The position numbers and the translations under genes are program-made. A stretch of DNA of 64,000 bases from Thermodesulfobacteriota bacterium (GTDB lineage: Bacteria; Desulfobacterota_D; UBA1144; Nemesobacterales; Nemesobacteraceae). Location: positions 64,001 to 128,000 of the forward strand of contig OZ241855.1 in the NCBI GenBank assembly GCA_965202785.1. Direction: 5' to 3'. This document shows, piece after piece, positions 1 to 64,000 of the stretch (position 1 is its first letter; every line of letters begins with the position of its first letter). The notes under the pieces are model-generated. The model ran no database searches. It had not been told where the DNA came from and saw only the letters and a program-made list of their open reading frames with translations.

Positions 1-64
1 TCAGGATCCTCTGCAACCTTTCATCCTTCTTCCAACTGACTTTGGGTTTTCTACTGTCGCTCAT
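1..64 (-). CDS. 5' end of an unidentified gene, truncated by the window edge (MSDSRKPKVSWKKDERLQRIL...)
   Basis: ATG at 64-62 on the minus strand, directly preceded by GGAGGT (plus acctcc 65-70); frame open to the edge; follows oppD in the same orientation. Confidence 0.5.
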   Translation of the reverse strand, partial: MSDSRKPKVSWKKDERLQRIL

Positions 65-89
65 ACCTCCATGCTCCTGGCTTTTGAGA

Positions 90-1097
90 TTAAGTATTCC
101 TGTATCCCGACCCGTTTTTCAAAAACATCTCGTAGCGGAAACAGGCCGAACTGTGAGAATCAGAAACATTGTACAGATCTGGCTGCGCCTCAAAGCATTT
201 CCCTTCCGCGTATTCGCAGCGGTTGTTGAACCTGCACCCCTCGGGGAACTCGCCCGGAGAGGGGGTCGTACCCTTAATCGAGTGAAGCTCCTCGCCTGAC
301 GACTGACCGGGAATCGAGTTTATAAGCCCTATCGTGTAGGGATGAGCGGGGGCGGAGAAAAGCTGCTCGACGCTTCCCCACTCAACCACCTTCCCCGCGT
401 AAAGGACATAGACGTCATCAGCGACGTTCGAGATAACCCCCAGGTCATGGGATATAAGCATGACCGCCATCCCCAGCCTGTCCCGAAGGCTTTTTATCAG
501 GGACAGAATTCCCGCCTGAATGGTCACGTCAAGGGCGGTCGTGGGCTCATCGGCTATCAGCAGCTCGGGGCTGCAGGCAAGGGCCATCGCGATCATTACC
601 CTCTGGCACATCCCCCCGCTCATTTCGTGCGGGTAGCTCGAGTATCTCTCGGCGGGAGAGGGAATGCCGACTGTGTCGAGCAGATCAATCACCCTTTTCT
701 TCTCCTCTTTCCTCGAGACTTTCTCGTGAACCCGTATGACCTCGCCTATCTGGTCTCCCACGGTGTAAACGGGATTAAGGGAACTCATCGGTTCCTGGAA
801 TATCATGGAGATCCTGTTCCCGCGGTAATGCCTGAGTTCCCGCTCGGTGAGCGAAAGGAGGTTTTCTCCCTTGTATATAACCTCCCCCGAGTTCACCCTG
901 GCGGGCGGCGCGGGTAAAAGCCCCATCACGGAAAGAGCGGTTAGGGTTTTCCCGCAACCGCTTTCTCCCACGACCCCGACTATCCTACCCTCTCCTATGT
1001 TGAGGCTCACGTCTCCGAGGACCTCAAGCTCCCCGCCTTCTGAGGGAAAGGACACGTTAAGGTTTTTTATCTCAAGCAGGTCTGAATTTGCCATCAC
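90..1097 (-). CDS. oppD: Oligopeptide/dipeptide ABC transporter ATP-binding subunit (OppD/DppD)
   Basis: Walker [29 protein letters not shown] signature, [16 protein letters not shown]-terminal Cys-rich oligo_HPY region. Confidence 0.93.
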
Positions 1098-1103
1098 GTA
1101 ATA

Positions 1104-2102
1104 TTATCTTTCCTTTAGCTTGGGGTCTATCGCGTTTCTGAATCCTTCCCCCACCAGATTAAGTGCCGTAACCGTAACGAAAATCGCAAGCCCGGGGAAA
1201 AGAACAAGCCACCAAGCGAAATCCACGTACTTCTGGGACTGCGAGATTATCTCTCCCCAGCTGGGTTCAGGAGGCGTCACCCCGAACCCGAGAAAGCTGA
1301 GACTCGATTCAACCAGTATGGCTCCCGCCACTCCGAAGGTGGCGCTCACCAAAACGGGCGCAAGAGCGTTTGGAAGCATGTGTTTTAGTATAATCCTGCG
1401 GTCGCCGCTTCCAAGAGCCCACGCAGCCTCGACGTAGTTCGTCTGGCGAAGCTTAAGGAACTCCCCGCGAACGAGCCTCGCCACGCCCGTCCATCCCGTT
1501 ATGCCTATCACTATCATGATGTTGTAAATGCTGGGCTCGGTAAAGGCGAGGATGGTGAGGATCAGAAAGAAAACGGGGAAAGTGATCATCACCTCTATCA
1601 GCCTTGAGATCGCAAAATCGATCCATCCGCCGTAATAACCCGCAATCGCCCCCAGTATTATCCCTATCACCATGGCTATCCCGACAGCGACCACCCCTAT
1701 TGAGAGCGATATCCTCGCCCCGTGAATCATCCTGCTGAGAACATCCCTCCCCCTGTCGTCGGTGCCGAGAAAATGATTCCCGTCGGGAGCCGCGAGAACG
1801 GAGAAGAAATCGCTTTCCGTGGGGCTGTACTTTACGGGAGGGAAAATCGCGAACGAATCCGCGTCGTCAAGATACATGGCCCGAAGGTCCTCTCCGCGAA
1901 GCTCGGGATAGTCGATAACCACGGGAAAGTAGTACTTGCCCTCCTCAATGAGGACTATGGGCCTGTTGCCCGCTAGGAAACTCTCGAAAATCGCCGTCAC
2001 CGCGAGGAGAACTATGAAAAAGAACGAGGCGTACGCAAGGGAATCCTTTTTGAACTCGATCCATACCCTGTCCCAGTATCCGATGCCTGAACCCTGCTTC
2101 AT
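1104..2102 (-). CDS. oppC: Oligopeptide ABC transporter permease (OppC/DppC)
   Basis: HFLGTDDRGRD, EAA loop YVEAAWALG, HMLPNA, multiple TM segments. Confidence 0.92.
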   Translation of the reverse strand: MKQGSGIGYWDRVWIEFKKDSLAYASFFFIVLLAVTAIFESFLAGNRPIVLIEEGKYYFPVVIDYPELRGEDLRAMYLDDADSFAIFPPVKYSPTESDFFSVLAAPDGNHFLGTDDRGRDVLSRMIHGARISLSIGVVAVGIAMVIGIILGAIAGYYGGWIDFAISRLIEVMITFPVFFLILTILAFTEPSIYNIMIVIGITGWTGVARLVRGEFLKLRQTNYVEAAWALGSGDRRIILKHMLPNALAPVLVSATFGVAGAILVESSLSFLGFGVTPPEPSWGEIISQSQKYVDFAWWLVLFPGLAIFVTVTALNLVGEGFRNAIDPKLKER

Positions 2103-3100
2103 GATTTCCTCTCAAAGCCTATCCTTGGGTCAACCACGGCGTAGGTCAAATCCGATATCAGAATGCCGATCAGGGTAAGGAAAGCTGATATGGTGGCGAC
2201 GGCCATTATGACGGGGTAGTCCCTTGAAAGCACCGACTCAAAGCCCAGCCTTCCTATCCCGGGGATCGAGAATATGGTCTCTATGATAACGCTTCCCCCT
2301 ATCATTGCGGGAAGAATCGAGGCGATTATCGTCACTATGGGAATGAGCGAGTTCCTGAGGGCGTGCTTGAAAAGCACTCTGTTCGGAGCAAGTCCCTTGG
2401 CTCTCGCAGTCCTTATGTAGTCCTCCCGGAGCACTTCAAGGAGGCTTCCCTTCTGGTAGCGAGAAAGCGACGCAAGGGAGGCGTAGGTAAGACAGAACAC
2501 GGGGAGAACAAGGTGCCACAAAAAATCGAGAGTTCTCTCGAAAAACGGAAGGTCCTCGTATCCCCTCGAGTGCACGCCGTATATGGGGAAGATATCAAGA
2601 GCCCCACCTCCGCCGAAGAAATAGATAAGCACCACGGCCATCCAGAAGCTCGGAATCGAGTAGAGAAGAAAAAGAACGAAAGTCGTGGCCCGTTCCGCGA
2701 AACTCCACTGCCGCACGGCTGACCAAGCCCCGATCGGTATGGCTATCAGGTAAACGAGGAGAATCGAAAGCGCGTTAAGTATGAGGGTGATCGGGAGTCT
2801 TTCCGCGATCTTGTCTATCACGGGGCGGTGGTCCTTGTAGGAATTTCCGAAATCAAGCGTCGCGATCTGGCGGAGCCAGATGAAATACCTCTCGTGAACG
2901 GGCTTATCAAGACCGTAGAGCTTTTTGGTCTGCTCGACTATCTCCTTGGTCACCTGGTCGCTCTTTATTCCCTGATCAAGCGACATCCTGCTCTCAACGG
3001 GGCTCCCCGGAGCAAGCTGTATCACGAGGAAAGTGATAAGGGTGATCCCGAACAGCGTGGGAATCATCAGCAGAAGTCTTTTCAGGATGTAGTCTTTCAT
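2099..3100 (-). CDS. oppB: Oligopeptide ABC transporter permease (OppB/DppB)
   Basis: YILKRLL start, DFGNS, DYIRTARAKGL, KHALRN, ETIFSIPGIG, RDYPV; 4-bp overlap with oppC. Confidence 0.93.
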   Translation of the reverse strand: MKDYILKRLLLMIPTLFGITLITFLVIQLAPGSPVESRMSLDQGIKSDQVTKEIVEQTKKLYGLDKPVHERYFIWLRQIATLDFGNSYKDHRPVIDKIAERLPITLILNALSILLVYLIAIPIGAWSAVRQWSFAERATTFVLFLLYSIPSFWMAVVLIYFFGGGGALDIFPIYGVHSRGYEDLPFFERTLDFLWHLVLPVFCLTYASLASLSRYQKGSLLEVLREDYIRTARAKGLAPNRVLFKHALRNSLIPIVTIIASILPAMIGGSVIIETIFSIPGIGRLGFESVLSRDYPVIMAVATISAFLTLIGILISDLTYAVVDPRIGFERKS

Positions 3101-3125
3101 TGCATCCGTTTAACCTCAGGGGGAA

Positions 3126-3131
3126 ATTATA
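3126..3131 (-). promoter_or_regulatory. Putative -10 box for oppBCD
   Basis: Perfect TATAAT on the minus strand about 25 nt upstream of the oppB ATG, with a GAGG SD at 3114-3117; no clear -35. Confidence 0.4.
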
Positions 3132-3181
3132 CACATAACAGTCCTCATTATGTGCACATGGTCCGGCACGATTAACCTAAA

Positions 3182-4636
3182 TCAACCAGTTCGGACTAGG
3201 CTCTCCGTCCCGAATTTCGAGATGACTTCCAATGTCTCGCGTACGTCGTTCCAGGTCGTCGAGTAGTTGATGACGCACATCCTGAGCGCAAACGCCCCGT
3301 GAAGAAGCGTCGATGATACGAACGCGCGGTCTTCCCAGAAGATACGGGCGAGCACGGTCCTGTTGATTTCTTCAAGCACGTCCTCGCCAAGGTCGGTGTT
3401 TGCGGGGTTGACGCGGAAGCATGCGATCCCCAATGTCGCAGGAGTCAACATCTCCAGAACGGGACTCTCCTCGACGTACTCCTCGATCCGGTGCGTAAGC
3501 GCCATCCCATTCGATACGGCTCGCCGGAACGCGGCCATCCCGAAGGTCTGAACCGACATCCAGATCTTGAGCGCCCGGACTGAGCGGCTTAGCTGCAGAC
3601 CCCTGTCCGAAAAATTCGGATGGTTGGCGCCCCAGATCGTGTCCTGGAGAATATCGCACTTGCCGGCGAACGCCCGCTCGAGCGTACGTACATCCTTCAC
3701 CATCAGGCCCCCCACCTCATAGGGCTGGAAGAACCACTTGTGTGCGTCAAGCACAATTGAATCGGCGCGCTCGATTCCACTCAAGATCTTCTTGCCTTCC
3801 TCGGTCACGATGGCAAAGCCTCCATGCGCGGCGTCGACGTGAAGCCATATGCCCTGAGCCTCGCAGTAGTCCGCCATGGCTTCCAGCGGGTCGATGGCTC
3901 CGCTGCTTGACGTTCCGGCGTTCGCACACACCGCGATGGGACTGAGTCCGGCGGCCCGGTCCTCGGCCACGATCTCGACAAGCGCATCCATGTCCATACG
4001 GAAACGCCCGTCGGTCGGGATCATACGGATGCATTCTGGACGAATACCTATAACCCTGGCCGCTTTTATGAGCGCACTGTGGCTCTGGTCGCTCATGTAC
4101 ACGCTGGCACGTTCCGGGTTGTTTGCGGCCTCCCGCGCCGCGACAAGAGCATCAAGGTTCGCCGCCGAGCCCCCGCTCGTCAACAGTCCGCCCGCACTCT
4201 CCGGATAGCCAATCCAGCGCCGAAACCAGTCGATCACGACAAGCTCCAGCTGGCTCGGACCGCTCGAAGTCAGCCAAGAGCACTGGTTGATGTTAAATCC
4301 GGCAATCATGAAGTCAGCCAGCACTCCGGGCCAGGTGGGCTGCGAAGGGATAAATCCAAAACAACGCGGGTGGTCCAAGCGCAGTGCGATCGGGAAGATC
4401 TCGCGTGCGGCCTCCTCGATCACTTGCGAGGCCGAACGGCTCTCCTCGGGCGGAGGCTTCAGCAGTCGATCCTCAAGTTCTCTTCGGAACTCTCCCTCCC
4501 AGGCACCTTCTCCGGGCAAGTTCTCTATGCGCTGCACCACCAACTCTGCCGTCTGGCGTGCAAGTTCGAGCATCTGTTCCGGTGACATGCTGAGATCACC
4601 ATCAACCCCGCCATTACCGCCTTTTGCTTTGCTCAT
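3182..4636 (-). CDS. Group II PLP-dependent (aromatic-L-amino-acid-type) decarboxylase or possible aldehyde synthase
   Basis: HPRCFGFI, TSGGSAAN, SDQSHSA, AGTSSSGAIDPL, WLHVDAAHGG, PLP lysine DAHKW, LSRSVRALKIW. Confidence 0.88.
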   Translation of the reverse strand: MSKAKGGNGGVDGDLSMSPEQMLELARQTAELVVQRIENLPGEGAWEGEFRRELEDRLLKPPPEESRSASQVIEEAAREIFPIALRLDHPRCFGFIPSQPTWPGVLADFMIAGFNINQCSWLTSSGPSQLELVVIDWFRRWIGYPESAGGLLTSGGSAANLDALVAAREAANNPERASVYMSDQSHSALIKAARVIGIRPECIRMIPTDGRFRMDMDALVEIVAEDRAAGLSPIAVCANAGTSSSGAIDPLEAMADYCEAQGIWLHVDAAHGGFAIVTEEGKKILSGIERADSIVLDAHKWFFQPYEVGGLMVKDVRTLERAFAGKCDILQDTIWGANHPNFSDRGLQLSRSVRALKIWMSVQTFGMAAFRRAVSNGMALTHRIEEYVEESPVLEMLTPATLGIACFRVNPANTDLGEDVLEEINRTVLARIFWEDRAFVSSTLLHGAFALRMCVINYSTTWNDVRETLEVISKFGTESLVRTG

Positions 4637-4863
4637 CTCTTTTAAGTTAACAGATTACCGTGTTAATTAAACATCGCAGGCCATGAAAGCTCCATAGAAC
4701 CCAACGGTGATCTTATTCTCCCGCTTAACTGTTTGTCAAGTAAAGATTAAGTTGTTTCAAGACAATACGGAACAGTTGGTGCTAACAAGCCAGGCGAGTT
4801 TTGCAACTGCCGGATCTATGGCACCTTCCCGTAGCACAGTAAACAGTACGGGACAAATGCCGC

Positions 4864-4921
4864 TTGACATTCGATCTAAACATTATCAATATTTAGGAAT
4901 ATCGCAGTATCAGATATTGCG
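4864..4921 (+). promoter_or_regulatory. Putative ALDH promoter with two imperfect palindromes (candidate operators)
   Basis: TTGACA 4864-4869; CTAAACATT-atc-AATATTTAG 4876-4896; CGCAGTATC-a-GATATTGCG 4903-4921. Confidence 0.4.
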
Positions 4922-4966
4922 GTCGATATGCCGGCATTTATCACGGTAATTTACAGGAAAAACCAA

Positions 4967-6400
4967 ATGAATCCAACAACGAAACCATTCCACCTTATCA
5001 TAAACGGCAGGAAGGTCCCTACCGGACGATGCTTTGAAGTGCTGAATCCCGCCAACGAAAAAGTGGCCGGACTTGCATCGCTGGCAAGGAAAAAAGATCT
5101 GGATGACGCCGTGCGAGCCGCCCAAGTGGCATTCAGAAAATGGCGCGAAGTGCCTGAATCCCAAAGACAGGCAGCATGTATGGAAATCGCCTCCAAAATC
5201 GAGGAAAACGCCGAGGAACTCGCCCGAATCCTGACCGCCGAGCAGGGCAAGCCCCTAAACGGCCTGGGCTCACGCTGGGAAATCGGCGGCGCGGTAGCCT
5301 GGACCCGCTATACAGCCGGCCTTTCACTGCCAGTGAAGGTCCTCCAGGACAACGATGAGGGCAGGGTCGAGCTTCACCGCAAGCCGATCGGCGTCGTGGG
5401 CTCGATTACTCCCTGGAATTTTCCGGTTCTGATCGCGGTCTGGCATATCGTTCCCGCCGTTCTCTCTGGCAACACGGTGGTAAGCAAGCCGTCTCCCTTT
5501 ACCCCCCTGTCGACGCTGCGCCTTGTCGAACTCATGAACGAGGTGCTGCCGGAAGGCGTGGTCAACTGTATCGCCGGCAAAGACAGACTGGGCGCCGCAA
5601 TGACGGCGCATGAAGGGATCGGCAAAATCGTTTTCACCGGCTCCTGCGCGACCGGCCAGAAGATCATGGTAAACTCGGCGGAAACCATGAAGCGGCTGAC
5701 TCTTGAACTTGGGGGAAACGACGCCGGAATCGTTCTTCCGGACGTCGACCCGAAGCAGATCGCCGAAGGGCTTTTCTGGGGCGCGTTCATCAATAGCGGC
5801 CAGACCTGCGCGGCGCTAAAAAGGCTCTACGTTCATGATGACGTGTACGACGAGGTCTGCGATGAACTGGTTGAACTCGCCCGAAAGATGAAAGTTGGAG
5901 AGGGTACGAACGAGGATGTCGTTTTGGGTCCGATCCAGAACCGCAAGCAATACGATATCGTGGCCGACCTGGTTCGAAGCGCGGAGTCCAAGGGACGCGT
6001 GCTCTTGGGCGGAGACCCCGGAGAGATACGGGAAGAAATGGGCGGGAAGGGATATTTTTATCCGCTCACGATCATAGCTGACCTGGAAAACGGAGACCCT
6101 CTGGTCGACCGGGAGCAGTTCGGCCCCGTTCTGCCGATTATCCGCTATCACCAGATCGAGGAAGCAATCGAGAAGGCAAACGACAATCCGAACGGTCTCG
6201 GGGGTTCGGTCTGGAGCCGGGACATAGAAAAGGCAAGAGAGATCGCGAACCGGATGGAATGCGGTTCGGTCTGGATAAACAAGCACGGAATGATCCAGCC
6301 CAACGCCCCGTTCGGCGGGGTAAAACGCTCCGGCTTCGGAGTCGAATTCGCAGAGGAAGGTCTGGTGGAATATACGGATATTCAGGTTGTCTTTTCCTAA
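4967..6400 (+). CDS. NAD(P)+-dependent aldehyde dehydrogenase
   Basis: ITPWNFP, KPSPFTP, FTGS, catalytic Glu in LELGGN, catalytic Cys in NSGQTC, EQFGPV, PFGGVKRSG; start placed at ATG 4967 (AGGA SD), ORF opens at 4928. Confidence 0.93.
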   Translation: MNPTTKPFHLIINGRKVPTGRCFEVLNPANEKVAGLASLARKKDLDDAVRAAQVAFRKWREVPESQRQAACMEIASKIEENAEELARILTAEQGKPLNGLGSRWEIGGAVAWTRYTAGLSLPVKVLQDNDEGRVELHRKPIGVVGSITPWNFPVLIAVWHIVPAVLSGNTVVSKPSPFTPLSTLRLVELMNEVLPEGVVNCIAGKDRLGAAMTAHEGIGKIVFTGSCATGQKIMVNSAETMKRLTLELGGNDAGIVLPDVDPKQIAEGLFWGAFINSGQTCAALKRLYVHDDVYDEVCDELVELARKMKVGEGTNEDVVLGPIQNRKQYDIVADLVRSAESKGRVLLGGDPGEIREEMGGKGYFYPLTIIADLENGDPLVDREQFGPVLPIIRYHQIEEAIEKANDNPNGLGGSVWSRDIEKAREIANRMECGSVWINKHGMIQPNAPFGGVKRSGFGVEFAEEGLVEYTDIQVVFS

Positions 6401-6419
6401 GCCGTCCAGGCGTCAGCTT

Positions 6420-6484
6420 CCCTCAATCCTAGTATTTGCGCAAGCCCTCCGGAACAAACCACTCCCTAGTATCAAATCCAAGCG
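6420..6484. repeat. Left copy of the 65-bp island-bounding direct repeat (duplicate of the oppA 3' end; att-like)
   Basis: 60/65 identical to 12674-12738; encodes LGFDTREWFVPEGLRKY* on the minus strand. Confidence 0.92.
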
Positions 6485-6614
6485 TAAAAGGCGTGTCGGA
6501 TTCTTGGAAGAAATCCAGAAGGAAAAGACATTTTCTTTCTCTGTCCAGTACATCGTGTTCGTGTGAGTCCTCAGCACTTATTTCGATTTGTTTAACCTTG
6601 GAAAATACCGACAT
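6429..6614 (-). other. 61-aa chimeric ORF: island-derived N-terminus fused in frame to the duplicated OppA C-terminal 17 aa
   Basis: Last 17 residues identical to OppA; TATAAT (6628-6623) lies 8 nt before the ATG; expression unknown. Confidence 0.35.
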
Positions 6615-6673
6615 GGAGGTGTATTATATTTTTTTACAAGATTTTATGTCTGAATAGAATCAAAAAGATTTAC

Positions 6674-6703
6674 TTGACATAATCACTTTCCCATTTTTAG
6701 CAT
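6674..6703 (+). promoter_or_regulatory. Sigma70-type promoter for the gajA-gajB pair
   Basis: TTGACA-N18-TAGCAT; strong SD GGAAGGAGGAG at 6770-6780 before GTG 6787. Confidence 0.6.
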
Positions 6704-6786
6704 TGTGAGATCTCCGCTTTGTTGAACTCACTACCCCAGATGGTGAAGGCGAGATATCGCAGACGAATTGGAAGGAGGAGCATACT

Positions 6787-8835
6787 GTGAAATTACATCG
6801 GGTACAGATTAGGAATTTCCGGTTGCTTCAAGATGTTGAGCTTAACCTCGAGGATCAGACGACTTTAGTTGTTGGTCGAAATAACACTGGTAAAACTTCT
6901 ATGCCAGAAGTTATTCGCCGTTTCTTAAGTAAAAACCAGTCTGCATTCCGCATTCAGGATTTTTCTATTGGTTGCTACGACGCTTTTTGCGAGGCACTCC
7001 AAGCTTTACGTGAAGGTAAAAAGGAACAAGAAGTACGAGAACTGTTGCCGTACATTGAGCTACGTATGTTCTTTGAATATGACAATCTCCCAAATACACA
7101 ATTCGGTCCGCTGGGTGAGTTTGTTGTAGATCTTGATATGAACTGCAAAGAAGCATTGGTCGTGATGCGGTTTGAGTTATCCGGTGGGGATATCGAACTA
7201 CTGTTCGAAGGTCAAAATGTAGCAAATCCAGAGGATAATGACGCACGTACAGCTTTTTTTCGCGTGATTGGTGAACGCATTCCAAGACTATATAAAATCA
7301 ATGTCTGGGCGGAAGATCCAAACGATATGGACAACCGCAAGCTTAGTTCTCAGGAAGCTGTAAGGTCTCTGCAAAAAACGGACTTTATAGATGCACATCG
7401 AGGCCTTAACGACATTACGACTAAAGAAAGCAATGTGCTGGCCAGAATTCTCGAAGTGCTTTTTAGCACGGCTACCTTGGAATCGGCCGACCAAAAAGAA
7501 CAGGAGATTGTCAAACAGATTGAAGAAGCAGTTGCAAGCATTCAGGAGAATATTGACGGCGAATTTAAAACGCAGTTAGAAACCCTTATACCCTCATTGG
7601 AAACATTAGGATACCCCGGTTTGGGAGACCCGGAACTCACTACAGAAACTGCTCTGGATGCAGAAAGGCTTCTCAAGGAACATACAAAAGTTCGCTACAA
7701 AGGATATAACGGCATTATGCTGCCAGAGTCTTATAATGGCTTGGGAATGAGAAATCTAATATTCATTCTTCTTAAAATTCTGAGCTTTCACAGAGAGTTT
7801 CGTGCAGAGACTGAGTCACATGGAGTACACTTGATTTTTATTGAAGAACCCGAAGCACACATGCATCCGCAGATGCAGGAAGTTTTCATCTCTCAGCTTG
7901 GCAAAATCGTTGATGATCTAAATAAAAGACACCCTGGAGAACCACCGTGGCCAGTTCAGTTTGTTGTATCAACTCATTCTTCCCATATTGCGAACGAAGC
8001 AAGTTTTGAGACAATCCGTTACTTTCTCCGTTCCTCGGTCAACAATGAAAAACCCGTTTGGAAAACAGAAATCAAAGATCTAAGCAAAGGTTTAACTGAT
8101 ATTTCTGAAGCAGATAAAGATTTTCTTCACCAATACTTGACCTTGACAAGATGTGATTTGTTTTTTGCAGACAAAGCGATCCTAGTCGAAGGTACAAGCG
8201 AGCACTTGCTAATTCCAGAGATGATTCGAAAACTTGATGAGAATTATACAGACGGGTCCGGACTCCTCAGTCAGTATGTGGCAGTTATGGAAGTTGGGGG
8301 TGCTTATGCTCACAAGTTTTTTGATCTTTTGAATTTTCTGGAACTCAAGAGCTTGATCATTACCGATCTCGACCCGGTTAAAGAAGATGGGGGCAAAAAG
8401 TGCGTCGTTCATGATTCTAAAGGAACAAGTAACCTCTGTATTAAGCAGTTTTTTGGTGGAGACTCATGTGTGCCCGATGATCTGATCAAAAAACCTGAAT
8501 GTGCACTTGTAAAAGGACTTATCCGGATTGCGTATCAATTCCCAGAAGTTGAAGGAGGTCCATGTGGAAGCACCCTTGAAGACATGTTTATCCTTGCGAA
8601 TACAGAAAAATTCGATGTAACCGGCGATACACCCAAAGAACAGGAACAAGATGCACTTAACAAGGCAGAAAAATTCAAGAAGACCAGATTTGCCCTACAA
8701 TATGCGATTGATGATTTACAATGGAAGACGCCTAGATATATCACCGAAGGGTTGAAGTGGCTTGCAGGTGGGTTTTGTAGCGATACAGAAAACTCCGGCG
8801 ATAAGGATACTAGCACACGGGGCAAAGGTTCATGA
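6787..8835 (+). CDS. gajA: OLD-family ABC-ATPase/TOPRIM nuclease (Gabija GajA-like)
   Basis: Walker A GRNNTGKT, signature NGLGMRNLI, Walker B/D-loop IFIEEPEAHMHPQMQ, H-loop STHSSH, TOPRIM LVEGTSE and ITDLD, TLED; coupled to a UvrD helicase. Confidence 0.82.
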   Translation: MKLHRVQIRNFRLLQDVELNLEDQTTLVVGRNNTGKTSMPEVIRRFLSKNQSAFRIQDFSIGCYDAFCEALQALREGKKEQEVRELLPYIELRMFFEYDNLPNTQFGPLGEFVVDLDMNCKEALVVMRFELSGGDIELLFEGQNVANPEDNDARTAFFRVIGERIPRLYKINVWAEDPNDMDNRKLSSQEAVRSLQKTDFIDAHRGLNDITTKESNVLARILEVLFSTATLESADQKEQEIVKQIEEAVASIQENIDGEFKTQLETLIPSLETLGYPGLGDPELTTETALDAERLLKEHTKVRYKGYNGIMLPESYNGLGMRNLIFILLKILSFHREFRAETESHGVHLIFIEEPEAHMHPQMQEVFISQLGKIVDDLNKRHPGEPPWPVQFVVSTHSSHIANEASFETIRYFLRSSVNNEKPVWKTEIKDLSKGLTDISEADKDFLHQYLTLTRCDLFFADKAILVEGTSEHLLIPEMIRKLDENYTDGSGLLSQYVAVMEVGGAYAHKFFDLLNFLELKSLIITDLDPVKEDGGKKCVVHDSKGTSNLCIKQFFGGDSCVPDDLIKKPECALVKGLIRIAYQFPEVEGGPCGSTLEDMFILANTEKFDVTGDTPKEQEQDALNKAEKFKKTRFALQYAIDDLQWKTPRYITEGLKWLAGGFCSDTENSGDKDTSTRGKGS

Positions 8836-10571
8836 GTGATACTGTTAAAAGTTCACCGGCGGAAGAGGCTAGCGAGCGCGCCTTGGATGAAGTGTACAAA
8901 AGTATTGAACGAGGTCAGAGCTTCAAACTGGAAGCTGGAGCGGGTGCCGGCAAAACATATTCGCTAGCGGAGGCGTTAAAGTTTCTAACCAAACGCGAGG
9001 GAAACCTTCTGAGGCGATTGAATCAGCGTATTGCTTGTATCACATTTACCAATATTGCCAAAGATCAGATTGACGCGCGAACGGACCGGAATCCGCTTAT
9101 CTGTTGTGACACGATTCATGGTTTCTGCTGGTCAACTATCTCGGGTTTTCAAAGACATCTCCGTATCCTACTACCAGAAATTGATAAATGGGAAGAGCGT
9201 CTTAACGAGGCGGGCGGTGTGGGTATACGCAAGATCGACTATTCGCTTGGCTACAGGGAGATTGCTGATGATAAGATTTCCATACATCACGACGATGTTC
9301 TGGTCTTGAAGATCAAACTTCTTGCGTACGAAAAATTCCGCTTACTTTTTACATACCGTTACCCAATCATTCTTATCGATGAGTACCAAGACACAAATAC
9401 TGATTGGATAGATGCCATCAAGGAACATTTTTTAGGACAGGAGGATGCACCTCTTTTCGGATTTTTTGGCGACCATTGGCAGAAGATATATGGAAACGGG
9501 TGTGGGCAACTCATTCATCCTGCTCTTAGAGAAATTGGCAAAGAGGCGAATTTTCGTTCGGTTTCGGCGGTGGTCGATTGCCTTAACCGTATGCGTCCAG
9601 AACTGCCGCAATTTGTTGTTGACCCGAAAGAAAGGGGTGAGGTCTATGTGTTCCACACAAACAACTGGAGGGGGGGACGCCGAACTGGACCACATCACGG
9701 TGGTGATCTTCCCGCCGAAGCAGTTAGTCCTGCGCTGGATTCGGTAAAGCAACGTTTGACTGAATGCGGATGGGGGTTTTCCGCAACACAGACTAAAATT
9801 CTGATGCTAACACATCGCGCTTTGGCTGCTCAGCAGGGTTACAATGCCTTACCGTTCGTTTTTCGTAATAATGACTCGTTTACAAAGAAAGAACAGCCTC
9901 ATATCGCATTTTTTGTTAATCAATTGGAACCAGCATGCAGTGCCTTTACCGAAAAAAAATATGGCAAAATGTTTGAGGCTCTTGGGATTAACAAGAAATA
10001 CATTTTAGAAATCACGGACAAAAACAGGTGGGCTAAGTCAATGAACCGGCTATTAGAATTACGTGAAAAAGGCACAGTAGCTGAAGTTATGAGTCATCTG
10101 CGTAAAACTAAGTTGCCCCAATTACCGGAATCCGTGGAACATCTTGAAAAACAACTCGAAGCCTTTGACCAAGAAAGCGGGGAAGAGATGCCACGAGCGC
10201 TTACAGAGCTTTCTAAACTTCATCCTGTAAATTACCAGGAAATTGTATCATTAACGGATTACCTGGAAGGACATTCCCCCTTTGAAACGAAACATGGGGT
10301 AAAAGGTGCAGAATTTGAAAATGTTTTAGTTGTGATAGGCCGGGGCTGGAACCAGTACAATTTTGTGGAAATGCTTGCCTTAGCTCAAAAAGGCGACTTG
10401 CAGGGTACAGAAAAAAATATGTTCGAGAGAAATCGCAATCTTTTTTACGTGACATGTTCTCGTCCGAAGAAACGACTGGCCTTGCTCTTTACGCAAGAAA
10501 TATCAGAAGACGCCATGCGGACAGTTGAGACTTGGTTTGGTGCTGACAATATTCATTCTGTGGAATTTTAG
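8832..10571 (+). CDS. gajB: UvrD/SF1A helicase-like protein (Gabija GajB-like)
   Basis: AGAGAGKT, ITFTN, TIHGF, ILIDEYQD, FGDHWQKIY, NFRS, TKHGVKGAEF, YVTCSR; ATGA overlap with the OLD nuclease gene. Confidence 0.82.
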   Translation: MSDTVKSSPAEEASERALDEVYKSIERGQSFKLEAGAGAGKTYSLAEALKFLTKREGNLLRRLNQRIACITFTNIAKDQIDARTDRNPLICCDTIHGFCWSTISGFQRHLRILLPEIDKWEERLNEAGGVGIRKIDYSLGYREIADDKISIHHDDVLVLKIKLLAYEKFRLLFTYRYPIILIDEYQDTNTDWIDAIKEHFLGQEDAPLFGFFGDHWQKIYGNGCGQLIHPALREIGKEANFRSVSAVVDCLNRMRPELPQFVVDPKERGEVYVFHTNNWRGGRRTGPHHGGDLPAEAVSPALDSVKQRLTECGWGFSATQTKILMLTHRALAAQQGYNALPFVFRNNDSFTKKEQPHIAFFVNQLEPACSAFTEKKYGKMFEALGINKKYILEITDKNRWAKSMNRLLELREKGTVAEVMSHLRKTKLPQLPESVEHLEKQLEAFDQESGEEMPRALTELSKLHPVNYQEIVSLTDYLEGHSPFETKHGVKGAEFENVLVVIGRGWNQYNFVEMLALAQKGDLQGTEKNMFERNRNLFYVTCSRPKKRLALLFTQEISEDAMRTVETWFGADNIHSVEF

Positions 10572-10835
10572 AATTGCGAGAGAAATTATTGTGAGAAGGT
10601 GCAGAAAACGGTACGGGTGGCAAGAGAGTAGTAAGACTCCTTGAAGAAAGGTTTTGGTACAAAGCGTATGATTTCTATATAGAATTTTATAACTGTACAA
10701 ATGGTTTTTGTAATTAACAGATAGGTCTACTGTGACAAGAGTTATTGTCCACATAAGTGCTTTTGGATTGTAAATCTATCAATCTTTTCAGTCGGTTATC
10801 TTCAAGTGTGCAAAATGGGTAACTGAAGAGTTTTC

Positions 10836-10864
10836 TGTTATATTAAATGCGCTGTGTGACACAC
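10836..10864 (+). promoter_or_regulatory. Extended -10 promoter plus palindrome upstream of the 504-aa gene
   Basis: TGtTATATT at 10836-10844; GTGTG-A-CACAC at 10854-10864. Confidence 0.4.
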
Positions 10865-10874
10865 GATATTTTTC

Positions 10875-12389
10875 ATGAGCGACAGCATTGAAAGTTATTT
10901 AAAATTACATGGTCCGAGTCTATCTAGCGAGATAAGTAACCACCTCGTGAGAACTCAAAACATTACACCGGCAACAGCACGAAAACGCATTTCTCGAGCA
11001 AAAACAACGGGTAAAGTACACCACCTTACACATATTACCTTTCCCCAAAGAACGCATTTTATTTATCTGGGGCACCAGTTCGGTTCCCAGTTGTTCTGGG
11101 AGAAACTAATTGAGGTATTGCTACAACAGAATTCTGCATATGGGTTAGCGATTGCTGCTGTTCGGCAGCGCAGGGGCTTGGTCCCACTCAAACATTTTGC
11201 AATAGCGTGTGGTGCACCATTAAAGCAGGCACGCCATCTTTCTCCAGATACAATTTTTCAGCGTTTGGAAAAAACAGGTCTTTTATGGAAAACGGATTTC
11301 CCTGGTGTTGGGGAATGTATATTGCTTGTACAACCCGATAGCAATTACGACTCAATAGTAGCTTATACGAGAACTCGCTTAATTACCGAGAAATTTTTGC
11401 TGCTTGCTATAAAAGATTGGCTGAAAAAGCTGGGTATTGTCAGCTACGATAAAGTTGAGATACGTGAAATCGAAACTCAACCTAAAGTCGGAACGTTTGT
11501 TTGGGACTTGACTGCCCCATCCTACCTCGGTTTTATGGCGAAGCCTCGTAAAGGCGGTAAAACCAAGCCTGGGTTTGTCACCTGTGATGTATGTTTAGGC
11601 GATGTTGTAAACTCAACTGGAATAAAGCCATTCATAAACAAGTGTGTTACTCTCAGGGCGCTTCAAAATATCGGCGCTTGTATGCAGATATTCGTTGCGG
11701 ATAAGTACACTCAAGATGCCTTCAATCTTCTAAAACAAAAGGGAATTATCCCTGCCACACCCCGCAACTTGTTCGGTGAAGAGGTAGCGGAAGGCCTAAC
11801 TGCGCTTTCAGAAGTACTTCGGAAAGCAGCCGAGACTGCTATTAATCCCCAGCAATTTGACCAACTGTTTGATAAACTTGGCAAGATAGAAGGTGCTTCT
11901 AGTCAACTGCGGGGTACGCTCTTTGAATATGTGGTTGCCGATGTGCTAAGAAAAAATGGTTCGAATCAAATTTTAATGAATCGGATTTTCAAGTCGGACG
12001 ATGAAAAGGAAGCGGAAGCCGACGTAATCTCCATTAAGGACAATCGTTCGGTCACTTTCGTAGAATGCAAGGGATATAATCCTGATAGTGAAGTACCTGA
12101 CAAATATTTGGAACGGTGGCTTCACCACAGCATTCCGATATTTTTCAAATGGATAAAGGCTCACCCCGACTGGAGAAACCTCGAAGTCTGTTTCGAATTC
12201 TGGACAACTGGCTCACTGTCCAAAGAAGCCTTGAAGATGTTTAATACCAATCAAAAGAAAATCAAAAAGTCCCGATACACGATAGAACTACTCCTAGGAC
12301 GTGAAATCCTTAGAACATGTAAGTCAACTAAAGACAAAGGGCTGGTTAACACATTCAAAAAACATTTCATGAAAATTTACTCGGAGTAA
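10875..12389 (+). CDS. Uncharacterised protein with predicted N-terminal winged-helix region and C-terminal PD-(D/E)XK nuclease domain
   Basis: 504-aa ORF in the island; C-terminal RGTLFE...EADV...VECKG nuclease motif; HGPSLSSEI...ITPATARKRISRA resembles an HTH. Confidence 0.75.
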   Translation: MSDSIESYLKLHGPSLSSEISNHLVRTQNITPATARKRISRAKTTGKVHHLTHITFPQRTHFIYLGHQFGSQLFWEKLIEVLLQQNSAYGLAIAAVRQRRGLVPLKHFAIACGAPLKQARHLSPDTIFQRLEKTGLLWKTDFPGVGECILLVQPDSNYDSIVAYTRTRLITEKFLLLAIKDWLKKLGIVSYDKVEIREIETQPKVGTFVWDLTAPSYLGFMAKPRKGGKTKPGFVTCDVCLGDVVNSTGIKPFINKCVTLRALQNIGACMQIFVADKYTQDAFNLLKQKGIIPATPRNLFGEEVAEGLTALSEVLRKAAETAINPQQFDQLFDKLGKIEGASSQLRGTLFEYVVADVLRKNGSNQILMNRIFKSDDEKEAEADVISIKDNRSVTFVECKGYNPDSEVPDKYLERWLHHSIPIFFKWIKAHPDWRNLEVCFEFWTTGSLSKEALKMFNTNQKKIKKSRYTIELLLGREILRTCKSTKDKGLVNTFKKHFMKIYSE

Positions 12390-12470
12390 GTCAACACTAT
12401 GCCCAATAAATTGAGAACGATTTCTCCCTTCCATCCGGTTTCTGGCCTTTGTGCAACTTGCAATGTACCC

Positions 12471-12490
12471 GACTGACAATGACTGACAAA
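12471..12490. repeat. Tandem GACTGACAA repeat with 10-bp period; candidate tyrosine-integrase arm site
   Basis: gactgacaat gactgacaaa about 185 bp inside the right repeat. Confidence 0.5.
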
Positions 12491-12673
12491 AATTATGTAT
12501 TGTTATTAGCGTGTAATTTAAATGACTAGAGCTTCGCCGTGAAACGAGAAACATATATAATGTCTCTTGAGAAAATTAACGGACGAATTGAAGAGCTTTA
12601 ATAAGAGAATTCGTGGCGCAAGGAAAAGAACTGTTCTTTGAAAAACTCAAACAAAGAACGAATTAAAGAAAAA

Positions 12674-12738
12674 CCCTTAATCCTAGTATTTGCGCAAACC
12701 CTCCGGAACAAACCACTCCCTGGTGTCAAATCCCAGCG
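12674..12738. repeat. Right copy of the 65-bp direct repeat (current oppA 3' end; att-like)
   Basis: 60/65 identical to 6420-6484. Confidence 0.92.
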
Positions 12739-14335
12739 GATAGAGTCTTACGTTGTGGAACCTTCTGTGCACGGCCACGGTGGATTTTCTCGCGAACAAA
12801 AACGTGTACGGCTGTTCCTCGTGAAGAATCCTTGAGAATTCCTCGTATTTTTTTATTCGCTCCGGCCTTGAGAACTCCTCTCTCGCCTCCTCAATCAGTA
12901 CATCCGCACGGGGGTTCTTAAAGCCCACGAAATTCGAGCCTTCCTCGGCCTGGGAGGAATGCCAGAGCTGGTAGGGATCGCTTTCCACTCCCAAGCTCCA
13001 CCCAAGGGTCACGGCATCGAATTTCCGCTCGGTTATGCTCTGGATAAAAACCGCCCACTCTATCTTTCTTATGCTCATCTCTATGCCGGAGCGGGAGAGC
13101 TCCTCTTTCAGTATGGTCGCTATCTTCTCACCGGTTTCAGAACCCGTGGGCAGCAGAAACTCGAAACGGAAAGAAACGCCGTCCTTGTCCCTTATTCCAT
13201 CACCGTCGCTGTCGCGCCACCCCGCCTCGTCAAGAAGCGCCCTAGCCCTCTTCGGGTCATAGGCGTACGGCTTCACGTCTTTTGGGTATTCGGGGCTGTT
13301 CACGAAAAAAGTCGTGGTCACTATTTCTCCGAGACCCAGCAGAATCTCTCTCAGTATGGTTTCCCTGTCGACAAAATGGGTCATCGCCCGCCTTACCCTT
13401 TTATCGCTGAAAAAAGGCTTCCTCGAATTCCACCCTATGTAGTTGTAGCCCGGGGTCGTATAGGAGGACCTGTAGAACTTTTTCCGAAACGGTTTCCCGC
13501 AGCTCTGCTTTGACCACTGAAGCGGAAGAAGACCCCCGTAGTCAAGCTCCTGTTTTTTTAGGAGCTGAAGCTTCACCGTGGGGTCAAGCACTACCTTGTA
13601 GACCACTTCACTAAGCAACGCGGGCTCGCCCCAGTAACCGGGGTTTTTCCTGACCCTGATCTCCCTTCCCGTCTCCCAGTGCTCAAAGACGTAAGGCCCC
13701 GTCCCGACGGGTCTTCTGCCGGCGGGATTAGTGTTGAAATCTCCTTTCCCGAACACGTGCTTAGGCACTATGGGAATTCCCCCGCAGAACTCAAAAGCGC
13801 GGAAGTAGGGTTTTTCGTACTCGCATCTGACGGTATGGGAATCAATCTTGGTGTAGGACTTTACGTCCTGATAGTAGCTCTGGAGGTGAGCGGCGGCGAC
13901 TTTCGGATTCCTTATGGATTCATAGGAAAAAACCACGTCATCGGCGGTAAAAGGAGTGCCGTCATGCCATTTTACGTCTTTTCTGAGGTAAAAAGTGTAG
14001 GAAAGCCGGTTCTCTGAAACTTCCCAGGAACTTGCGAGAAAGGGCTCGAACTCAAGGGTTTCGTTATTCCTTCTTACAAGCCTCTCGTAGATTCCGCCGT
14101 TAACGATGCCTTCGTAAACATCCGTGGCTATAACGGGGTTGAGGGTTGCCGGCTCCTCGCCGAGTTCCCTTATAAGCAAATCCCCGGCGGAAAAAGCCTT
14201 CGGGTCAGCATTGCCTGTAAGTGAGGCGTTATCGTTTTTATCCTGACAGTCCGTGCTCCGGGAGCATCCGGCAGAGAAGAACCCCGCAGACGCGACCAGC
14301 AACGCGAGTGCAAAGAGACGCAGAAATTTTCCCAT
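12683..14335 (-). CDS. oppA: Peptide ABC transporter substrate-binding lipoprotein (family 5, OppA/AppA-like)
   Basis: Lipobox FSAGC, FYLRKDVKWHDGTPFTADDVVFS, PVGTGPY, DKRVRRAM, LLDEAGW. Confidence 0.93.
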   Translation of the reverse strand: MGKFLRLFALALLVASAGFFSAGCSRSTDCQDKNDNASLTGNADPKAFSAGDLLIRELGEEPATLNPVIATDVYEGIVNGGIYERLVRRNNETLEFEPFLASSWEVSENRLSYTFYLRKDVKWHDGTPFTADDVVFSYESIRNPKVAAAHLQSYYQDVKSYTKIDSHTVRCEYEKPYFRAFEFCGGIPIVPKHVFGKGDFNTNPAGRRPVGTGPYVFEHWETGREIRVRKNPGYWGEPALLSEVVYKVVLDPTVKLQLLKKQELDYGGLLPLQWSKQSCGKPFRKKFYRSSYTTPGYNYIGWNSRKPFFSDKRVRRAMTHFVDRETILREILLGLGEIVTTTFFVNSPEYPKDVKPYAYDPKRARALLDEAGWRDSDGDGIRDKDGVSFRFEFLLPTGSETGEKIATILKEELSRSGIEMSIRKIEWAVFIQSITERKFDAVTLGWSLGVESDPYQLWHSSQAEEGSNFVGFKNPRADVLIEEAREEFSRPERIKKYEEFSRILHEEQPYTFLFARKSTVAVHRRFHNVRLYPLGFDTREWFVPEGLRKY

Positions 14336-14378
14336 GAAGTTTTTACAAAGAGTTTCGGTCCGGCAGAAAGCTTATGAA

Positions 14379-15131
14379 TCAGTCCTTTTCGTCTTTTGGC
14401 GAAAAGGCCTTCAACATGTCAATCGGAAGAGGCAGGATGATGGTTGAAGCCTTCTCGGAAGACACGTCGTTTATCGTCTGAAGGAACCTTAGCTGAAGAG
14501 AAACCGGATTTGCGGCCAGTATTTCTGAGGCTTCCGCAATCTTGGTCGATGCCTGGAACTCTCCCTCGGCGCTTATAACCTTCGCCCTTCTCTCCCTCTC
14601 GGCCTCCGCCTGCTTGGCCATCGCTCTCTGCATTTCCTGCGGGAGGTCAACGTACTTAACCTCAACCATGGTAACCTTGATTCCCCAAGCGTCGGTCTGT
14701 TTGTCGAGGACTTCCTGGAGCTTGACGTTAAGTTTTTCCCTCTCGGAGAGAAGCTCATCGAGCTCTACCTGCCCGAGGATGCTCCTCAGGGTTGTCTGGG
14801 CAAGCTGGGAAGTGGCGTAGAGATAGTTTTCAACCTGAAGGATCGCCCTGTTCGGCTCAACCACCCTGAAATAGACAACCGCGTTTACCTTTACCGAAAC
14901 GTTATCCTTGGTTATCACGTCCTGAGGAGGCACGTCCATGGTTACAAGCCGCAGACTTACCCTCACCATTCTCTCAAGAAACGGGATGACGATTATGAAT
15001 CCGGGACCCCTGACTCCGACTATCCTTCCGAGACGGAATATCACGCCTCTTTCGTATTCATAGAGGATCTTAAGTCCCGAGATAACTATTAGAAAAACAA
15101 TTACAAGAACTACAATCGCGGTTATCGACAT
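14379..15131 (-). CDS. Slipin/stomatin (SPFH, band 7) protein
   Basis: N-terminal [37 protein letters not shown]. Confidence 0.93.
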
Positions 15132-15137
15132 TGTGCG

Positions 15138-16514
15138 TCACTGTTTGTCGTCATAATCTGAAACCCTGACGACGAGATCTCCTGTGCTCTCTATTACCTT
15201 TACTTTTTCCCCGGGTGAAAACTCGCGCTCCCCCGTCGCTTCCCAGTACTCTCCCCCGATGTAAACCTTTCCGCTTTTCTGAGACCAGGAAACAACTTCC
15301 CCCTTCTGACCTACCATCCCCTCGAAACCGCCCTGAATGGGAACTTTGAACGATTTCACGCCTAAATATACAATAAAAACCGAGAGCAATCCAATGGCTA
15401 CGGCCACTGCTGCTATGGTCCCCGTGCTCACGCCGAGATCAGATTCCGGCGTATCGAAAAGCAGAAGCCCCCCGAACACAAGGCACGCAAGCGCAGCAAG
15501 GCTCAAAAGGCCGTAACTCGTCACGTACACCTCCGATATCAAAAGCGCCATGGCGACGAAAAGCAGTATGAGGCCAGCGTAGTTAAAAGGAAGAATCTGA
15601 AGGGAGACAAACCCTACGAGCAGCGCAATAAGTCCGGCGACTCCGGGGAAAATCAGTCCCGGGTTGTAGAACTCAAGAAATATTCCGAGCGAACCCAGGG
15701 AGAGAAGCAGAAACGCTATATCCGGAGTGCTGAGAATATTGACTACCTTCTGCCGCAGGCTCATCTCAAGGCGCTGCGTCTTCGCTCCGGCCGTCTCAAG
15801 GCGGACGCTCTGGCCGCTAGCTTTTACTTCCTTTCCGTCTATCTCGGAAAGAAGTGAAGGAATATCGGGGGATATGATGTCAATCACGTTTTTGCTAAGC
15901 GCCTCATCGGCGGTCACCGAAACGCTTTTTCTTACTGAATCGACGGCCCATTCCGTGTTTCTTCCTCTCTCCTTCGCTATGCTCTCCATAAAAGACGATG
16001 CGAAATTCTCGATTTTTTCGTTCATCACGTCAGAAGACTTATCGTCTTTCTTTTTTTCAGGCTTCCCCGGGCCCCTCTGGCCACCCCCCAGCATCACGGG
16101 ATGAGCCGCTCCTATGCTGGTTCCGGGAGACATGGCCGCCACGTGGGCGGATAGCGTGATGAAAACTCCCGCGGAAGTAGCCGTCGCTCCCCTCGGGTAG
16201 ACGTAGACTATCACCGGAACCTCGGAATTAAGAATGACCTTCACTATATCTTTCGTGGAATTGAGAAGCCCTCCGGGAGTATCCAAGAGAATAAGCAGGG
16301 CAGTGGCATTGCGGGCCCGCGCTTCTGAGAGACCGGTTTTAATGTAGTCCACAGTCGAGGGGTTTATGGAACCGTTTATCTCGATCTCGACTATTTCTCC
16401 CGTCCGGGGAGAAGCTTCCGGGTCGGCGGCGGATACCTGGTAACCCAGAATCGCAGAAAGAATCAGAAAAAAGACTGAAATGCGCAGAAGCGAACTTCCG
16501 CCCGCTTGCGGCAT
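15138..16514 (-). CDS. nfeD: NfeD membrane-bound serine protease (ClpP class)
   Basis: LDTPGG, ATSAG, IGAAHP, TM block, C-terminal OB fold (GEYWEA); canonical pairing with slipin; start uncertain (ORF opens at 16625). Confidence 0.88.
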   Translation of the reverse strand: MPQAGGSSLLRISVFFLILSAILGYQVSAADPEASPRTGEIVEIEINGSINPSTVDYIKTGLSEARARNATALLILLDTPGGLLNSTKDIVKVILNSEVPVIVYVYPRGATATSAGVFITLSAHVAAMSPGTSIGAAHPVMLGGGQRGPGKPEKKKDDKSSDVMNEKIENFASSFMESIAKERGRNTEWAVDSVRKSVSVTADEALSKNVIDIISPDIPSLLSEIDGKEVKASGQSVRLETAGAKTQRLEMSLRQKVVNILSTPDIAFLLLSLGSLGIFLEFYNPGLIFPGVAGLIALLVGFVSLQILPFNYAGLILLFVAMALLISEVYVTSYGLLSLAALACLVFGGLLLFDTPESDLGVSTGTIAAVAVAIGLLSVFIVYLGVKSFKVPIQGGFEGMVGQKGEVVSWSQKSGKVYIGGEYWEATGEREFSPGEKVKVIESTGDLVVRVSDYDDKQ

Positions 16515-16719
16515 AACCCCTTTTCGTCTGGACCTGCGGGCCGGGGAATCAAACCTCAGCCGATTCCCCTGATAATTCCCCGAGAGCCTTTGACATTGTC
16601 TCAAAAAACAACGTATCATTTTCACTCAATAAATATTTTAACACAGCAGATAAATCCGGCATTAATGACACGGAATTCACAGGCTTGCCGCTTTTCTATA
16701 AGGCAAGAATTTAGAGCCC

Positions 16720-17337
16720 ATGCCCAAGATAAAATATACGACTAAAGAACTTAAGCGCCCCGACAAGTTCAGAGAGTTCCTGGCGGAATCCCTTGAAGGT
16801 CTCTCGGAACACTTCAACAAGATACTTATCGGCATAGGCGTCATAGCAGTGGCTCTGCTCGCAGTCTGCTTTGTTTCCTCGCAACAGGAAGAAAAAGACC
16901 TCTTGGCAAACAAGCAGTTCCGCAAGGCTGTTATGAGCTACAACAGCGGAGAAATGGAGACTTCTCTTTCACAACTGCAAACGTTGCGTGAGGAACATTC
17001 CGGAACCGAGGTGTCGGTTCTGGCTCTTTACCAGATAGGAATGATCAATTATCAGCTTGGGAACTTTGAAGAAGCGATAAAAAATCTTGAGCTTTTCCTC
17101 GATGATGATCCCGAAGACGGTATTTTCCGCGATGGCGCAAATCTAGTGATCGGGCTGTCCGCTTTCGAGCTTGAGAAATGGGACAAGAGCATAGAATACT
17201 TCTCCGAAGTGGACAGAAGTGAGAGCCCTTACTACATCCAAGCGAGAAGGCAGTTGAGTCTTGTGTACGAAAAGACTGGAGAACCCGAGAAAGCGGAGAA
17301 AATTCGTAGCGAGACGCCAAGCGACGCTGGTCTATAA
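16720..17337 (+). CDS. Membrane-anchored TPR protein (YfgM-like)
   Basis: KELKRPDKF N-terminus, single TM, TPR-like helical repeats. Confidence 0.75.
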   Translation: MPKIKYTTKELKRPDKFREFLAESLEGLSEHFNKILIGIGVIAVALLAVCFVSSQQEEKDLLANKQFRKAVMSYNSGEMETSLSQLQTLREEHSGTEVSVLALYQIGMINYQLGNFEEAIKNLELFLDDDPEDGIFRDGANLVIGLSAFELEKWDKSIEYFSEVDRSESPYYIQARRQLSLVYEKTGEPEKAEKIRSETPSDAGL

Positions 17338-17579
17338 ACTGACCCAGAACCAAAATAAAAACAATCCGCTAAGACAAATATTTGTGTAAAAAGCCAGGGT
17401 CGCTCTCTTCGGAGAGCTTGGTGGCAAGTGATATTTCCGGGAGAGCGAGAACTGTTCAAAGCGTGGTTAGCAGCGGGATTATGTTACAAAAGCCGCAATG
17501 TTGTCAGGATTGATGACGACGGAAGATCAGTGAGTAGGTAAGCTCTTAATGTCCAAATTGTATTAACAGGGGAGAGACT

Positions 17580-18068
17580 ATGAAACGAATTTCTCTGATT
17601 TTACTCTTGTCATTCTGTACAATAGTTCCCAAAGCACAAGCGGAACCAATTGAAGAAACATTTGAGCGATTTGGGCTTTTCACTGGCTGTGCGTCAATTG
17701 GTCTATCCGTAAGAGAGTTGCCAGCGGATGCTAAGAAAATAAACTTGACAGAAAATGCTATTAAAAACTCTGTGGAATCAAGATTACGTTCCGGCCGGAT
17801 TTTCAATAATGAATTGCTTCCTTATAGCTTAGATGTGGGTGTGAACGTAGTTGGACACTCATTCAGTATAAATCTCGGATTCTACAAACCTGTCAGGGAC
17901 TTGAACTTTCCCGAATTATTAGGTGTTGCAGCTTCTTGGGAAAGAGGGTCGACCGGTACACACGGCGGAAGTGCAAACTTCATTTTATCAGGACTTTCAC
18001 AAAAGGTTGACGAGTTCTTAGTTGAGTATTTTAGAATTAATGAGAAAGCCTGTAATAAAACTCGGTAA
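17580..18068 (+). CDS. Hypothetical secreted protein
   Basis: Signal peptide (AQA cleavage), SD GGGGAG, AT-richer codon usage, two Cys in the mature part. Confidence 0.7.
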   Translation: MKRISLILLLSFCTIVPKAQAEPIEETFERFGLFTGCASIGLSVRELPADAKKINLTENAIKNSVESRLRSGRIFNNELLPYSLDVGVNVVGHSFSINLGFYKPVRDLNFPELLGVAASWERGSTGTHGGSANFILSGLSQKVDEFLVEYFRINEKACNKTR

Positions 18069-18132
18069 ATAAACAGAAGTTATACACATCCTACAAAACT
18101 ATAGTTTAGGGATATGATCCCATCTCTAAAGT

Positions 18133-18149
18133 GGGGTATAAAGGGGTAT
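18133..18149. repeat. GGGGTAT x2 with 10-bp period just beyond the tRNA-Leu 3' end; candidate integrase arm site
   Basis: ggggtata aaggggtat about 60 bp from the tRNA CCA end. Confidence 0.4.
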
Positions 18150-18207
18150 TGAGTTGCCCTGTTCCTTAGAAACCCTTTTGTTTTCAGGCAGTTATGCCCT
18201 TATATGA

Positions 18208-18293
18208 TGGTGCCGAAGGCGGGAGTCGAACCCGCACGCCCGTAGGGCACTACCCCCTCAAGATAGCGCGTCTGCCTATTCCGCCACTTCGGC
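18208..18293 (-). tRNA. tRNA-Leu(GAG)
   Basis: GCCGAAG acceptor stem, anticodon loop TTGAGGG, long variable arm, GGTTCGACTCC T-arm, encoded CCA. Confidence 0.96.
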
Positions 18294-18334
18294 ACAGAAT
18301 CGGATTGTAAAAACTATCACGCAAAGGACAAATT

Positions 18335-19558
18335 TCAAGCGCCAAATTTGCGAAGCCGTCCCGCGTGGGCAAGAAGAAGCGGCATTATCTCAGTCGCTTT
18401 TATGATCCCCAGATCACCGGATAGGCAGGACGATTCGGAGAAGTCCGCAACGCCCCCTCCCCTGCAGTATTTTGAACTGATCATAAGAGGCACCGGGTGC
18501 CAACTGTGCGACCTCATAGCCGATGGAGTTGAGTGGTCACCCGTAACGGCAAGAACGTCAACCCCGAGCCCCATGATTTGAGGGAGAAGCGAATCGAATT
18601 CCTCTATTACACCTGCTTTCGCCCCGAAATTTCCGTCCTCACCATAACTGTCCGTTTTCTTCACGTGGAGGTAGAAAAAGTCATAGTCATCGAAATTACG
18701 AGAAAGTGTCTCGATCTCATCACCTATGGAATCCCCGGAGACCTCAAGGACGTCCATACCGAGCAATTTCGATACTCCCCTGTACATCGGATAGGCGGCA
18801 ATGCACCCTGCCCGAAGCCCGTAAGCCTCATCAAAGGTCGGAAGGTTCGGCCTCACGGAAAAACCTCTAAGAAGCATGTAGTTAGCTGCGGGCTCATCCC
18901 TTATCACTTCGCAGGCCTTGTCAATCAGCTCTCCTGCGATCTCGGCCGTCTTCTGGGAACTGCTATTCTCCCCGCGGGGTACGACAGGAGCTTTGCCTTC
19001 TGCCTGCGGGTCCGTGTCGCAGACAAGTGCGTCTGATTCCGAGAGCTGCGCTAGAAATGACAGAACCACAACAAACCTGTGCTCAAGACCCGGATAGAAA
19101 TTTACCTTCACTCCGCATATCTCCTTGACGACCGATGATATCCTGGAAATCACTCTCTGGTTCTCCTCGGTGCTGAGCCTGCCGGCCCTCCTGTCGGTAA
19201 CGACCGGCTTGTCTCCTTCGTATCTCACGGTGGCGAAATTGCCCCTCACGGCTATGTCCGACGGGCCCAGATCAATGCCGAGGCCAAGTGCCTCAAGCAC
19301 CCCCCTCCCTATCTCGTTTCTGACGGGGTCATAACCAAAAAGCGCAAGGTGCGCGGCGCCGCTTCCCGGAGTTAGACCCCTCTCGACGGGCACATGCAGC
19401 CCCAGAGACCCGGCCGAAGAGAGCCGGTCAAGATTCGGGGTCCGTGCCGCCTCGAGTTCGGTCTTTCCGTCAACCGGAAGCCCCCCGAGTCCGTCAAGAA
19501 CGCAGAGAACTATCTTCGAGGAATTTTTCTCAACAAGTTTTGATACAAGATCCTGCAT
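18335..19558 (-). CDS. apgM: 2,3-bisphosphoglycerate-independent phosphoglycerate mutase (ApgM type)
   Basis: LDGLGG, TELEAARTPNLD, PGSG, GRGVLEALG, DRRAGR, KKTDSYGEDG, TGDHSTP, HSWHPVP. Confidence 0.92.
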   Translation of the reverse strand: MQDLVSKLVEKNSSKIVLCVLDGLGGLPVDGKTELEAARTPNLDRLSSAGSLGLHVPVERGLTPGSGAAHLALFGYDPVRNEIGRGVLEALGLGIDLGPSDIAVRGNFATVRYEGDKPVVTDRRAGRLSTEENQRVISRISSVVKEICGVKVNFYPGLEHRFVVVLSFLAQLSESDALVCDTDPQAEGKAPVVPRGENSSSQKTAEIAGELIDKACEVIRDEPAANYMLLRGFSVRPNLPTFDEAYGLRAGCIAAYPMYRGVSKLLGMDVLEVSGDSIGDEIETLSRNFDDYDFFYLHVKKTDSYGEDGNFGAKAGVIEEFDSLLPQIMGLGVDVLAVTGDHSTPSAMRSHSWHPVPLMISSKYCRGGGVADFSESSCLSGDLGIIKATEIMPLLLAHAGRLRKFGA

Positions 19559-19594
19559 TTTTCTTCCTTGCCCGACACCCGGGCGGGGATAACA

Positions 19595-20362
19595 TCAGGG
19601 GTCCCTCAGCTCTATTTCGGCTCCGTCATACGCCGGCTCTATATGATCCGGAAGTTCCGCGAGGAGCTTTTCGTACTCAAGCTCATGCCCCATATGGGTA
19701 AGAAGCGCCCTTTTGGGCCCCAGCTTTTCTATTTCCTCTACCGCCTGTTCTATGTTGAAGTGTGCCCTGTGGGGCTTGTATCTCAACGCGCCGAGTATCA
19801 GAAGGTCAAGCCCCGAGAGCTTTTCGTAGGATTCCTCGGGGATGGCGCTGCAGTCTGTAACGTAACCGAAAGACCCGATCCTGTAGCCGAGTATCTCCCA
19901 GTTGTGGTGATATATGTCGATGGGCTCTATCCTGATTCCCTCAAAGTTGATCTCCCCGTTTATCTCCTTGAAGTTAAGCCTGGGTTTTCCTCCCGCGGCG
20001 GGGAACGAATCGAATATGTAGGCGAAATTCCGCTTTATGTCGCCGAGGGTAACCGTGTTTGCATAACAGTCTATATCCATTCTGTTTATGAAGTTAAACG
20101 CCTTGAGGTCATCTATTCCGTGTGTGTGGTCCGCGTGGGAGTGGGTGTAGAGAACAAGATCGATCCTGGTTATGCCTTCCCTCAGAGCCTGGGCCCTCAG
20201 ATCGGTCGAGGTATCGATAAGTATTTTCTTCCCGGCCACCTCAACAACCACGGAACTCCTAGTACGTTTATTCTTAATATTATCCGATGTGCATACGTCA
20301 CATTGGCAGCCCACTACGGGAACGCCGGTTGAAGTGGCACATCCGAGCACTCTGACCTTCAT
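19595..20362 (-). CDS. MBL-fold metallo-hydrolase (PhnP-like phosphodiesterase)
   Basis: LGCATSTGVP, CQCDVC, THSHADHTHG, HFNI, THMGH; start placed at MKVRVLG. Confidence 0.88.
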   Translation of the reverse strand: MKVRVLGCATSTGVPVVGCQCDVCTSDNIKNKRTRSSVVVEVAGKKILIDTSTDLRAQALREGITRIDLVLYTHSHADHTHGIDDLKAFNFINRMDIDCYANTVTLGDIKRNFAYIFDSFPAAGGKPRLNFKEINGEINFEGIRIEPIDIYHHNWEILGYRIGSFGYVTDCSAIPEESYEKLSGLDLLILGALRYKPHRAHFNIEQAVEEIEKLGPKRALLTHMGHELEYEKLLAELPDHIEPAYDGAEIELRDP

Positions 20363-20467
20363 AGAACACGCCAAACATGGTAGAATTGATGTTGTAACAA
20401 CATACATAACAAATCTTCCGAAAAGAAATTTACATCGGCGTGACAACCAATATACTTTCTGCGTAAA

Positions 20468-22201
20468 GTGAAAAGCCGCACAAAACTTTTTCCCTTTCTC
20501 ATAGCTTCTATCTGTCTGCTTACCCTTTCTTTCGCCACGGCGAATGAGAGAAACAGGGCCCTCTTCGAAGAGAATTTCAAGCTTTACCGCCAGCTCGAAT
20601 CAAATTCCGAAAAAGCCAAAAGAAGCGACACATGGGAACTCGTGGGAAGCACTTTCTACAAGCTGTACTCGCAGGATCCCGAGTGGAAAAACGCCCCGCT
20701 CTGTCTCTTCGCCGCCGCCAGGGTCTACGAGAAAAAATCCCTGAGGTTCAAAACGCCGCAGGACTCTGAAAAAGCGCTTAAGTACTCACGGGAGTTCCTG
20801 AAAAGATATCCGAAAGACAGCCTGGCCGACGACTCGTGGCTTAGGGTGGGAAAGATCCTTGAGCGCAGGGGGAAGAAAAAGGAAGCCGTCACGGCCTACC
20901 AGAGAATCGTCTACGGAATGCAGGAAGCAGACACCTACGAGATAGCCAAGAAGAAACTGGCGGCACTCACGGGAGCAAAGACTTCAAAGAAAGCAGAGCC
21001 CGCGGCGAAGAAAACTCCATCAAAACCACATCCCAAGGGATATGCCGTCATAAACAAAATAAGGCACTGGTCAACGGACGATTATACGCGGGTCGTGATA
21101 GAGACCGACAAACAGGTCAAGTACACATCAAGGATGCTGCGTCCCGACCCGGAACTCAAAACCCCTCCCCGTCTCTACGTCGACCTTGAAAAGACCGTCT
21201 TTTCGGACGCGGTAAACATCGAGCCTATCACGAAGGGACTTCTCGAGAAGATAAGTTTCGCGAGCAACCGCCCCGGAGTGTCGCGCGTCGTGCTCTACAT
21301 AAAGGATCTTGAAGGCCACAAGGTTTTCTCCCTGCCGGGATCAGAACAGAACCCTTCTTTCCGGCTGGTGATGGACATAAAGGGAGCGGGAGCGCGGCCT
21401 GAGAAGATATTCGCGGACGGCGCTCCTTCTTACGGCAAGCAGGGACCCTCTCTTGAATCCAGGGTTCCCGAAGGAGAAATAGCAAGCCTTAAGCAGGCCC
21501 TCGGACTCAAGGTAAGAACCATTGTGATCGACCCGGGCCACGGAGGACATGATCCGGGCGCCGTAGGTCCAAGCGGCCTCAGGGAAAAGGACGTAAACCT
21601 CAAGATAGCCAAGAGGCTTAGGGAGAGGCTTATAGAAGAGGGAAAGAGTTTCGGCATAGAGAACGTCTACCTTACGAGAAGCACTGACAGGTTCATTCCT
21701 CTTGAGGAGCGCACGGCCATAGCGAGAAAAAGAAAAGCAGACATTTTCATATCCATACACTGCAACGGGGCAAGAAGGAAAAAGGCGCACGGGATAGAGA
21801 CCTACATACTGGGCTTTACAGACGACCAGACCTCCCTGCAGCTCGCGGCCAGGGAGAACGCCACCACGACCAAGGGACTGAATGAGCTTGGAAGCACGCT
21901 CAAGCAATACATACTCAGCGCCAAGAAAGAAGAGTCCCAGCAGGTAGCCGGTTACGTGCAGAAATCAATAATCCAGAGCGTTTCCGTGAAATACAAGTAC
22001 GTAAACAACAAGGGGGTGAAAAAGGCGCCTTTTGTCGTGCTGATCGGCGCGGACGTGCCGAGCCTGCTGGTTGAAACCTCCTTCATAACAAATCCCAGAG
22101 AGGAAAAAAGACTGAAGAGCGAAGCCTACATAGAAAGAATAGTGAACGGAATAATTCTGGGAATAAAGAAGTACTCAATGCAGACCCAGAAAGTTTCCTG
22201 A
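20468..22201 (+). CDS. N-acetylmuramoyl-L-alanine amidase (TPR + AMIN + Amidase_3)
   Basis: IDPGHGGHDPGA, EKDVNL, LEERT, ISIHCN, LAAREN, LVETSFITN; signal peptide. Confidence 0.92.
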   Translation: MKSRTKLFPFLIASICLLTLSFATANERNRALFEENFKLYRQLESNSEKAKRSDTWELVGSTFYKLYSQDPEWKNAPLCLFAAARVYEKKSLRFKTPQDSEKALKYSREFLKRYPKDSLADDSWLRVGKILERRGKKKEAVTAYQRIVYGMQEADTYEIAKKKLAALTGAKTSKKAEPAAKKTPSKPHPKGYAVINKIRHWSTDDYTRVVIETDKQVKYTSRMLRPDPELKTPPRLYVDLEKTVFSDAVNIEPITKGLLEKISFASNRPGVSRVVLYIKDLEGHKVFSLPGSEQNPSFRLVMDIKGAGARPEKIFADGAPSYGKQGPSLESRVPEGEIASLKQALGLKVRTIVIDPGHGGHDPGAVGPSGLREKDVNLKIAKRLRERLIEEGKSFGIENVYLTRSTDRFIPLEERTAIARKRKADIFISIHCNGARRKKAHGIETYILGFTDDQTSLQLAARENATTTKGLNELGSTLKQYILSAKKEESQQVAGYVQKSIIQSVSVKYKYVNNKGVKKAPFVVLIGADVPSLLVETSFITNPREEKRLKSEAYIERIVNGIILGIKKYSMQTQKVS

Positions 22202-22216
22202 GGCCCCCGCGTATTT

Positions 22217-26729
<4,513 letters not shown>

Positions 26730-26733
<4 letters not shown>

Positions 26734-28112
26734 CGCGGACTTTCCCCTACCCCGAAATTCTTCTTAACGTAGTTAATCTTGTACTGTATGTTGTCCTTAA
26801 TCCACTTGGCGTCCCACCACTCAAGCGGCCTCGCCGGAACTCCCTGAACGTAAACCCCGAAGTGCAGATGATCTCCAACGGCAAGCCCGGTAGTGCCCGT
26901 CCTTCCCACGATATCTTTTTTCCCCACGCTGTCTCCGACGCTCACATCCATCGAGCTCAGGTGGGAGTAAAGACTCATAACCCCCATCCCGTGGTCGACG
27001 ATAACCGTATTGCCGTATATGCCGAGGTGCTCAGCGAAAACCACCACTCCGCTGTTAGAGGCGGGAACGGGGTATTTTTTAGTAACCGAGAGGTCATAGC
27101 CGAGGTGATACTGATTGTCGACCACGCTGCCGTCCAGCAGGTATTTCCTGTGGTCCGCGAATGTCGCGCCCACCTTGGAATTGCGAAGCTGGTTGAACTT
27201 CCCTTTCCAGAGAATCTTCTCCCCGCTCTGTCTTCCGATCTCATATATCCTGTTGTCGTTCTCTTTTCTCGTCTCGCTGTTTATCTTGAGAAACGCTTTA
27301 AGTAAATCGGGGGTCCCGTCATCCCCGACCGGGGAATAGCCGTAAACTTTGGTGAAAAGCGGAAGTACCTTGCTCCTCAGGAACCACTCGGAGAGGCCTA
27401 TCTCATCCTTTACGTACGAGGCCCGCAGGAGCCGGTAATAAACAGATTCCCTCGCTTCGTTGCCGGCCGCGTCAGCCGCAAGAATTTCTATCTTCTCACC
27501 CCTGTCCGCGTTATACGGGTAGGCGAAAAAGGCAAGGTGTATCGAGGGGTCTTCGAAGTACCCGGGGTAGCCTTCAAAAAAGAGATCTTTTATCTGGACG
27601 CCGCTTGAGACCGTGTCCTCAGAAACCTTGTAAATGACAACTCCCGCGCCCCCGTGTCTTATGTACAGCGCGGGCGAGAGCTCCTGTACCTGGGGAGGTA
27701 TGAAATCCAGGGTGACTCTCTGGCTGAAAACAGCCTTTTTCCCGGGGAAAAGACCATTCATGAAACGGTCGGTCGCCTCTATTAAAAGTTCCGATGTGCC
27801 GCTTTTTATGCCGAGCTTCTCGGGATTGATGCTCACGCTTATCACGTCGCTTTTAGTTCCCTTCTCGTATTCTTTTTCGACAAGAACGGATTCCCCGTAA
27901 GCATCAAGCAGAGAGATGCGCACCTTGGAAAGCCCGGTGCCCTTGTCAGTCACCGTCACCTCAAAGGGCTTTAAGCCGAGACTCTTGATATCCCGCTCAA
28001 GGGATATGACCGGAGGGCTCATCTCGGCCATGGAGATAACTTTTATGAGAGCAATGATCAGAAACACAATCCCAAAAACAGCCGCAATCTGTTTTCCGGA
28101 TACTTTCAGCAT
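26730..28112 (-). CDS. M23 family metallopeptidase
   Basis: HLGYD, YGNTVIVDHG, HLH; N-terminal TM; AAGGAGGT SD. Confidence 0.9.
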
Positions 28113-28425
28113 TTAAGACAACCTCCTTCGAATTACCGCAGCAGCTTCGCTTATCACATCATAAGAGCAGCCCGGATAGCGTAAGTGAACCAGGAAGAAA
28201 CCCTGTCTCCGCACCGCCTCGGGAATCTCAAACCTGCCTCTCGCACGATCCGGCTTTACGGGGAAAGCCCGCAGCAAACAGAACATTTCTTTGGAAAGGA
28301 CCTTCCGGGCACCTCAATCTGGTTCTGTTTTTATTTGGCGGCTTTTAAGTATAATAGGCTTGTTAGGAAAATCCAGATCCTTACGGCGTAACCGAAGATA
28401 ATTCCCTGCTTTTTCACTAAGGACA

Positions 28426-31400
28426 GTGCGTAGAAGAACGATTTTTTTTATATTCACCGCAGTAGTCTGCGTTCTTGTCTTGGGGCTTTTTCTGTTCTCC
28501 CAGACCGAGCAAAGCCGCCAGTACGCAAAAAACCTCATAGAACGAAGGCTTAACTCAATCCCCAATTTCCATATCAGCCTCGGAAATATCGAGGGAAGCA
28601 TAATCTCCACAATGGAGATAGAGGATATTGAAGTGAAAATAGCCGGAGAGAGCTACATGAAAATCAAAAGGCTCTCGACTAACTACTCGATTCCCCTTCT
28701 TTACTCAATAATCTCGAGAAAGAAGCTCTACTTGTCCGACACGGAGATACAAGGTCTCAGGGTTTTTCTTGCGAAGGACAGCCAGGGGGTATGGGACTTC
28801 AAGAAACTGAAGAACAAGGACAAAACCGCCAAAGACCCTCAAGGGGAGAGAATAAGCCTCATTTTCGCGAACAACAGAATCCGCGATTCCCGCATTACGA
28901 TTGTTGACCGCACCAGAGACAAGGTCTGGGAATTTGACCTGGCTGAAGAGTCTCTGTTCTCGATAAACATCATTGAACTGACGAAAAAAATCGAACTTGA
29001 CGCAAAGGACATAAATTTCGACTACGTGTCCCCCAGAATCAGGATAAGAAATCTCAAGGGAAAAATCGATATAGCCTCCTGGGACTGCGTATTCAAAAAC
29101 GCCGGATTCAAGGTTGAGGGCGTGCCGGTCAGGGGAAGCGGGATCGCCAGAGGCCTGAGAAACCCTGATTTCGACATGACCGTGTATTTCGACGCACTTG
29201 AAATAAACGGAAAGGGAAAGGTCAACCTCCAGGCAAAAACGAAGGTCAAGATGCACTCCCTTGACAACATGGTCGGCACGATGGAGCTCTCGACGCGCGA
29301 TTCATTTCTCAACGGAAAGCCGCTTCGGACGGACTTCAAGCCGGTCAGGATTAAAGGAACAAAGACTTTCATAGAAGGGACGGTAGGCGGAGGATTCGGG
29401 GAGTCAAGCCTGAAGGGCAGCATCGACTTTAAGAAATGGCTCGCGAGGGGAGAAAAGAACTGGTTCGATTTCACCGCGGAGCTAAACGGCGCGGACACGG
29501 ATGAACTGACCGAGATACTTAACCGCACGCCCTACCCGCTTAAGTTCGGAGACGGCTCAAGGCTGAGCTCGAATCTCAGGGCAAGCGGCAGCTGGGCGAG
29601 CAGGGAAGTCTATTCCCTGCGGGTCGAACCCGATTATCTCGACGTAATAGACAGCGAGCAAAGCAACCTTCGGATCGGAGGTTACATGACCTTCAGAAAC
29701 GACGGTACGGATTTCGATTTCACCTCAAAGGCAAAAGGGTTCAAGCTGAAACTCGAATTCCCGGAGATCAGAATTGACAACTATGTTGACGGAAGCGCGA
29801 CTTTTAAGGGAACGATACCGAAAAAAGGCAAATTCTTTGAAGACAAGTACTTGCGCGTAGACGCCGACCTGAAAACAGACGAATTATACGGAATAACGAA
29901 CATAAACTCCCGGATAGACGGCAGCATTCAAAAAGGAACCCTGACTGTAAACAGGCTTAACATCCTGTCCGATCAGTTTTCCTTGTCCGCGGAAAAAACC
30001 AAAGTAACGCAGAGGGGTATTGACTGCGTTTTTGAATTCAAAACGCAGGACCTGAGTTTTCTCTCCGAGATTGACGAAAGGATTCCCCTGGTTTTAGGAA
30101 AAATAGACTCAAGCGGAAAAATCAGCGGAGACATTTCCACTCCGCTCATCGAGGCAAACTCGCGCGTGGAGAGCTTCGCCTATAGAGAAGATTTCATAGT
30201 TCAGGACATGTCCGTCCGGTCAAGCACCCGGATTGATTTAAAAAACAGCCCCAAGGTATCGCTTGACATACATCTGCAGGGAGAGCGGGCCCGCGTTCTC
30301 GGCAATTACTCGGACACGATCGAAGCAAAGATTCGGGGAACGGAAGCTCGCTTTGACGCGGGAGTTCTTTTGAGCAAGGAAAACGGTTCCTACGCCTCTT
30401 CAGAATTCAGCCTCAGCGGCCTCATGGAACACGAGAGAAAATTAAGGATGACCTATCTTGAAGGTCTTCTGAACGAGAAGCTGTTTAAAAACAAAGGAGA
30501 TATCCTCCTTGATATATCTTCGGACAGAACAAGTATTCGGGGAGATGAACTTACCTACGGAGAGGGGAAAATCTCCGACTTTCTGGGAGAAATAGACAGG
30601 AAAGAAAAAACGATCGACCTGCGGGCCGACATAACAAATTTCAATCCGCTGATAATATCAAAGGTTCTGAATCTCAGACACGACCTGGGAGGAACTCTCG
30701 ACGGAAAAGTCCGGGCCAGCGGTTCTCTTACCGCTCCTTCAGTTCAGGCCGAAATAAGGTCGGAAGGCTTCTCTTACGGGTTCCCGGCATCGGGAGATAT
30801 GAAGATCAGACTCAGTGGGGAGAAAGGAAGATTTTCTCTGGACCTTCTGTCCTCAGCGGGACAAAGGAAAAGCCTGAGCTTACGGGGAGACCTGCTGGTT
30901 CCGCGAAATGCGCAGAGTCCCCTAGAAGCGATAATGGGAACTTCGATGGACCTTCAATTGAAGTCGGACGGATACGGCCTTGGTTTCATGAAAATTTTTT
31001 CAAATTCGATAGAGAAAATCGAGGGCAACTTTTCATCCGCCGGTCTTTCTGTGGGCGGCACCCTCTCAAAACCGCGTGCAAAAGGCGATCTTGAACTAAA
31101 CGACATGAGACTCTCCCTTACCCAGCTCAGAAACAGTCTGTTCACCGAGCACGCGAAGCTTTCGTTCAGCGGGACAAAGCTCTCTTTGCCAAGAACGGAA
31201 ATCCGTTCAAAAAAGGGAAAAGCCTACCTCAAAGGCAAAATGAACATCTCCGATTTCACCTACCGCGCCGATCTTGAAATGGAGAAAGTCCGTTTTAATC
31301 CTCATTCGATAAAAACGGATCTCTCCGGTGATCTCAAGATAGAGAAAAAAGACGAATTTTTGAAAGTAACGGGAAAGACCAAGGTCACCGCGGGAAGAAT

Positions 31401-32241
31401 TCGCCTGTATCCGGGCAGGATAAAAAGCATAAAAGACATCAGTTTCATAGAAAAAAGCGAGAGCCTCGCCGATGAGTTCTCACTTGAGGCGCAGAACGAA
31501 ACCGGCTTTTACAGAGAGAAAACCGCAATGGATATCTCGGTCGACATCTCCTCGGGCACGTGGATTAAAACCAAGGAAGCCAACTTCAACACAAGAGGGA
31601 AACTGAGGCTCAAGAAACAACCGGGCGGCGACCTTAACATGCAGGGGAACATAGTGTCATCCGAGGGGTATTACGCGGTCTTCGGAAAGCTTTTCGACAT
31701 AGAGGACGCCACGCTTAATTTTACGGGGGCATCGAACAACCCGGATATCAACGTCAAGGCCTATTACGACGCCGGCGATATTGACGTGCACGTAAACGTC
31801 ACGGGAGACCTTAGGGAACCGGACCTATCCCTCTCAAGCAACCCTGCTCTTGAACAAGTCGACATAATCTCCTACATAGTTTTCGGAGCTTCGAGCAACA
31901 GGCTTCAGAACCAGCAAAGGGCCTTCGTGGGGAAATTCGCGACCGCGGTCGCCGCGGGCGGAATCTCGGAGCTTTTAAGCTCAGAGATCGGTCTTGACCT
32001 CCTGAGCATCCAGGAAGGGGAACGGGGTTTTGAGGACAGCACCCTGAAGGTCGGCTCCTACGTCACAAGAGATATCTTCGTCGGTTACGAGAGATCGCCC
32101 TCCAAGATCTCGCTTGACCACACAGTGCAGATGCGCAACAAGCTCAACCTTGAATGGAGACTTAACAGAAGATTCTCGCTTGAGAGCCAGGTGGGTGGAG
32201 AAAACCCCGGAGTCGATTTTTTCTACAATTTCAATTTTTAA
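28426..32241 (+). CDS. tamB: Translocation/assembly module TamB (AsmA-like) protein
   Basis: N-terminal anchor, long beta-rich body, C-terminal TamB-like region (NPDINVKA, LSSNPAL, ISYIVFG, terminal F). Confidence 0.8.
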   Translation: MRRRTIFFIFTAVVCVLVLGLFLFSQTEQSRQYAKNLIERRLNSIPNFHISLGNIEGSIISTMEIEDIEVKIAGESYMKIKRLSTNYSIPLLYSIISRKKLYLSDTEIQGLRVFLAKDSQGVWDFKKLKNKDKTAKDPQGERISLIFANNRIRDSRITIVDRTRDKVWEFDLAEESLFSINIIELTKKIELDAKDINFDYVSPRIRIRNLKGKIDIASWDCVFKNAGFKVEGVPVRGSGIARGLRNPDFDMTVYFDALEINGKGKVNLQAKTKVKMHSLDNMVGTMELSTRDSFLNGKPLRTDFKPVRIKGTKTFIEGTVGGGFGESSLKGSIDFKKWLARGEKNWFDFTAELNGADTDELTEILNRTPYPLKFGDGSRLSSNLRASGSWASREVYSLRVEPDYLDVIDSEQSNLRIGGYMTFRNDGTDFDFTSKAKGFKLKLEFPEIRIDNYVDGSATFKGTIPKKGKFFEDKYLRVDADLKTDELYGITNINSRIDGSIQKGTLTVNRLNILSDQFSLSAEKTKVTQRGIDCVFEFKTQDLSFLSEIDERIPLVLGKIDSSGKISGDISTPLIEANSRVESFAYREDFIVQDMSVRSSTRIDLKNSPKVSLDIHLQGERARVLGNYSDTIEAKIRGTEARFDAGVLLSKENGSYASSEFSLSGLMEHERKLRMTYLEGLLNEKLFKNKGDILLDISSDRTSIRGDELTYGEGKISDFLGEIDRKEKTIDLRADITNFNPLIISKVLNLRHDLGGTLDGKVRASGSLTAPSVQAEIRSEGFSYGFPASGDMKIRLSGEKGRFSLDLLSSAGQRKSLSLRGDLLVPRNAQSPLEAIMGTSMDLQLKSDGYGLGFMKIFSNSIEKIEGNFSSAGLSVGGTLSKPRAKGDLELNDMRLSLTQLRNSLFTEHAKLSFSGTKLSLPRTEIRSKKGKAYLKGKMNISDFTYRADLEMEKVRFNPHSIKTDLSGDLKIEKKDEFLKVTGKTKVTAGRIRLYPGRIKSIKDISFIEKSESLADEFSLEAQNETGFYREKTAMDISVDISSGTWIKTKEANFNTRGKLRLKKQPGGDLNMQGNIVSSEGYYAVFGKLFDIEDATLNFTGASNNPDINVKAYYDAGDIDVHVNVTGDLREPDLSLSSNPALEQVDIISYIVFGASSNRLQNQQRAFVGKFATAVAAGGISELLSSEIGLDLLSIQEGERGFEDSTLKVGSYVTRDIFVGYERSPSKISLDHTVQMRNKLNLEWRLNRRFSLESQVGGENPGVDFFYNFNF

Positions 32242-32292
32242 AAGACCAAACTTCGGGCATATTCTTGCCAGGAACGATAACGGAGAAACGCA

Positions 32293-33639
32293 ATGAACGG
32301 TCAAAAGCCGATAGTGGCCATAGTCGGAAGACCAAATGTCGGCAAGTCCACCCTTTTTAACAGAATAATAGGGTGGAACAAGACGATAGTGGAGGACATC
32401 CCCGGCGTCACGAGAGACAGGGTCTATGAAGACACCCGGTGGAAGGAAAAGGAGTTCACCCTGGTTGACACCGGAGGGCTTTCCCTCGGCGAAGACGACC
32501 AGGACTACTCCCTCATAAAAGAGCAGATAGACACTGCTATCTCGGAAGCGGATCTCGTGGTGATGCTCTTTGACGGCAGGGACGGGGTCATGCCCCAGGA
32601 TTCCGAGATAGTGCGGTATCTTCGAAAGACCGAAAAAAAAGTCATCTACGCCGTAAACAAAATAGACCATGGGAACATAAAGCAGGTGCTGAAAACATAC
32701 GAATTCTACGGTACGGGCACGGATGATCTCATGGCGATTTCCGCACTTCACAACAAAAACATCTACGAGCTAGTTGAGCAGATCGCTTCCTGCATAGAAA
32801 CCTCCGGGCAACCGGAAGAAGAATCGGAAGAATCCGAAGAGACGAGAATCGCCGTTATCGGCAAACCCAACGTTGGGAAATCCACGCTGGTGAACAGGAT
32901 ACTCGGAGAACAGAGACTCATAACAAGTTCCACCCCCGGCACGACCCGTGATTCCATTGACTCCGTATATGAAAAAGACGGGAAGAAATACGTCTTTATC
33001 GATACCGCGGGCATAAGAAGAAAGTCGAGAATAGACGCCGCGGTTGAAAAACACAGCGTTTTCCGGGCAATAAGGTCCATCGAAAGAGCCCACATCGTGC
33101 TGCTGATGATAGACGGTCAGGAAGGCCCGACCCACCACGACTCGCGCCTCGCGGAGCTGATTAAAGGCAGAAACAGGGCCCTTATAATACTGCTTAACAA
33201 ATGGGACCTCGCCCCCGAGGATATAGCGGACCCCAAAGAGGTTGAAGAGGTAACGAAGGAAAAACTGATCGGGGTTGACTACGCCCCCGTGCTGACCATC
33301 TCAGCTCTTACCGGCAAGAAAGTCGGAAGAATTTTCGACATCGTCGAGCGGGTGGAGAACAATTTCAGAAGAAAGATATCCACTGGAAAGCTCAACAGGT
33401 TCCTTGAGGACCTTACAAAACGCCATCCTCCCCCGGTCTACAGAAGAAAGGAAATCAAGCTTTTCTACATCTCGCAGCCTTTTACCGCGCCGCCGACATT
33501 CACGATCTTCACGAATTCGGCAAAGGGCATCCCGGAGAACTACAGAAGGTTTCTTGAGAACAAGTTAAGGGAGTACGCGGACTTCGAGGGATCTCCCCTC
33601 AGGCTTCTGTTCCGGGACAGGGAAGGAAAGGAAGTCTAG
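32293..33639 (+). CDS. der: Ribosome biogenesis GTPase Der (EngA)
   Basis: Two G domains (GRPNVGKS and GKPNVGKS, DTGG/DTAG, NKID/NKWD) and C-terminal KH-like domain. Confidence 0.97.
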   Translation: MNGQKPIVAIVGRPNVGKSTLFNRIIGWNKTIVEDIPGVTRDRVYEDTRWKEKEFTLVDTGGLSLGEDDQDYSLIKEQIDTAISEADLVVMLFDGRDGVMPQDSEIVRYLRKTEKKVIYAVNKIDHGNIKQVLKTYEFYGTGTDDLMAISALHNKNIYELVEQIASCIETSGQPEEESEESEETRIAVIGKPNVGKSTLVNRILGEQRLITSSTPGTTRDSIDSVYEKDGKKYVFIDTAGIRRKSRIDAAVEKHSVFRAIRSIERAHIVLLMIDGQEGPTHHDSRLAELIKGRNRALIILLNKWDLAPEDIADPKEVEEVTKEKLIGVDYAPVLTISALTGKKVGRIFDIVERVENNFRRKISTGKLNRFLEDLTKRHPPPVYRRKEIKLFYISQPFTAPPTFTIFTNSAKGIPENYRRFLENKLREYADFEGSPLRLLFRDREGKEV

Positions 33640-33640
33640 A

Positions 33641-34849
33641 TCACCGGACCTCAAGTATTATCTTCTGTATGTCCGAGGTCCTCTCAGACGCGGAGCACAT
33701 TTCCATCACCCTGCGCCTCGCGTTTCGGCCCATTTCACCCCGGGCCTCAGCGTCCCGCGCAAGAATCGAGACGCTCTCTCCTATCTTCTCAAAATCCCCC
33801 GAGGTGCAGAGAAAACCGGTCTTTCCGTCTTCAACGGCCTCCGCTATTCCACCTATTGAAAACCCCACGACGGGAAGGCTGAACGCCATCGCCTCTATCA
33901 CGGACCTCGGGAAAGGGTCCGGATAATTGGACGGAATAACGAAGAGGTCAAAGTCCTTAAGATAAGGCCTTACGTCCTTTCTGTATCCTGTGAAGATAAA
34001 GCTGTCCCGCACCCCCAGGCTCTCCGCGTGATCCTCAAGCTCCCGCAGGTGGTTTCTCGGGAAAAACCACGGAGTATCTCCGACTATAACGAACTTTGTT
34101 TTCTCCTTGATATTGCCGTCTGAGACAAGTCGACTTACAGTGTCGATGAACTCCACGTAGCCTTTTCTCGGAACCACCCTTCCGGTGTTTCCGACAAGCA
34201 CCGTATCCGGTGGGATGGAGAACTCCTCTCTCAGGGAACCCCGAACGGAATCCTTGTCGAAATCCGCAGGGTCAATGCCGTTATAGACGACGTGAACCTT
34301 GCTCTTCGCTCTCTCAAACGGCTTGGCCGTGGCACGGGAAACGCATATTATCTTCTTCACGCACTGAAACCCCGAGAGCGTTTCCATCAAAGATTTCATA
34401 AACCGCGTCTGCTGTATGTTCCTTACGTGCCAGATAACGGGTTTCTTGTTTCTCTTTCCGATCAGAGTGCCCACGATCTTTGCGAGGGTTCCGTTGCAGT
34501 AGACAATGTCGATCGCGTTCTCCCTGATTATTTTAGGGGAACCCAAGAGCAGACGGAGCATATTCACTATGTTTGCGATTATTGAGAAAACTCTCATAAG
34601 ACCCGGGGCCCATGTGGTGTCCGTCACTATTGTTGATTTCTGTATGTTCTCGGGAAACCTGGGGTCGACTATGACGTTTTCAAAGATGCCCTCGGATTTC
34701 AGGCTCTCAGAGAATATGTCGTGCTTCGGCACGAGCACAAACGGGTTTATCTTATCCCGGTCAATGTACTTCAGTATGTAGAGAAGGCTTCTCCCCGGTC
34801 CTCCGTCCCTTACCGAGTGATTGATGAAAAGTACATTCGTTTTTTTCAT
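33641..34849 (-). CDS. Glycosyltransferase family 4
   Basis: GG motif, WHVR, VYNGID, GRVVPRKG, DPFPRSVIEAMA. Confidence 0.88.
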   Translation of the reverse strand: MKKTNVLFINHSVRDGGPGRSLLYILKYIDRDKINPFVLVPKHDIFSESLKSEGIFENVIVDPRFPENIQKSTIVTDTTWAPGLMRVFSIIANIVNMLRLLLGSPKIIRENAIDIVYCNGTLAKIVGTLIGKRNKKPVIWHVRNIQQTRFMKSLMETLSGFQCVKKIICVSRATAKPFERAKSKVHVVYNGIDPADFDKDSVRGSLREEFSIPPDTVLVGNTGRVVPRKGYVEFIDTVSRLVSDGNIKEKTKFVIVGDTPWFFPRNHLRELEDHAESLGVRDSFIFTGYRKDVRPYLKDFDLFVIPSNYPDPFPRSVIEAMAFSLPVVGFSIGGIAEAVEDGKTGFLCTSGDFEKIGESVSILARDAEARGEMGRNARRRVMEMCSASERTSDIQKIILEVR

Positions 34850-34963
34850 ATTGGCTGATATTGCGGTAAAATCCCCGGAGTGTCAGAGTGGAAAAGAAAA
34901 ATAAACTAATACGAATTTCATGTTATCTTTTATGTCAGGCAAATTAAAAATCAAGGAATCTTA

Positions 34964-35641
34964 ATGCACACAAAAACCTGCGCAAGCGCCGTGAAAATTT
35001 ACCTGTTTTTCCTTTTTATTTCCTTATTCGCAGTTTCGGGGTGTGGTCTGGATGTCGAGTTCGGCGGAAACGAAAATGAGGACGTGGAAAAAAACGAGGT
35101 GATCACTGGGTTTATCGAGGAAGTAATTCCGGATATAGGAGATTCCAGCCTCGTTGTTAGGGCAAGCGTAGTAAGAGATGAGACAGTATTTTGCTGTGAA
35201 GATACGACATCTGTAAGAGATGATTTCCACATAGAAAACAACCTCGATCCAAAAGTAGAACTTGAATTTCTTGAGAACGGAAACTCCTCGCTTGGCACAA
35301 TAAGAATTCCCGTTTTCCCGGGAGCTACGATCGATATTGCGGATATTATAATTGAGGATAGAGTCCCAAGGTATGATTACATCAATATAAGCTTCGAGGG
35401 GCAGGTAGATTCGAAAAACTGTGTCGACGACACCACGCCAAGCGGAACCATGAGGGTGAAAATATTATCTGAAGGCAACGAAACGGAAGTAACGGTCAAT
35501 CTGACATCAAGAACCGATATTGAAAGAGGGGACGAAGAAGATCTCCCGTGCGAAGAAATAGTCGAGGGACGCAAAATCAAGGTAGACGGGAAACTGGGCA
35601 TAGGCGAGACCGTAGAAGCAGATTTAGTTGAAATACTCTGA
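34964..35641 (+). CDS. Hypothetical acidic lipoprotein (C-terminal OB-like region)
   Basis: Lipobox VSGC; Asp/Glu-rich; AT-richer codons. Confidence 0.7.
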   Translation: MHTKTCASAVKIYLFFLFISLFAVSGCGLDVEFGGNENEDVEKNEVITGFIEEVIPDIGDSSLVVRASVVRDETVFCCEDTTSVRDDFHIENNLDPKVELEFLENGNSSLGTIRIPVFPGATIDIADIIIEDRVPRYDYINISFEGQVDSKNCVDDTTPSGTMRVKILSEGNETEVTVNLTSRTDIERGDEEDLPCEEIVEGRKIKVDGKLGIGETVEADLVEIL

Positions 35642-35656
35642 GCCGCTCTCCGTAAA

Positions 35657-36757
35657 CTACCTCCCCTCCACAGTCATACGCGCTCTTTCCCTGCCTTTAT
35701 CCGTAAGAAAAAGCCCTCCGCCCGCAACAGCTATTTCTCCTTTCTGCTTTAGAAATTCGACCACTTTTGAGGCGAAGTCAGCCGACCGAAACATGCCTCG
35801 GCTGTCGGGGTGGTTCTTTACCGCATTTCCTCTTTCCTGGTTGTAAAGACTCACGAGGAGCGAAGCCTCGGCAAAATCCATCCTCTGTCTCCTTTTTTCT
35901 CTCATTATGCCGAAGAGCCCCCTTTGAGGAGCAAGGAGAAAAACCACGAGAAAAAACAGCCCGCACACGAAAGCCATTGAACCGGCTATGTTAACGTCAA
36001 GCCAGTTGGCAACCCAGAATCCCGAAACGGCCGCCGAGATCCCAAAGACCACGCTCAGGAGAATCATCCTGAAAAGCGAATCCGTAAGAAGATAGGCGCA
36101 GCACGGCGGAATCACTATAAGCGCTATAACAAGTATCGAGCCCACGGCGTCAAACGCCCCGACGCATGTAAGCGACACGACAGCCATAAGCAGATAGTGG
36201 ATGAGCCGGGGACGGAATCCTATTGACGACGCAAAACTCTCGTCAAAGGTTGACACCTTGAGCTCCTTGTAGAAAAAGCAAATGAAAAGCAGATTCAGAA
36301 GAAGAATCGAACCCATTACGTAAGCCGATTTGGGTCCCAGGTCCACACCCGAGAGAATCAGGCGGTGAAAAGGGGCAAACGCTATCTCCCCGAGAAGCAC
36401 CGAGTGGGTGTCAATATGCACGTTTCGCGCGTACTTGGAAAGCAGTATGACCGCCACGCTGAAAAGAAACGGGAAGACTATCCCTATCGAGGCGTCCTTT
36501 TTTACCAGCCTTGCCCGGTTAACCGCCTCTATGAGGGAAATCGCAAGCACCCCGCTTACGGCAGCTCCTATTATGAGAATCGGCGACGAAAGGTCCCCTA
36601 CGAGAAAAAAAGCGAGGATTATGCCGAGCAGAATGGAATGGCTGATCGCGTCAGTCATCATGGACATTCTCCTCAGGACAAGAAACGCCCCCGGCATGGC
36701 GCATGAAGCCGCAACTATGATGGCTACCAGCTGTATATCAAACTGATGCGCGCTCAT
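35657..36757 (-). CDS. Mn/Zn/Fe ABC transporter permease (TroD/MntD-like) with C-terminal wHTH-like tail
   Basis: LRRMSMMTDAISHSILLG, ELKVSTFD, AFDAVGSILV. Confidence 0.9.
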   Translation of the reverse strand: MSAHQFDIQLVAIIVAASCAMPGAFLVLRRMSMMTDAISHSILLGIILAFFLVGDLSSPILIIGAAVSGVLAISLIEAVNRARLVKKDASIGIVFPFLFSVAVILLSKYARNVHIDTHSVLLGEIAFAPFHRLILSGVDLGPKSAYVMGSILLLNLLFICFFYKELKVSTFDESFASSIGFRPRLIHYLLMAVVSLTCVGAFDAVGSILVIALIVIPPCCAYLLTDSLFRMILLSVVFGISAAVSGFWVANWLDVNIAGSMAFVCGLFFLVVFLLAPQRGLFGIMREKRRQRMDFAEASLLVSLYNQERGNAVKNHPDSRGMFRSADFASKVVEFLKQKGEIAVAGGGLFLTDKGRERARMTVEGR

Positions 36758-37881
36758 CCGTTACTCCCCACCGGCGAAAGCCTTCTGATCTCGCGAATGC
36801 CGCTTGGGGTAAGCCGCCAGTTCTCTTCCCCCGCTCTCTCCACGTATCCCGCCGCCTGCAGCTGCAAAAGACTTTTTCTCACGTTAAACCCCTTCTCGCT
36901 TCCAAGCGCAAGCAGCTTCTCGGAATGCGCGTAGCCGGGGTCGTTATGCTCAAGGGCCAGATCGTGCAGGGCTTTTAAGACGTAATCCCTTTTTATCTCC
37001 CTTCTGCTCCTGGCGTCCTTGAACCTCAGGGTGAAAAATCCGTTCGGCGAGAAGAGAACCGAAAAAAAAGCGATAACGCTCACGCAGACTATAACCGCGG
37101 GTCCCGTCGGCACGTTCTCAAGCCCGGCACTCAGCGCAACACCGGTTACGCCGGAGACAGCCGCTACCGAGGCCGAAAGAATCACCATCGAGCCCATACT
37201 GCCGGTCCACTGTCTGGCCGCAACCGCGGGGGCAATGAGCATTGAACTCATAAGCACGACCCCTACTGTCTGCAGCCCGATCACTATCGCCGAAACTATG
37301 ACGGCCGTGACGAGCAGGTCCAGAGACTTCATGGAAAAACCCATAGTGCCTCCGAAATCCGGATCGAAGCAAAGAAGCTTGAACTCTTTCCAGAAAAGTC
37401 CCACGACCAAAAGGGCGAAAAGCCCCGTAAGACCTATAACAAGGACGTCTTTTTCGACAAGCGCCTCCGCCTGACCGAAAAGGAACTTGTCAAGCCCCGC
37501 CTGGTTGGCATCCGGCATTTTCTGCGCGTAGGTAAGAAGAACAAGCCCAAGCCCGAAAAAGACAGAAAGCGCCATCCCCATTGCGCTGTCGGTCTTTATC
37601 CTTGAGTTGCTCGTAATCAGGTTGATCACAAAAACCGCCAGGACGGCTGAGAGCGCAGCCCCGATAAAGATCGGCAGCTGTTCCTTGACTCCCATTATTA
37701 TGAAGGCAAGCACTATTCCGGGAAGGGCCGCGTGCGACATGACATCGCCCACGAGACTTTGCTTTCTAAGCACCGCGTAAGAGCCGACCACGCCGCTTAC
37801 AATCCCAAGAGAAGCCGCTCCCAGGAGAATGGTCCTGGCCGTGTAGTCAGAGAAAAGCTCAACCGCGAATTCAAGCATCAC
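36754..37881 (-). CDS. Mn/Zn/Fe ABC transporter permease (TroC/MntC-like) with C-terminal wHTH-like tail
   Basis: LRKQSLVGDVMSHAALPG, FLFGQA, KEFKLLCFDP, PAVAARQW, PTGP. Confidence 0.9.
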   Translation of the reverse strand: MMLEFAVELFSDYTARTILLGAASLGIVSGVVGSYAVLRKQSLVGDVMSHAALPGIVLAFIIMGVKEQLPIFIGAALSAVLAVFVINLITSNSRIKTDSAMGMALSVFFGLGLVLLTYAQKMPDANQAGLDKFLFGQAEALVEKDVLVIGLTGLFALLVVGLFWKEFKLLCFDPDFGGTMGFSMKSLDLLVTAVIVSAIVIGLQTVGVVLMSSMLIAPAVAARQWTGSMGSMVILSASVAAVSGVTGVALSAGLENVPTGPAVIVCVSVIAFFSVLFSPNGFFTLRFKDARSRREIKRDYVLKALHDLALEHNDPGYAHSEKLLALGSEKGFNVRKSLLQLQAAGYVERAGEENWRLTPSGIREIRRLSPVGSNG

Positions 37882-38654
37882 ACCGCCCTTTTGGCCGATT
37901 TCCTTTCGGGGAAAAAGGAGGTCTTGCCTCCGTAAGCCTTCATGAGGTTCTCGGAATTAAAGACCTCACCCACCCTCCCCGAGGCCACAAGTCCCACATT
38001 CAGAATGGCAATCCGCTCGTAGTACTCGGAAACGGTGTTAAGATCGTGATGAACCGCGAGCACAGTCTTTCCCCCGGCAGTGAGTTCTTTCAGTATCCTG
38101 ACTATCGCTTTTTCAGTAGTAGCGTCAACGCCCTGGAAGGGTTCATCCAGGAGGTAAACCGACGCGCTCTGGACAAGGGCTCTCGCGAGAAAGACTCTCT
38201 GCTGCTGTCCTCCGGAGAGCTGGCTTATCTGCCTCTGGGCAAACTCAAGCATATCGACTTTTTCAAGAGCGCTGAGCGCCTTTTCATGCTCCCTTTTTCC
38301 GGGACGCCTTATCCAGCCCAGGTCTCCGTAACTCCCCATCTTCACCGTATCCACTACGGAGGTGGGAAAATCCCAGTCCACAGAACCTCTCTGGGGAACG
38401 TAACTCACTTCCTTTCTTTGTCTTTCGTAAGGTTTACCGTGGATCGAGACGACCCCCGCAACGCGCGGAACAAGTCCCTGGATGGATTTTATCAGCGTTG
38501 TCTTGCCGGCGCCGTTTGGTCCCACGACGGCGACCATCGACCCGGTTGGAATCTCAAGATCTATATCCCAGAGAACGGTCTTGTCGCCGTAAGCGACGGT
38601 AAGGTCCGTCACACGGACAGCCGGAACGGCCGGATTCTGCTCTCCGCTGCTCAT
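37878..38654 (-). CDS. Metal ABC transporter ATP-binding protein (TroB/MntB-like)
   Basis: GPNGAGKT, YVPQR, LSGGQQQR, LLDEPF, VHHDL. Confidence 0.93.
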   Translation of the reverse strand: MSSGEQNPAVPAVRVTDLTVAYGDKTVLWDIDLEIPTGSMVAVVGPNGAGKTTLIKSIQGLVPRVAGVVSIHGKPYERQRKEVSYVPQRGSVDWDFPTSVVDTVKMGSYGDLGWIRRPGKREHEKALSALEKVDMLEFAQRQISQLSGGQQQRVFLARALVQSASVYLLDEPFQGVDATTEKAIVRILKELTAGGKTVLAVHHDLNTVSEYYERIAILNVGLVASGRVGEVFNSENLMKAYGGKTSFFPERKSAKRAV

Positions 38655-39637
38655 TACCCATCTCCGACGGCTTCGGCTTTGGAATCAGCAACCTCGATGC
38701 TGCGGCTGAGAGACTCAACGATAGTATCCACATTGCTTCTGAACATCCCTATGTAGCTGCCCTCTTCTGTTCCCGGGCTGCCCATTGAGTCCGAGTAAAG
38801 ACTGCCGCCTATCCGGACATCAAAACCCCTTGCCTTCACCGAGGCCCGGAGGGCACGCATGTATCTGGGAGAAATGGAGGTTTCGACGAAAACTGCCGGA
38901 ATTTTTCGCTCGGTGATCACCCTTGAGAGATTCTGTATATCCGCAACGCTCGCTTCGGAATCGGTACTTATTCCCTGAAGCCCCATCACCTCAAACCCGT
39001 AACCTCTTCCGAAGTAATTAAATGCGTCGTGGGCCGTTATAAGCACCCTTCTTTCGTGGCGCAACGAGTCTATCTTCTTCTGTATGTAAGACTGCAAAAG
39101 GTTCAGTTCCTTGAGATAGGATTCGGCGTTCTGCCTGTAGGTACCGGCGTTTTGCGGGTCGTAGAGCGAGAAGGCCTCCATGACAATCTTGGCCGCTTTT
39201 TTCCACAGAGTGACGTCAAACCAGATATGCGGGTCGTAGTACCCTTCATATTCCTCGGGAGAAAGAAGCAGGGACTTGTCGATTCCCTCCGCGACGCCCA
39301 CGGTGAATACCCCGCTTTTTTTCATCTGCGCAAGAACATCCGTAATCTTTCCCTCAAGGCGAAGTCCGTTATAAAAAATCATGTCGGCTCCGGCAAGCTT
39401 TTCCACGTCTCCGGCACTTGCCTTGTAAAGATGCGGGTCAACCCCGGTTCCCATGAGGGAGATGACCTCCGCTTTCTCTCCGGCGACGTTCTTGACGAGA
39501 TCCCCGATCAAGGCGGTGGTCGTAACCACTTTTATCGTGCCTTCCCTTTTTACGCTTCCGCTGCTTTCGGCGCAGGACGCGCAGAGCACCAGCAGCGCAG
39601 AAAGCAGAAAGAACCTTATGCCCGTTATCATTTTCAT
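38654..39637 (-). CDS. Metal ABC transporter substrate-binding lipoprotein (TroA/MntA-like)
   Basis: GVDPHLY, YNGLRLE, DPHIWFD, TAHDAFNYF, LYSDSMG. Confidence 0.93.
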   Translation of the reverse strand: MKMITGIRFFLLSALLVLCASCAESSGSVKREGTIKVVTTTALIGDLVKNVAGEKAEVISLMGTGVDPHLYKASAGDVEKLAGADMIFYNGLRLEGKITDVLAQMKKSGVFTVGVAEGIDKSLLLSPEEYEGYYDPHIWFDVTLWKKAAKIVMEAFSLYDPQNAGTYRQNAESYLKELNLLQSYIQKKIDSLRHERRVLITAHDAFNYFGRGYGFEVMGLQGISTDSEASVADIQNLSRVITERKIPAVFVETSISPRYMRALRASVKARGFDVRIGGSLYSDSMGSPGTEEGSYIGMFRSNVDTIVESLSRSIEVADSKAEAVGDG

Positions 39638-39648
39638 TTCTTCCTCTC

Positions 39649-40308
39649 TCAGTTGTTCGCTTTCTCAACCAGTATGTACTTGGCGGCGTTTCTCCCTATG
39701 GGATGTTCCTTACCGGTCAGCTCGACGATTATGGGACCCTTAAAAGGCTGCTTCGAGATAACCGTCATCTCGGTCTCGGGGTAAAGGCCTATCCCGCCCA
39801 GGTAACGAAGCAGTTCCGGGTCATGATCGCTCACTTCAACCACTCTCACCAAGGTGTCGGGCTCCACATCCACAAGGGCGTCGCACTCCCTCACAATCAT
39901 GGTGCCGTCTCGGCGCGGAATCGGCGAACCGTGCGGGTCGGTGACCGGATAACCCAGGAACTTGTCAATCCTGTCTTCAAGATCCTCTGAGAGCACGTGT
40001 TCCCATTTCTCGGCTTCCTGATGCACCTGGTCCCAGGGAACACCGAGCGCCTCCTTGAGGTAAAGCTCGATAAGCCGGTGATGTCTGATTATCTCAAGAG
40101 CTATCTTCCTGCCAGCGGGAGTAAGCTTCACCCCCTGGTAGCGCTTGTGGGTTATGAGCTTTTTCTCCGAGAGCTTCTTCATCATGCTCGTCACCGAAGC
40201 CGGAGACACGCCCAGTTTTTCCGAAAGCGCGCTGGTCGAAACCTTTCCTTCGGAAGTCTCAACCTCGTAAATGGTCTTCAGGTAATCCTCTATTGATTGT
40301 GAAAGCAT
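39649..40308 (-). CDS. mntR: DtxR/MntR-family metal-dependent repressor with FeoA domain
   Basis: EDYLKTIY, SVTSMMKKL, RHHRLIE, EAEKWEH, DPHGSPIP; start placed at MLSQSIEDY. Confidence 0.9.
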   Translation of the reverse strand: MLSQSIEDYLKTIYEVETSEGKVSTSALSEKLGVSPASVTSMMKKLSEKKLITHKRYQGVKLTPAGRKIALEIIRHHRLIELYLKEALGVPWDQVHQEAEKWEHVLSEDLEDRIDKFLGYPVTDPHGSPIPRRDGTMIVRECDALVDVEPDTLVRVVEVSDHDPELLRYLGGIGLYPETEMTVISKQPFKGPIIVELTGKEHPIGRNAAKYILVEKANN

Positions 40309-40363
40309 CTTTTCTCTCTTTATCTCAGCGAAAACCGCTTGAGATTCAGACAGGCAAAAAAAT

Positions 40364-40383
40364 ATTTTAGCCTTGTCTAAATT
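40364..40383. promoter_or_regulatory. Candidate DtxR/MntR operator
   Basis: TTTAG-N6-CTAAA palindrome (40366-40381) just downstream of the predicted start site of the mntR-tro operon. Confidence 0.7.
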
Positions 40384-40391
40384 TGTTTTTA

Positions 40392-40419
40392 ATTCTAGCA
40401 AAAACAAACCCGCTGTCAA
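40392..40419 (-). promoter_or_regulatory. Sigma70 promoter of the mntR-tro operon
   Basis: TTGACA (40419-40414), N16, TAGAAT (40397-40392) with an extended TGn. Confidence 0.7.
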
Positions 40420-40468
40420 GAATAAATCGGGGTTTCTAAAGAGATATTTATGGCTTAGAATAAGCCCT

Positions 40469-41284
40469 ATGCGGAAGCAGTGTCATAAAAGAATAAATCC
40501 CCTTGCGGCCGTGGCAGGTCTTGTCTGCCTCTTTCTCCTTGTTTTTTCCTCATGTTTTACGACGGAAAACAAGGGGTATTATCCCGGCGGGACCACCTTC
40601 AATGTGCTCTACTCTTTCCCCCATGATCTGACCGCCTTCACTCAGGGATTTGTCTACAGAGACGGTTTCCTTTATGAAAGTACCGGGCTTCACGGGAACT
40701 CATCTCTTAGAAAAATCAACCCGGTCACAGGACAGGTGCTTGCCAAGGTAGACCTTCCCGCGAGGTTTTTCGGCGAAGGTCTTACCATGATAGGCGACAG
40801 CATATACCAGCTCACCTGGAGGTCCAGGCAGGGTTTCATATACGACAAGGAGAGCCTGCGGCAGAAAGGGTCGTTTACCTATTTCACCGAAGGCTGGGGA
40901 CTTACCGACGACGGAACTCAACTCATAATGAGCGACGGAACCGAAAAACTGTATTTTCTTTCCCCCACGAACTTCGGGACAACGAAAGTCTTAAGCGTAA
41001 AGGAGAATGGGTCGGCAGTTGCCATGCTTAACGAGCTTGAATACGTGGAGGGGAAAATCTACTGCAACATACTGCACTCGGACGACATAGTGGTGGTAGA
41101 TTCCCACAGCGGCATGGTGGAGAGACGGATAAACCTGGGGGAACTCAGAGAAAGGCTGAGTTCTCCGGACAGAGCGGGAGTACTGAACGGAATCGCCTGG
41201 AAATCCTCCTCCCGCACTTTCCTTATCACCGGAAAGAACTGGTCCGAGGTTTTCGAGATAAAGTTCGGTTCCGCTTTCCCTTGA
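40469..41284 (+). CDS. Glutaminyl-peptide cyclotransferase (beta-propeller type), probable lipoprotein
   Basis: AFTQG, YESTG, FFGEG, QLTW, EGWGL, MSDG, LNELE, VLNGIA, TGKNW; start uncertain (ORF opens at 40373). Confidence 0.9.
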   Translation: MRKQCHKRINPLAAVAGLVCLFLLVFSSCFTTENKGYYPGGTTFNVLYSFPHDLTAFTQGFVYRDGFLYESTGLHGNSSLRKINPVTGQVLAKVDLPARFFGEGLTMIGDSIYQLTWRSRQGFIYDKESLRQKGSFTYFTEGWGLTDDGTQLIMSDGTEKLYFLSPTNFGTTKVLSVKENGSAVAMLNELEYVEGKIYCNILHSDDIVVVDSHSGMVERRINLGELRERLSSPDRAGVLNGIAWKSSSRTFLITGKNWSEVFEIKFGSAFP

Positions 41285-41323
41285 AGCGGGAACCTAAGCG
41301 GGTAGACTCATTTTCCCTTCTGT

Positions 41324-41397
41324 GTCCCCGTAGCTCAGTTGGATAGAGCGCAGGATTCCTAATCCTGAGGCCGCAGGTTCGAATCCTGCCGGGGACG
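41324..41397 (+). tRNA. tRNA-Arg(CCT)
   Basis: GTCCCCG/CGGGGAC acceptor stem, CAGGA-TTCCTAA-TCCTG anticodon arm, GGTTCGAATCC; CCA not encoded. Confidence 0.96.
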
Positions 41398-41412
41398 CGC
41401 CAGCAAGAAACC

Positions 41413-42105
41413 CTACGAAAAAAGCTGCCTGAATATCATCCAGATGATCTTCACCCCGGCCATAAAACTTCCCGTGATTGTTCCGGTTACCTTTGAAGTT
41501 CCTATTCTCTTTCTGTAACTCACCGGGACCTCGGCGCAGCGAAGTCCTTTCTTCGCAGCCTTCACCTGCATCTCAACCGTCCATCCGAAAGTCCTGTCTC
41601 TCATGCCGAGAGAAAGGAGCTTGTCGTATCTTATAGCCCTGAAGGGACCAAGGTCGGTAAAGCTCACCCCGTAAAACAGCTTTATGAGTCTGGTCGCCAC
41701 GTAGTTGCCCACAAGGGCTTGGGGCAAAAGCGCTCCTTTCTGTCTTTCGCCGATGGTTCTTGATCCTATGACGAGATCGTATCCGCTATCTGTTATCGGG
41801 GAGAGAAGGGTTTTCATTTCCCGTGGATAGTCAGAATAGTCTCCATCCAGAAATACTATGATATCAGGCAGATACGAAGAACTCTTAATGTAACTTATCC
41901 CCGCAAGGCAAGCCTGTCCGTATCCCTTTTTCCCTTCGCTCACAACCGTGGCTCCACAGCCCGAAGCAACACGTGCCGTGGAGTCCGTCGAACCGTTGTC
42001 GACAACCACTATCTCCGTTACGAGGTCCCGGGGAATATCCCCGATCACCTGTCCTATGGAGCGCTCTTCGTTCAGTGCCGGGATGATTACGACCGTTTTT
42101 TTCAT
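41413..42105 (-). CDS. Glycosyltransferase family 2
   Basis: IIPALNEE, VVDNGSTD, GYG, FLDGD, DLGPFRAI. Confidence 0.9.
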   Translation of the reverse strand: MKKTVVIIPALNEERSIGQVIGDIPRDLVTEIVVVDNGSTDSTARVASGCGATVVSEGKKGYGQACLAGISYIKSSSYLPDIIVFLDGDYSDYPREMKTLLSPITDSGYDLVIGSRTIGERQKGALLPQALVGNYVATRLIKLFYGVSFTDLGPFRAIRYDKLLSLGMRDRTFGWTVEMQVKAAKKGLRCAEVPVSYRKRIGTSKVTGTITGSFMAGVKIIWMIFRQLFS

Positions 42106-42111
42106 GGGATT

Positions 42112-45100
42112 TTATATGGAGACAAGCTCAACCTGCGGGATAAGGACTATGTGGCGCGAGAGCAGGGGTTTTTCGAATCTTGAGCGTATTGCCTCGCAGT
42201 AACCGTCCATCTGCTCTTCGTAGTCCCTGCTGGCGTCGTCATTTATCGATTTTCTGTACTTGTAGTCGAAAAGACGCATTCCTCCATCCTCTTCCGTCAG
42301 AAGATCTATCCTGCCTCTTTTCGGAGAACCCCTACCGGGACCGAGGGTAAATTTAAGCTCCCTTCTGATTTCCTGAGCCGTACTTATAAAGGAAAAGAGC
42401 TCGGACTCTAGAAAATTCGATGAAAGCTCCAGAAGCAGTTGTTTCATATTAGGGCTTGAGACGAGGAATTCCCCCAGAACAAATTCAATCTCTTTCTCAA
42501 CGGTTTCCTCCCTGAAATCCCAGGTCTCAAGGAACCTGTGCATTATGCTCCCCGCCCTCTCTGGATCCCTTAAGCGGTCGGTCGGGGAAAACAGGTCGGG
42601 AAGCTGGGAGATCTCCACCCGCTTCGGCTTATCCTCCTTGCCGTATATGGGTTCCATGTACTTAAAATCCAGAGGAATTCCAGATTCGAAAGAAGGAGCA
42701 TCCCCGATGGAGTCAGGTTCCTCTGAAATTTCATCTCCATAGAGTCCCGAGAAAGAAATTCCCCAGGTTTTGTCGGTAAACCCTTGGGGCATCTCAAGAC
42801 ATCGCGAAGACAAGGACAGCTTTGAATCAGCAAGTTCCGCGAAGCTGTCTCTTTGCACCCGTATCTGCCTTCTTCCGGCCCTGCCGCTGCCGCTTAAGCA
42901 TATGAAAAGTCCTTTCTTGGCCCGTGTCATGGCCACATAGAGGGCTCTTTTCTCCTCTTCGGCTTCTTTCGCTTCGGCGCGGGATTTAAGATGCTGCCAG
43001 CTGTCCGATGAGAATGCCGGGTACCTGACTATGAATCCTCCTCCTTCGGTATCCGCCATAACCCTCTCGGACGTAACTACCTTTTGGTAGTTCGTATGGC
43101 ACAGAAAAACCGTGTCAAACTCAAGCCCCTTAGCCTTATGCACCGTCATGAGTTTCACGATTCCGCCGTCGTTTATTTCCTCAAACGCCCGTTCTTCCTG
43201 CGAACCGCGAAGCGAATCAAGATGCTCCACCACCTGGTAAAGTCCGTATCCTTGCTGTGAGATAAGATCTTCTGCCTTAAGAAGGAATTTCTTGAGGTTA
43301 AGACGCTTTATCTCACCACCGGGAAGCGCCCGCACCGCAGAGGAATAACCAAGTCCGTTTACAACGAAATCAACCGTGCTGAAAGTGTCTCCGTTAATGT
43401 ATTCCTTTCTTTTCAGATCGAGAAATCTCAGGTATTCCCGGATCCTTACGGCGTTTTTGTCCTCATTCTCTCCCCGGAAATGGGAGAAAAGCTCGTCATC
43501 GGAAGCCCCGAAGTAGGGAGATCTAAGCACGGCCGCCTCCGCGATGAGGTCAAAGGGATCAAGAAAATACCTGAACATGGACATAACGTCCCTTACTTCA
43601 GGGAGGTCGTAGAAATCGCGTCCCATAAGGGACTGGAACCTTATTCCCTCCTCCGTCAGGGCGTTTTCATATATAACCACGTTTGAAGACCTCCTGAACA
43701 GAAGGGCGATCTCTTCTCGGGATGTTTTCTGGAGTTCTTTTATTTTTAAGGCTGCGGCTTTGGCTTCCGCTTCGGCGGATTCCTTGGCGTTTTTACCTTC
43801 GCAGGCAATGATTTCCACGGATATATCAGGGTCGGGGTCGGAGGAGGAAGCTTCCATCGTTTCATAATATTTTTCGGAAAAGGTCCCGGCGAAAAAGAGA
43901 TTGAAAAACTGTATGAGGCTTCCGCGGGAGCGGTAATTGGTCGCAAAGGATATCTTCTCGAAATTCTCATCTTCAAGTATGTTCCCGAATATCTCGGGCT
44001 GGGCGCCCCTGAAACCGTAGACGGACTGGTTAACATCGCCCACCACGATAAGACTGCCGGCCGGGTCTCCCTTCGTAAGAAGTTCCATAAGCTCCAGCTG
44101 AAGAGAGTCGGTATCCTGGAACTCATCAACTATAATAAACTTTAGAAAGTTTCTGTAATAGCCTAATATTTCAGGATTTTCTCTGAGAAGATCGATTGTG
44201 AAGCGTATCATGTCCTCATACTCTATTTTCTCCTCGGAGATTTTCGTCTCCACGAGAAAATCATACGCCTCGCCCGATAAATCAAGGTAAAGAGAATTGA
44301 TCTCAGAGTCATAACGCTCAACCACCGAGAACACACACCTCAAAAGCGCCTGCCTCGATGTCTCGACTTCAGGAGTTTTTCTCTCCTCCTTTATCTGTTC
44401 GTAAACCGCCTGCAGGTGGCGGATGTTGCGGTCAATACCCAGAGTCATATCTGTTTTTTCGCCGAGGTCGCTCAAGATAAGTTTTTTCTTCCTGGAGCCG
44501 GCAGGAAGGATGGAGGCATGCTTCTCAATCAGCCGACGAAGCTTCCCGCCGATTGCTTCGAGTTCATCGGCAGAAGCTTCCCCGTGGCGCGCACCGCCTC
44601 CGTAATGAAGAAAAGGAGGAACCAGGTGCATCTTGGCCGCTTCTTGGAGTATCATCCCTATTATCTTTACAGCCTCGGCGTAATCATAGGATTCCATCTC
44701 AAGCAGTCTCTCAAGGCGGGGGTCGCCCTCTTCTCTCTTTGTCCGAAGGAATTTCCCGATATTGCGTTCGAAAAAGGCCTGCTGGTCCGAATCTTCAATC
44801 ACGGAAAAACTGAATGGAAGTTTGGAATCGAAGATATTCTCCTTAAGTATTTTCGTACAGAAGCCGTGAATCGTCGCTATGGGGGCGGAAAAGAACTTCC
44901 TGCGCCATCCCTCGGTCATGTTTCCTTCGGGTCCGTAGGTGGAGATATATCTCGTGATTTCAGAGCTTATTCTCGATTTGAGTTCCGCCGCGGCCGCTTC
45001 CGTAAAGGTAACGGCCACGATCTGAGGAATATCCGCTTCTCCGCTTTCGAGAATACGAAGATACTTGGCTATGATGGCCCTGGTCTTTCCCGACCCCGCT

Positions 45101-45186
45101 CCTGCCCTGACAGCGACTTTGCCCGCGGGGTGAAGTATCCGGGACTGCTCTTCGTTTAGTTCTAGAAATTCGGAAATCCTGTCCAT
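42112..45186 (-). CDS. addA: AddA-like helicase-nuclease
   Basis: AGAGSGKT, TIHGF, DEFQD, GDVNQSVYGFRGA, NYRS, TVHKAKGLEF, YVAMTRA; C-terminal GRIDLL...DYK nuclease. Confidence 0.88.
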   Translation of the reverse strand: MDRISEFLELNEEQSRILHPAGKVAVRAGAGSGKTRAIIAKYLRILESGEADIPQIVAVTFTEAAAAELKSRISSEITRYISTYGPEGNMTEGWRRKFFSAPIATIHGFCTKILKENIFDSKLPFSFSVIEDSDQQAFFERNIGKFLRTKREEGDPRLERLLEMESYDYAEAVKIIGMILQEAAKMHLVPPFLHYGGGARHGEASADELEAIGGKLRRLIEKHASILPAGSRKKKLILSDLGEKTDMTLGIDRNIRHLQAVYEQIKEERKTPEVETSRQALLRCVFSVVERYDSEINSLYLDLSGEAYDFLVETKISEEKIEYEDMIRFTIDLLRENPEILGYYRNFLKFIIVDEFQDTDSLQLELMELLTKGDPAGSLIVVGDVNQSVYGFRGAQPEIFGNILEDENFEKISFATNYRSRGSLIQFFNLFFAGTFSEKYYETMEASSSDPDPDISVEIIACEGKNAKESAEAEAKAAALKIKELQKTSREEIALLFRRSSNVVIYENALTEEGIRFQSLMGRDFYDLPEVRDVMSMFRYFLDPFDLIAEAAVLRSPYFGASDDELFSHFRGENEDKNAVRIREYLRFLDLKRKEYINGDTFSTVDFVVNGLGYSSAVRALPGGEIKRLNLKKFLLKAEDLISQQGYGLYQVVEHLDSLRGSQEERAFEEINDGGIVKLMTVHKAKGLEFDTVFLCHTNYQKVVTSERVMADTEGGGFIVRYPAFSSDSWQHLKSRAEAKEAEEEKRALYVAMTRAKKGLFICLSGSGRAGRRQIRVQRDSFAELADSKLSLSSRCLEMPQGFTDKTWGISFSGLYGDEISEEPDSIGDAPSFESGIPLDFKYMEPIYGKEDKPKRVEISQLPDLFSPTDRLRDPERAGSIMHRFLETWDFREETVEKEIEFVLGEFLVSSPNMKQLLLELSSNFLESELFSFISTAQEIRRELKFTLGPGRGSPKRGRIDLLTEEDGGMRLFDYKYRKSINDDASRDYEEQMDGYCEAIRSRFEKPLLSRHIVLIPQVELVSI

Positions 45187-45195
45187 AGTCTGTTC

Positions 45196-48162
45196 TTACA
45201 AGCGGCCGGTCTTTCTGGTCACCCCGTCTTTAACCCTGCAAAGATCCCTGTAGTCGCAGTAGGAACAGGGACGGTTCTTTGACATGTAGAGAGCATGTTC
45301 CTCCTGGTCAAGCTCCTTTTTCCCCACGTAGGGAGGAAAAAAGCCGTTTTTTATGCACTTTATGTAATGGTGGCTGAGTGAAACCGCCTCATCAAAAGAA
45401 GAGTCCTTGGGCAAAGAGCTGTTGTCCGCAGGCCTGCTGATTGAAAGATAGCGGCCCCAAGAGGGAACAAAGCCCTCCTCGCACAGCGCTCTCAGGTAAA
45501 GCGGGAGCTGCAGATTTTCAAAATCAAAATATTTTCTGTCCCGCACCCTTCCGATCTTGTAATCAATAACCGCGACGTTCCGCTTGTGAACGTCGACCCT
45601 GTCCACTTTCCCTCTTATTACCGCGTCGGCTATGCGGAACTCCACTTCCTTTTCAAAAAACCGGGGAGCGTGCTCATCTTTTTCGATCCTTAAAACCTCG
45701 TCCATTATAAAATTCGGCAAGATACGCTCAAAAAATCTCTTCTTCTCAATTTCCGCAACGCTTTTCGGAAGATGGGAGAAAACGCCGGGCTTGGCTTCAT
45801 GTTTCTTTTTTATGTCCTCATAAGCGTCAAGAAACCGGTCGGCCTCAACAGAACCGGAGCCCTCGGCGAAAACAGTTTCCATCAGCTCTTTCAGCATATT
45901 GTGAGCGAGCGAACCCAGGTCAAGCTGGGAAGCCCTTTGCTCATCGACATCTCCAAGCGCCTTGAGCCCGAGCACTCTCTTGGAAAAATACTTGAATGGG
46001 CACGTCCCATACTCCTCAAGCTCGGTGGGCGAGAAAGAATCCCGTTTTGGAGGAGTGCTGCGGAGAACCCCTTCAAAGCCTGTATAGGCCCCTGTGATCT
46101 CCAGTCTCTGCCTCTCAGCGGAAATACCGCCGGAGAGATGAGCGACTATATCGGAACCATAGTGCTGCTTGAGGATATCTGCAATGTTCGGGTCTCCATA
46201 ACCCGCACCAGAGGGCGAAAAGCAGTGAAACAGAACATCCTCCCTTGAAAATGCCTCAGAGCGCGGAGTTACAGGAGAAACCTCCATTCCCTCAAGGAAA
46301 TCGGAGCGGGCTATCTCCTTTGATCTCTCGTCGTAGCGGAAGCGGGAGAGAAACATCTTCTCGGAAGCCGAAACGCTGAGAGTGAAAAAGATATGCTTTT
46401 CCTTCTCGTAATGGAGACCTTCTTCGTCAAACACCCTTTTTCCAAGCGCTCTGTTTATCTCCGCTTTCTCCCTGGGTTTCAGCACGGGGTCTGCCGCGGG
46501 AAGAGACGGAAAAGAAGCATCCGAAAGACCCAGAAGGAAAAGAAACCCGGGGTTTATGCCGCGGGCCGCGGAAAAATCAATGACGCTTACCCTTTCCGAA
46601 TCGGTATCGCAGGGAGTTTTATATGGAACTGTCCTCTCCCCCATAAACTCATCCAGAAGAAAAAGATATTCTCCGGAGTCAGAAACCCGGAAATCAAACT
46701 CACCGTAAGAAAAGGAAAGCTCCCTCAGAAAAGAGAAAAACTCATCGAAACACTCTCTGGTAGTTTTATTTTCCTCTATAAGCAACGCAGAGCTCTCAGA
46801 AACCCTGAGTTCCGAGAATATCTCCCTTAGATCAGAGGTCATCGCGGCAAAGCTCCTTCTGCCGAATTTCGACGATACGGAATCAAGCACAAAGGCTATA
46901 TCACGGGCAACTGAAGACATCCGGCCGTCCTGCTCCGCTATGTGCTCCAAGATCCTCTTCCAGCCCGTAATGCCGCTTACGGTCCTGTATTTCAGGTCCG
47001 CGGAGGAGAGCTCCTTTATCATGTTAACGCAACGGTGCGAGGATTCAGACTCTCCCAGGTAGAGGGCAAAAAACGGGTCGTGAAGAAGCCCCATCAGATC
47101 GTTTCTGTGAAAATTTCCTGATTTGAGGCGCAGGATATCACCCGCAAGGCGTCCGTATAGACTTCCCGCTAAGGTCCCGGAATTCCTGAGATCGACCGCA
47201 ACCCCGTTTTTCTCGAACGTATTGACTATGGATCGGCCGCGCTTCTGTGCTGACCTCACAAGAACCTTAAAATCAGAGGCCTTGTACTCCCCATCCAATA
47301 TGAGCTTCTTGATCGTCTTTGAGACATATTCAATTTCGTCGTGAGAGTCGCGAAACTCGTTGAGCTCCCTTTTTGTCTCGCCTCCCGGAATTTCCTCCGT
47401 CATCGTGAAATCTTCTTCATAGGCCATGGAGACTTCGCGAAGTCCGTTTAGAAAGCTGTCTCTGTATTCATCCAGATCGCCGAAATCGCTTAGGAAGAAG
47501 AAGGTTTCTGAAACCGCCGAGGAGAGGCTCTTTATCACGTCAAGTTCGCAGAGGGTAAAATCGGAGAAACCGAAAACCACGAGTCTCTTTGCAGACGGGA
47601 AAAACGGAGCAAGCCCTTCTCCGTCCAGCTCTTCTGAAACGGCACGGACAGAATCCGCGTCATCGAGAAAGCCTCTTTCCGCCACGAGTGCTTCGTATTT
47701 TCTGTAAACAAGCCCTATATCCGAGAGTTTTTTGCGAAGAGCACGCGCCTTGATTCTCTTAGTGGACCCCAAAAACTCCTCCATGGAAACTTTGCTTTGC
47801 TTAAGTTTTGAAAGGATGGAAGCTGCGGAGTTAAGAAAGTCCCGGTTCTGCGAGAATTCCCTGAAAACCTTAAGATCCTCCGAGACCAATTCCGCTGCTT
47901 TTCTGGTCACAGATAAGGTCTGGGTCCTTGATATCCTTTTCTTTTTTAGGTTCGGGGATGCCTCGTTTACAAAATCCGAAAGCTCATTGAAAGTAAGCAG
48001 GTTTTTTCCCCATACCCCTTCCCTAGAGTAATAATCTTCTATTTCCTGTACAACCGAGATGCCGGGGAGAAGGAAGAGGGTTGTCTCATCACTTGGGTTA
48101 AGCCCATGTTTTCTGAAAAGGCTTTTAAAAGTGAATTCTTTGGGGTGATATATTAGTTTCAT
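45196..48162 (-). CDS. addB: AddB-like inactive helicase/nuclease with Fe-S cluster
   Basis: SPTELE, CPFKYF, GKVDRVD...IDYK, CSYCDYRDLC; directly upstream of addA. Confidence 0.85.
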   Translation of the reverse strand: MKLIYHPKEFTFKSLFRKHGLNPSDETTLFLLPGISVVQEIEDYYSREGVWGKNLLTFNELSDFVNEASPNLKKKRISRTQTLSVTRKAAELVSEDLKVFREFSQNRDFLNSAASILSKLKQSKVSMEEFLGSTKRIKARALRKKLSDIGLVYRKYEALVAERGFLDDADSVRAVSEELDGEGLAPFFPSAKRLVVFGFSDFTLCELDVIKSLSSAVSETFFFLSDFGDLDEYRDSFLNGLREVSMAYEEDFTMTEEIPGGETKRELNEFRDSHDEIEYVSKTIKKLILDGEYKASDFKVLVRSAQKRGRSIVNTFEKNGVAVDLRNSGTLAGSLYGRLAGDILRLKSGNFHRNDLMGLLHDPFFALYLGESESSHRCVNMIKELSSADLKYRTVSGITGWKRILEHIAEQDGRMSSVARDIAFVLDSVSSKFGRRSFAAMTSDLREIFSELRVSESSALLIEENKTTRECFDEFFSFLRELSFSYGEFDFRVSDSGEYLFLLDEFMGERTVPYKTPCDTDSERVSVIDFSAARGINPGFLFLLGLSDASFPSLPAADPVLKPREKAEINRALGKRVFDEEGLHYEKEKHIFFTLSVSASEKMFLSRFRYDERSKEIARSDFLEGMEVSPVTPRSEAFSREDVLFHCFSPSGAGYGDPNIADILKQHYGSDIVAHLSGGISAERQRLEITGAYTGFEGVLRSTPPKRDSFSPTELEEYGTCPFKYFSKRVLGLKALGDVDEQRASQLDLGSLAHNMLKELMETVFAEGSGSVEADRFLDAYEDIKKKHEAKPGVFSHLPKSVAEIEKKRFFERILPNFIMDEVLRIEKDEHAPRFFEKEVEFRIADAVIRGKVDRVDVHKRNVAVIDYKIGRVRDRKYFDFENLQLPLYLRALCEEGFVPSWGRYLSISRPADNSSLPKDSSFDEAVSLSHHYIKCIKNGFFPPYVGKKELDQEEHALYMSKNRPCSYCDYRDLCRVKDGVTRKTGRL

Positions 48163-48293
48163 CTAGGAAAGAGTTATTGGAAACCTGTAAGAAAGGCCAC
48201 TTCTTAACTTACGACTGAAACTCTCTAAGAGACAGAGACCCTCGCAAAATTCAGGCTTCGAAAAACCCCCGACACTATTCTATAAAAATACGC

Positions 48294-48587
48294 TCACCGC
48301 AATTCGAGTTTTAAAGAGCGTCCTAAAACTCGTGCTGCACGTGACAAAACACCAAGCGTTACCCTGTCATTCTCCGGATCAAGAAGCCGGTCGAGTTGCG
48401 AGCGACTTGTTTTGAGCCGTCTAGCCATCTCCACCTTTGTGATATTCTGTTCCTTCATAATTTGGACAATCTGGAATGCCAGAACTCGCTTTACTGCCTG
48501 CTCGGTTGTTTCTTCATAAGTTCCTTGCTCTTTAAGAAAATCCTCAAACAGGGCACCAATTTTTCCTTTCTCAACTTTATTAGTCAT
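48294..48587 (-). CDS. XRE-type HTH antitoxin (HigA-like)
   Basis: FEDFLKEQG, ITKVEMARRLKTSRSQLDRLLDP; ATGA overlap with the upstream toxin. Confidence 0.85.
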   Translation of the reverse strand: MTNKVEKGKIGALFEDFLKEQGTYEETTEQAVKRVLAFQIVQIMKEQNITKVEMARRLKTSRSQLDRLLDPENDRVTLGVLSRAARVLGRSLKLELR

Positions 48588-48934
48588 TTCAGACCACTCA
48601 TCCTCCTCCGCGCAATATCAAGTTCGCTAACGGGCGTCTTCTGCGTTTTCTTGATGAACCCATGCAAAAGCACCATTGCCCCATCATGCACACAGAACAA
48701 TACACGAGCAATACGACCATTCGATAGATTCGTTCTGATTTCCCATAACCCCTTGTGGCCTTTGATTGAACGGCATAGCGGCATTCCAATGGGCCACCCA
48801 AACTCGGCCGTGCGTATATCGTCACCAATTACCTTACGGTCCTTGGAACTGAGAGACAAAAGCCATTTACGAACCGGTACTCTACCTATATCAGATTCAA
48901 AAAACCTTGCCGGAAGCCGTTTCTCGTCCGCCAT
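48584..48934 (-). CDS. RelE/HigB-like toxin (Gp49-like)
   Basis: PVRKWL, GWPIGMP, GLWEIR, RVLF, LLHGFIKKTQKTP; start placed at MADEK. Confidence 0.85.
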   Translation of the reverse strand: MADEKRLPARFFESDIGRVPVRKWLLSLSSKDRKVIGDDIRTAEFGWPIGMPLCRSIKGHKGLWEIRTNLSNGRIARVLFCVHDGAMVLLHGFIKKTQKTPVSELDIARRRMSGLK

Positions 48935-48938
48935 TTTA

Positions 48939-48966
48939 ATTGTACCAAATAAAGTACATTTTGCAA
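48939..48966 (-). promoter_or_regulatory. Toxin-antitoxin promoter with overlapping operator
   Basis: TTGCAA-N16-TACAAT (TGg-extended); palindrome TGTAC-N8-GTACA at 48941-48958. Confidence 0.6.
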
Positions 48967-48999
48967 GCACCTGCCGTTAGAAAGAAACAAGCATCTCCT

Positions 49000-49092
49000 T
49001 AGAATCGTTCTATTCATATGAGATATGGCAGTATCAAGCCCAATTGCCTGATTATGAATAGCAATTACAGTTTCGACAAATAAACAGTCCCT
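49000..49092 (-). pseudogene. Decayed Doc/Fic toxin N-terminal remnant
   Basis: Frame reads DCLFVETVIAIHNQAIGLDTAISHMNR immediately after the antitoxin stop; no start codon and no Fic motif. Confidence 0.45.
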
Positions 49093-49094
49093 GT

Positions 49095-49343
49095 CTATTT
49101 GTCTTTCAGGTAGTCCAAGATTGACTTATTTTTAGCTATGCTCTTCTCAATAGCCGGATCAACTTCGTCGGCATCAGCAAGTTTAAAGTCGGTTTTGTGC
49201 ACAGCGGATGCAGGCACAAAATAGCCTTCTAGCTTGTCACCGTTCAAGATGGCTACCGGCTTATGACCGGCTTTTTTGATCATCTTTTTTGGATCCTTAA
49301 GCTCGCTCAATGAAACGGTTTCGGCGGTCAATAGGTTTTTCAT
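49095..49343 (-). CDS. Phd/YefM-fold (StbD-like) antitoxin, apparently orphan
   Basis: TVSLSELK..P...PVAILN....GYFVP pattern; start placed at MKNLL. Confidence 0.75.
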   Translation of the reverse strand: MKNLLTAETVSLSELKDPKKMIKKAGHKPVAILNGDKLEGYFVPASAVHKTDFKLADADEVDPAIEKSIAKNKSILDYLKDK

Positions 49344-49388
49344 AGTGCTATGGGTTCCCCTCCAGACAGAATCTGTAATAAGCACATC

Positions 49389-49850
49389 TCAAGAAGGATT
49401 TTTCTCTACAGGCAAGTTTTCCAGCCTTTCCGGAATCCCCTGAAGAATATGGATCTTCTTCGCCTTCATGATGTTCTTGCGCTTGGAAAGAAAATGCCTT
49501 TTATGCTTGCTGTAGCGACCCCAGATTCTTACCCTGCTCCCGTTCTCAATGCCTTCCACGAACCCTCTGGCGTAAATGTTTATTCTTCTTTCCGGATCAC
49601 TCTCAAAAAACTGAAACAGGGTGAACTTTCTTCCGTTCGCCATTTTCTTAAACCGCAGGTCACCCACCTGCCCCTCAAGGATAAATATTTTCCTGTCAAA
49701 CTCATCGCGGGAGGAGAGAACCTGCGAGATGGTTACAGCCGGCGGTTCAAGCTCCCCCATATCGGTATAGGTCTTGTAAATCTCTTCTTTTCCGTAAGAA
49801 GAAACCGGAACCGCTAAAAAAAGCAGAAAAACTAAAAGAATTTTCCTCAT
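49389..49850 (-). CDS. Hypothetical exported OB-fold-like protein
   Basis: Signal peptide; VTISQVL...LEGQV...RVRIWG OB-like pattern. Confidence 0.65.
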   Translation of the reverse strand: MRKILLVFLLFLAVPVSSYGKEEIYKTYTDMGELEPPAVTISQVLSSRDEFDRKIFILEGQVGDLRFKKMANGRKFTLFQFFESDPERRINIYARGFVEGIENGSRVRIWGRYSKHKRHFLSKRKNIMKAKKIHILQGIPERLENLPVEKNPS

Positions 49851-49906
49851 TCTTCCAACCGCCGAAAATACTCTGTACCACCAAGCGGCCATCCGGGCCC
49901 ATGGCG

Positions 49907-51295
49907 CTACGAAGTCGGCTTCGTCATCGACAGCGGGTCAAGGACCCTGTCAAGTTCCTCGTCTGAAAGCACTCCCTTTTTCCTGGCAACTTCCCTTACG
50001 GTGCTCCCCGAAGCGTAGGCTTCCTTCGCGATCGCAGCCGCGTTGTCATAACCTATGATCGGCGCTAGGCTGGTGCACATGGCGAGGCTCTGCTCGATGA
50101 TCTCCCCACAGCGCTCCTCGTCCGCCTCTATTGCGGAGATGCACTTGTCGACAAACACGGTGGAGACTCTCGAGAGAAGCCTTATCGACTGAAGGAGGTT
50201 GTCCGCCATCATAGGCATCATCACGTTAAGCTCGAAATTCCCCGACTGCCCTCCGATAGTTATCGCCGCGTCGTTTCCGATTACCTGGGCCGCTACCTGC
50301 GTAACCGACTCCCCGATCACCGGGTTAACCTTCCCGGGCATAATGGACGAACCAGGCTGTATCGCGGGCAGAAGAATCTCCCCGAAGCCGCAACGCGGGC
50401 CGCTTCCAAGCCACCGTATGTCGTTTGCTATCTTAATGAGGCTCACCGAAACCGTCTTAAGCGCTCCGCTTGTCTGGACAACCGCGTCCTTTGACGCCTG
50501 GGCCTCGAAATGATTTTTCGCCTCCCTGAACTTAACCCCCGTAGCCTCGCTTATCCTTGCCGCCACCTTCTTTCCGAAATCCTTGTGGGTGTTTATCCCC
50601 GTGCCGACCGCGGTTCCGCCTATGGCAAGCTCCGAAAGGTCGTTTCTTATCCCCTTTAATCTCGAGATTCCGTGATCGACCATGCTCGCGTACCCGCTGA
50701 ACTCCTGGCCGAGCCGTATCGGGGTGGCGTCCATAAGGTGGGTGCGCCCTATCTTCACTATGCGGTCAAACTCCTTTGCCTTTTTAGAGAGAGCGTCTCG
50801 AAGGTACTCAAGGGACGGTATGAGGTCTTTTTCTATCGCCTCAAGGGAAGAGACATGCATGGCCGTGGGGATCACGTCATTGCTTGACTGACCCATGTTC
50901 ACGTGGTCGTTCGGATGCACCCGGGTCTTTCCCTTGAGCATCTCGGTCGCCCTGTTGGCTATCACTTCATTCGTGTTCATGTTGGTCGAGGTGCCGGAAC
51001 CCGTCTGGAAGACGTCCACCACGAAATGATCGTCAAGCTTTCCGTCGACAACCTCCTGAGCGGCTCTCGCTATGGCCCGCGCCGCGCCCTTCTTCAGATA
51101 TCCGAGTTCTGCGTTTGTATGCGCGGCGGCCAGCTTCACAAGACCCATCGCCCTTATGAACTCCCTTGGAAGAGTGCGTCCGCTTATGGGGAAATTCTCA
51201 ACCGCCCTTGCCGTCTGCGCCCCGTAGTAAGCGTCCGAGGGAACTTTCATCTTTCCCATCGAGTCGGATTCCACCCTGTATTTCGTCTTAGCCAT
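49907..51295 (-). CDS. fumC: Class II fumarate hydratase
   Basis: YGAQT, QTGSGTS, QSSND, GRTHLMDATP, GGTAVGTG, GSSIMPGKVNP. Confidence 0.95.
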   Translation of the reverse strand: MAKTKYRVESDSMGKMKVPSDAYYGAQTARAVENFPISGRTLPREFIRAMGLVKLAAAHTNAELGYLKKGAARAIARAAQEVVDGKLDDHFVVDVFQTGSGTSTNMNTNEVIANRATEMLKGKTRVHPNDHVNMGQSSNDVIPTAMHVSSLEAIEKDLIPSLEYLRDALSKKAKEFDRIVKIGRTHLMDATPIRLGQEFSGYASMVDHGISRLKGIRNDLSELAIGGTAVGTGINTHKDFGKKVAARISEATGVKFREAKNHFEAQASKDAVVQTSGALKTVSVSLIKIANDIRWLGSGPRCGFGEILLPAIQPGSSIMPGKVNPVIGESVTQVAAQVIGNDAAITIGGQSGNFELNVMMPMMADNLLQSIRLLSRVSTVFVDKCISAIEADEERCGEIIEQSLAMCTSLAPIIGYDNAAAIAKEAYASGSTVREVARKKGVLSDEELDRVLDPLSMTKPTS

Positions 51296-51501
51296 TTAAG
51301 ATTCCCTCCAAATAATTGTCAATTTGAGTCAAGGGATTTATTATGCCACAAACAAAACCGGTTTCATAAGACGAGAGGGGGTTCGAGGCATTTACGCCGT
51401 AACGATTCCGGGGTTGTGGCTTCTGCGGGGGACAGCAGTTTTCGCTTCCGAATGCCCGAGTCACACGATCCGTACCGACAGTAAAACGGCTTCACGAGCA
51501 A

Positions 51502-51619
51502 CGCGCGGTCGTAGGCTGCACGCTGCTATTCGGGGACTCGGCTATGTACATGGGCGGCGACGGACTGATATTCGAGGAAGGCGTTGGAGCGGGAGGGGAT
51601 AAGAATCAGCATGAACGGG
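51502..51619 (+). pseudogene. Possible heavily degraded IS3-family transposase fragment
   Basis: Peptide scraps RAVVG, GLIF and RKALEREGIRISMNG in two frames, in the order of the IS3 integrase core. Confidence 0.25.
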
Positions 51620-51657
51620 ACATTTCGACCCATGGAGTCTGTCGCGTTCGCCATAAT

Positions 51658-52104
51658 TCAGTCTTTAACCAAGGCTGCAGCGGCCTCAGGAAGAGACAAT
51701 ACCATGTTTGAAAACCGCTCTGACCGGTGCTCAGACACCTTGCGCCTAAAATGGTTGTCGGCGGTTATGAATTGCCAGCCTCTTTCCAAGGCTAACGCCA
51801 GATAAAGACTGTCATACGCGGGATGATCAAGCTCAACAGCAAGAGCAGTTGCGGAACCAAGCAAGTGACGGGTCGGCAGAAGTTCAATTTCCCCCTGTTC
51901 GAGAACCTGCGCTCCGACCATGGCTTCGTCCTCGGAAAGTTCGTTCAGCCTTACTTTTTTCCACAGGATATTGGCGCATTCCGCAATCAAAAGGTCCGGC
52001 GCATATAATCGGGCATTCCCAAGAATGGTCAGGGCTTCGTCAGTCCCCTCTTCATCCACCACCCACTTGACCGCAACACTGGCATCCACAACGTAGCGGT
52101 TCAC
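51658..52104 (-). CDS. vapC: VapC/FitB PIN-domain toxin
   Basis: VVDASVAVKW, EC, YDSLYLALA, ITAD. Confidence 0.9.
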   Translation of the reverse strand: MNRYVVDASVAVKWVVDEEGTDEALTILGNARLYAPDLLIAECANILWKKVRLNELSEDEAMVGAQVLEQGEIELLPTRHLLGSATALAVELDHPAYDSLYLALALERGWQFITADNHFRRKVSEHRSERFSNMVLSLPEAAAALVKD

Positions 52105-52340
52105 CGCTTCTTGCGTCCTTCACGTAAAAGATCTTCCGCGGGGGTGTGCTTGCGGCCTCTGGTCATCCGTCGGAGTTTGGCCGCAATCTCCTTAAACGCG
52201 GGTTCAGTCTCGGCGGAAAGTGCCTGACGCAGAATTTCCCGATGTTCAGCCTCCGCCGAACGCCCGTGGCGCGCCGCACGGCGTTTGAGACGAATTACAA
52301 GATCATCATCGACATTTCGAACATGCAGACTTGCAGGCAT
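52101..52340 (-). CDS. FitA-like ribbon-helix-helix antitoxin
   Basis: LHVRNVDD, LKRRAARHGRSAEAEHREIL; overlaps the PIN gene. Confidence 0.88.
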   Translation of the reverse strand: MPASLHVRNVDDDLVIRLKRRAARHGRSAEAEHREILRQALSAETEPAFKEIAAKLRRMTRGRKHTPAEDLLREGRKKR

Positions 52341-52359
52341 GAGACAACTCCTTATGTAT

Positions 52360-52382
52360 ATATGCTATCAATGATAGCATAT
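52360..52382. promoter_or_regulatory. Perfect palindrome; probable FitA-type operator
   Basis: ATATGCTATCA-A-TGATAGCATAT about 20 bp upstream of the antitoxin ATG. Confidence 0.75.
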
Positions 52383-52469
52383 TTTTCCGCTTCTTCAAAT
52401 CACCCTCAATGGGATATATGAGGATTGTAATTTCATTAGATACAACGGCTGACGCAAACAATCAGGAAG

Positions 52470-55400
52470 TCAAATGCCTCTTTTCCGGAACTCAAGCATG
52501 AGGCTGAAAACCGAAGGGATCAGAAACAGGGTGAAGACCGTGGAGAGAACCAGTCCGCCGACCACGACGCTTCCAAGGCCCTTGTAAAGCTCGGAGCCTT
52601 CTCCCGGAGCAAGCACAAGGGGAAGCATGCCGAACACGCTTGTGAGGGTGCTCATGAAAATCGGCCTTACCCTCACCCTTACCGATTCGCGTATGGCCAT
52701 CTGCTGCTCCATGCCCGCCCGCATGTTGTTAAGCGCCTGGTGGACTATGAGTATGGCGTTGTTAATAACTATTCCTATGAGAATCACAAAACCCAGCATC
52801 GTCAGTATATCAAGCGGCTGGTACGTGAACAGGTTAAGCGCGAAAAGCCCGAGGAATCCCCCGAGGGAGGCAAACGGAACCGTGATCAGGATAACAAGTG
52901 GATGGAGAAAACTCCCGAAAAGAGCGGCCATGAGCAGAAACGATATCACTACGGCCAGGAGAAAATTCAGCTGAAGCGCGTCTTTTGCCGTTGCGAGCTT
53001 GTCCGCGGTCCCGGCAAGGACAAAACCGGTCCGCTCCCCTACCTGCCCACTTTCACGAAGCACGGAGATTATATTGTCGTTAATGATCTCTATCCCCTCC
53101 TCAAGCGTAACTTCTTCGGGAGGAGTTATCTGTATCGTTATCACCCTTTGTCTTTCGTAGTGATTTATCTGTTCCGGACCGCTCTCAAGGCTGACCCTGG
53201 CTAAAGCTCCCACGGTAACCACCTGCCCGCTCGGAGAAGTGATCATTATGTTCTCTATATCCTGGGTTCTCTCGGAGAAATCCTGCTCCGCCCGCAAGAC
53301 TATGTCGACCTCCTGTCCCTCGAGGTTAAACTCGCTTGCCGCGACGCCGTCTATGAGGGATCTCACGGCAAACCCGAGCTCGCTGTTGGTGATCCCGACC
53401 CGGGAAGCCGCCTCCCGCTGAGTAACGATCCTGACCTCGGGGCTTCCGAGATCAAGGCTCGGAATCGGTCTTACCTGCGCCCCGGGAATGGCCTCCATGG
53501 ACATGAAAAACACGCTTCTCGCGACCCTCAGTATCTCATCGAGATCATCTCCCGTGACGTTAACGTCTATCGCCCTCCCCTCGCCTATGTTGCTGTTAAA
53601 AATGCTGGGCTGGACTATCACGCCGAACGTCCCCGGAACCTTGGATAGGGCCTGTTGAAGAACCGGGAAGAGTTCCTTGAGTTCCTTTCTTTTCTCGGCG
53701 ACCGCGCCCATGACAATCTGTTTTCCCCTCGCGACGTAGAAAAAGTTCTTTATCCGGGGAAGGTCCCTCTCGGCCGAGGTCCTCTCGTTTATGTAGGGCT
53801 CGAGATCCGCCTCGATCTGCTTTCCGATGGCGGTATATTCCTCGACATTGTATCCGGGAGGCGGAATAAGTATCCCGAAAAGAAAGTTCCTGTTTCCCGT
53901 GGGCAGGTATTCGGTCTTGGGAAAAACGGCGATTATAAGCACTATTGACAGGAGGGTGAAGGAACCCACGAGAACCACTCTTCTCCTGACGCTTGTCATT
54001 ATCTGCTCGGTGAAGCGGTTTATAAAGCCGGAGACCCTTCCCGAGAAGACAAGCAGCCGCGACATGAAACGAAGGCGTTCAAGAGATTCCGCGCCCTTCG
54101 CGGAGAGGTACTTCGAAGACGCGGACGGTATGACGGTTATGGAAACAAGAAGACTCAGTATGACGGAGACACTTATCGCTATGGCTATGTCTCGAAACAG
54201 CTGTCCGGTCTGCTCCTGAATGAACATGATCGGAATGAACACGGCGGCCGTGGTGAGGGTGCTTGCAAGCACCGCCCCCCAGACCTCGGTCGTGCCGTCA
54301 TAGGCCGCCTTGACCCTCGATTTCCCCATCTGCATGTGGCGGTACACGTTTTCAAGAACCACGATTGAGTTGTCTATAACCATGCCGACGGCGAAGCTCA
54401 TTCCCGCGAGACTGACCACGTTTATAGTGCGCCCGAGCGCCTCGAAAACTATGAAAGTCCCTATGACGCTTGACGGTATCGCGATTGCCACAATCATCGT
54501 GCTGCTCGCGCTTCTCAGGAAAAGAAGGAGAACCGTTATGGCGAGCACACCGCCTATAATAAGATTGCTCCTCACAAGCTTTATCGCGTTTTTTATGTAC
54601 CCGGTCTCTTCATAGACATTGCGGAGGTGAAGTCCGTTTTCCTTGAGGACGCCCGTATTCAGTTCCTCAACGGCCGCAAAGAGGGCCTCTTTAGTCTCCA
54701 TTGAGTTCGCCCCGCTCTCGCGAAGCACGTTAACGGCAATGGAGGGCTCTCCGTTCTGCCTTACCGTGTAGCCCGGGTCCTCGTATCCGAGGCGGACAGT
54801 GGCAAGGTCTCTCAGGTAAACGGGAAGGCCGCTTTGCGCGGTAGCCACTACTATGTTCCCTATATCACGCGTGGTTCTGTACTCTCCGACGGTTCGAACG
54901 AGATACTGCCTTTTACCTTCGCTAAAGGAACCGGCGCTGAAGTTCTCATTCTCCCTGTCAATGGAAGCGGCAAGCTCGGCTATTGTGATATTTCTCTTGG
55001 CAAGCGCGGCGGGGTCGAAAAGAACCTCTATGAGCCGTTCCCTTCCGCCGAACACGTTTGAAGCCCCGACTCCGGGGACCCTCTCAAGCCTGGTACGGAT
55101 TATCTCGTCCGCGAAGTCGTAGTAAAGATTTATATCGGTGGGATTATGAGGAAGTGGCTTCAGGATAAACCACGCCATGGCGTTCGCCCTGGGATCGACG
55201 GTGGTTATCACGGGCCGCTCGACCTCGTCCGGATATTCCCTTACCTGGTCAAGCCTGTTTGACACCTTGACCACCTTGGAGTCGATGTCGGCGCCGACTT
55301 CAAACTCGAGTATTACCTCGGAGGAGTTCTCCGAGCTCTCGCTGTCAAGCCTTGTGAGGCCCGTTATTCCCCTGAGCTCGTCTTCCTGCTCGTTTACCAC

Positions 55401-55586
55401 CTCGCTTTCTATCTCAAAGGGGCTTGCCCCCCTCCAGAAAGTGCTCACGGTGACTCTGAGCGTCTCGACGTCCGGGGTAAGCTGAACGGGAATTTTGAAA
55501 AGCGAGATAACCCCGAAAATAACGAGGAATATAACTCCGACGGCTACGGTTACGGGGTTCTTTATAGAGGTCTCGACAAGATTCAT
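52470..55586 (-). CDS. RND efflux permease (AcrB/AcrD/AcrF family)
   Basis: 1038 aa with duplicated TM/periplasmic architecture, GMVIDNSIVVLEN, NNAILIV, RVRPIFMS. Confidence 0.93.
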   Translation of the reverse strand: MNLVETSIKNPVTVAVGVIFLVIFGVISLFKIPVQLTPDVETLRVTVSTFWRGASPFEIESEVVNEQEDELRGITGLTRLDSESSENSSEVILEFEVGADIDSKVVKVSNRLDQVREYPDEVERPVITTVDPRANAMAWFILKPLPHNPTDINLYYDFADEIIRTRLERVPGVGASNVFGGRERLIEVLFDPAALAKRNITIAELAASIDRENENFSAGSFSEGKRQYLVRTVGEYRTTRDIGNIVVATAQSGLPVYLRDLATVRLGYEDPGYTVRQNGEPSIAVNVLRESGANSMETKEALFAAVEELNTGVLKENGLHLRNVYEETGYIKNAIKLVRSNLIIGGVLAITVLLLFLRSASSTMIVAIAIPSSVIGTFIVFEALGRTINVVSLAGMSFAVGMVIDNSIVVLENVYRHMQMGKSRVKAAYDGTTEVWGAVLASTLTTAAVFIPIMFIQEQTGQLFRDIAIAISVSVILSLLVSITVIPSASSKYLSAKGAESLERLRFMSRLLVFSGRVSGFINRFTEQIMTSVRRRVVLVGSFTLLSIVLIIAVFPKTEYLPTGNRNFLFGILIPPPGYNVEEYTAIGKQIEADLEPYINERTSAERDLPRIKNFFYVARGKQIVMGAVAEKRKELKELFPVLQQALSKVPGTFGVIVQPSIFNSNIGEGRAIDVNVTGDDLDEILRVARSVFFMSMEAIPGAQVRPIPSLDLGSPEVRIVTQREAASRVGITNSELGFAVRSLIDGVAASEFNLEGQEVDIVLRAEQDFSERTQDIENIMITSPSGQVVTVGALARVSLESGPEQINHYERQRVITIQITPPEEVTLEEGIEIINDNIISVLRESGQVGERTGFVLAGTADKLATAKDALQLNFLLAVVISFLLMAALFGSFLHPLVILITVPFASLGGFLGLFALNLFTYQPLDILTMLGFVILIGIVINNAILIVHQALNNMRAGMEQQMAIRESVRVRVRPIFMSTLTSVFGMLPLVLAPGEGSELYKGLGSVVVGGLVLSTVFTLFLIPSVFSLMLEFRKRGI

Positions 55587-56650
55587 TGCTCTATGGTGTC
55601 AGTGATCCTGACTTTCTGCATGGGCATGAGTCTCTCGTTTCCCCTTACGACCACGCTCTCCCCTACGCTTATTCCCCCTTCGACGCGAGTGAAGCTCTCA
55701 TACCAGCCCTTTTCTTCCACCGGCACCGGGTGCGCGAGGCCTTCCCTCACGGCAAAAACCATAGGGCCCTGGGGAGACCTGACTATGGAATCTTTCGGCA
55801 CGAGCTTTATTTTCTCGGTTTCGCCGATCCTTACCATAACTACGGCGGAAGCCGAGGATTTTATCGCATGATCGGGATTCTCAAGCACCACCCTTACCGG
55901 AAAGGATACGGTTCTGGGGTCCGCGTCCGGGATGACTGAAGAGATTTGTGCGGGAATGGTGAGCCGATTGTGAGAGGGCAGCATGACCTCGACCTCCATG
56001 CCCTCGCTTATGTCATCTATGTACCTCTCGGGTATCCCGGCCATTACCTCTATCGTGTCTATGTCCACAAAGGAAACCACCTTGTCCCCGAGACCCAGCC
56101 ACTGCCCCGCTTCGGCGTGGTGCTTAGTCACGTAGCCGTTAAAAGGAGCGGCGATTCTCGACGCCGCAAGATCGTATTCGGCCATTTCGATGCGGCTTTC
56201 AAGACTGAGCAGCCCGGCCTGGCCGGACTCCCTCCGGGTCCTCGCCCTGTCAAAATCTCCTTCAGAAATAATTCCCTTGTCGTAAAGCTCTTTCATCCTT
56301 GCAAAATCTTTTTCCGAAAGCTCGGCCCTCGCAAGGGCTTCCTTTCTCTCGTTTTTAAGCCGTTCGAGAGCAAAGCGGATCTTGTCGTTCTTTATCTCGG
56401 CGAGGGTCTCGCCCTTCTTTACGTACTGGCCCTCCTCGGCGTTCATTTTCCCGACGACTCCTTCGACCTCGCTTGATATAACGGATTTTCTGGCGGGAAA
56501 TGTCGCTCCGACAAGCCTGAGGGGTTTCTTTACCTCCCTCTCGACGACCGCGGACACAACCACCGGCACGTCGGGGGGCTGAGCGAGTAAGAGCCCGGGA
56601 AAAAGACAGGCAGATAAAAAAAGCAGCAAGGCTTTTGTTCGCATAAACAA
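55583..56650 (-). CDS. RND periplasmic adaptor (membrane fusion protein)
   Basis: SEVEG...EGQYVKKGETL lipoyl halves, coiled-coil hairpin, IAAPFNG. Confidence 0.9.
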   Translation of the reverse strand: MFMRTKALLLFLSACLFPGLLLAQPPDVPVVVSAVVEREVKKPLRLVGATFPARKSVISSEVEGVVGKMNAEEGQYVKKGETLAEIKNDKIRFALERLKNERKEALARAELSEKDFARMKELYDKGIISEGDFDRARTRRESGQAGLLSLESRIEMAEYDLAASRIAAPFNGYVTKHHAEAGQWLGLGDKVVSFVDIDTIEVMAGIPERYIDDISEGMEVEVMLPSHNRLTIPAQISSVIPDADPRTVSFPVRVVLENPDHAIKSSASAVVMVRIGETEKIKLVPKDSIVRSPQGPMVFAVREGLAHPVPVEEKGWYESFTRVEGGISVGESVVVRGNERLMPMQKVRITDTIEQ

Positions 56651-56872
56651 GGCTTCTCTCTATATATAACAGTATTCCGTTCAAAGTAACCGCGAAGAAC
56701 CCGCGCACATCGTATTTAAAGGCGCAGGACGGCGCCGATACGTTTCGGAATCCTGTAAATTATACATGACTGAACAACCGCTACTATAGACAAGCAACAT
56801 CTTCAATTCTCTCCTTGTATTATTCCAAATTGGTATTAGCATATAGGCATAAAAACCCCAAAGGAGATTGAA

Positions 56873-57205
56873 ATGGCATCCTCAAACATAGTCGAAGTAG
56901 TAGATTCTGTGTTCGATAAGGAAGTAATGGAAAGCGAAATCCCCGTTCTGGTAGACTTCTGGGCTCCCTGGTGCGGTCCCTGCAGGGCCCTTTCCCCAGT
57001 AATCGAGGAAATCTCCAATGACTACGAAGGCAGCGTGAAGGTGGGAAAGGTGAATGTGGATGAAAACCCCCAGACGACAATGAAATTCCGCATAAGAAGC
57101 ATTCCCACGCTGATAGTTTTTAAAAACGGCGAGGTCGCCGAGCAGATAGTCGGCGCCGTCCCGAAAAGTGAAATAGAAAAAGTGTTGAACAAGACCCTGG
57201 ACTGA
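56873..57205 (+). CDS. trxA: Thioredoxin
   Basis: DFWAPWCGPC, IPTL; AAGGAG SD. Confidence 0.97.
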   Translation: MASSNIVEVVDSVFDKEVMESEIPVLVDFWAPWCGPCRALSPVIEEISNDYEGSVKVGKVNVDENPQTTMKFRIRSIPTLIVFKNGEVAEQIVGAVPKSEIEKVLNKTLD

Positions 57206-57231
57206 TACGTTCCGGGCACGGGTACGAAAAG

Positions 57232-57522
57232 ATGGGCAAATACATAATGCTTAGCAACCTCACCGACGAGGGCAGAAGGACCATAAAGATGAAGCCCGAG
57301 AGGATAAAAGAGGTTAACAGGGAGCTTGAAGAGATGGGCGCCAAGGTTGAAGCCCAGTACGCGGCGCTCGGTCCTTACGACTTTGTGAACATAGTAGAAG
57401 CCCCGGATAACGAAACGATCACGAAAATAGTAATAGAACTCGGTTCAAGGGGCACAATCCATATAGAAACCCTTGCCGCAATCCCCATAGGCGAATTCGA
57501 AGAAAAACTGATAAACGAATAG
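57232..57522 (+). CDS. GYD-domain protein
   Basis: YIML..LT.EG, GPYD, ETL pattern; 96 aa. Confidence 0.8.
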   Translation: MGKYIMLSNLTDEGRRTIKMKPERIKEVNRELEEMGAKVEAQYAALGPYDFVNIVEAPDNETITKIVIELGSRGTIHIETLAAIPIGEFEEKLINE

Positions 57523-57690
57523 CGCCTCACTTCCCCCAGGCATTAAACGAAAAGAAACTTTTTATCTGTATATAAATCATCGTAAAAAAACTGGACTGCT
57601 TGCTCCCGTTGTGGTGTATAATCGTAAAATACGTCAACGGACCGGAGATTCGGTGATGGCGATACATATTTCAATTGGAGGTATCTGGCC

Positions 57691-58977
57691 GTGAAAAAAT
57701 TAATCATTCTGGGTTCTGTCCTGCTTTTGGTTTCCATGGGAATATTCTCTTCGGGGTGTTTTCACGACGAAGAAGACGAGGCAGAAGTGGACTGTGCGGA
57801 AACTTTCTGCATAGGAACGCTTCTGGCTGAAGGCGAAGTGTTTAACGGTCCTCTTATAGCAGCCGTCGGGCTTGCTAAAGACGACATTAACAAGGCAGGG
57901 GGGAATACAGAGATCATAAGCGGGAACTCTTTTGAAGCGGGAAAGTCCCAAGTGACCGCAAGCGCGATGGAGCTTCTTGAAGCGGGTGTTCGCGGCATGG
58001 TAGCACCTTCATACTCTTCAGACTCTCTCGCGGTTCATCCTTTTCTAAGCGAGAATGAAATACCCGCTATTTCTCCCTCGGCAACTTCTCCCGCCCTCAC
58101 CGACGAGAACAAGAAGGTTGTGGACAGTGGAGATCAGCCTTTTTTCTTCAGATTATCTCCCTCTGACCTCTTTCAGGGACCAATACTGGCGGCCCAGGCG
58201 ATACAGTCTGAGGGCAATACTGTTATAGTGAATCGTGATGACACATGGGGAGAAAACCTTGCAGCAATCGTCGAGGAAAGAATAATGTCTTCCGGCAGAC
58301 AGGTCGAGGTGGTTAGTTATCCTTCCATTTCTCCAGATGCCGCTTCTGTGGTTTCAGATGTTGAGGCGGCAGTGCAAAGAATCGGAGACGTAGGTTCTTT
58401 AGTAATACTTGCTTTTACGGAGGGGGGGGAAATAATCAAGGGCCTGCTGGATTCTTCAGTGATTCCCGAGGGAACCGGATATTACATTGGGGACGGGCTC
58501 ATTTTTGAGGATGACCTCTTTCCGCATGTGGATGAGGAAAACGGTGAAATTGAAGGATTCAGGCGTGTAAGCGCGACTCCACCTCCGGGAGAAAGGCTTG
58601 AGGAATTCAAGGAACGGTTTGACGCCGGCAACTTTAATGACTATACCGCGCAGGCCTACGATGCGGTGATCATACTCCGCCTTGCGGCCTTAAGCGCTGG
58701 AAGCGACGACCCCTCTGTTTACGTTTCCAAAATCCAGGATGTCACCGGAGAAGGAACAAAGTGCCACAGTTACGCTGCCTGCGCCGCGGCGCTTACCGAT
58801 GAAACCTCGATTAACGATGATATCGACTACGAAGGAATTTCAGGTCCGATCGATCTTAATGACAATGGAGATATAACGGATGGACTCTACGTGCTTGATA
58901 CATACGATGCTCAAGGTGTACCAGAAAAAACATATCTTAATTTTCAAGGCGAAGAAGTAGAAGTGAATACGAATTAA
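57691..58977 (+). CDS. Orphan ABC substrate-binding lipoprotein (type 1 periplasmic binding fold, LivJ/K-like)
   Basis: Lipobox SSGC, DINKAGG, ISPSATSPAL, FFRLSPSD, AYDAV, YEGISGPID; GGAGG SD. Confidence 0.82.
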   Translation: MKKLIILGSVLLLVSMGIFSSGCFHDEEDEAEVDCAETFCIGTLLAEGEVFNGPLIAAVGLAKDDINKAGGNTEIISGNSFEAGKSQVTASAMELLEAGVRGMVAPSYSSDSLAVHPFLSENEIPAISPSATSPALTDENKKVVDSGDQPFFFRLSPSDLFQGPILAAQAIQSEGNTVIVNRDDTWGENLAAIVEERIMSSGRQVEVVSYPSISPDAASVVSDVEAAVQRIGDVGSLVILAFTEGGEIIKGLLDSSVIPEGTGYYIGDGLIFEDDLFPHVDEENGEIEGFRRVSATPPPGERLEEFKERFDAGNFNDYTAQAYDAVIILRLAALSAGSDDPSVYVSKIQDVTGEGTKCHSYAACAAALTDETSINDDIDYEGISGPIDLNDNGDITDGLYVLDTYDAQGVPEKTYLNFQGEEVEVNTN

Positions 58978-58990
58978 TTCCCTACGGCAA

Positions 58991-59019
58991 CAAGCCCGCG
59001 ATTGTTCGTCGCGGGCTTG
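58991..59019. terminator. GC-rich hairpin after the binding-protein gene
   Basis: 11-bp perfect stem CAAGCCCGCGA/TCGCGGGCTTG, 7-nt loop; no good U-tract. Confidence 0.5.
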
Positions 59020-59213
59020 GGAAAACAGCTTCAGAAGGTCGGCCGGAAACTCAAATTCCCACAGCTTTCAGGCCCATAAGCAGTATTCACCGACCTTCCC
59101 TCCCATGTACTTCCAGAAGGGCGCTTTTCGGTATCAGGAACTTTATTTTTGATTGAAGAGCGTATAACCTTAACCAACCCGCGGGGATAACTGCTCACCC
59201 GGGAGAACGTACT

Positions 59214-60497
59214 ATGAAAGCGGCCCGTCTTCACGGATTCAAAGACATATTCCACCCCGAAACGGAAAAACTGCGGCTCGTAGAGAGCAAGACCAAAGAG
59301 GTGTTCGAGCGCTTCGGTTTCTCCGAGATAATCATTCCGATTCTGGAACTCTCCGGGGTCTACTCAACGGGGCTCGGCGACACCACCGATATCGTCCAGA
59401 AGGAGATGTACACTTTCGAGACCAAGGGCGGGGAGTGGGTCTCGATGCGACCCGAGGGAACGGCGGGAGTTGTAAGGGCCTTTATCGAGCATTCCCTTCA
59501 CAGAAAGTCGCCCGTGACGAAGCTTTACTACTCGGGAGAGATGTTCAGGCACGAGAGACCCCAGGAAGGAAGACAGAGAAGCTTTAACCAGATAGGGGCA
59601 GAGCTTTTCGGTTCCAGGGACCCCCTTTCGGATTCAGAGATAATCGCGATGCTCTGGCTTGCGATCACGGAACTCGGGCTCTCAGATCACGTGGAGCTTG
59701 AACTTAACTCAATAGGCAAGCCTGAAGAGCGCGACCGGTACAAAAAAGCCCTTACGGACTTTCTTTCCCCGAACAAGGACTCTCTTTGCGAGAACTGCCA
59801 GAACAGACTCGGCACGAATCCACTTCGGATACTTGACTGCAAAACCGGAACGTGCCGCGAGATAACTTCCCAGATCCCCTTCTCGATCCAAGATTATCTC
59901 TCGGAGCAAAGCAGCGAGCATCTGAAAGCTCTTACATCCTCTCTTGAGGGAAAATCGATACCCTACAGACTCAACCCCAGGATAGTGAGAGGACTTGATT
60001 ACTACACAGACACCGTCTTCGAGGTAACGACGGACAAACTCGGTTCCCAGAACGCCGTGGCCGCCGGAGGAAGATACGACCTTCTGGTGGAGCGGATGGG
60101 AGGACCGGAAACTCCCGCAGTGGGCTTTGCGATCGGGCTTGAGAGGATACTGCTTCTGCTTGAAAAAACCGGGACGCGGAGAAATTCTCCGGGGAAAAAA
60201 CAGCTCGTGTGCGTTATCCATATCGGTGATGAGGCCAGAGAGGAAGCGGCGAAAATAGCCGAGGGCCTGAGGAAAAAGGGCATGCGGGTTGAGACCGAAT
60301 ACGAAAACAAAAGCTTAAAAAGCCAGATGAGAAAAGCGAACAGGACCGGGGCGGCGTACTCAGTAATTATCGGAGAGGACGAGCTTCGGAAAAAAGTCTT
60401 TTCGCTTCGCAACATGAGAACCGGAGAGGAAAAGTCGTTCCCCCTCGAAAAACTCGCCGACCTTGGGGGGCACGGCGATTTCCGGAAACTTCTCTGA
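59214..60497 (+). CDS. hisS: Histidine--tRNA ligase
   Basis: TDIVQKEMY, RPEGTA, FRHERPQ, RGLDYY, AGGRYD, GFAIGLER. Confidence 0.97.
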   Translation: MKAARLHGFKDIFHPETEKLRLVESKTKEVFERFGFSEIIIPILELSGVYSTGLGDTTDIVQKEMYTFETKGGEWVSMRPEGTAGVVRAFIEHSLHRKSPVTKLYYSGEMFRHERPQEGRQRSFNQIGAELFGSRDPLSDSEIIAMLWLAITELGLSDHVELELNSIGKPEERDRYKKALTDFLSPNKDSLCENCQNRLGTNPLRILDCKTGTCREITSQIPFSIQDYLSEQSSEHLKALTSSLEGKSIPYRLNPRIVRGLDYYTDTVFEVTTDKLGSQNAVAAGGRYDLLVERMGGPETPAVGFAIGLERILLLLEKTGTRRNSPGKKQLVCVIHIGDEAREEAAKIAEGLRKKGMRVETEYENKSLKSQMRKANRTGAAYSVIIGEDELRKKVFSLRNMRTGEEKSFPLEKLADLGGHGDFRKLL

Positions 60498-60539
60498 TTC
60501 GCCCGCGACGGCGAAATCCCGTTAACACACAAAGAGTCT

Positions 60540-61772
60540 ATGCTTAGAAACAAAATTTTTTACGGATGGATCATAGTCATAGCGGGACACCTGCTCATAA
60601 CGCTTGACGGGATGGTTCTCTACTCCTTCGGGATATTCCTCCCTTACCTCAACGAAGCTTTCGGTCTCTCCAACGCCGCCGGATCGTCATTTTTTTCCCT
60701 GAGATGCGTCTGCATGGCCTTTTCGTTCGTGTTCGCGGGAAGGCTTATAGACACCCACGACGCGAGGTACCTCACCTTCTTTGGAGGACTTGTAGGAGCA
60801 TTCGGCTTTCTTCTCTCCGCTTATGCCCAAACCACCTGGGAACTCTATCTGACCTACAGCGTAATGGTGGGAATAGGAGACGGATTTCTCTACATACTGC
60901 CCGTTACAATTATCAGCAGGTGGTTCGTTAAGAAAAGGGCGCTTGCCATAGGGATCGCCACGGCGGGGGTCCCGGTAAGCGGGCTGGTGGTAAACCCGCT
61001 TACCACCTGGCTTATAGAATCATTCGGTTACGAGCGCGCCCTTGTTTATCTCTCCATAATTTTTACCGTGATACTCTGTTCCGCGTTTCTGGTGAAAAGC
61101 CACCCAGAAGACATGAACCTAAAGGCGTACGGGGAGAACTCGGAAGATACGGCGGAACAGAAGGGGGCTTCCGACTGGAGTCCGAAGCAAGCGTTTTCAC
61201 ACTCAAGCTTCTGGCTTATGTACGCCGCCTTCTTCTTCGGGTTTAACACTTTTCTCATTATTGTCGTTAACCTTTTTAACTTCTCGGTAGGGTCGGGAAT
61301 AACGCCGCTTGTGGCGGCCGGGGCACCCGCATTCATAGGGGTCGGAAGCATTATCGGACGGATTTTCTTCTCGGGAGTGGTAGCCAATATCCTGAAGGAC
61401 GTGCGCATACTGTTTGTCTGCTATTTCCTCCAGGCATGTTCAATAATCCTGATTCTGCTGGTCGTGGAGGTATGGTCGCTTTACCTGTTCGGCTTTCTCT
61501 TCGGCCTTTTCTACAGCGGATGGGTACCGATGTTTCCGACTATACTGGGAAGATTCTACGGACTTAAGTCGCTTGGAAGCATCTTTGGCGTTTTCGGCAC
61601 CGGGTTCTCCCTGGCCGCGATCAGCGGTCCTCTCATCTCTGGATTCCTATTCGACATGACCCAGAGCTACTACAACTCCCTTGTAGTGGCGATGGCGGCG
61701 TCTTTCATAACGGCCTTGTTAACGCTTCTTATAAAGACTCCAGTAAAAAAAACTGACAAAATCGCTACTTAG
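60540..61772 (+). CDS. MFS transporter (OFA/monocarboxylate-like)
   Basis: FYGW N-terminus, GRLIDT, WFVKKRALA, about 12 TM segments. Confidence 0.88.
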   Translation: MLRNKIFYGWIIVIAGHLLITLDGMVLYSFGIFLPYLNEAFGLSNAAGSSFFSLRCVCMAFSFVFAGRLIDTHDARYLTFFGGLVGAFGFLLSAYAQTTWELYLTYSVMVGIGDGFLYILPVTIISRWFVKKRALAIGIATAGVPVSGLVVNPLTTWLIESFGYERALVYLSIIFTVILCSAFLVKSHPEDMNLKAYGENSEDTAEQKGASDWSPKQAFSHSSFWLMYAAFFFGFNTFLIIVVNLFNFSVGSGITPLVAAGAPAFIGVGSIIGRIFFSGVVANILKDVRILFVCYFLQACSIILILLVVEVWSLYLFGFLFGLFYSGWVPMFPTILGRFYGLKSLGSIFGVFGTGFSLAAISGPLISGFLFDMTQSYYNSLVVAMAASFITALLTLLIKTPVKKTDKIAT

Positions 61773-61814
61773 CCCCCAGGTTTTGGTTATATTAGAAAGT
61801 GGGAGAAAAAAACC

Positions 61815-62003
61815 ATGTTCGGACTTGGCACGGCTGAATTACTGATAATACTTTTTATCGCCCTTGTAGTTCTTGGGCCCAAGGAACTCCCAAAAGTCGC
61901 AAGAACTCTCGGCAGGGGAATAAGAGAGCTCCAAAGAGCCAAGGATGATATAAAAAAGAACATAGAATTTGAAGACGATTTTGACGAGAAGACCAAGTCC
62001 TAG
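61815..62003 (+). CDS. tatA: Twin-arginine translocase TatA/TatB subunit
   Basis: MFGLG..ELLII...LVVLGPKELP..ARTLG. Confidence 0.88.
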   Translation: MFGLGTAELLIILFIALVVLGPKELPKVARTLGRGIRELQRAKDDIKKNIEFEDDFDEKTKS

Positions 62004-62091
62004 GCTTCCCAAAAGAGCGGAAATCCTTACTTGTCAAAAGCACTTTCTCAGATAGTATTTACGCTAATCGTTTTTCCCTTGAGTCCTCTCT

Positions 62092-63699
62092 ATGCCCAAG
62101 ATAACCATCGACGGAATTGAACTTGATGTGGACGACGGACTGAACGTCATCCAGGCCGCCGCGGTGGCCGGGATAGAGATCCCGCACTTCTGCTATCACC
62201 CTTCGCTGAGCGTGGTCGCCCAGTGCAGGCAATGCCTCGTGGAAGTGGAAGGCGTTCCCAAGGTGCTCCCCGCGTGCAACACGACCGTAAGAGAGGGCCT
62301 CGTGGTCAAGACGGACACCGAAAAAGCTTTTGAGGCCAGGAAGGCGGCCGTTGAATTCACGCTGATAAACCACCCGCTTGACTGTCCAATATGCGACAAG
62401 GGCGGAGAATGCCCGCTCCAGATGACCACTTTCGATCACGGTCCCGGTTACAGCAGGGTCGGCGGTCCCGAGAACAAGAAGGTAAGGCAGAAAAGCTACC
62501 TGAGCGACCGCATAATGTACGACGCCAACAGGTGCATCATGTGCACCAGATGCGTGCGTTTCACGGATGAGGTAACAAAAACCCACGAGCTTGGAACCAC
62601 AGGAAGAGGATTTCGGAAGAAGATCTCCGTCTTCCCCGGCAAGACGCTTGATAATGAGCTTGCCGGAAACGTGATTGACATCTGCCCGGTCGGTGCCCTG
62701 CTCCCCAAAGACACGCTTCACGAGGAGAGGGTCTGGTACATGAAATTCACAGACTCCGTGTGTTCTCTCTGCAGCACCGGGTGCAACATTACCGTGGGCG
62801 TCGATCCGAGAAAAGGAGAGGTCTCCCGCATACGCCCGAGAATAAACGAGGAAGTTAACGGACACTGGATATGCGACAGGGGAAGGTTCGACTACAAGGA
62901 GGTCCAGGAGTCGACCAGACTTAAGGACCCCATAATGAAAAGCGATAAGGACTACGAGATAGCCTCCTGGGAGAACGCAATTAACAGCGTCGGGGCCAGG
63001 CTCTCGGGAATAAAGTCGGGCGACGCGGGTGCCTGCGCGATTGCGGTATCGGCCAGGCTTACAAACGAGGAGATGTTTCTCGCAGCGAAGCTCTCGTCCA
63101 CCCTTGGGGACTGCCCGGCAATCTGCGCCACGGGAACCGGGAAAATAGAGAAGAAATTCGACCTTGTAAGCAACGACCCTTATCCCAACAGCGCCGGAGC
63201 CAGGAATCTCATGACACAGGCAAACGGAAACGATATGAAAGCTACGGTGGACTCGCTGCTTGCCGGCAGAATCAATACACTGGTGGTTATCGAAGCCGAC
63301 CTGTTCGAGATGGTTTCGGGCCACGAGAAATACGCACTTTCGAGGGCGCTTGAGAAAATCAGCTTCCTTGCGGTTATCGACTACAGGCTAACCGAGACCG
63401 CGAGATACGCTCACGTAATACTTCCAGCGGCAAGTCCCTATGAAAAGAACGGGACTTTCACGAATGACGCCGGACGGGTTCAGAGAATAAGAAAGGCCAT
63501 CCCTCCTCCCGGGAATGCTAAGTCCGCATGCGAAATACTGTGCATGATCGGGGAGCGGCTCGACAAGGCCCTGTTCAGCTACGGCTCCGCGTCGGAAGTG
63601 ATGGATGACATAAGCCTCAAGATCCCCGGATACGGGGGGATCAGCTACGACAGGATAGGTACCGTCGGGAAAGTTCTTGAACACGGCGCGGGCAGATGA
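62092..63699 (+). CDS. nuoG: NADH-quinone oxidoreductase subunit G-like protein
   Basis: IPHFCYH, CRQC, HPLDCPICDKGGEC, CIMCTRC, CPVGAL, CSLCSTGC...CDRGR. Confidence 0.9.
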   Translation: MPKITIDGIELDVDDGLNVIQAAAVAGIEIPHFCYHPSLSVVAQCRQCLVEVEGVPKVLPACNTTVREGLVVKTDTEKAFEARKAAVEFTLINHPLDCPICDKGGECPLQMTTFDHGPGYSRVGGPENKKVRQKSYLSDRIMYDANRCIMCTRCVRFTDEVTKTHELGTTGRGFRKKISVFPGKTLDNELAGNVIDICPVGALLPKDTLHEERVWYMKFTDSVCSLCSTGCNITVGVDPRKGEVSRIRPRINEEVNGHWICDRGRFDYKEVQESTRLKDPIMKSDKDYEIASWENAINSVGARLSGIKSGDAGACAIAVSARLTNEEMFLAAKLSSTLGDCPAICATGTGKIEKKFDLVSNDPYPNSAGARNLMTQANGNDMKATVDSLLAGRINTLVVIEADLFEMVSGHEKYALSRALEKISFLAVIDYRLTETARYAHVILPAASPYEKNGTFTNDAGRVQRIRKAIPPPGNAKSACEILCMIGERLDKALFSYGSASEVMDDISLKIPGYGGISYDRIGTVGKVLEHGAGR

Positions 63700-64000
63700 C
63701 TCCACTTCTGATATCAATAGCTGTCGCAAAGATAGCGCTTGTCTTTTTCGTCGTTCTGACGGTTGTCGCCTATCTCACCTTCGCGGAAAGAAGGTTAAGC
63801 GCCTTCATACAGGATCGCTACGGACCGAACAGGGTCGGGCCCTCGGGGCTGCTTCAGCCTCTTGCAGACGGCATAAAGTTTATCTTCAAAGAAGACATCA
63901 TTCCCCCGAAGGCGAACAAGACCATGTATGTAATGGCCCCGGCGTTCGCGCTTGTCACGGCCCTTGCGGCCCTCGCCGTGATTCCCATAGGAAAGGGGGT
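63696..64000 (+). CDS. nuoH: NADH-quinone oxidoreductase subunit H (5' part, truncated by the window edge)
   Basis: ATGA overlap with nuoG; AERR...IQDRYGPNRVGP.GLLQPLADGIK...KED. Confidence 0.93.
   Translation, partial: MTPLLISIAVAKIALVFFVVLTVVAYLTFAERRLSAFIQDRYGPNRVGPSGLLQPLADGIKFIFKEDIIPPKANKTMYVMAPAFALVTALAALAVIPIGKG

Follow-up and report, generated by a model that had tools for sequence, protein, structure and literature searches.

A duplicated gene end beside a Gabija island may mark a recombination scar at an integrase-free defense hotspot

In a Dadabacteria-type MAG of 1.64 Mb, a 6.2-kb defense island stands between the gene of a family-5 solute-binding protein and a second copy of that gene's own 3' end. 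It is somewhat probable, in our view, that the repeat arose as a scar of recombination at a defense hotspot devoid of integrases, and that no integrative element used it as an att site. We favor this reading because the site is a variable, multi-cargo hotspot without a recombinase; because the orphan gene ends decay and show affinity to functional alleles of other lineages; because one relative carries serial ends, others have permuted oppB junctions and the gene itself is mosaic; and because a second locus (lnt) looks alike and there are published precedents. Positions given below are those of the window, i.e. the whole 64,000-nt stretch that was analyzed.

Anatomy of the repeat and the island

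The two copies of the gene end (6420-6484 and 12674-12738) align in the window at 60 of 65 positions, exactly as a sequence-only reading of this DNA had stated, and their homology ends abruptly at either edge. Codon by codon, four of the differences (CTT/CTG, GAT/GAC, ACT/ACC and GGC/GGT) are synonymous third-position changes and the fifth lies within the 9 nt beyond the TAG stop, which bears out that reading, as does the identical translation of both copies (LGFDTREWFVPEGLRKY*). A 43-nt core pattern, allowing up to 3 mismatches, occurs at exactly two places in the window and in none of 100 shuffles, and a BLAST search of the whole genome (1,643,464 bp) returned these two copies and no more. 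The features of the region are as follows:

2099-3100, minus strand: oppB-type permease (Pfam BPD_transp_1)
3182-6400, strand not assigned: older insertion that splits the operon, made up of the next two genes (Pfam, NCBIfam)
3182-4636, minus strand: PLP decarboxylase (Pfam, NCBIfam)
4928-6400, plus strand: aldehyde dehydrogenase (Pfam, NCBIfam)
6420-6484, minus strand: orphan copy of the gene end, comprising 9 nt past the stop, TAG and the last 17 codons
6485-6786, plus strand: gajA upstream region, belonging to the foreign block, with no homologue found in relatives' loci or elsewhere in the genome
6787-8835, plus strand: GajA, 682 aa, ATPase with OLD-type TOPRIM nuclease (PADLOC, E 1.3e-270)
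8832-10571, plus strand: GajB, 579 aa, UvrD-type helicase (PADLOC, E 9.2e-255)
10875-12389, plus strand: 504-aa protein with a predicted C-terminal PD-(D/E)xK-type nuclease domain (weak Mrr_cat match, E 0.003)
12429-12673, plus strand: ghost of a Fic cassette, aligned to the intact Fic cassettes of relatives G008, G022, G011 and G003
12674-12738, minus strand: gene-attached repeat copy, the functional gene end (repeat alignment)
12683-14335, minus strand: family-5 solute-binding protein ("oppA"), 550 aa, intact (Pfam SBP_bac_5, E 1.5e-95)

The name oppA is used at family level only, because all NCBIfam Opp/Nik/Dpp matches to the protein fall under their cut-offs. The oppB-type permease is the ancestral downstream neighbor of the binding-protein gene, which it follows at 17-183 nt in eight genus genomes that lack the aldehyde dehydrogenase; of the 36 genus genomes, 21 have the latter gene and 14 lack it, one further genome giving no match. 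The orphan keeps its native junction with the aldehyde dehydrogenase gene, and the 19 nt on its left are those of empty-site relatives.

GC content is about 0.42 within the island as against 0.51-0.58, a contrast which supports a foreign origin of the inserted DNA. The description of the insert as a defense island holds up well: the PADLOC match of GajA covers residues 1-663 against a profile of 679 positions, with Pfam domains AAA_15 (E 2.5e-56) and OLD-like_TOPRIM (E 3.5e-17), and GajB carries UvrD-helicase and UvrD_C domains. The two genes overlap by 4 nt, stand in the same order in metagenome relatives, and together form an intact predicted Gabija system with both components present. Promoter-like matches in the region upstream of gajA are no commoner than in shuffles. 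The 504-aa protein belongs to an Atlas cluster of 3853 members (14% with NERD) and has 404 homologues, the best 120 of which are 49-83% identical to it and mostly annotated "hypothetical"; its structural model (pLDDT 86) matches the folds of the Card1, Can2, MspJI and FokI nuclease domains. This nuclease candidate has no link to Gabija elsewhere, being absent beside GajAB in 27 of 27 metagenome loci. The Fic ghost retains an upstream region and the two ends of its gene, namely the first 13 codons (12560-12598), closed by a stop at 12599, and some 20 terminal codons (12600-12660); it has lost ~1.25 kb through an internal deletion and 53 nt ahead of the binding-protein gene end. The inter-repeat DNA is composite and not one element, with a lineage-specific 5.9-kb block of Gabija plus the lone nuclease gene set beside an older Fic ghost that adjoins the binding-protein gene. 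Pfam and PADLOC profile searches found no recombinase or transposase inside the 6.2-kb insert, in agreement with what had been seen from the sequence.

A repeat of this kind in a MAG might be an assembly artefact or a chimeric join, a danger that had been raised before, and related strains do co-occur in the same runs. We regard this as extremely improbable: contigs without a single difference, from four public runs in three studies, extend over the island and across its two junctions. The left junction is crossed by contigs of other runs spanning 6369-9839 and 6307-7566, and a contig spanning 6432-12781 starts inside the left repeat, runs the length of the island and passes the right junction to end in the gene. 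The same architecture is moreover found in nine other genomes.

A hotspot with changing cargo across the genus

The site behind the binding-protein gene was compared in 36 genomes of the genus. It is occupied in 16, and in five the aldehyde-dehydrogenase/binding-protein junction is empty, which supplies the uninterrupted alleles whose existence among relatives had been anticipated. Cargo at the 16 occupied sites consists of Fic, HipA, AbiE, HNH plus HEC-01, MBL plus E2/E1/JAB-patatin, small ORFs or Gabija. Orphan gene ends of 46-172 nt are present in 10 of the 36 genomes (10 of the 16 occupied ones), and orphans carry nonsynonymous changes and frameshifts. Where the cargo is HipA, the orphan measures 81 nt or 46 nt or is absent, with matching deletions; orphans shrink through deletion, and part of the 46-172 nt spread is due to such later loss. 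Relative G003 has three ends in series, in the order Fic' / orphan / AbiE / orphan / MBL-E2 / gene, and G024 shares the MBL-E2 cassette and its orphan junction with G003 in a different left context. A fragment of the 5' end of oppB directly follows the orphan in G008 and G049, a permuted junction that one homologous and one illegitimate joint would explain. Comparison between species shows strong mosaicism in the binding-protein gene; in a sliding identity profile, the 3' ~550 nt of the gene studied here are nearest to G017/G013 and the remainder to G049. Because the gene tree is that of a single gene which itself recombines, it does not settle the number or order of events.

A comparable arrangement occurs at lnt, where an AbiE cassette lies between ~44-nt repeats of the lnt 3' end in five of the 36 genomes, this one included. 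No recombinase is found in that cassette, and the boundary at the lnt stop is common to two cargo types. The lnt site follows the same pattern as the binding-protein site.

The sequence-only reading had proposed that an element family uses the binding-protein gene as its attB, with larger integrase-bearing versions and circular attP junctions to be looked for. Neither came to light. No recombinase was found at the site in any of the 36 genomes when ORFs in the inserts, some small ones left aside, were scanned. The nearest PF00589 match is 69-94 kb away in nine occupied relatives and there is none on the contig of the site in six more, so that in 15 of 15 occupied relatives it lies no closer than 69 kb or is found on a different contig. 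The present genome has three PF00589 genes, the nearest ~78 kb away and the third a non-Xer tyrosine recombinase, and no PF00239 gene. No ICE or IME was seen in tandem at the site, the conserved core motif has no match in viral contigs, and the back-joint of a circular form is absent from the contigs of four runs, in which rare forms are dropped.

Affinities of the two gene ends

Elements such as e14 and phage 21 in icd supply a replacement for the 3' end, so that the gene they interrupt still works, and the sequence-only reading had extended this idea of a replacement end to the binding-protein gene. Four relatives support it, since the orphan on the aldehyde-dehydrogenase side fits functional alleles from empty sites better than the intact end of its own genome: 113 versus 108 of 117 positions in G008, 67 versus 58 of 70 in G050, 42 versus 38 of 47 in G011, and 33 versus 28 of 34 in G041. 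In the genome studied here, the orphan agrees with the five empty alleles at 59, 57, 50, 59 and 51 of 65 positions and the intact end at 59, 60, 50, 60 and 49, and the polarity of the two copies cannot be read from the repeat alone. The prediction that the copy at 6420 matches uninterrupted alleles is left undecided by the repeat scores; the one point in its favor is the native junction of that copy with the neighboring gene.

At four of the five variable positions of the repeat, both letters occur among relatives' functional alleles; the fifth (position 52) is private to the intact copy of this genome. Of the four coding differences, all synonymous, two or more have the orphan as the copy that seems derived, and both are found in functional alleles of other species. 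What had been taken for synonymous recoding under selection is better described as ordinary standing synonymous polymorphism between species. The orphan and intact end of this genome are the most alike of all such pairs (92% versus 71-90%) and bear a 9-nt tail of the same type, in which the relatives' copies differ.

Origin of the repeat

What the sequences show is the anatomy, the hotspot, the lack of recombinases, the decay of orphans, the allele affinities and the mosaic gene; how recombination proceeded and by what path the DNA came in, we infer. DNA from a related lineage would bring along the 3' end of that lineage's binding-protein gene together with the cargo downstream of it, and would enter by presumably RecA-dependent host homologous recombination with the binding-protein gene as anchor. 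Its far end would be joined illegitimately, or through a pre-existing orphan serving as a second homology arm, and the resident gene end would be displaced to become a non-functional orphan beside the aldehyde dehydrogenase gene. Once the duplicate is present, cargo between orphan and gene could be exchanged by ordinary double crossover or lost by recombination between the repeats, while deletions would whittle the orphan away. Some points count against a recombination scar. No recombination intermediate was seen in the contigs, which cannot show rare forms; ComEC has no match in the genome and that of DprA stays below threshold, so that entry by canonical natural transformation is unsupported; and the sharp repeat boundaries, together with the boundary at the lnt stop shared by two cargo types, would also fit a site-specific system.

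Such a system is the starting point of another explanation, in which the island is a decayed, CIME-like integrative element whose parent ICE, IME or phage left attL and attR and which is now mobilized only in trans. Direct repeats that hold the 3' end of the target gene and restore that gene are the classical signature of attL/attR with a functional replacement end, the serial orphans of G003 resemble tandem accretion, the genome does contain a non-Xer tyrosine recombinase, and streptococci are described as commonly having CIMEs, 1.2-13 kb in size, at the 3' ends of genes (PMC7563491). We hold this origin to be quite unlikely, given the empty tally of recombinases, tandem ICEs or IMEs and viral core matches reported above, an orphan length that is inconstant and changes by deletion, and composite inter-repeat DNA with an older Fic cassette as the part next to the gene; these last two observations also speak against the single element first proposed. 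Recombination between att sites would not predict fragments of oppB beside orphans either. A true target duplication, in which 65 nt of the resident gene were copied at insertion, for example through staggered breaks or replication template switching, and later diverged, would require no foreign gene end. The locus has features common to long target duplication and to homology-anchored 3'-end displacement (a 65-nt repeat, exceeding 30 bp, with no further copy in the genome, an insert of 6.2 kb and hence below 20 kb without recombinase or transposase, and five empty relatives), published restriction-modification cases are so described (PMC2853133), and the 92% likeness of the two copies agrees with it; because both carry the same type of 9-nt tail, simple duplication or later conversion fits this genome as well. 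It is nevertheless rather unlikely in our view, as the changes that look derived on the orphan are all synonymous and present in functional alleles of other species, the copies in four relatives clearly come from different allele families, and the Fic ghost is common to relatives with other repeat structures. We accordingly retain a recombination scar as the favored reading.

Relation to known systems

Nobusato et al. 2000, reference 37 of Furuta, Abe and Kobayashi 2010, reportedly deals with restriction-modification genes inserted with long target duplication. The prophages e14 and phage 21 have an integrase of their own and a fixed att core, unlike the present island. Restriction-modification genes have been found inserted with long, variable target duplications and without mobility genes (Furuta, Abe and Kobayashi 2010, PMC2853133), and the pattern as such has already been described for that class. 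As in the cases set out in that paper, defense genes lie within variable direct repeats (there >30 bp and up to ~420 bp) that are unique in the genome and may overlap the 3' end of a gene, and the insert deviates in GC content. The cargo there is restriction-modification, whereas here it is Gabija and other non-RM systems; the copies here seem to come from different alleles and not from one target; the present site is a multi-cargo hotspot with serial orphans; and the published cases are mostly from competent species, in contrast to the lack of canonical competence genes here.

In rhs/CDI and T6SS effector-immunity loci, displacement of 3' (C-terminal) ends with orphan arrays is explained by homology-facilitated illegitimate recombination in Kirchberger et al. 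2017 (PMC5361080). According to that account, as at the site studied here, incoming DNA is anchored by homology in a conserved part of the gene, the old downstream part is pushed off and kept as an orphan, and arrays arise by succession without an integrase. The displaced ends in those loci encode different toxins and immunities, which are the very point of the exchange, whereas at the present site both gene ends specify one and the same peptide and what is carried consists of unrelated defense and toxin-antitoxin genes behind a transporter gene. CIMEs, the cis-mobilizable elements that occupy 3' ends of fda, rpsI, rpmG and tRNA genes (PMC7563491), share with our loci an integrase-less cargo in repeats of a gene 3' end, similar sizes, and a tendency for the most decayed units to lie farthest from the target gene. 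As described there, they derive from ICEs or IMEs and stand in tandem with them; the present site is without ICE, IME or integrase in 36 genomes, and its repeat has no fixed length. Core defense hotspots without identifiable mobility genes are known from P. aeruginosa (cDHS1/2, PMC10250203) and E. coli (hotspot #37, PMC10121019), where, as here, related genomes keep very different defense systems at one spot between conserved genes, a mobile gene is lacking from many instances, and homologous recombination in the flanks has been proposed. Our loci are small (1.2-10 kb) and show an orphan-end scar, a feature that the published hotspots are not known to share.

Implications for defense gene mobility

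How defense systems move without mobile-element genes nearby is a question raised for the core hotspots of P. aeruginosa as well as for hotspot #37 of E. coli. The 36 genomes offer a series of states, from the empty site through a fresh-looking orphan, a decaying orphan and a lost orphan to serial orphans, and this series points to host recombination, and not to a dedicated recombinase, as the driver. It also carries the earlier restriction-modification observation of "long target duplication" over to an uncultured lineage and to its Gabija, HEC-01, AbiE, HipA, Fic and ubiquitin-like systems. As a tentative and still doubtful proposal, the orphan gene end may be a portable homology arm and not mere scar, with the cassettes forming an integrase-free, homology-guided mobile pool. 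This genome has at least two loci of the kind. If the proposal is true, a cassette flanked by orphan and gene could pass by plain double crossover into every genome with the gene, regardless of what stands downstream of it, and the defense and toxin-antitoxin cassettes of these small genomes would target the ends of conserved genes.

A composite defence island between two copies of a gene end

The repeat reported by the sequence-only reading is real and was well described. The copies at 6420-6484 (the orphan copy) and 12674-12738 (the gene-attached copy) agree at 60 of 65 positions, with sharp homology boundaries on either side of both, and on the minus strand each encodes LGFDTREWFVPEGLRKY, followed by TAG. 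The four coding differences (CTT/CTG, GAT/GAC, ACT/ACC and GGC/GGT) are synonymous, and the fifth difference lies within 9 nt beyond the stop. Within the window the 43-nt core pattern occurs at these two places only (0/100 shuffles), and BLAST detected no third copy in the whole single-contig genome (1,643,464 bp). Since the island is matched without a mismatch by contigs from four public runs of three studies, which also span both junctions, an assembly artefact is ruled out.

Features of the island and the adjoining binding-protein gene
6420-6484: orphan copy of the gene end
6787-8835: GajA (PADLOC E 1.3e-270; Pfam AAA_15 and OLD-type TOPRIM)
8832-10571: GajB (PADLOC E 9.2e-255; Pfam UvrD domains)
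10875-12389: 504-aa ORF, no Pfam family at threshold
12429-12673: ghost of a Fic cassette, the last 245 nt of the island, recognised by comparison with intact Fic cassettes
12674-12738: gene-attached copy of the gene end
12683-14335, minus strand: family-5 solute-binding protein, 550 aa, whose 3' end is the gene-attached copy

The binding-protein gene had been named oppA, which is a family-level label because its NCBIfam matches to Opp, Nik and Dpp models are all under cut-off. The GC profile suggested by the sequence-only reading sets the island apart, falling from 0.55-0.59 in the aldehyde dehydrogenase gene (4928-6400, plus strand) to 0.38-0.47 over 6500-12500, against a genome mean of 0.507. 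GajA and GajB are predicted to form a textbook Gabija pair, of which the closest counterparts in metagenome contigs share only 62-66% identity (27 loci), with no donor found. The 504-aa gene stands beside GajAB in none of these 27 related loci and is therefore treated as a separate gene. Its product belongs to a large, well conserved but unnamed family of ~500-aa “hypothetical/NERD” proteins (404 matches, the best 120 of them at 49-83% identity). In a structural model (pLDDT 86) the C-terminal domain resembles the nuclease domains of Card1, Can2, MspJI and FokI and is a predicted PD-(D/E)xK nuclease domain, and the N-terminal helical region is taken to be a putative DNA-binding region. The gene is a candidate stand-alone defence gene. 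A homologue with 32% identity lies in the same hotspot of a genus relative, G001 (G-numbers denote such relatives throughout).

The Fic ghost retains the upstream region, 13 N-terminal codons and ~20 C-terminal codons; compared with the intact Fic genes of G008, G022, G011 and G003, ~1.25 kb is gone. Gabija block, 504-aa gene and Fic ghost together thus make the island a composite and not one element. For the 300 nt left of gajA no homologue was detected, either among the relatives' loci or elsewhere in this genome, and promoter and terminator scans did not rise above shuffles.

The site across the genus

Among the 36 genomes of the genus, including this one, 21 have the binding-protein gene separated from oppB by a decarboxylase and an aldehyde dehydrogenase, 14 lack the dehydrogenase, and one is without a match. 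In eight of the 14, oppB (the homologue of the permease gene at 2099-3100, minus strand) follows 17-183 nt behind the binding-protein gene, an arrangement that is the ancestral operon. Five others have inserts of 1-10.5 kb consisting of an esterase, or of IS elements accompanied by a homologue of the 504-aa gene, and the remaining one, G048, was assigned to neither group. In the window the transporter operon is split at 2099-6400 by the inserted PLP decarboxylase and aldehyde dehydrogenase, and the permease genes are now probably read from the decarboxylase side.

Empty alleles, which the sequence-only reading expected in relatives, exist in five of the 21 dehydrogenase-bearing genomes, where the dehydrogenase directly adjoins, and is convergent on, the binding-protein gene. 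The other 16 sites are occupied.

Cargo of the occupied sites
Gabija: this genome
Fic: G022, G011, G008, G042, G003
HipA: G050, G041, G043, G044, G019, G002
AbiE: G003, G021
HNH endonuclease and HEC-01A/B pair: G049, the sister genome (L120:13935-16567; PADLOC E 6e-154 and 3e-70), at the site that holds Gabija in this genome
MBL protein and E2/E1/JAB-patatin fusion: G024, G003
Two small ORFs: G023

The fusion is a single protein of ~1180 aa with E2, E1 (ThiF), JAB and patatin phospholipase domains, adjoining an MBL-fold protein (L026:1770-5321 in G024; L027:1675-5220 in G003); the pair resembles a defence module built on ubiquitin-like conjugation, with a lipase as its effector and no cyclase.

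Recombination has made the binding-protein gene itself a mosaic: in the copy of this genome the 3' ~550 nt are nearest G017 and G013 and the remainder nearest G049. Cargo types and empty sites are intermingled in the gene-body tree, and G022 (Fic) and G041 (HipA) have a near-identical binding-protein gene.

Orphan gene ends

An extra copy of the gene end lies within a few kb in 10 of the 36 genomes.

Lengths of orphan gene ends
171 nt: G024
141 and 165 nt: G003
129 nt: G008
81 nt: G050
65 nt: this genome
59 nt: G011
55 nt: G049
46 nt: G041, G043, G044

The HipA cassette has its 81-nt orphan in G050, a 46-nt deletion derivative in G041, G043 and G044, and none in G019 and G002. Several orphans contain nonsynonymous changes or a 1-nt insertion, and the orphans are decaying. 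Dehydrogenase-side orphans match empty-site alleles at more positions than they match the intact end of their own genome: 113 v 108 of 117 in G008, 67 v 58 of 70 in G050, 42 v 38 of 47 in G011 and 33 v 28 of 34 in G041. The intact ends of occupied genomes mostly show a …KYSN* stop region as against …KY*, as in dehydrogenase-less genomes. Both observations argue that the orphan is the former resident end and that the gene-attached end arrived with the cargo.

In this genome the orphan and intact ends are the most similar of all pairs (92% vs 71-90%) and, unlike in relatives, share the same type of 9-nt tail. The prediction that the 6420 copy would match uninterrupted alleles is supported only by that copy's unbroken native junction with the dehydrogenase; the five empty alleles match both copies about equally well, and identity to them was rejected as a test of which copy is native. 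Nor do the synonymous differences reflect recoding under selection, as had been proposed; for four of the five variable positions, the functional alleles of other species include both letters, so that this is ordinary synonymous polymorphism. G at position 52 is private to the intact copy of this genome. The apparently derived states of the orphan are synonymous, which over 17 codons weakly points to a functional allele as its source rather than to neutral drift.

Three ends stand in series in G003 (Fic' / orphan / AbiE / orphan / MBL-E2 / gene), and in G024 the MBL-E2 cassette recurs with this orphan junction and with other surroundings on its left. Immediately beyond the orphan, G008 and G049 have a decayed oppB 5' fragment and its upstream spacer, a permuted junction of the kind expected from two joints between two locus variants, one homologous and the other illegitimate. 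The first 110 nt of the G024 orphan match its own intact end at 107/110 positions and the last 49 nt at 41/49; the G003 orphan with the shared junction is no better a match for these 49 nt (40/49), and a clean mosaic was rejected, the discontinuity being present and the parentage not clean.

A second site and another repeat

Self-comparison of the genome uncovered an AbiEii cassette outside the window (1163269-1165595; L162:3270-5596), containing a 273-aa ORF and a 397-aa AbiEii toxin. Its neighbours are an overlapping, convergent aminotransferase gene and lnt, it is flanked by copies (~44 nt) of the 3' end of lnt, and it contains no recombinase. Of the five genomes among the 36 that have an lnt orphan, four carry this cassette and the fifth has different cargo. 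Also outside the window, between a NUDIX gene and mnmG (genome 870125-874003, L161:3126-7004), a 57-nt direct repeat with copies 96% identical surrounds a 3.8-kb block comprising a DUF255 thioredoxin-like gene, an ECF sigma factor and two small ORFs.

Search for a recombinase or mobile form

As the sequence-only reading stated, no recombinase or transposase lies between the repeats. This genome has three PF00589 genes, the nearest ~78 kb off, and no PF00239 gene. A Pfam scan of the larger ORFs in all relatives' inserts returned only DDE transposases, in G001 and G048. Whole-genome searches of the 15 other occupied genomes placed the nearest PF00589 gene, mostly a syntenic Xer-like gene, 69-94 kb away in nine, and found none on the site's contig in the remaining six. 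Viral contigs scanned with the conserved gene-end core gave no matches. The circular attP junction sought by the sequence-only reading did not appear as a back-joint among the contigs of the four runs, in which rare forms may be lost. One contig of public run X9 joins 6428 to 12683, skipping 6254 nt, at a depth of 5.5 vs 27 for the island; because related strains co-occur in that run, it may represent another strain's empty site rather than excision. In run X10 an abundant relative joins 6405 to 12600.

Mechanism and relation to known systems

The best-supported mechanism is one in which host recombination, acting at a hotspot, displaces the resident end of the gene, and we judge it somewhat more probable than all else combined. 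Two locus variants joined once homologously and once illegitimately would produce the permuted junction; the gene-attached end would be brought in along with the cargo and the old resident end left behind as the orphan. Plain duplication of the target seems unlikely; the close likeness of the two ends in this genome speaks for it, and the orphans of four relatives, nearer the empty-site alleles than their own intact ends, speak against it. A decayed site-specific element mobilised in trans, close to the att-type element of the sequence-only reading, is a still less probable source; PF00589 genes do exist elsewhere in the genome, and the larger ORFs of the genus inserts yielded DDE transposases and no integrase. 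CIMEs, which sit at gene 3' ends and lack an integrase, are remnants of ICEs or IMEs, defined by descent from such elements and by tandem association with them (PMC7563491).

The locus is a case of a known kind, in which defence genes are inserted without an integrase and a long gene end is duplicated. Furuta, Abe and Kobayashi (2010, PMC2853133) report that in many bacteria restriction-modification (RM) genes are inserted without any other mobile element and with target duplications that are long and variable; some of these duplications overlap a gene's 3' end, and their mechanism is described there as not known. The likeness lies in the defence genes, the long duplicated gene end and, at this locus, the lack of an integrase. 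Orphan-gene arrays behind T6SS effectors have been explained by homology-facilitated illegitimate recombination (Kirchberger et al. 2017, PMC5361080), which also cites this explanation for rhs 3' ends. Defence hotspots without an integrase are described in P. aeruginosa (PMC10250203) and E. coli (PMC10121019), with flank recombination proposed.

In this closed, 96%-complete genome ComEC has no match and DprA only a sub-threshold one, and natural transformation was set aside as the entry route. Yet the strong mosaicism of the binding-protein gene between species means that DNA must be exchanged by some other route. The orphan may act as a portable homology arm.
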